Translations under genes and position numbers: made by a program
Notes under the pieces: model-generated
The model's input: the letters and a program-made list of their open reading frames with translations, nothing else
What the model was told of the DNA's origin: nothing
The model's database searches: none
Part shown: in pieces, positions 1 through 25,338 of the stretch
Numbering within the stretch: position 1 is the first letter of the stretch
Layout: each line of letters starts with the position of its first letter
Origin: Fonticula alba ATCC 38817
Taxonomy: Eukaryota > Protista > Nucleariida
Length of the DNA: 25,338 bases
Assembly: GCA_000388065.2 (NCBI GenBank)
Contig: KB932212.1
Reading direction: 5' to 3' (one strand)

Positions 1-145
1 TCTTCGCCGGCCGCGCCCCCCCCCCCCCCCGGGCTCCGATCTCCGGTCCCGCCGGAACCGGCTCCCCCTCGGCTGGCGGTTGTTTCATCATCCTCGGGGG
101 GCGGGCGAGGGCGAGGCATGCTGTTGCGGTTGTCTTCCTGCGTGC

Positions 146-206
146 GCCCTGCCTCCGCCCGCCCTGCCTCCTCCCGCCCTGCCTCCGCCCGCCCGCCCGC
201 CCGCCC
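146..206 (+). repeat. 15-bp tandem repeat x3 (GCCCTGCCTCCKCCC) followed by (GCCC)n
   Basis: Units at 146-160, 161-175 and 176-190, read directly. Confidence 0.85.
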
Positions 207-565
207 CCCACATGTGTGCTCGTAAATGCAGACACACGCACCGGGCGGGGGATCGCCGGCGCGGGCCGGACCCCACACAGGGGCCTTTCCCCCCCCCTGG
301 GGCGGGGCCGATCACGCCCAGCACGCCTCCCAGCCTCGGGCGGGCGGGGGAGCGCCGAGGGCCGGTCCCCTCACCGCGCCCTGGTGCCCGACCGCACAGC
401 CCCGCTCCAGAGCGGCCCCCAAAATTATGCGCCCCCAGCGACCCACGCACGTAGGGGCCTCCTGCGCACACATGTGTCCCCCCGCACACAGCACGCCCCG
501 CAGACTCGCGGCCGGCCGGCCGGCCGGCCACCGGCGACACCTTGCCCCAGCCCGCCGGCGGACAT

Positions 566-590
566 GCGCGCGCGCGCGCGCGCGCGCGTG
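566..590. repeat. (CG)n alternating tract, Z-DNA-prone
   Basis: gcgcgcgcgcgcgcgcgcgcgcgtgtgc, read directly. Confidence 0.85.
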
Positions 591-960
591 TGCTTGCACA
601 CCCATCTGTGACGGTCGGCGCGGCGAGGTGCGGTGCCGCCCTTCCGCCTTGCCCCCGCTCCTCGGGCACGCCCATTGGTTGGCCGGGCAATATTTCAAGC
701 CCTGCGCCCATCCCGTGCCGCGCCCCGGGCGCATTGTTGTTGACTCACCGCGGTGCCCGGGGGCCGCGCGCGCCCCCTTTCGGCGTGCCCAGGCCCAAGC
801 CGACCGTATGCGCGCCCGTGCGCCGCCCACACCCACACATTGCACCCCTTCTGTCGCCGTCCCCCTCGGCCCCAAGAAGCAACCGGCGAAGGCGCTGGCC
901 GGCTGGCTGCTGGCTGGCCGGCTGGCGTGTGCCCCTGCCGGGCCTCTGCGACGGCCGATC

Positions 961-993
<33 letters not shown>

Positions 994-1053
994 CGGCGGC
1001 CCGGGGGCCCGCCCCCCCCCGCCCCCGCGGGGGCCCCCCCCCCCCCCCCGGCC

Positions 1054-1094
<41 letters not shown>

Positions 1095-1096
1095 CG

Positions 1097-1129
<33 letters not shown>

Positions 1130-1142
1130 GGGGGGGCGATCG

Positions 1143-1195
<53 letters not shown>

Positions 1196-1196
1196 A
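961..1196. repeat. Interrupted poly-C tract of ~235 bp upstream of gene 1
   Basis: Long C homopolymers with short G-containing interruptions; base-level accuracy is doubtful. Confidence 0.9.
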
Positions 1197-1379
1197 CCTG
1201 CTCCCCTCTCCCGCACCCACGCACCCACACGCACGCGCGCGCGTCTCCCTGGCCCTCCTGCCCCGGCACTACTTCCTCCTCTCGCGGCCGCCGCCTCCCC
1301 CTCCCCCCGCTCCCGGCTCCTCGCTCCCCGCCCCCCGCGGACCCCGGCGCACGCGCGCACAGAGCACCCCGCCCGCATC

Positions 1380-1497
1380 ATGGGCGACTCGGCCGTCCTC
1401 GAGCTGGCACAGTGCTTCCCCGACACGGATCGCTCCCTCCTTGAGCGGATCTATGACTTCAACAATCGCGATGTCGGTGCGTCCGCTCCCCTGCCCT

Positions 1498-1549
<52 letters not shown>

Positions 1550-1630
1550 CGCGCACTGACACCCCCCCACCCGCCGCCCCAGGCATGACCAAGTCCGCCC
1601 TGTCGAAGATGCTCCGCCGTGCTTCCAACG
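1380..1630 (+). other. CUE/UBA-like ubiquitin-binding domain (exons 1-2 of gene 1)
   Basis: Spliced translation MGDSAVLELAQCFPDTDRSLLERIYDFNNRDVGMTKSALSKML fits the CUE pattern (L..xFP..d..l...l......v..a...l): FP motif and three-helix length. Confidence 0.65.
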
Positions 1631-2936
1631 GTGCGCCGCAACCTCCGTGCCCTTCGCGCGCGCCCCCCCNNNNNNNNNNNNNNNNNNNNNNNNNNNNNNN
1701 NNNNNNNNNNNNNNNNNNNNNNNNNNNNNNNNNNNNNNNNNNNNNNNNNNNNNNNNNNNNNNNNNNNNNNNNNNNNNNNNNNNNNNNNNNNNNNNNNNNN
1801 NNNNNNNNNNNNNNNNNNNNNNNNNNNNNNNNNNNNNNNNNNNNNNNNNNNNNNNNNNNNNNNNNNNNNNNNNNNNNNNNNNNNNNNNNNNNNNNNNNNN
1901 NNNNNNNNNNNNNNNNNNNNNNNNNNNNNNNNNNNNNNNNNNNNNNNNNNNNNNNNNNNNNNNNNNNNNNNNNNNNNNNNNNNNNNNNNNNNNNNNNNNN
2001 NNNNNNNNNNNNNNNNNNNNNNNNNNNNNNNNNNNNNNNNNNNNNNNNNNNNNNNNNNNNNNNNNNNNNNNNNNNNNNNNNNNNNNNNNNNNNNNNNNNN
2101 NNNNNNNNNNNNNNNNCCCCCCCCCCCGCTGCCAGCCCCCACGCCGGAGCCGGCCTCCGAGCCGCGGGACAGCCTCGACCTCCTGAAGCGCCTGGAGACC
2201 TTCCGCCGGAGCTCGCTCGCCGCCCTGCCCGCCACCGACGCCACGGCCACCCCCCTCCTGCCGCCGGCGCTCATCTCCTCCGAGGGCCTCTCCTCGCTGG
2301 ACATGATGGCCGCCGGCCGGGTGGGCGTGCAGCTGTCCGCCGCCGACCTCGGGCTGGACCCCCGCGTCCAGGGGTACTCGCCGGGCGCCGACGCCGCGCA
2401 CATCCTCACCTGCCTGCACCGGCTGCTGGTGTCGCCGCTGGCGCACTCCGTCAGCCTGGACGTCCCGTGGAATGACACGCGCCTGATCCTGGCCCTGACC
2501 GAGCTGCCGGCCCTGCTGGCGGCCGAGGGCGACGCCGCGCCGCCCATCGACCCGGGCATGCTGTCCAGCCGGCTCTTCCTCAGCCTGTCCTTCTGCCGGC
2601 GTGATGGGTCCTTCCATGAGCTGCCGCTCCCCTCGGATCCGACGCAATTTGCCCCGATCTGCTTCTCGCTGCCCTCCATCCGCAACCACTTCCTCCACTG
2701 CGTGCGGGTCCTGGCCAGCATCCGCCCGGCCCGGCTGCTGCTCGGCACCTGCGTCAACGCCCTGTTCAAGGTCCAGGAGACCCAGCTCGGGCACTTCGGC
2801 CCGCTCTACTTCGAGGCGTCCATCCAGGCCAAGCACTACTCCCCGCGCTCGCGCGTGTCCCTGAACCTTTCCTATGAGGTTCGTCGCACCCGTTCTCTCT
2901 CTCCCTCTCCCTCCCTCTCTCTCTCTCTCTCTCTCT

Positions 2937-2974
<38 letters not shown>

Positions 2975-4412
2975 TCTCACTCTTCTCACTCTCTCTCTCT
3001 TCTCTCTTCTCACTCTCTCTCTTTTCTCACTCTCCCTCTCTTCTCACCCTCCCTCTCTTCTCACCCTCTCTTTTCTTTCTCTCCCTCTCTTTTCTTTCTC
3101 TCCCTCTCTCCCGTCGCATGCCCTTGTCTGGATGCTGCCCGCTCTCTGTCGTGTATGCTCATGATGCCCCCCCCCCCCCCACACACAGCACCTCCACCGG
3201 AATGCCAACCAATACACCGAGGTGTTGCACGCGGCCGGCGACAAGCTGGACTTCCTGTCCATCACCTCGGTCCCCAGCGACTTCGTGGCCAATGTGGCCG
3301 AGATCCCGGCCGACTACTACCACATGCTGGCCAACCTGGCGTCCAGCGAGGATGACATGGTGCTCAACATCGGCTGGTCCTCGGACAATGACGCGTCGTC
3401 GCACTTCCCCGCCCGGCCGGACGCCACGGCCCAGGATGGCTTCGAGGAGCAGGTGGCCTTCATCTATGCCCTGCCGCGGCTCCTCAGCGAGGCATGCCCC
3501 AACTACACCATGTGGTACGGTCTGCATGATCAGCTCCCGGAGCAGAGCGGCCTCGGGCTCTTCGTCACCCCGCCGGCCGTGGCCCAGCAGCCATCGACGC
3601 CCGGGCTCGGGGAACTCCAGCTCCTGAATGCCCGCCACGCCAAGCCCATCTACCACCTGTGGGTCCTGGTCCGGGTGTCGAACGACCGGCGCCTCGACGC
3701 GCTGGAGGCCACCACCGGTGCGGCGGCCGAATCGCCCCAGCTGGCCCCCCTGTCGCTGGTCGCCGCCGCCGCCGCCGCCGCCGCTCCGGTGCCCGGGGCC
3801 ATCCCGTCCCCCCCTCCGCCGTCGGTCGCGGTCGCCGACCCGCCGGTATGTATCGTGCTGCCACCGTGCTGGTTCTTCTCCTTCCCCTCTGCCTGCTCTC
3901 TCTCTCTCTCTCTCTCTCTCTCCCCCCAGCTAACTGGAGCTCCTGCCCATCCCCCCCCCACCCCCGCTCCCCCGTTCTCTCCCTGATACCAGGTGGCCAG
4001 CCTGCCACCCAAGCTGTCTGGCCCGCCGCCGGCTGACTCCCAGTCGCTCTCGGAGCAGCAGGCCCAGCAGTTCCGGCTGATGCAGGCCGGCCTCGCTGGT
4101 CCGGCCGCCACCGGGCCGGGCCTCCCTCAGGTCCCGCTGCCGCCACCGGCTTCGCCCATGCCGCCCAAGCCCGGCGCCATGGCCGCACCCCTGTCGCCAT
4201 CGATTCCCTCCCCCCTGGCGCCCTCCTCCCTGCCGGACATGGACCTCCTGCGTGAGCGCATCCAAGCCCAGTACCTCACCCGGCAGCGGGCCGCCGAGCA
4301 GCATGCCGCCGAGTCCGCCTCGGTGCCGGCCCAGCCGCAGGTCCCGGCGCAGCTGCACGCCCTGCCGCCGCCGGCGCAGCAGCATTCCTTCCCCCCGCCA
4401 CAGCACCTCCAG

Positions 4413-4444
<32 letters not shown>

Positions 4445-6536
4445 CCACCACCACCACCACCACCAGCACCATCATCATCTTCACCAGCACCAGCACCAGC
4501 ACCAGCAGCAGGTCCCCCTGCCGCCGGCACACATGATGCTGGCTCCGCCGCCACCGCCCGTGGCCGCCGGTGCTGGCGCGGCCCCCCCCCCGGCCAAGCT
4601 CTCCCCCCCGGCCACGCCGCCCATGATCTCGGTCACCAGCACCCCGATGGTGACCACCACCCCGTCCACCATCCTTCCCCTGCCTCCGGGGCTGGTCCCC
4701 TCGTCGGCCCCGCTGACCCCTTCGGCCCGGCACATCCAGCAGCCGGTGGCCCTGAACGAGGTTGAGGGGTGGCTGATCGCCCGGATCTCGGCCTCCATCC
4801 GCGGGTCCCTGGACCTGACCCCCAACTCCAAGAACATCCTGCAGTATGACCATCACCTGTCCGGGCTGACCGGCACCGGGTCCGGCCGCCTGTGGCAGAT
4901 GCTCTCCGAGACGGGCATGGTACGTGGCGCCTGCGTCCGCCCCCCCNNNNNNNNNNNNNNNNNNNNNNNNNNNNNNNNNNNNNNNNNNNNNNNNNNCCCC
5001 CCCCCCCCCCCCCCCCCCTCGCAGCCGGACATCATCTGCGCCACCATCACCTACCAGGTGACACAGCACATCCTCCGGAGCGGCTGCCTCCGGGGCGGGC
5101 TGCCCCTCAATGGGGTCGAGCTCTTCGAGGCGGCCGACATCGCCCGGGTCACCCAGCCGCTGATCTTCCCGGTGGCCGAGCTCATCCTCGGGCACCAGCC
5201 CACCATGGACCGCCTGCGCCGGCGGGTCATGATCGACAAGATGGTCAAGAATGACTCGCTCTCCGGGCCGCCGAATACCACCTCCCGGTCGCATCGGGAC
5301 CCGGCCGCGCGCGGGGTCGATGGGACTCGCATTTTCCACGAGATCGCCGAGGACCAGGGCCCGCGCGCCAGCATGGAGGACCGGCTAATTGCCCTGCCCT
5401 ATGTGAATGAGCTCTTCGGGCTGTCGCTGCCCCAGCGGCTGTCCTTCTATGCGGTGCTCGATGGCCATGGCGGCCGGCGGGTGGCCGACTACGCCACCGA
5501 GCTCCTGCCGGTCCACATCTTCCGGTCGCCGGTGCTCGGCGAGAGCCTGGAGCAGGCCATCCGCGGGGGCATCCATTCGACCAACGAAAATTGGAAGGGC
5601 AAGGTGGCCCGCGAGTCGATGGTCGTCCCGCCGAAGGCGGTCAACTCCCTGCGCGGGGCCGGGGCCACCCTGGCCGCGGCGCTGGTGGTCGACTCGGCCG
5701 AGGTCATCGTCGCCTGGGTCGGCGACTCGCAGGTGGCCCTCTTCTCGCCGTACCAGTGCCCGGCCACGGTGGCCGCCCCGGCCGGCCTGCTGGAGGACCC
5801 CCTCCCGGCATACACCCCGCACATTGAGCCGCTGCAAGTGGTGGCCCCCCACCGGGCCAGCGACCCGGCCGAGCAGGATGCCGTCGTGGCCCGCGGCGGC
5901 TTCGTGTCCATGGTCGGCGAAACGGCCCGCGTCAATGGGATCCTGGCCGTGCCGCGGGCCATCGGCGATGTCCAGCTCCACAGTGTCATCACCTGCGACC
6001 CGACCATTCGCACGGTGCGCCTCGGGGCGTCCCCCTTCCGCGGGGGCGCCGGGGCCGGCTCCGCCGACGGGGGGGCCTCCGGCTCCCCCGCCTCCCCGGC
6101 CCCGGCCGCCGCCGCCGCCGGCGCCACCACCTCCACCACCCCACCCGGCACCATGGCCGGTTCCTCCTCCTCCTCCGCCGCCGCCGCCGGCGCCGGCGCC
6201 ACCTCGCGCCACCACCACCCGTCGCTGGTTTTGACCCCGCAGCATCCGCTGCTGGGAGGCCACTCGCCGATGGATGACGCCGGCGATGGGGTGCTCTCGC
6301 CGGACACGCCCCGGGCGCCGGGCGCCGGCCCGGAGCCCGAGAACCGGATTCTCGTGGTCCTGGCCTGCGATGGGCTCTTCGACACGCTGACCCCGGCCGA
6401 GTGTGCGCCGCTCATCGGCGACCACCTGGGCCGGAACTTCGGCTCGGCGCAGGGCCTGGCCGTGGCGCTGACCCGCTTCGCCCGGGCCTCCGGCTCGACG
6501 GACAACGTCTCGGTGCAGGTTCTGGAGTTCAGTTGA
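1380..6536 (+). CDS. Multidomain PP2C (PPM-family) phosphatase: CUE-like domain, inactive GH-like TIM barrel, Pro/Gln/His-rich linker and PPM1E/F-like catalytic domain, ~1327 aa, 6 exons
   Basis: Exons 1380-1476, 1583-1630, 2136-2878, 3189-3845, 3993-4919, 5025-6536 (TGA). All junctions are GT..AG and phase-compatible (1,1,0,0,0); total 3984 nt. PP2C motifs: QGPRASMEDR, YAVLDGHGG, AWVGDS, GILAVPRAIGD, LACDGLFD, GSTDNVSV. Extra exons could be hidden in the gap at 1670-2116. Confidence 0.9.
1670..2116. other. Assembly gap (447 N) inside intron 2 of gene 1
   Basis: N run flanked by poly-C. Confidence 1.
2320..3540 (+). other. Glycoside hydrolase clan GH-A-like (beta/alpha)8 barrel, probably catalytically dead (exons 3-4 of gene 1)
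   Basis: Alternating strand/helix pattern with motifs in the order seen in prokaryotic GH-A/GH53-like proteins: FSLPSIRNHF, LLLGTCVN, K..SPRSRVSLNLSYE, LDFLSITSVPS, EIPADYY, VLNIGWSS, EEQVAFI, WYGLHD. Recognised from memory of the family; no HMM was run. Confidence 0.6.
2893..3110 (+). repeat. Degenerate (CT)n polypyrimidine microsatellite in intron 3 of gene 1
   Basis: About 220 bp of almost pure C/T inside intron 2879-3188. Confidence 0.9.
4405..4510 (+). repeat. CAG/CAC trinucleotide repeat encoding a poly-Gln/poly-His tract
   Basis: Translation HLQQHQQQQQQQQHHHHHHHQHHHHLHQHQHQHQQQ in exon 5 of gene 1. Confidence 0.9.
4947..4996. other. Assembly gap (50 N) inside intron 5 of gene 1
   Basis: N run flanked by poly-C, between donor GTACGT at 4920 and acceptor AG at 5023-5024. 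Confidence 1.
5330..6533 (+). other. PP2C catalytic domain, PPM1E/PPM1F (POPX/CaMKP)-like
   Basis: MEDRLIALPYVNELFGL followed by YAVLDGHGG resembles the PPM1F segment MEDRHVSLPSFNQLFGL...AVFDGHGG. Metal-binding acidic residues are present in MED, DGH, CDG and TDN. Confidence 0.85.
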
Positions 6537-6940
6537 TTCTGTGTGTGTGCGCGCGCACCATCGCGCCATTGCCGCTGCAGGTGCCACCACCGTGCTTTGT
6601 GCGCCCTGCCCGGCTCTCTCCCGCCCCACCGGCGTGTGTCCCCTGTCCTTGTATCCGATCTCCCTCCCCCCCCCCTCATTATGTAATAATACGAAACCCC
6701 TCTTCATGTCTGTCCCCCCTCGCCCCCCGGCCTCCCTGTGTGGTGGCATGTGCGCATGCGCCGCCTCAATGGCCTTCATTTGAGAGCATATTCCTTCCGT
6801 GGCCTTCCTCTCCCAGGGACAGGCGGGCTGGAGGGAGAGGGAGAGAGAGAAAGAGCAACAGAGGGGGGTCTATTGTTATGCACACAAGGTCGAGAGGGGA
6901 AGGGGCGGATCGGACAAACAAGCACATGGCCCATCTCGCT

Positions 6941-8287
6941 CTAGGCCGAGATGACCTTGCCCTTGTTGATGGGTGGCTGCTGCGGGTGGAGGCCCAGGTC
7001 CACGGGCTCCCCCGGCATGGTATCCCCCCCGCCAGGGCCGGCGGGTCCGCCCTCCGCCTGCTCGGCCTTCGCCACATGCTGGGTGGCCAGGCTATCCAGG
7101 GCGGCGAGCTGCTCCAGGATGGCGTCCTCCAGCAGGGGAAAGTCCTCCACCTGGCTGGGGACCATCTGGCGAAGGGCCTGCAGCTTCTTGCCGGCCGGCT
7201 TGAGGACCACCAGCGTGCGGGACTTGTCGTCGGCATCCGAGCCTGTTGGTGGACGCGCACGATGGCGGCGGCAGGGGATGGCGGAAGGGGTGAGGCGCGC
7301 CAGTGGCGGGAATCACGCCGGAGTTAGAACCCTGTCGCCAACGGTGCCCCTGGCCGGGAGCAAGCTGGCAGAAAGAAAAAAAAACCCGGGAGGGAGGGGA
7401 CCCCCCCCCACCCCCCCCAAGCGACCGGGCCGAAGGACCGCAAGAAAAGGACGCACTCTTGGAGAGGAGCGAGTGGAAGGAGGCAATCGCATGGATGATC
7501 TTCCGGAAGCGCGAGTCCAGGTGCGTGTACTGGAGATTGCCCTCGGCGTCGATGGTGCCCAGGGATTGCGGCTCGAGAGTCGGCACGGTCGGCGGCGACT
7601 GCGCGCTGGCCCAGAGCAGCGCGATCACATCGACCTCGAACCTGCTGACGGTGGCCTGCACCGCGCGCCATCGACCCCCACCACCCCCCGGGAAGAATGC
7701 GAGGTCAGGACCGGAGTGAGGGGCCAGCAGAGGCCGCGAAGGGGAACAAAAAGAGGAGGAAGAAGAAAATGGGCCGCCCCCATGTGCGCACGCACCAGGA
7801 GCATGGCCCCCCCGCGCAGGAGCATCTGCCGAGTCGAGCGCGTCAGCCGGCAGTAGAATCGCGCCTCCAGGGAGTCGGGCAGGAGGTCCTCGCTCGGGCC
7901 GAGGTCCCGGTGCTGGCGGCCGGCCGGCCCGGCGGTGCGAGCCGTGTTCAGGAAGTTGATGATCCGGTTCTGCTGGGCCTCGGGCAGCTTGCAAAAGTTG
8001 TACCACGACTTGCGCAGGACCCGGTTGGAGGTGAGCTGCTGCAGGGCCGACGCCCGCGGCGGGGGGGACGGACTGCGGTTGTGCAAGATCGGCACGTCGG
8101 AGTTCTTGTGGAAAAGGCTGACGTTCCGGGTGCCGGCCAGGGCGGCGGCCGGTGTCAGGGCCGACCCGGGCCCGGAGCCGGGGTCTGCCCCGCCGGCCCC
8201 ATCCGCGCGCACCCGATGGAGGAGCTCGCGCTGACGGCGCCGATGGGCGCGCCGGGGCACGGCTCGCACCTGTGCCAGATCAAGGCC

Positions 8288-8330
<43 letters not shown>

Positions 8331-9228
8331 GGTGTGTGTGCGGGTATGTATGTGCGCGCGAACGGGGAAGTGCGGCATGGTCAGCAAACGAGGAGACGGG
8401 TGGCAGCCCATCTGGCCAAGGGAAGGCCGGGGCAGCGCGAGGGGAGGGGGGGGGAGGAGGACCGGGAACAGTGGCGAGAGCATGCGTACCAAGTAGCGGC
8501 GAGCGCTGATCCCCGCCGGTGCCAAAGCTGTGTGTGTGTGTGTGTGTGTGCGTGTGCGGCGGCGTGGGGTGAGACCGCCATCCCGGAGGGCGAAGGAGGC
8601 GCCCGACCGTGCCGAGCAAGAAGAAAAGAAAGCCCACGCACCTGTCGTCGTCCTGGTCGTCGCTCTCCGACAGCAGGGAATTAATGTAGGCCGAGCTGAG
8701 GGACATCTCCAAGTCGGCGGGCAGGGGCGATTGTCTGTGTGTGTGTGCGTGTGTGTGCGTGGGCGCGTGCGCGGGTGCACGCATCCACACCCCGGGTGGT
8801 TAGCACCCCATGGCCGGCGGAGGGTCAGGGACAAAGGGCCCCACAGAGGCAGCCTCTGCGTACCCGAAGGTGGCGCTCCCCGTGCGGGAGGCCGGCTGCC
8901 CGCCGGTCGGGGTGAAGAAAACCCCGGGCGAGGTGGGGCGCGAAATGCCGGTGGCCGAGCCCGGCTGCCGGATAGCCGGGTAATCCCCCGGCACGGCGGA
9001 TCCCGGCCGCGAGAGGGGCCGCGACGGGGCCACCAAATCCACGCCGGACCCCGGCCGCAGGGGGAATGGCGCCGTAATGCCCGCCGCCGAGGCGGTGCGC
9101 GAGGCCGGGCGCGAGGTCGGGCGCGAGGTCGGGCGCGAGGCCGGGCGCGAGGTGGACGGTGAGGGGGTGCCGGAGCTGCCCTCGGTCATCAGGGAGAACA
9201 CATGGCTGGGGTCGTTCTCGGGAGGGGG
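6941..9228 (-). CDS. R3HDM4: R3H domain-containing protein, R3HDM4-like (R3H-associated N-terminal region plus R3H); 5' end uncertain
   Basis: Exons (minus) 9228-8864, 8734-8642, 8527-8490, 8289-7796, 7655-7457, 7242-6941 (TAG), all phase-compatible, >=496 aa. Motifs: SWYNFCKLPEAQQNRIINFL, RFYCRLTRSTRQMLLR, and R3H LDSRFRKIIHAIASFHSLLSKS..DDKSRTLVVLK. Translation starts either at ATG 9234 or in an upstream exon lost in the gap at 9493-10287; ATGCAG also reads as a 3' splice site after a CA-type repeat. Confidence 0.8.
9097..9153 (-). repeat. 12-bp coding tandem repeat (~4.75 units) encoding (SRP[A/T])n
   Basis: Plus-strand units GCGCGAGGYCGG start at 9097, 9109, 9121, 9133 and 9145 (partial). 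Confidence 0.9.
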
Positions 9229-9235
9229 CTGCATG

Positions 9236-9308
9236 GTGTGTGCGTGTGTGCGTGTGCGTGTGCGTGTGCGTGTGCGTGTGCGTGTGCGTGTGCGTGTGCG
9301 TGTGTGTG
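9236..9308. repeat. (GTGTGC)n hexamer microsatellite, probably intronic in gene 2
   Basis: About 10-12 units, read directly, just upstream (in gene sense) of the CAG acceptor at 9231-9229. Confidence 0.85.
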
Positions 9309-9492
9309 CAAGGGCAGGGGGAGGCAGATCAGAAGCGCCGGAGGGGACAGGGAGAGGAGGGCCTGGCGGTCAAGAGGGGGAGGGAGAGGGGGCGGCTGTG
9401 CCTGGGGGGGGGGGGGATGGGCACAGGGCAGACCCCGCGGCGCCCGCCGGGGCGGCCCTTCTGTCTCCCGCCCTCCCCGTTGGCTCTCGTCC

Positions 9493-10287
9493 NNNNNNNN
9501 NNNNNNNNNNNNNNNNNNNNNNNNNNNNNNNNNNNNNNNNNNNNNNNNNNNNNNNNNNNNNNNNNNNNNNNNNNNNNNNNNNNNNNNNNNNNNNNNNNNN
9601 NNNNNNNNNNNNNNNNNNNNNNNNNNNNNNNNNNNNNNNNNNNNNNNNNNNNNNNNNNNNNNNNNNNNNNNNNNNNNNNNNNNNNNNNNNNNNNNNNNNN
9701 NNNNNNNNNNNNNNNNNNNNNNNNNNNNNNNNNNNNNNNNNNNNNNNNNNNNNNNNNNNNNNNNNNNNNNNNNNNNNNNNNNNNNNNNNNNNNNNNNNNN
9801 NNNNNNNNNNNNNNNNNNNNNNNNNNNNNNNNNNNNNNNNNNNNNNNNNNNNNNNNNNNNNNNNNNNNNNNNNNNNNNNNNNNNNNNNNNNNNNNNNNNN
9901 NNNNNNNNNNNNNNNNNNNNNNNNNNNNNNNNNNNNNNNNNNNNNNNNNNNNNNNNNNNNNNNNNNNNNNNNNNNNNNNNNNNNNNNNNNNNNNNNNNNN
10001 NNNNNNNNNNNNNNNNNNNNNNNNNNNNNNNNNNNNNNNNNNNNNNNNNNNNNNNNNNNNNNNNNNNNNNNNNNNNNNNNNNNNNNNNNNNNNNNNNNNN
10101 NNNNNNNNNNNNNNNNNNNNNNNNNNNNNNNNNNNNNNNNNNNNNNNNNNNNNNNNNNNNNNNNNNNNNNNNNNNNNNNNNNNNNNNNNNNNNNNNNNNN
10201 NNNNNNNNNNNNNNNNNNNNNNNNNNNNNNNNNNNNNNNNNNNNNNNNNNNNNNNNNNNNNNNNNNNNNNNNNNNNNNNNNNNNNNN
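9493..10287. other. Assembly gap (795 N), possibly hiding the first exon of the R3H gene
   Basis: N run followed by a C run. Confidence 1.
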
Positions 10288-10773
10288 CCCCCCCCCGGCC
10301 CCTCCTCTCCGGGGGAAAAGTAAACACACGGGCCGCTGCATTTCCGGCGCCGGCCGGGACAAACGTCACGGCGCAAACAGCCGCCCCCGGCCAGGGGGCG
10401 CATGTAGCTGCCGGGGTGCGCTTCGGCGCGGGCAGCCGCCTCCCCGGTGCCCGCGCGCACCGCGTTCCCCCCTTTTTCCCGCCCCCCCCCGTCGGCGGAG
10501 GGACAGCCGGGAGGGAGCACCGCCAGCGGGCGCCCCAGAACACAATGGCGTTCTGGCGTACGTGACCGGCGCCTCACATGCCCACATTGTGGGCTAGCAC
10601 GTCCGCGCCATCGGGGACGTCGAGCTCCGAAATGCGGCCGGGGTGGTGGCCGGCGGGCGGCCCCGGCCCCGGGACATCGCCCCCCCCCCCCTCCCCCCTC
10701 CCGCCTGCTTGCCCGCTTTTCTGTTCGCTTGATCGCCCGCCCTGCCCGCCCAACCCGCCCGGCCTTGCCTCGC
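10288..10773. promoter_or_regulatory. Probable divergent promoter region between the R3H gene (-) and the glycosyltransferase gene (+)
   Basis: Head-to-head gene arrangement. Contains a TGACGT motif (minus, ~10363-10368) and the palindrome GCCCACA-T-TGTGGGC (10580-10594). Function is inferred only. Confidence 0.4.
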
Positions 10774-12564
10774 ATGCTGTGCCTGGTGCTCGCCCTGCTG
10801 GCGGCGGTACTTGCCCGCGCCGCAGCCCAGGGCCTCCCTACGGAAATCCTGCCGCACCTGGTGACCGACCTGTCGCCGCCGACGCTCGTGCCGCCGGCCG
10901 CGCTGGCGGCGGAGGGACCGCAGGCCGACTGGCCGGCGCCCCGCTGGCTGACCCGCGACGAGGCCAGCTATTGCGACATGGCTCGCGCCTGGGCCGTGGC
11001 CCCCCCGGCGCCGGGCCACCAGGGCCGCCCGGTGCTCAGTGTGGCCCTCGTCACCGAGGCCTTCCTGGACGTGGCCGACAACTGGCTGCGGCATGTGGCG
11101 ATGGCCGCTCCCGGCTGGGCCGCCGGCCGCCGGCCCGCGGTGGCCCTCTTCCCCGTCGGGCCGCCGGCGCTGGCGCACGAGCTCCGCCGTCGCGGTGCGC
11201 CCGGGCGCTGTCTCGCCCGCCCGCCCCTGCTGCCTCGGCCACCCTCCAAGGCCTCCTGACCACACCGCCCCGCCTGTATCTCCCCCCCCCCCCTCCCCTG
11301 CTTCCTCCGCGATCCCTGCCGGCCCCGGGCCAGGCATCCCCTTCCGGCCCTTCCCGCGCTCGGTGCTGGACACGCTGGCGGCGGCCGGCGGCCGGGCCTG
11401 GCGCGACGCCGTGCGCCGGCTCTTCGACGGGGGCCCCGGGCCGCTGCGGTCGGCCGAGCTCGGCGCCCTGTGGGCCGTGCGCATGGGCCTGCTGCAGCTC
11501 CTGCTCGAGTGCGGCCTGGACGTGCTGCACAGCGACCTGGACGCCGTGTGGCTCGGCGCGCCCGATCGGTGGATCTTCCCCGAGAGCCCGGCCGGGCGGC
11601 CGGCCCGCCGCGAGGCGCCCCCGGCCGGGCTCCCGGGCGCGCGTGGCCTGGCCCGGCTGGCCGGCCGGCTGGATGCCCTGGAGCAGGATCTCTTCGATGA
11701 TCTGGCCGCCGCCGGCGGCGGCGGGCCCCGGTGCCTGGACGCCGTCGGCCGGCATGCGCTGGACACCGCCGACGTGCTTTTCTCCCGCGGCACCTTCCCG
11801 GCCGATGTGCAGGAGCTCCTCGGTGCGTCGGGCCGGCCGCCCGGGGACCGCCGCCGCGCATCCCCCCTCCGCCTGTCCGCTGGCCATCGGCCCGCTGCCG
11901 CCCTCGCCTAGCTCACCTCCCGGTCACCGTGTCGGCCGCGATGCCTCCTGCGACGCGCCCCCGCCCCCCTCGGCCAAGGCGTCACCGGGTGCATGGGGTT
12001 CGTCCTGCTCCGGGGGACGCCCAGCACCAGGCACCTCCTGCGCCGGGTCCTGGCGGCCGGGGTGGCGGGCCCGCCGCCGGCTGCCAACCCCCCGGCCGCC
12101 GAGGCCCCCTGTGCCGAGCTGGCCGGCCGGCCGGTGCTGGCCGTGCCTCTCCCCGGCCCCGGGGCCCGGTGCGCCTGGGTCCCCTGCCCGGCCGGGGACA
12201 TCCTATCCCGGCACGCATGCTGGATGTCCGCGCCGCATGCGGCCCCCCCGGGCCCGGCCACCTTCGACGACCAGGCCGCACTCAACCGCATGCTGGTGGA
12301 GTATGGCGTCGGCCGGCCCCGCTGCGTGGGCCGCCACTCGGCCGACGCCCAGGCCCGGCCCTGCCTGGTCCAGGTGGCGTCCAACCGCGTGCGTCCCGAA
12401 GCGGCCCCTCGCCGCCGCCGCCGCCGCCGCCAGGGGCGGCCCGCGCGCCTGCGGCTGTCGGACCCTCCCCGGTCGGCGTGCTTCGCGCTCTCCCTCGCGC
12501 ACACACACACGCACGCAGCCGGGCTGGATTGCCGCGCCCCCCCGCACACTAACACGCCCTCGCG

Positions 12565-12595
<31 letters not shown>

Positions 12596-13010
12596 CTCGC
12601 GCCACCACACACACATACACACACATACACATACACACACATACACATACACACATATGCCCATGCGCCGGTCCGTGCAGCTGTCGCAGGACCATGCGCT
12701 GGCGCGCTGGGAGGCCCGGTGTGCCGGGCGGCCGGGCCCCCCGCCGCCCGGGGCCGACTCGCCGGCGGCCCGTGCCGCCCCGGCCCTGCGCGTGGCCTTC
12801 CTGGCCGAGGAGCTGGTCGTGCGGCAGTGCGGCGACCGGGTCTTCGCCCCGGGGGGGCCTGACCAGCCCCTGGTCGCGCACTGCCTCAGCTCCAAGACCG
12901 CCGGCTCCAAGGCCGCGTCCCTCGCCCGGCATGGCCTGTGGACGGTGCCGCCGGCCGGGGCGCGCACCTCGCGCGGCAGCTCCGACACGGGGCCACACCG
13001 CCCGCCCTGA
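10774..13010 (+). CDS. Nucleotide-diphospho-sugar transferase (PF03407, GT77-like glycosyltransferase), ~549 aa, N-terminal signal peptide or anchor
   Basis: Exons 10774-11194, 11334-11822, 11979-12388, 12681-13010 (TGA), phases 1,1,0; total 1650 nt. Motifs: VTEAFLDVADNWL, LWAVRMGLLQLLLECGLDVLHSDLDAVWL (DxD), SRGTFP..V..LLGVTGCMGF, FDDQAALNRML, VAHCLSSKTAGSKAASLARHGLW. N-terminus MLCLVLALLAAVLARAAAQ is hydrophobic. Confidence 0.82.
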
Positions 13011-13037
13011 TGCACTTGGCCCTGGCGCGCCTTCCGC

Positions 13038-13127
13038 NNNNNNNNNNNNNNNNNNNNNNNNNNNNNNNNNNNNNNNNNNNNNNNNNNNNNNNNNNNNNNN
13101 NNNNNNNNNNNNNNNNNNNNNNNNNNN
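13038..13127. other. Assembly gap (90 N) between the convergent GT and GDE 3' ends
   Basis: N run followed by poly-C. Confidence 1.
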
Positions 13128-13271
13128 CCCCCCCCCCCGGAGGGCGCAGGCAAGAAGACAAGGGTGGCTGGCGTACGCCCGGCGGCCGGACCGGCACAGC
13201 AGGGCCACAGCGCGGGCGAATGCCCAGCCAGGCGTGGGGCATTTCTAGTGCGCCGTGCGCGCTCGCGCGCC

Positions 13272-14062
13272 TCACCAGTAGGTCATGTGCAGCCCGGCGC
13301 CCCAGGCCTCCATCGAGGCCTCCAGCGCCAGGGCCGAGCTCCAGGCCTGGGTCGGGCAGGAGAGCGGCGTGGCCGGATGGCCGGACAGGTTGGTCAGCTC
13401 CGGCAGCCCGTGCCAGCGCCAGTCGGTCTGCAGGGCCCCGGCCGCGGCGGCCGGGCTGTGGTCCTCGGTCGGCGGGATGAACATGTGCGCCCGGTGGCTG
13501 CGCATGATGAGCGTGCGCCGCGCGCGACGGAACTGCCCCGCGCGCCGGGGACGGGGGGGGGGGGCGGCGAGGCGGATCACCAAGGGGGAACACCTGGTCA
13601 GTACATGGCGCGTGGGGGGGGCGGCGTGCGCGCGTGGGTCCCTCCGCCCGGGGTGGGGGGACACCCCCGGCGGCCGGGGCGCACGTACCGAGCGCGAGAG
13701 GTTCAGCGCGGCCGTCTCGTCGATGGCCTGCGCGCAGTCGGTCCCGGTGTAGCCGGCGCGCAGCTGGCCCACCAGGTCCGCGCGCGAGAGGCCGAACTGC
13801 CCGAGGTGCGCGTCCTCCTCGGCCGGGGTGGTGGCCTCGAAGCCAGACGACGAGCCGGACGGCGAGAGCCCCGACTCCCCGGGCAGGTACATGCGGATGG
13901 CGCGCTGCACCGGGCTCGAGATGCGCCGGTTCTTGCCCGCGTGCGAGGGGGCCACCAGGACCGGGTCGAACTTGATGGCCGACAGCCAGAAGAAGCCGGT
14001 GGGCCAGAGCCACTCCTGCGTGTGTGTGTGTGTGTGTGTGTGCGTGTGTGTGTGCATGTGCA

Positions 14063-14093
<31 letters not shown>

Positions 14094-16687
14094 GTGTGCG
14101 TGTGCATGTGCATGTGCATGTGCATGTGCGTGTGCGTGTGCATGTGCATGTGCATGTGCGTGTGCGTGTGCATGTGCATGTGCGTGTGCGTGTGCGTGTG
14201 TGTGAGTTTCGGTTGCGTGTGTGGGGTGGTCGGTCACGCGTGCATCGGTGCGAGAAAGTGCCGCGCGCGCGGGGGGGGGGGCGGCCGCGAAAGAGGGGAA
14301 AAGAACACCCGAGAGGCGCCCTGCCGGGCCACAGCCCAGGCCAGGCACCAGGCCGAGGGGGGGGGGGGGGGGGAAAAAGGACCGGAAGAAAGCCCGGCGC
14401 CGGGACACGCACCGGACCCTGGTGATAGTTGAAGCCCCCGTCGACGAAGGGGTCCCCGGTGGCCCCCTCGCTGCCCAGGTAGAAGGGCCGGAAGCGCCAG
14501 TCGGCCGGGTCCAGCGTGCGCATGCCGGTGCCCGACCGGAGGATCCACTGGTCGTGGGTGTAGGCGCCGGATTGGATGCGCGCGGCGCGGGCGGCCTCGC
14601 CCCGGCCGCGGGTGCTGGCCGCCAGCGCCGCCGCCGTCTGGGCATTGAGGCTGGTCGGCTGGCCGGGCTTCGGCCGGAGGATGGCCGCCGTGGCATTCAG
14701 CCCGACCAGCGCGTGATTCGGCTGGAAGAGGTCCGGCGCCACGGCCATGGCCACCGACACATTGGGCCGGAGCTGGTAATCGCCCCAGCCATCGCACGAG
14801 CCGAAGGTGTCCTTGTAGATGCCCCGCCGGTGGACAAACCGCGCGTCCACCATGTACGCCCCGTCGTCCGCCGGCTCGGCCGGCACCCAGAAGCACGCCT
14901 CGAAGGTCACCTCCAGCAGCCGGCACCACTCCACGAAGGGCACCCACAGCCAGCGCCCCTGCAGCGGGCACCGGTCCGGGTCTTCCGAGCTGCCGGTGGT
15001 GTCGATCCGGCCGATGCCCGGCGGGCCGGCCGCCAGCGGCGGCGGCGTGGTCGGCGGCGTGGCCGTGGGCGCCATGCCGCCGCCCAGCGACCCGGTCGCG
15101 CTGGCCGGCGGCCCGATCGGCACGCGCTCCGCATGCCAGGTGGCCGGGTTGTCGGTCAGGTCGTCCGCGACCCCGGCCGCCCGGCGGCCCTCCTCCCACA
15201 GTCGGCGGACATTGGACGGGACCCAGCCGGCCAGCGGCGGCGGCGGCGACGGCGGCGGCGCCAGTGACGCCGACCCCGGGGCCGGCATGCCCACGCCCGG
15301 GGCATGGCCCTCGGCCGGGCGGGCCTTCTTGTCGGCTGGCCGGCCGCCGCCGTCATCCCCCCGGCCGGCATCCTGGCCCGGGGCCCGGCCCTCCTGCCAC
15401 AGGTCCTGGTACTCGGCGGTCGACCGCCAGCGCCGGGCCCCGAGGAGCTGGTGCCGGCGCCAGGCGGCCGGCGGCTGCCACTCGCCCGGCAGCGCCTCCA
15501 GCCGGCCGAGGATGTTGTCCACGCGCAATTGCACCGGCTCCGGCAGCGGCCGGGCCAGGGCCGCGGGCAGCCCGGCGGCCAGGGCCGCCTCCGGCCGGAC
15601 CACGCACGCCGGCACGCCATCCACCCGGATGGCCCCGCACCGGTGGGCAAAGGCCAGGAACCGCAGGGTGGCATACGACAAGCCGGCCAGCTCGATGGCG
15701 GCCCCGTCGCGCGGGGTGGCCGGCACCCCGCGCGTGCCCCACCGCGCCGACTCGCCCATCTTGTCCATCCAGGTCCCGGCGTTGAGGCGATTCCCGCCGG
15801 CCACCAGCCCGGTGCGCCAGTCGACATACGCCTCGACATTGAAGCCGGGCCCGTGCATCCGGTCGTCGATCTGGCCACCGGCGCGGCGCTCCCGGAATTG
15901 GATGGTCCCGGCCGCATGCCGGGTCACGATCTCCACCAGGATCTCCCCCAGGGGGGTGGGCTCCGGGGCCAGGCGCGCGCCCTCCGGCCAGTCCGGGTCC
16001 AGGTCGTCATCGGCGAAGCGCCGCCACACCCGCCACCCGAGCACCTCCCGGGCGGCGCGCTGCAGGAAGGGCACCCGCCCGGCCGGGCCCAGCCCATGCC
16101 AGCTGCTTTCCAGGGCCCGGAGGAAGGACGCGTCCAGCCCCGGGCCCCGGGGCTCGGCGCCCGGCCCCGCGGACAGGCTCCCCTGCCAGTGCATGAGCAG
16201 GGCCCGGGCCACGACCGTCTGCGACACGGCGTACGGCAGCCACCAGGAGGCATCGCGGCAGTTGTACCGCGGCCGGCGGCCGCCATCCGCCAGGTTGGGG
16301 ATCAGCCCGTGCCGCAGGAGCGACGCGATGGCCAGCAGGTGATCGCGCGCCGCGCGCATGCGGCCCAGCAGCAGCAGCAGCCCGCGGAAGGCTGCCACCG
16401 GCGCGCCGCGCCCCATGGCCCCCGGCGTAAAGGGTGCCCCCGTGCCCCATGGCGTGCCATGCTGATGGTCAGTCTCGCGTCGGGGCCTTCACATGTGTGC
16501 GATTGTGCGAGTGCGCGCGATTGTGGCCCGGTGTGCTTGTGTGTGTGCGCGCGCGAGCGGTCAACGAGCCACGCCCCTCCAAACGAGGCGTGCTGCATGG
16601 GCGCGTCCGTTTGTCCTGGCGCGCCCAGCAAAAGACGAGCACACAGGCCCCGATGCGCGTTCGGCCGTCTGTACATATGTACACCGG

Positions 16688-16720
<33 letters not shown>

Positions 16721-19700
16721 CGACACACAGGCACACCCCCAAGCCCCAGCCCCAGCCAAGAGGCCCAACGCACAGATCAGCACATCGCGCCCCCACACCC
16801 GCAGGTACTCCGTGGCGAAGTGCGGCAACCCGGCGGCCATGCTCGGGGCAAAGCGGATGGCCGGCGTGCCGGCCACCGGCCCGGCGTCCGCGGTCCCGGC
16901 CAGCACCGCCCCATCCGGGCCGCGCTCCACCGGCACCGGCAGGCCCCCGGTGCGCGTCCAGCCCACCAGCTGCACCGAGGTCAGGGCCAGGGCCCGGACC
17001 AGCGGGTCCGGCGACTGGCGCACCCACGGCGACATGGCCTCAAAGCAGCGGTCCACGCAGCGCCGGTGCAGGGCCCGCACGCTGTTCAAAAAGAGCCGGC
17101 CCGCCTGGCGCCGGTGGATCCACAGCCCGTGCCGGGCCCCGCCGCCGGCCCCCGCGTCGAACTCCGCATCGGCCAGCGTCCGCCAGCCGTACGCCAGGGC
17201 GTCCGCCAGCCGCAGCAGGGCCCGGGCGTCGGCCCGGGCGTCGCCCTCCGGCGCCCCGGCCCCGATGGAAAATTGCTCCGCCTCGGCCTCGCCACCGGCC
17301 GGCGCCGGGAGGTCCTCCGTCCGCACGAGGGCCAGCGATTCGTCCAGCAGCACGGCCGCGCACCGGCGGATCCGGTCCACCAGGTGCCGGGCCATCCACC
17401 GGCCGCGGCTGACATGGTAGTGCGTGGCCCGCACCAGCCCATCCGCCCGGGCCGCCTCGTCCACCCCGTCGTCCGGGTACATCAGCAAATCGTCGCGCCA
17501 CTCCTGCGTCAGTGACAGGTACGGCCGCGGCTGGCCGCTGATCGGCGTCGCCCGGCCATACGCCTCCGACGAGTAGGGGTAGATGTCCCCCGGGTAGAGC
17601 AGCGCGTCGATCATCCCCTGCAGGCCGCAGTAGATGAGCGCCCGGCTGGGCGACCCGTAGCCCATGCCCGGCACCTCGTACGCCCCGTACGAGGGGTCTG
17701 CCCGACCGGGGGCCCGTCACCGCCACCGGTCCCCCCGCCCGCCATGGCAGCACCCAAGGGCAGGCGCCGGTTAGTCATCCGACATGGCATGTGCTCTTCT
17801 CGCGCGGCCGGGCGTGCCGCCCCGCCACCGGCCACCCAGGTGTGCCGTCGCCCCCGCCCCTGCCTGCCCCCGCCCCGCACGCCGTCTGCATGGCACATGA
17901 GTGCGTGCGGGTGTGCGCATGTGCGCCTGGACGCCCGCCTCCATGGACGCACCGATCAGATCGCGCTCCTCCTTGTCACACCGGTACAGGACCAGATTCA
18001 GGGCGGTGAGGCTCAGCCGCGAGCAGGCCTCCTCCACCGGGCCGGCGACGCCTGGCGCGCCCGGCGCATCACACGCCGAGGCGTGGTGGTGTCCGTGCGC
18101 GGAGCGCATGTGCCCATGCCCAAGGCAGGTAGAGGGGGGGGGGGGGAGGTGGGGCGGGCGGCGTAGCACGCGCGGTTAGTGCATGCTTACATTTGCATAT
18201 ATATATATATGTACGTATGTGTGCGTGTGTGCGTGTGTGTGCGCGCGTGTGTATGCGCGCGTGCGTGTGTGGCCTCCAGCCTGGGACCCAAGCCCGGAGC
18301 ATGGCAGCGCCCCTGCTGTCAGGCAGAGCCCGGCCCCCGCCCAGGCCCCCCGCCGACGCCCCCGCCGCCGCACACTGTCTCTCTCTCTCTCTCACACACA
18401 CACACAAGGACACATGGACACGCAAGGGGAGGGCCCCGCACGCACCGCCCAATTCCGGGAAACACTCATCGAAGCTGGTCCAAGGACAGGGGGTCGGCGG
18501 GTGCACCGGCACCGGGACCAGGTGCTCGGGGCTGGCCGCCGGATTGGCATCCTCCCGGTCCAGGTAGAGCTTGACCGGGGCGCGCAGGAGCAGCACACCG
18601 CCCGGCGGCAGGCGCATCGAGGTGATCCGCGTGAAGAGGCCGCCCTTCTCCTCGTGCATGTGCAGGCGGTCCTCTGTGCGCGCCGCCACCCGGCCGTCAG
18701 CGCAGAGCCGGAGGGCGGGAGAGGGGGGAAAAAAAAAAGAACGGCACAGCCCCGGGCCGGGGAAGGTGAGTGACGTGTCCCGGTGCGTGTGCCTTCCCCT
18801 CGAGCGCCCCCCCCCCCCCCGGGTGCCCGGGGAAAGGCCCACAAGCAAACGCAAGTGGACGGGCCTACGTACCATCCCAGATCTTCTGCATGCCAAGATC
18901 ATGCACGCGGGCCCAGTCCACCGGGCCGATGGGGCCATGCCCGCCGGCCGCCGCCTGGGCCTCGAGCCACTTGCGCCGCCTGTCGGTGTCCAGCTCCACC
19001 CAGGACATCATGACCGGCTGGAAGCCGGTCTGCTCCAGGGGGATGTCCGCGCTGACATCTGGATGCCGGGCGGGCAAGCGCGCGCACGCGAGTCCGGAGC
19101 AAGGCACGCAGCGAGGCAGGGCGCCAGCGAAGGACCGAGAGAGGGGACAGCGTGTCAGTCCCCATCGCACGCACGTGCACACCTCGCCGGGGTGCACACA
19201 CACACACGCGCGCGCGCACACGGCCCGATGCACGGCGCCAGGCAAAAGAACAGGCCCACCGAGCACGTACGATGGTCCGGCGTCTGGTCAAACCCATCGC
19301 CGAAGGCCGGCCGGGCCACCAGCACAAAGGCCGAGGCACAGGTCACGGCGAATTCATCGTCCGCACCCCCGGTCATCGGGCCGTCCGGCTCGTTGCACAT
19401 CCCGCGGCACTTGGCCGCCATGCAGGCCGGGGCCTCGCGCCGCCACCGGCGAATGACGATGAACTCCCCGCGCTGGGCCACCGACGTGGCCCAGTTCCCC
19501 ACGGCGTGGACGCCGGAATCCCGGCAAGGGGCCAGCCGGGCGAAGAGCCGCATGAGCTTGGATTTGACTGTCGCCCGGGCGGGGGGGGGGGGACGCACGC
19601 CGCCGGGCCGCGAGGCGCAGGCGCAGAAGCACGTCAGCGAGGCCGTCATGCACGGGGGCAGGCAGGAGGCCGAGTCGCGAGCACGCGCGCCCGGGAATAC

Positions 19701-22700
19701 GCACCGGGCTCCAGGGCCGCGAGGGATGTCACCACGGGGTACTGCTCGCCGGCGCGGGGAGGGGCACCACCGCGCCGCCATCAAAACCGGTGTCAGTGCC
19801 GGCCACACACACACACACACANNNNNNNNNNGGTGGGGCGGGCGGCGTAGCACGCGCGGTTAGTGCATGCTTACATTTGCATATATATATATATGTACGT
19901 ATGTGTGCGTGTGTGCGTGTGTGTGCGCGCGTGTGTATGCGCGCGTGCGTGTGTGGCCTCCAGCCTGGGACCCAAGCCCGGAGCATGGCAGCGCCCCTGC
20001 TGTCAGGCAGAGCCCGGCCCCCGCCCAGGCCCCCCGCCGACGCCCCCGCCGCCGCACACTGTCTCTCTCTCTCTCTCACACACACACACAAGGACACATG
20101 GACACGCAAGGGGAGGGCCCCGCACGCACCGCCCAATTCCGGGAAACACTCATCGAAGCTGGTCCAAGGACAGGGGGTCGGCGGGTGCACCGGCACCGGG
20201 ACCAGGTGCTCGGGGCTGGCCGCCGGATTGGCATCCTCCCGGTCCAGGTAGAGCTTGACCGGGGCGCGCAGGAGCAGCACACCGCCCGGCGGCAGGCGCA
20301 TCGAGGTGATCCGCGTGAAGAGGCCGCCCTTCTCCTCGTGCATGTGCAGGCGGTCCTCTGTGCGCGCCGCCACCCGGCCGTCAGCGCAGAGCCGGAGGGC
20401 GGGAGAGGGGGGAAAAAAAAAAGAACGGCACAGCCCCGGGCCGGGGAAGGTGAGTGACGTGTCCCGGTGCGTGTGCCTTCCCCTCGAGCGCCCCCCCCCC
20501 CCCCGGGTGCCCGGGGAAAGGCCCACAAGCAAACGCAAGTGGACGGGCCTACGTACCATCCCAGATCTTCTGCATGCCAAGATCATGCACGCGGGCCCAG
20601 TCCACCGGGCCGATGGGGCCATGCCCGCCGGCCGCCGCCTGGGCCTCGAGCCACTTGCGCCGCCTGTCGGTGTCCAGCTCCACCCAGGACATCATGACCG
20701 GCTGGAAGCCGGTCTGCTCCAGGGGGATGTCCGCGCTGACATCTGGATGCCGGGCGGGCAAGCGCGCGCACGCGAGTCCGGAGCAAGGCACGCAGCGAGG
20801 CAGGGCGCCAGCGAAGGACCGAGAGAGGGGACAGCGTGTCAGTCCCCATCGCACGCACGTGCACACCTCGCCGGGGTGCACACACACACACGCGCGCGCG
20901 CACACGGCCCGATGCACGGCGCCAGGCAAAAGAACAGGCCCACCGAGCACGTACGATGGTCCGGCGTCTGGTCAAACCCATCGCCGAAGGCCGGCCGGGC
21001 CACCAGCACAAAGGCCGAGGCACAGGTCACGGCGAATTCATCGTCCGCACCCCCGGTCATCGGGCCGTCCGGCTCGTTGCACATCCCGCGGCACTTGGCC
21101 GCCATGCAGGCCGGGGCCTCGCGCCGCCACCGGCGAATGACGATGAACTCCCCGCGCTGGGCCACCGACGTGGCCCAGTTCCCCACGGCGTGGACGCCGG
21201 AATCCCGGCAAGGGGCCAGCCGGGCGAAGAGCCGCATGAGCTTGGATTTGACTGTCGCCCGGGCGGGGGGGGGGGGACGCACGCCGCCGGGCCGCGAGGC
21301 GCAGGCGCAGAAGCACGTCAGCGAGGCCGTCATGCACGGGGGCAGGCAGGAGGCCGAGTCGCGAGCACGCGCGCCCGGGAATACGCACCGGGCTCCAGGG
21401 CCGCGAGGGATGTCACCACGGGGTACTGCTCGCCGGCGCGGGGAGGGGCACCACCGCGCCGCCATCAAAACCGGTGTCAGTGCCGGCCACACACACACAC
21501 ACACACACACGCACACACGCACACCCGCACCACGCACGGGCGCACGCCGGGAGGGAAGGCAAACACAAAGGCACAAAGCCCACAAGCGCCGCCCCGGCCC
21601 CCCCCCCCTCCCCTCGGCCATGCTCCGGCCGCACGGGTCCCGCGCTTGCCCCCGCCCGCCCACCGGCCGCCGGCCACCGGCCGATGCGCGCACCTTCGTC
21701 CGCTCGCCGCACACCTCAATGCGCCGGGAAAACAGCCGGTCGGCGCCGATGACGCTGGCGCGCGGCCCGCGCCCGCCGACCAGCGACACCAGGGCCGCCT
21801 TGGCCAGCTGCATGCGCGGGTCGGTCGGCACATCGTTGTCATGCGTCTGGTCCGCCAGGATGGCGGTCGGGGTGACTTGGGCTGCGGGCGCCCGCAGGGG
21901 GGTGGACGGTCAGAGGACACAAAGTACACCGCGTGCGAGGGCGCAGCCCAGCGTCCCCGGGCCACGCAGCCACACAGGGGCCCGTGTTGGCGATCGCGCG
22001 CCAGCCGGCCAGCGGGCCGCGAGCCCGAGGCCCGCCCCTCCCCTCGCCCCCGGACCGCGGCAGCAGGCCAGCCAGCCAGCCCCCCGGCCCCGGCACCCGG
22101 GCTCGCGGGGGGAGGCCAAAGAAAAAGCCCTCCCAGCACAGCACCCCCGCCGGTACGTACTCAGCAGCGACCAGTAGCCCGGGTAGCCGAGGTGCCCGTC
22201 GCCCATGCCCGAGGCCATGGCCTCGCCGAGCAGGCGCATGAGGTCCGGCGTGCTGCGCGCCTGGGCCGCCTCGCGCACCAGCGCGTCCAGGCCCAGCCGC
22301 GCGGCATACGCCCGGTCGGCCGACGCCCGCCCGGTGAAGAGCTCGGCGATGACCCGGATCCCGGGGTTCACCTGGCGCGCCTGGTCCAGCAGGTACTCCG
22401 CCACATGCCGCGGCGTGCTATGGCAGTTGTCTGGGTCCGGGGGGGGGGGGGGGGGGGGCGGATGCCGACGGGCCGTGGCGCAGGGAGGGTCAGCATCCGG
22501 GCGCCGGAGGGCCCCGCCCAGGGGGGAAGCAGCAAAAAAAAAAAAAAAAGAAGAAAAAAAACAAGGCCCGGCCGATGCACACGGCCACCCCCCACACCAC
22601 CGGCAACGACAGCCGCGAGCCGGTCAGCCCCGCCCCGTGTCCGCCGGGCACGCACCGATGCGGAACATGTCGAAGGCACTGGCCATGGACTTGGTGTACA

Positions 22701-23467
22701 CCCTCATGTAGTTCCACAGGAATGGGCAGTCCTTCTGCGGGCGCCAGGCGCACAGGCGGGGGCCCGCGGCCGCGGGGCCGCCCGGCAGCAAGAGCGAGTC
22801 AGATAACCGGAGCATGCGCGGAAGGCGGGGGGGGCGGGCAAAAAAGAAGAAAAAAAAAAGGCCCCCGCCCCGCGCCCGGACAGGGCCCCACACACGCACC
22901 GGCCCCTCGCCATAGCGCAGCTTGATGCAGTCGCTCCAGACAATGACCTCGCGCCGGAGGTAGGCCGAGCCGCCGGCGCGCTCGACAAAGTCCCGCCCGT
23001 CGGACCCGGACGCCCCCCACACCCAGCCGTTGTTGGCCTGGATCATGCAATCCGGGATGAGGGCCAGCTCGTCGGAGTACCCCTGGCAGTCGGCCTCCAC
23101 CCACCACCGGGTGCAGATGGCCGGGCCGGTGGCGCACTTCGGCTGGCCGGTGTACGGCCCGCGCCAGGCCGAGAAGTAGGGCGACACCATCGGGTGGCGC
23201 TGGGAAATCTCCGCCGGCAGGCGCGGCCCGTGCGGATCCAGGCGCTCGTACCGCAGGCGGTTGGCGATGGCCGTCGGCGCCGCGCGCAGGATGTCCGCCT
23301 CGTACGAGTGGTACAGCGGCAAGTTGAGATTGGCGATGGCCCGGCGGATGGCCCGCGTGGCCGTGGCGATGTGGTTCTCTGCGCGGCGGCCGGCGCCCGG
23401 GCCAGCAACACATGTGTCAGCGGAACGCGGCGCAGCATATCCATATGCATAGGGCCAGAGGCGGGGG

Positions 23468-23503
<36 letters not shown>

Positions 23504-23985
23504 CCGGGGAAAAGGGGTCAGACATGCGAATGTGGGCCCCGGACGGGGTGAAGGCCGTGCTCGCAGGCCGGGACCTGCGCCACGATCAGGGGCCGGGACC
23601 TGCGCCGCGATCAGGGGCCGGGGTCTGCGCCGCGATCGGTGCCCCTGCAGCCACCCCGAACACCAGGGCGGCCGCCCCGGGCCGGCCAGGATGGCCAGCC
23701 AAGGAAAGGCAGTCTGCCCACGCACACTCCACATCGTAGACATAGTATTCCCAGAGGCGCAGCCGGTCGATGACCTCCTCCTTGAAGCGGGCCATCATCG
23801 GGCCGATCTGGTCCTGCGCGAGCCCCCGCGGCGACGCGCATGGGGGGAGACAACGTATACAGGCGCGCCCGTGTCCCCGTCCGGCGGCGGCGGCGGCGGC
23901 GGTGCGCGTGGCGCAGCATGTCGGCGTCAGCAAACGCATGTCGGGGAGAGGAGAATGCAACGGACACGCCCGCGAGGGCCACCCG

Positions 23986-24036
<51 letters not shown>

Positions 24037-25338
24037 TCTGCCGCAGGACCAGCCCAAGTAAGGCAGGAAAGAGAACCCCACCCCAGCCCGGCCCGGTCAG
24101 GGGCGTACCTCGTGCGTGATGGCCCCCGGGTTGCGGGCCGACCAGCGGATGATGGCGCGGTCCAGCTCCCAGGCCGGGCGCAGCCACGGGGCGGTCCACA
24201 AATTCCAGCTGGCGTCCGGGTTTTCCCGCAGCCACACGGCCCCGGCGCGTGGCTGCCCACCCCCGGGGCCGGCCCCCACCGGCGGGCAGTCCAGGTCGAT
24301 GTCGTGCAGGTTGGCCTCGGCCTGGAGCTCCGGGCTGAGGATCCGGTACACATGGTCGATGCCCTGGTTGGGGGACAGCGGCCCGGAGGGGGTCACCCGG
24401 CGGTCGGCCACCGGCATGACCGCCAGGTCGGTGGAGATCGGCCGGAAGGGCGGCGCCGCCGCGTGGTTCCACACGACATCGGTGCAGGCGCGCAGGCCGC
24501 ACACCCGCGCCAGGCGCTGGGTCATCTGCCGGAGGATGGCCGCACTGGCCTGGAAGCCGAGCCCGGCCGCCGTCGGGGGCTGGGGCGCCCCCTCGGCCGG
24601 TGCCCGCCGCAGCACCGCCACCACCGACGGATCCAGGCGCAAGTGGTCCGCCAGCGAGTAGGCCGAGTCCGAGGGGCCGCTACACTCGGGCCAAGGCCGC
24701 GTCGAGGGGAGCGCCCAACACCCGGGGCCCGGAGTCCGAGATCAAGCGACCGAGGGGCGGGGGGGCAGGGGGGGAGAGAAGTTAGCCCCGGGCGAAAGCG
24801 TGCTGGCCAGCCGCCATGCAGGGGGCCTGGGGGCTTTCCGCTCGCCTGCTAGGCAGCCACAGGGTGGCATCCGTGCACTGGCCCGCCCCCCTTGCCTTTC
24901 GTGCTCCGCCACACACACACACACACATCCAACCCTGCACACACATCCCTCTGTGCACACGCACCGGAGCTGCAGAGGCGCAAAGTGCACCGCCGTGTAG
25001 CCGGCCCGCCGGAGGCTGGCCATCTGCAGGAGCCACTGGACGCCGGGCTCGAGGCTCGCAAGCTCGTCCGGCGCCGCTGGCCCGGCCTTCTGCCGGCCGG
25101 CGAGGTTCTCGAAGAAACCCGGGGCCGCCTGAGCCGCGGCCGCCAGCTGGCCATGCCACCAGGCATCGTCACCGCCGCCGGCGGTCGGGCTGCCGGCCGC
25201 CGCCTCGAAGGGCTGCCAGAGGTGCGCATTGCGCAGGATGGCCGCCGTGGCCACCGGGCCGTTGGCCGCCGGCCGGCCGCGCGCCGGACCACCCGGGGCG
25301 CCGACATCGGCCGACCCGCAGCCCGACACGGCCGAGAA
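13272..25338 (-). CDS. AGL: Glycogen debranching enzyme (4-alpha-glucanotransferase GH13_25 plus amylo-alpha-1,6-glucosidase GH133), 5'-truncated by the window edge
   Basis: Exons (minus): >25338-24965, 24679-24109, 23813-(23728 or 23600), 23378/23376-22900, 22734-22656, 22430-22161, 21881-21694, 21425-21389, 21251-20955, 20742-20557, 20357-20130 (these last four duplicated at -1684), 18051-17953, 17697-16774, 16391-14413, 14015-13689, 13532-13272 (TGA). Motifs: GYTAVHFAPLQ.RG.S.S.YS, TDVVWNH, YERL..HGP, WSDCIKLRYG, FRIDNCHSTP, IAELFTG, QTHDN, LYRC..EE, YCGLQG, WGRDVLISFRGLLL, RHGLIPNL, YNCRDA, TWMDKMGES, PRDG, DYQLRPN, NYHQGPEWLW, GLPELTN, SCPTQAWS. Confidence 0.95.
14018..14205. repeat. Compound alternating purine-pyrimidine microsatellite (TG / TGCGTG / TGCATG) in a GDE intron
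   Basis: About 185 bp abutting the 3' splice site at 14017-14016. Confidence 0.9.
18148..21505. repeat. Tandem duplication of 1674 bp (18148-19821 = 19832-21505) around a 10-N gap; probable assembly artefact
   Basis: The ORF track shows identical translations at a constant offset of 1684 across the block, and the microsatellite lengths I compared match. Copy ends fall in a poly-G run and a (CA)n run. Confidence 0.95.
19822..19831. other. Assembly gap (10 N) at the junction of the duplicated block
   Basis: N run exactly between the two identical copies. Confidence 1.
23563..23640 (-). repeat. 25-bp minisatellite x3 (GATCGYGGCGCAGGTCCCGGCCCCT, minus strand)
   Basis: Units at 23637-23613, 23612-23588 and 23587-23563; no spacers. 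Confidence 0.85.

What the first reader, a model, noticed from the sequence alone, without database searches (positions are those of the whole stretch)
1380..6536. Unusual fusion: CUE domain, glycoside-hydrolase-like barrel and PP2C phosphatase in one polypeptide
Seen: six exons splice in phase into one 1327-aa ORF joining a CUE-like N-terminus, a ~400-aa alpha/beta domain, a long low-complexity linker and an intact PP2C. Established: CUE domains bind ubiquitin, and PPM1E/F-type PP2Cs dephosphorylate CaMK/PAK/AMPK-type kinases. I know of no PP2C carrying a GH-type TIM barrel. Inference: a signalling phosphatase that could integrate a carbohydrate ligand and ubiquitin, possibly a previously undescribed glycan-sensing module.
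Basis: partly seen in the sequence, partly recalled or inferred. Interest (0 to 1): 0.85.

Follow-up and report, generated by a model that had tools for sequence, protein, structure and literature searches.

The report
Phosphatase fused to a dead sugar-cutting barrel
This amoeba-like relative of fungi makes one long, spliced messenger RNA for a working-looking protein phosphatase joined to a bacterial-type sugar-cutting enzyme domain that has lost both cutting residues, a combination found nowhere else in the searches run here and whose job is untested.

Summary
Six GT..AG exons (1380-1476, 1583-1630, 2136-2878, 3189-3845, 3993-4919, 5025-6536) give one 1327-aa ORF. Both assembly gaps lie inside introns. 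RNA contigs from four runs join 2878/3189, 3845/3993 and 4919/5025. Contig lengths and word shares fit exons 1-3 with no hidden exon. The only contig break is in a CAG/CAC array (4401-4517).

The C-terminus is an intact PP2C, nearest to animal PPM1F/PPM1E (30-35% identity).

Residues ~110-460 are homologous to an unnamed bacterial family (hhalign 94% and 98%). A member of that family models as a clan GH-A TIM barrel, nearest GH5_18, GH53 and GH39. In the window both family-invariant glutamates are replaced (E->C254, E->N356), along with a Tyr and an Arg. It is therefore a pseudo-glycosidase, not an enzyme.

The CUE call is weak: 15 bits against a Pfam cut-off of 21.1.

No protein with barrel plus PP2C, and no eukaryotic relative of the barrel, turned up in the protein, structure, metagenome or literature searches.

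Glycan sensing remains an untested idea.

Verdict: a real gene with a new domain architecture in a known phosphatase family.

The parts
1291..1379 (+). 5' UTR (minimum extent)
   Evidence: The X2 RNA contig carries 975 nt upstream of exon 4. This reaches position 1291 if exons 1-3 are as modelled. There is no in-frame ATG upstream.
1380..1476 (+). Exon 1: start codon and aa 1-32, the CUE-like helices with the CFP motif
   Evidence: Pfam CUE at 15 bits, E 0.02, below the 21.1 cut-off. RNA word shares fit.
1583..1630 (+). Exon 2: aa 33-48, the putative third helix of the CUE-like bundle
   Evidence: AG|G and G|GT borders, in phase. The word share in run X4 (0.09) fits exon 2 plus 38 nt of exon 1.
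1631..2135 (+). Intron 2, holding assembly gap 1670-2116 flanked by poly-C
   Evidence: GT..AG. RNA contig lengths leave no room for a hidden exon. The joint itself was not seen.
2136..2878 (+). Exon 3: aa 49-296. The first half of the pseudo-GH-A barrel starts at about 2318
   Evidence: BLASTP to P0003 residues 34-217, E 2e-9. hhalign 94%, E 1e-7. The loose end in RNA contigs reads its last bases.
2750..2752 (+). Codon TGC, Cys254, at the family's invariant acid/base Glu (E175 of P0003, motif ATEIN versus GTCVN)
2879..3188 (+). Intron 3, CT-rich, splitting the barrel
   Evidence: Absent from RNA contigs. The loose end joins 2878 to 3189. TRF array at 2894-3110.
3189..3845 (+). Exon 4: aa 297-515. 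The second half of the barrel runs to about 3680, then the linker starts
   Evidence: phmmer hits P0003-P0006. BLASTP to P0003 residues 243-363, E 6e-13. hhalign 98.2%, E 3e-14. Atlas leads are GH39, GH_cc and GH79n.
3366..3368 (+). Codon AAC, Asn356, at the family's invariant nucleophile Glu (E285 of P0003, MEIGW versus LNIGW)
3846..3992 (+). Intron 4: 147 nt, in frame but carrying TGA at 3984-3986
   Evidence: Skipped in contigs of all four RNA runs, with GT..AG borders and zero depth inside.
3993..4919 (+). Exon 5: aa 516-824. A Pro/Ala/Gln/His-rich linker, then the start of an unassigned region ahead of the PP2C
   Evidence: Open frame with GC3 0.895. Covered by RNA contigs except inside the repeat.
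4401..4517 (+). CAG/CAC array encoding a poly-Gln/His tract; the only place where the RNA contigs break
   Evidence: TRF. The contigs of X2 run 39 nt in from the left and 82 nt in from the right, so they meet inside it.
4920..5024 (+). Intron 5, holding assembly gap 4947-4996 flanked by poly-C
   Evidence: Skipped in contigs of all four RNA runs, with GT..AG borders.
5025..6536 (+). Exon 6: aa 825-1327 plus the stop. Unassigned helices to about 5342, then the PP2C domain
   Evidence: Pfam PP2C E 3.9e-30. Nearest relatives are PPM1F/PPM1E. The model core has pLDDT 70-90, while the first 99 aa are below 50.
5343..6533 (+). PP2C catalytic domain, with RxxMED at 5364-5381, DGHGG at 5460-5474, and the DG and DN motifs
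   Evidence: All 26 invariant columns of the PPM1E/F alignment are kept.
6036..6335 (+). Low-complexity insert of about 100 aa inside the PP2C domain
   Evidence: No counterpart in 17 relatives. pLDDT is below 50.
6537..6675 (+). 3' UTR (approximate)
   Evidence: RNA contigs carry 960-975 nt beyond position 5700.

Best explanation
This is one gene and one roughly 4.2-kb spliced mRNA. It encodes a 1327-aa intracellular protein with no signal peptide.

Domain order:
- aa 1-48: a short CUE-like helical N-terminus
- aa ~110-460: a (beta/alpha)8 barrel of a bacterial GH-A-like family
- about 300 aa: a disordered Pro/Gln/His-rich linker
- about 160 aa: an unassigned helical stretch
- C-terminus: a catalytically intact Mg/Mn-dependent Ser/Thr phosphatase of the PPM1E/F type

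Shown here: the transcript structure, the homologies, loss of both carboxylates that the barrel's family keeps invariant, and retention of every PP2C invariant residue.

Inferred:
- The barrel no longer hydrolyses anything. It serves as a binding module that places or gates the phosphatase, in the way other dead glycosidases act as lectins or co-receptors.
- Its ligand is more likely a beta-linked sugar than a protein. Several aromatic and polar family-invariant residues survive (W160, N256, W359, W405, H409, D410).
- The barrel was most likely acquired from bacteria and then fused, because all detected relatives are bacterial.
For: Transcript:
- Joints 2878/3189, 3845/3993 and 4919/5025 appear in four RNA runs.
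- The 5' exons fit contig lengths and word shares.
- GC3 is uniformly high, and ATG 1380 is the first in-frame ATG.

Barrel:
- A full-library phmmer search finds only P0003-P0006.
- Exons 3 and 4 align in order along one P0003 domain.
- hhalign gives 94% and 98%.
- The P0003 model has pLDDT 90 and pTM 0.87.
- All top PDB, AFDB and Atlas matches are clan GH-A: GH5_18, GH53, GH39 PslG, GH1 and GH10.
- E175 and E285 are invariant in 25 of 25 bacterial members, on or just after beta-4 and beta-7. The window has C254 and N356.
- 39 of 81 conserved columns are kept.
- Family members sit in bacterial gene contexts.

PP2C.
Against: - No ligand, activity or localisation was tested.
- The barrel's own fold was inferred through a homologue, because the spliced sequence could not be handed to the structure tool.
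- Which surviving residues line the pocket was not mapped on coordinates.
- No single RNA contig crosses 4401-4517, and the 3' contig is 1.7-2 times deeper (13 versus 22-28). A shorter PP2C-only isoform may therefore coexist.
- The CUE call is below threshold.
- With one eukaryotic sequence, the direction of transfer cannot be tested.
Confidence: 0.7

Rival explanations
1. The dead barrel is a protein-protein scaffold or an intramolecular regulator of the phosphatase. It has no carbohydrate ligand at all.
For: About half of the family-conserved positions are replaced, 42 of 81. These include Y252V, R130F, T62D, Q93P and H233Y as well as both glutamates. That is more than a lectin-type pseudoenzyme would need to lose. 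The protein is intracellular, where beta-glycans are scarce.
Against: The beta-8 Trp, the GW motif after beta-7, the Asn after beta-4 and the HD pair are kept. Known dead glycosidases commonly keep sugar or ligand binding in the old pocket (my own knowledge of chi-lectins and Klotho; beta-Klotho is among the structural matches).
Confidence: 0.2
2. Two products. Besides, or instead of, the fusion, an internal start after the CAG/CAC array gives a PP2C-only protein, and the barrel part is made from a separate RNA.
For: Contigs break at 4401-4517. Depth is 13 on the 5' side and 22-28 on the 3' side in all four runs.
Against: After intron 4 is removed there is no in-frame stop between 1380 and 6534, so a 5' RNA ending in the array would have no stop codon. 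The two X2 contigs meet inside the array. k-mer assemblers break at such repeats. A depth step also fits 3' bias.
Confidence: 0.07
3. The barrel is still an enzyme that uses other residues, for example Cys254 or a substrate-assisted route, on an unknown substrate.
For: Asn256, His409 and Asp410 are kept, and a Cys sits at the acid/base place.
Against: Both carboxylates that are invariant in 25 of 25 relatives are gone, together with the invariant Tyr and Arg. No clan GH-A enzyme known to me works without the beta-7 nucleophile or a substitute acetamido group.
Confidence: 0.03

Closest known systems
Animal PPM1F / PPM1E (POPX2/POPX1, CaMK phosphatases) and C. elegans FEM-2
   Same: These are the best sequence relatives of the phosphatase domain: 30-35% identity, E down to 6e-17. 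FEM-2 (4jnd) is the best PDB sequence match. All catalytic and metal-binding motifs are shared. A non-catalytic stretch precedes the domain.
   Different: - None of them carries a TIM barrel or a CUE-like N-terminus.
- The window protein has a 100-aa low-complexity insert and a 24-aa insert inside the domain.
- Orthology was not tested by a tree.
Unnamed bacterial family of about 340-370-aa secreted-looking proteins (P0003, P0006, P0110 and at least 337 members)
   Same: These are the only sequence relatives of the barrel. The alignment is collinear over the whole domain.
   Different: - The bacterial members are single-domain (one carries a PD40 propeller) and have N-terminal hydrophobic leaders.
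- They keep E175, E285, Y252 and R130, whereas the window copy has lost all four and is buried inside a 1327-aa intracellular protein with an intron through it.
- The family has no Pfam or NCBIfam model. Ten of 25 members match GH53 below threshold.
Clan GH-A glycosidases: GH5_18 beta-mannosidases, GH53 beta-1,4-galactanases, GH39 PslG
   Same: These are the nearest solved folds to the modelled homologue (E 2e-11, TM 0.55-0.66). The glutamates sit on or just after beta-4 and beta-7 in the bacterial family.
   Different: - Sequence identity is only 13-19%.
- The family has T-E at beta-4 instead of the usual N-E.
- The window copy lacks both glutamates.
Dead glycosidases used as binding modules: alpha/beta-Klotho (GH1-like), GH18 chitinase-like lectins
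   Same: The principle is the same: a glycosidase barrel that has lost a catalytic carboxylate is reused for ligand recognition in signalling. Beta-Klotho is among the structural matches. The rest is from my own knowledge.
   Different: - Those proteins are extracellular and are not fused to a phosphatase.
- They are unrelated in sequence.
Phosphatases aimed by carbohydrate-binding modules: laforin and SEX4 (CBM plus dual-specificity phosphatase), PP1 glycogen-targeting subunits
   Same: The logic is the same: a sugar-binding module joined to, or recruiting, a phosphatase (my own knowledge).
   Different: - Those use small CBM beta-sandwiches that bind alpha-glucans, and different phosphatase folds.
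- Here the module is a whole pseudo-enzyme barrel of a beta-glycanase clan joined to a PP2C.

Membership tests
PP2C / PPM phosphatases | Match to Pfam PF00481 above the gathering score | tested here: met
   105.8 bits against a cut-off of 20.3, E 3.9e-30.
PP2C / PPM phosphatases | Metal-binding Asp residues and the phosphate-binding Arg (RxxMED, DGHGG, GDS, RAIGD, DG, DN) | tested here: met
   R114, E118, D119, D146-G150, D234, D315, D449 and N494 of the exon 6 product are all kept in the alignment with 17 relatives.
PPM1E/PPM1F (POPX/CaMKP) subfamily | Nearest relatives are PPM1E/F | tested here: met
   The named best hits are overwhelmingly PPM1F or PPM1E (E down to 6e-17). FEM-2 is the top PDB sequence match.
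PPM1E/PPM1F (POPX/CaMKP) subfamily | Orthology shown by a tree with other PP2C subfamilies, and a shared N-terminal region | not tested
   No tree was built. The 106 aa before the domain have no recognisable relative and model poorly.
Clan GH-A glycoside hydrolases | (beta/alpha)8 barrel fold | tested here: inconclusive
   Met for the homologue P0003 (pLDDT 90; all top matches are GH-A). It is carried over to the window by homology. The window's own spliced domain could not be modelled.
Clan GH-A glycoside hydrolases | Acid/base Glu after strand beta-4 | tested here: not met
   The family-invariant E175 aligns with Cys254, codon 2750-2752.
Clan GH-A glycoside hydrolases | Nucleophile Glu at the end of strand beta-7 | tested here: not met
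   The family-invariant E285 aligns with Asn356, codon 3366-3368.
A named CAZy/Pfam GH family (GH5, GH39, GH53) | Profile match above threshold | tested here: not met
   There is no Pfam hit for exons 3 or 4. Bacterial relatives reach GH53 only at 21-22 bits against a cut-off of 24. PDB sequence searches with the two window pieces and with the family profile gave nothing below E 0.6.
CUE domain (ubiquitin-binding three-helix bundle) | Match to Pfam PF02845 above the gathering score | tested here: not met
   15 bits against 21.1, E 0.02. It is the only family hit, covering profile positions 2-32 of 42.
CUE domain (ubiquitin-binding three-helix bundle) | Met-Phe-Pro motif and C-terminal di-leucine | tested here: inconclusive
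   The sequence shows Cys-Phe-Pro at aa 12-14 and Met-Leu at aa 42-43 after a three-residue longer spacing. There is no PDB sequence support.
CUE domain (ubiquitin-binding three-helix bundle) | Binds ubiquitin | not testable with these tools
   This needs a binding assay.

The most novel reading that the evidence does not exclude
An intracellular sugar-reading phosphatase. A bacterial glycosidase barrel, captured and disarmed, acts as the ligand sensor of a PPM1E/F-type phosphatase. The nearest solved folds (GH5_18) cut the Man-beta-1,4-GlcNAc core of N-glycans, and the N-terminus is CUE-like. One reading not excluded is therefore a sensor of cytosolic free or protein-bound N-glycan remnants together with ubiquitin, tying glycoprotein disposal to kinase signalling. 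That would be a new kind of input domain for PP2C phosphatases.
Probability: 0.12. Interest if true: 0.8.

Novelty: new variant of a known kind. Interest (0 to 1): 0.55.

Why it matters
PP2C phosphatases get their specificity from accessory domains, and the known set (LRR, PH, kinase-associated, cyclase and others) does not include a glycosidase-derived barrel. If the dead barrel binds a sugar, this would be a direct link between a carbohydrate signal and Ser/Thr dephosphorylation. It would use a different module and a different phosphatase fold from the laforin, SEX4 and PP1-G systems.

It is also a clean example of three things: a bacterial enzyme family appearing in a eukaryote, gaining an intron, losing its catalytic residues, and being wired into a signalling protein. 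In addition, the bacterial family itself (at least 337 members, with no Pfam or NCBIfam model) is an undescribed GH-A-like family.

The limits are plain. It is one species, no orthologue was found, and there are no functional data.

Tried and rejected
The exon 2/3 joint across gap 1 was therefore never seen directly.
- The window's own protein was not returned by any protein search, so no stored id existed for the spliced product. The barrel of the window itself, and the full-length protein, could not be modelled. A bacterial homologue served as proxy.
- Pfam gave nothing for exons 3, 4 or 5.
- PDB sequence searches with exon 3, exon 4 and the family profile gave nothing.
- The Atlas lead for exon 3 (HECT/AZUL, score 0.86, low recognition) was dropped as chance once the GH-A homology was found.
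- The 106 aa before the PP2C have no recognisable relative and model at pLDDT below 45.
- Two metagenome scans, one with exon 4 and one with the PP2C core, found no relative.
- Literature searches for Fonticula+PP2C, PP2C+glycoside hydrolase and PP2C+TIM barrel found nothing relevant.
- There are no Rfam or tRNA hits in the window.
- Bacterial contamination or misassembly was rejected. The barrel is split by a spliced GT..AG intron and lies in one RNA contig with eukaryotic exons on both sides.
- Reading intron 5 through as poly-Pro coding was rejected, because RNA skips it.
- The organism name, Fonticula alba, comes from earlier notes of this scan. It was not checked here.
Full report
**Gene model and the gaps**

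The region is about 70% G+C, with GT..AG introns rich in C and CT runs. Reading the borders by hand gives six exons: 1380-1476, 1583-1630, 2136-2878, 3189-3845, 3993-4919 and 5025-6536. They join in phase to 3984 nt, which is 1327 codons plus TGA. ATG 1380 is the first in-frame ATG after a stop at 741. Third-position G+C is 0.83-1.0 in every segment, including the low-complexity linker at 0.895.

Both assembly gaps fall inside introns and are flanked by poly-C. Gap 1670-2116 is in intron 2 and gap 4947-4996 is in intron 5. Intron 4 (147 nt) is in frame but carries TGA at 3984-3986. Without splicing, the barrel part and the phosphatase part would therefore be separate ORFs.

**RNA evidence**

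Four RNA runs of the same organism (two samples, one study) hold 0.70-0.80 of the sampled words of 2117-4946. That is the exonic share of the stretch.

The second attempt, on 3115-5700, worked. Its results were:
- In all four runs a contig skips 3846-3992, with GT..AG borders and zero depth inside.
- In all four runs a contig skips 4920-5024, again with GT..AG borders. Gap 2 is therefore not part of the mRNA.
- In all four runs the letters before 3187 read the last bases of exon 3, which gives the 2878/3189 joint.
- There were no mismatches or indels.

The contig covering exons 4 and 5 carries 975, 883, 827 and 930 nt upstream of exon 4 in runs X2, X3, X4 and X5.

| Run | nt upstream of exon 4 | Predicted word share of 1300-1669 | Observed share |
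|---|---|---|---|
| X2 | 975 | 0.49 | 0.47 |
| X3 | 883 | 0.24 | 0.25 |
| X4 | 827 | 0.08 | 0.09 |
| X5 | 930 | 0.38 | 0.41 |

The predictions assume that exons 1-3 are 97+48+743 nt with nothing hidden in gap 1. This is indirect, but it consists of four matching numbers.

The only contig break is the CAG/CAC array at 4401-4517. There the X2 contigs run 39 nt in from the left and 82 nt in from the right, so they meet inside it. The frame stays open, so an RNA ending there would lack a stop codon.

The 3' contig is 1.7-2 times deeper than the 5' contig (22-28 against 13). This may be 3' bias or an extra shorter isoform.

The 3' contigs end about 125-140 nt after the stop codon.

**The phosphatase**

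Exon 6 matches Pfam PP2C at E 3.9e-30. The best PDB sequence match is C. elegans FEM-2, 4jnd. The named best hits in the 5.8-billion-protein library are nearly all animal PPM1F or PPM1E, at 30-35% identity and E down to 6e-17.

In an alignment with 17 relatives the window sequence keeps all 26 invariant columns. These include RxxMED, DGHGG, GDS, RAIGD and DG, and it also has the nearly invariant DN asparagine. It carries two inserts of its own, about 24 and about 100 residues.

A model gives the core at pLDDT 70-90. The long insert and the first 99 residues are disordered or uncertain.

Orthology was not tested.

**The barrel**

Pfam sees nothing in exons 3 and 4. A language-model search placed exon 4 next to GH39, Glyco_hydro_cc, GH79n and DUF5722, all of clan GH-A.

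A phmmer search of exon 4 against 1.84 billion representatives found four proteins and nothing else. These are P0003, P0004, P0005 and P0006. Two of them match GH53 just under threshold.

Exon 3 aligns to P0003 residues 34-217, ending exactly at the exon's last residue. Exon 4 aligns to residues 243-363. The two exons thus encode one domain, collinear with a single bacterial domain.

P0003 belongs to a family of at least 337 proteins of about 340-370 aa. The family has no Pfam or NCBIfam model. Its members sit in ordinary bacterial gene neighbourhoods.

Profile comparison of a 25-member alignment with the window pieces gives 94% (E 1e-7) and 98.2% (E 3e-14).

AlphaFold models P0003 at pLDDT 90 and pTM 0.87, with eight strand-helix units. 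Foldseek finds only clan GH-A barrels:
- In PDB: GH5_18 beta-mannosidases, GH53 galactanases, PslG (GH39), GH1 (including the dead GH1 domains of beta-Klotho), GH113 and GH10.
- AFDB clusters give the same picture.
- The ESM Atlas gives the same picture.

**The barrel is dead**

In the bacterial family E175 (motif ATEIN, just after beta-4) and E285 (motif ME.GW, end of beta-7) are invariant in 25 of 25 members. These are the places of the acid/base and the nucleophile in clan GH-A.

The window has Cys254 (GTCVN, codon 2750-2752) and Asn356 (LNIGW, codon 3366-3368) at those places. The invariant Tyr252 and Arg130 are also replaced, by Val324 and Phe208.

In all, 39 of 81 strongly conserved columns are kept. 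The kept residues include W160, N256, W359, W405, H409 and D410.

The domain is therefore a pseudo-glycosidase. It fails two defining features of a GH-A enzyme and should not be filed as one.

**The N-terminus**

Exon 1 alone, or exons 1+2 joined, hits only Pfam CUE. The score is 15 bits (E 0.02) against a cut-off of 21.1. PDB sequences give no support.

The Cys-Phe-Pro and Met-Leu motifs resemble the Met-Phe-Pro and Leu-Leu of CUE domains. I treat the CUE reading as about even odds.

**Is the architecture known?**

No protein combining this barrel with a PP2C appeared in any of the following:
- the length-matched search with the PP2C
- the full-library search with the barrel
- the structural searches
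- two metagenome scans

No paper was found either. The window's own protein was not in the libraries, so it may be unannotated.

No eukaryotic relative of the barrel was detected at all. That makes acquisition from bacteria the simplest origin. With one eukaryotic sequence this is inference only.

**What it most likely does**

The shown facts point to a phosphatase whose N-terminal half is a non-catalytic module. My best reading, at about 0.7 for the whole package, is that the disarmed barrel is a binding domain tethered by a long flexible linker. It would place or gate a PPM1E/F-like phosphatase.

Within that reading, a sugar ligand is somewhat more likely than a protein one. The reason is that part of the old pocket signature survives.

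The rivals are a pure protein scaffold (0.2), two separate products (0.07) and residual non-canonical catalysis (0.03).

I put a specific version of it at about 0.12.

**Verdict**

This is a real, expressed gene. It is a new domain architecture within a known phosphatase family, built with a dead member of an undescribed bacterial GH-A-like family. It is interesting but confined to one species, with no functional evidence.

Noticed in passing
window 12886-16416 (-): A long ORF matches Pfam GDE_C, the amylo-alpha-1,6-glucosidase domain of glycogen debranching enzyme, at E 2e-44. It lies about 6 kb downstream of the phosphatase gene. Being next to a carbohydrate-linked phosphatase may be chance.
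   Followed up: no
window 960-1195: About 230 nt of almost pure poly-C lies just upstream of the mapped 5' end of the mRNA. Both assembly gaps in the gene (1670-2116, 4947-4996) are also flanked by poly-C runs. The gaps are therefore probably homopolymer read failures inside introns.
   Followed up: partly
P0003 family (A1; loci L001, L002): This is a bacterial family of at least 337 proteins of about 340-370 aa. It has no Pfam or NCBIfam model. A member models confidently as a clan GH-A barrel with invariant Glu after beta-4 (T-E-I-N instead of the usual N-E) and at beta-7. It looks like an undescribed glycoside hydrolase family.
   Followed up: partly
window 4401-4517: A CAG/CAC array encodes a run of about 35 Gln and His residues (QQHQQQQQQQQHHHHHHHQHHHH...). 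All four RNA assemblies break here.
   Followed up: partly
window 3115-5700: RNA contig depth steps from about 13 (exon 4 to early exon 5) to 22-28 (late exon 5 to exon 6) in all four runs. This is either 3' bias or an additional shorter transcript.
   Followed up: no
window 2894-3110: Intron 3 is a 217-nt imperfect TC/CT array with embedded 20-25-nt repeats. Part of it (3064-3114) tripped the read-laying filter.
   Followed up: no

Follow-up and report, generated by a model that had tools for sequence, protein, structure and literature searches.

Glycosidases of clan GH-A, also known as the 4/7 superfamily, carry one catalytic glutamate after strand 4 of their barrel and a second on strand 7. 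Pseudo-glycosidases, in which catalysis has been given up, are already known from several systems. Alpha- and beta-Klotho are clan GH-A barrels of GH1 origin in which catalytic glutamates are gone, one per domain, and which serve as binding modules in signalling; both are extracellular co-receptors, and beta-Klotho binds FGF tails. Chi-lectins (YKL-40 and relatives) are glycosidase barrels with a substituted catalytic acid that bind without cutting. In Laforin and SEX4, a CBM20 or CBM48 module with proven glucan binding directs a dual-specificity phosphatase. Here we describe a locus within a window of 25,338 nucleotides, the whole stretch of Fonticula alba DNA that was analysed (contig KB932212.1), which appears to join an active-looking PP2C phosphatase to a GH-A barrel of an uncharacterised family in which both catalytic residues are gone. 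A doubly dead GH-A barrel ahead of a PP2C is not described in the literature we were able to search, most subscription literature lying outside its coverage. Like Laforin and SEX4, the locus may pair a glycan-binding module with the phosphatase that it directs, but here the module would be a dead GH-A barrel, the phosphatase is a PP2C, and binding is putative. The resemblance to the Klotho proteins lies in the clan, in the lost catalytic glutamates and in the presumed role as a binding module for signalling, although the Klothos belong to another GH family and are not fused to a phosphatase. With chi-lectins, to which the domain had initially been likened, only the concept is shared, since these GH18 proteins fall in clan GH-K, carry a DxxDxDxE motif, use substrate-assisted catalysis and are not homologous to the window domain. 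The Klotho proteins, as GH1 members of clan GH-A, are a closer precedent.

The predicted barrel is encoded on the plus strand by two exons. Exon A (2117-2878), the 5’ start of which is the edge of an assembly gap, opens with a Pro-rich linker, continues from about position 2330 with barrel strands 1-5, and ends in the donor GAG/GTTCGT. Exon B (3189-3845) follows the acceptor CAG, encodes strands 6-8 up to about position 3680 and then an Ala/Pro-rich tail, and ends in the donor CCG/GTATGT. The GT..AG intron between them (2879-3188) measures 310 bases, most of which is a TC microsatellite (2894-3110). Searched separately, neither exon matched anything in Pfam, NCBIfam or the PDB sequences up to E = 10, and GH53 (PF07745) specifically was not matched by either at E up to 10. 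A search for homologous proteins with exon A came back empty, probably owing to the length window of that search, and the protein atlas likewise yielded nothing usable for this exon. For exon B, the look-alikes picked out by a protein language model include clusters of GH39 and Glyco_hydro_cc. Exon B did, however, match three of 1.84 billion representative proteins by phmmer, and only these three (P0006, P0007 and P0008, with E-values of 1e-5 to 3.5e-4). On P0006, a protein of 366 residues with a hydrophobic N-terminal leader, BLASTP places exon A at residues 34-217 (4e-9) and exon B at residues 243-363 (5e-13). The order is colinear, with the exon junction immediately behind a Tyr-Glu that both sequences have where strand 5 ends. 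Furthermore, hhalign against a profile of 44 family members returned probabilities of 94.3% for exon A and 97.9% for exon B, and tblastn with each exon separately matched dozens of bacterial family loci. Close relatives of exon B were not found in metagenome contigs, nor were any in bacterial genomes through an alignment headed by exon B.

The family to which P0006 belongs comprises at least 337 hypothetical proteins of about 340 residues, mostly secreted, for which no Pfam domain has been precomputed. Its hosts are metagenome-assembled genomes of Planctomycetota, Pseudomonadota, Acidobacteriota, Nitrospirota, Chloroflexota and Actinomycetota, together with one labelled archaeal (Promethearchaeota). 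Sub-threshold Pfam matches occur in its members, to GH53 in 32 of the 44 examined and to DUF5722 in 10; for GH53, P0006 itself reaches 20.8 bits where 24 are required, and none of the 44 does better than an E-value of 6.5e-5. The family profile produced no meaningful match among PDB sequences. Judged by these alignments, the window barrel is homologous to this unnamed bacterial family, far beyond what chance would give. Unlike its bacterial relatives, it is interrupted by an intron, shows no recognisable signal peptide, and appears to sit inside a multidomain eukaryotic protein.

The original prediction held that the acid/base glutamate had been replaced by cysteine and the nucleophile by asparagine, and alignment to the bacterial family bears this out. 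A TGC codon at 2750-2752, in frame in exon A, encodes the Cys of LLLGT-C-VN directly after strand 4 and aligns to family Glu175, in a column where 120 of 121 filled rows carry Glu (122 family proteins aligned). In exon B, the in-frame codon AAC (3366-3368) specifies the Asn of VL-N-IGWSS, which lies on strand 7 and aligns to family Glu285, a column that is Glu in 121 of the 122 proteins; the Gly-Trp that comes next is kept. As such, the glutamates that define clan GH-A, the acid/base at the end of strand 4 and the nucleophile at the end of strand 7, are both absent from the window domain, and no replacement acid aligns at either position. Three further conserved residues, on or close to the catalytic face, have gone as well. 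Val (3270-3272) stands in place of Tyr252 at the end of strand 6, a Tyr in all 122 family proteins; Phe (2612-2614) replaces the invariant Arg130 in the loop after strand 3 (Arg in 121 of 121); and Ser (2870-2872) replaces Gln215 at the end of strand 5 (Gln in 121 of 122), with the Tyr-Glu after it retained. With neither carboxylate present and the supporting Tyr gone, classical (Koshland) double-displacement hydrolysis would be impossible, and the barrel is probably inactive as a hydrolase. The neighbouring YE, DYY, GW and W..LHD motifs are kept, as had also been predicted, and they fall in columns that are invariant or nearly so in the bacterial family. Calling the window domain a GH-A pseudo-glycosidase is thus well founded on the sequence.

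What fold do these residues sit in? The AlphaFold2 model of P0006, built from the 44-member alignment, has a mean pLDDT of 91.8 and eight strand-helix units, with Glu175 following strand 4 (residues 169-171) and Glu285 on strand 7 (residues 281-286). Foldseek against the PDB matched this model exclusively to TIM barrels of glycosidases, in nearly every case from clan GH-A. The GH5_18 beta-mannosidases rank first (6e-12), followed by GH53 galactanases, PslG (GH39), GH1 and GH10, and beta-Klotho (PDB 6nfj) is among the matches; the neighbours of the model in the ESM Atlas are unnamed bacterial clusters, some labelled GH53 or GH42. VIA-align superposes it on the GH5_18 enzyme BlMan5B with a Z of 26.8 over 300 residues and an rmsd of 3.1 Å, and from the aligned ranges and PDB entry titles we infer that Glu175 and Glu285 of the model lie near the catalytic Glu140 and Glu257 of GH5_18. 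The GH5_18 beta-mannosidases (BlMan5B, PDB 6mpc/7lr8) are the nearest solved structures, and the GH53 galactanases the nearest Pfam model. Both share with the bacterial family the clan GH-A barrel with one Glu after strand 4 and one on strand 7. However, sequence identity is 14-19%, the window and the bacterial family alike fall below the Pfam threshold, and the window has neither Glu.

Exon A could also be modelled from its own sequence, together with the N-terminal halves of family members. AlphaFold2 then yields a half barrel (pLDDT 80.8, pTM 0.79) in which strands 1-5 alternate with helices, strand 4 spans residues 146-151 and the Cys follows immediately as residue 152. Its top Foldseek matches are again TIM-barrel glycosidases and again almost entirely GH-A, though weak at E-values of 4e-3 and above. 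In an exhaustive VIA comparison a GH5_18 chain comes first (Z 8.8, 160 residues), but further TIM barrels come close to this score, such as an EAL domain at Z 8.6. GH18 chains turn up solely as unspecific TIM-barrel matches, with a Z of about 7, whereas the structural and sequence neighbours proper are GH-A families. The half model is therefore best read as showing half of a (beta/alpha) barrel, and by itself it does not tell GH-A apart from the remaining TIM barrels. It is the homology to the bacterial family, not this half model, that places the window domain in GH-A, and on that footing a clan GH-A type (beta/alpha)8 barrel is supported.

We hold it to be fairly probable that the window domain is of GH-A descent, has lost catalysis and acts as a non-catalytic binding or regulatory module for the PP2C. 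The barrel descends from the unnamed bacterial family of clan GH-A-like glycosidases, most of them secreted, and its acquisition by transfer from bacteria is plausible. With Cys in place of the acid/base Glu and Asn in place of the nucleophile, and with an Arg, a Gln and the Tyr of strand 6 gone too, it would bind a ligand (a glycan or a peptide resembling one) but leave it uncut, and would in this way position or gate the PP2C downstream in the same polypeptide. The predicted N-terminus shows no signal peptide and PP2C enzymes act inside the cell, so the module is probably intracellular. As to the ligand, our expectation is split about evenly, roughly a third each, between a glycan, a peptide or protein partner by analogy with beta-Klotho, and no ligand at all. 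Should the barrel bind one, it would illustrate how the fold of a degradative enzyme comes to serve a phosphatase as its input domain. A more elaborate scenario, in which a bacterial barrel lost its catalytic residues in a holomycotan amoeba and was rebuilt there as an intracellular sensor that couples a glycan, or a peptide mimicking one, to dephosphorylation by PP2C, with a ubiquitin-binding CUE alongside, seems to us rather unlikely. If true, it would be a module for carbohydrate-to-phosphorylation signalling of a previously undescribed kind.

The original prediction also went a step further, in proposing that the sugar-binding pocket was retained, as in chi-lectins, and that the domain is a lectin-like sensor or scaffold fused to a phosphatase. 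In its specific form, this would mean an intact pocket that binds a defined carbohydrate. The residues of the bacterial family that the window keeps are Pro63, Trp94, Glu132, Thr174, Asn177, the Tyr-Glu ending in Glu217, Asp245, Pro253, Gly287-Trp288, Trp320 and His324-Asp325. Three Trp (94, 288 and 320), Asn177 and the His-Asp pair among these lie on the catalytic face, and together with the precedent of ligand-binding GH pseudoenzymes, beta-Klotho being among the structural matches, they do favour a pocket that still binds sugar. Conversely, seven conserved polar or pocket-side positions are gone (Thr62, Arg130, Lys131, Glu175, Gln215, Tyr252 and Glu285), with Asp now standing for Thr62 and His for Lys131, and 14 residues have been inserted after the Gly-Trp of strand 7. 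Of the family’s invariant residues the window retains 21 of 36, and 18 of 54 near-invariant ones, and the catalytic face formed by the C-termini of the strands has fared no better than the remainder (11 of 18 invariant positions kept, against 10 of 18 elsewhere). Moreover, in a protein that lacks a visible signal peptide, any glycan that is bound would probably be intracellular. The loss of both glutamates thus stands, and so does the retention of the three Trp, the Asn and the His-Asp pair, whereas a pocket retained as in chi-lectins appears half supported, and a dedicated carbohydrate sensor is possible but doubtful.

At the other extreme, the barrel could be a functionless relic, i.e. a decaying glycosidase domain, horizontally acquired or ancient, that is now a spacer only. 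The window branch measures 3.2 and 5.1 substitutions per column in the two exon trees, where medians are about 0.3, and 15 of the 36 invariant residues have been lost; both observations weigh against a functional module and would fit a domain in decay. A eukaryotic relative or orthologue of the barrel was found neither among the 1.84 billion representatives nor in the search of metagenome contigs. The long branch also fits relaxed or changed constraint following the loss of catalysis, to which compositional drift may add. What speaks against decay is the state of the coding sequence. About 470 codons are open across the barrel exons, and their GC3 (exon A 0.95, exon B 0.915) equals that of the PP2C part (0.917), while the intron at 2879-3188 has a GC of 0.52/0.58/0.52 by codon position and no codon periodicity. 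With GC3 at 0.92-0.95 as opposed to 0.52 in the intron, exons A and B look like live coding sequence, although the high GC3 can in part be attributed to the mutation bias of a GC-rich genome. Furthermore, the hydrophobic core and the structural motifs are kept, AlphaFold2 builds a confident half barrel from the window’s own exon A, and similarity to the bacterial members is still detectable over the whole barrel. We therefore regard a mere spacer as improbable, and return to a binding or regulatory module as the preferred reading.

That reading depends on the barrel and the phosphatase belonging to one protein, and the gene model must be considered in its own right. The window, which is eukaryotic DNA, has a very high GC content and short introns of the GT..AG type. 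As read from the sequence, exon 1 (1380-1476) starts with an ATG, carries the N-terminal part of a CUE-like segment with its FP motif, and ends in the donor G/GTGCGT; exon 2 (1583-1669) holds the remainder of that segment and abuts the assembly gap at 1670-2116. This gap is 447 bases in nominal length, and the reading frame differs between its two sides, so the join of exon 2 to exon A across it is putative. The CUE-like segment, read by eye over two short exons, reads like a CUE domain and is likewise putative. Downstream of the barrel, a second intron (3846-3992; GTATGT..CAG, with a CT repeat at 3896-3922) is predicted, followed by exon C (3993-6536). The first part of the latter (3993-5369) consists of a Gln/His-rich low-complexity linker and a further region, and contains a 50-base gap (4947-4996). 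The PP2C (PPM) domain then occupies positions 5370-6536 (PF00481, 4.1e-30), with its stop codon at 6534-6536. Its motifs MED, DGHGG, GDS, AIGD, ACDGxxD and DN are in place, as judged by motif coordinates and by alignment to PPM1E, and it carries a low-complexity insert of about 118 residues. By sequence, this phosphatase is intact and active-looking.

The proposed fusion of barrel and phosphatase is accordingly upheld as far as the barrel preceding an intact PP2C, and qualified in that the connection runs through a predicted splice and crosses the 50-base gap. One could suppose that barrel and PP2C are separate genes, or that the CUE exons come from another gene, and that the fusion is an artefact of the gene model. 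Continuity is indeed interrupted by the gaps at 1670-2116 and 4947-4996, and unspliced at 3845 the barrel frame would stop at 3986. Yet the GTATGT..CAG intron shares its CT-repeat signature with the other introns of the gene, codon periodicity is lost over 3846-3992 and resumes in frame at 3993, and from there the frame stays open with high GC3 up to the PP2C. Splicing into a single polypeptide that spans barrel and PP2C is the predicted arrangement, and we think an artefact quite unlikely.

Within the bacterial family, the catalytic positions are not entirely without variation. P0007 and L029, in which the barrel is fused to a PD40 beta-propeller, carry Asp and Ser at the two positions; the propeller-fused L021-L027 have Asp at the acid/base, with Asp or Glu at the Tyr position except for an Ala in L022; and in tblastn alignments the nucleophile column holds Ser, Pro or Gly for several members from Dehalococcoidia. 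GH1 myrosinase, for its part, is an enzyme that works without the acid/base Glu. An enzyme with non-canonical chemistry, acting through the Cys, a retained Glu (family positions 132 and 217) or an Asp of the inserted loop and perhaps on a non-glycoside substrate, could draw on the full length of these variant bacterial proteins and on a GH1 myrosinase among the weaker structural matches of the exon A half model, but with both carboxylates and the supporting Tyr lost together and no substitute acid aligned at either position it is highly improbable.

The bacterial family deserves attention irrespective of the amoeba domain. With a confident GH-A model and near-invariant catalytic glutamates, its 337 or more proteins, none with a Pfam assignment, are a candidate for a new glycoside hydrolase family. 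Their substrate, once known, would be the first candidate ligand for the domain of the amoeba. As to the position of the window domain within this family, the tree of exon A places it elsewhere than that of exon B, and without support. In the exon B tree, the window falls in a starred clade of nine rows made up of Glu/Glu members, including one from a Planctomycetales metagenome-assembled genome. Both window branches being very long, a descent from the Asp/Ser subgroup with PD40 propellers (P0007 and L029), which we had entertained, is not supported by these placements.

The barrel of the Fonticula alba gene has its bacterial homologues in a family of at least 337 hypothetical proteins, represented by P0006 (366 residues) and the loci L002-L056, which carries no Pfam assignment. 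The predicted structure gives a confident GH-A barrel model for this family, and both the Glu after strand 4, the acid/base (Glu175 in P0006), and the Glu on strand 7, the nucleophile (Glu285), are near-invariant among its members. With this model and these two residues, it stands as a candidate for a new family of glycoside hydrolases. In several of the bacterial loci (L002, L013, L014, L021, L022, L025 and L026), a diverged paralogue of the barrel gene is present as a second copy within a few kilobases.

In one bacterial subgroup of this family, the barrel is joined to a PD40 beta-propeller (L029:3794-5875, L021:3992-5989 and L001:210-2144). Here the acid/base Glu is replaced by Asp, and in L029 and in P0007, a protein of this architecture, the nucleophile is additionally replaced by Ser. 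A gene for a Wzx-type polysaccharide flippase (PF01943/PF13440) adjoins the propeller-fused barrel gene in L029 and L021, which hints at a role for these barrels in exopolysaccharide processing. It is in such processing that the propeller-fused bacterial barrels would resemble PslG.

Two of the five assembly gaps in the window (1670-2116, 4947-4996, 9493-10287, 13038-13127 and 19822-19831) lie inside the barrel-PP2C gene. The reading frame differs between the two sides of the 447-base gap (1670-2116), while the same frame is open on either side of the 50-base gap (4947-4996), even though its length is no multiple of three. The gap lengths are therefore nominal. Each of the three inferred introns of the gene has a CT/TC dinucleotide repeat between its two splice sites (1505-1537, 2894-3110 and 3896-3922), the middle repeat extending over approximately 217 bases. 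Upstream of the start codon lies a mostly-C run of about 234 bases (962-1195), several frames of which translate as polyproline or polyglycine, resulting in long spurious ORFs on both strands. Furthermore, the PP2C domain is interrupted between its AIGD and ACDG motifs by an Ala/Ser/Gly-rich insert of some 118 residues (about 5997-6350).

A long open frame on the minus strand (12889-16416) matches the glycogen debranching enzyme C-terminal domain (PF06202, 2.2e-44); it may be by chance that this frame lies close to a phosphatase that carries a glycosidase-like domain.
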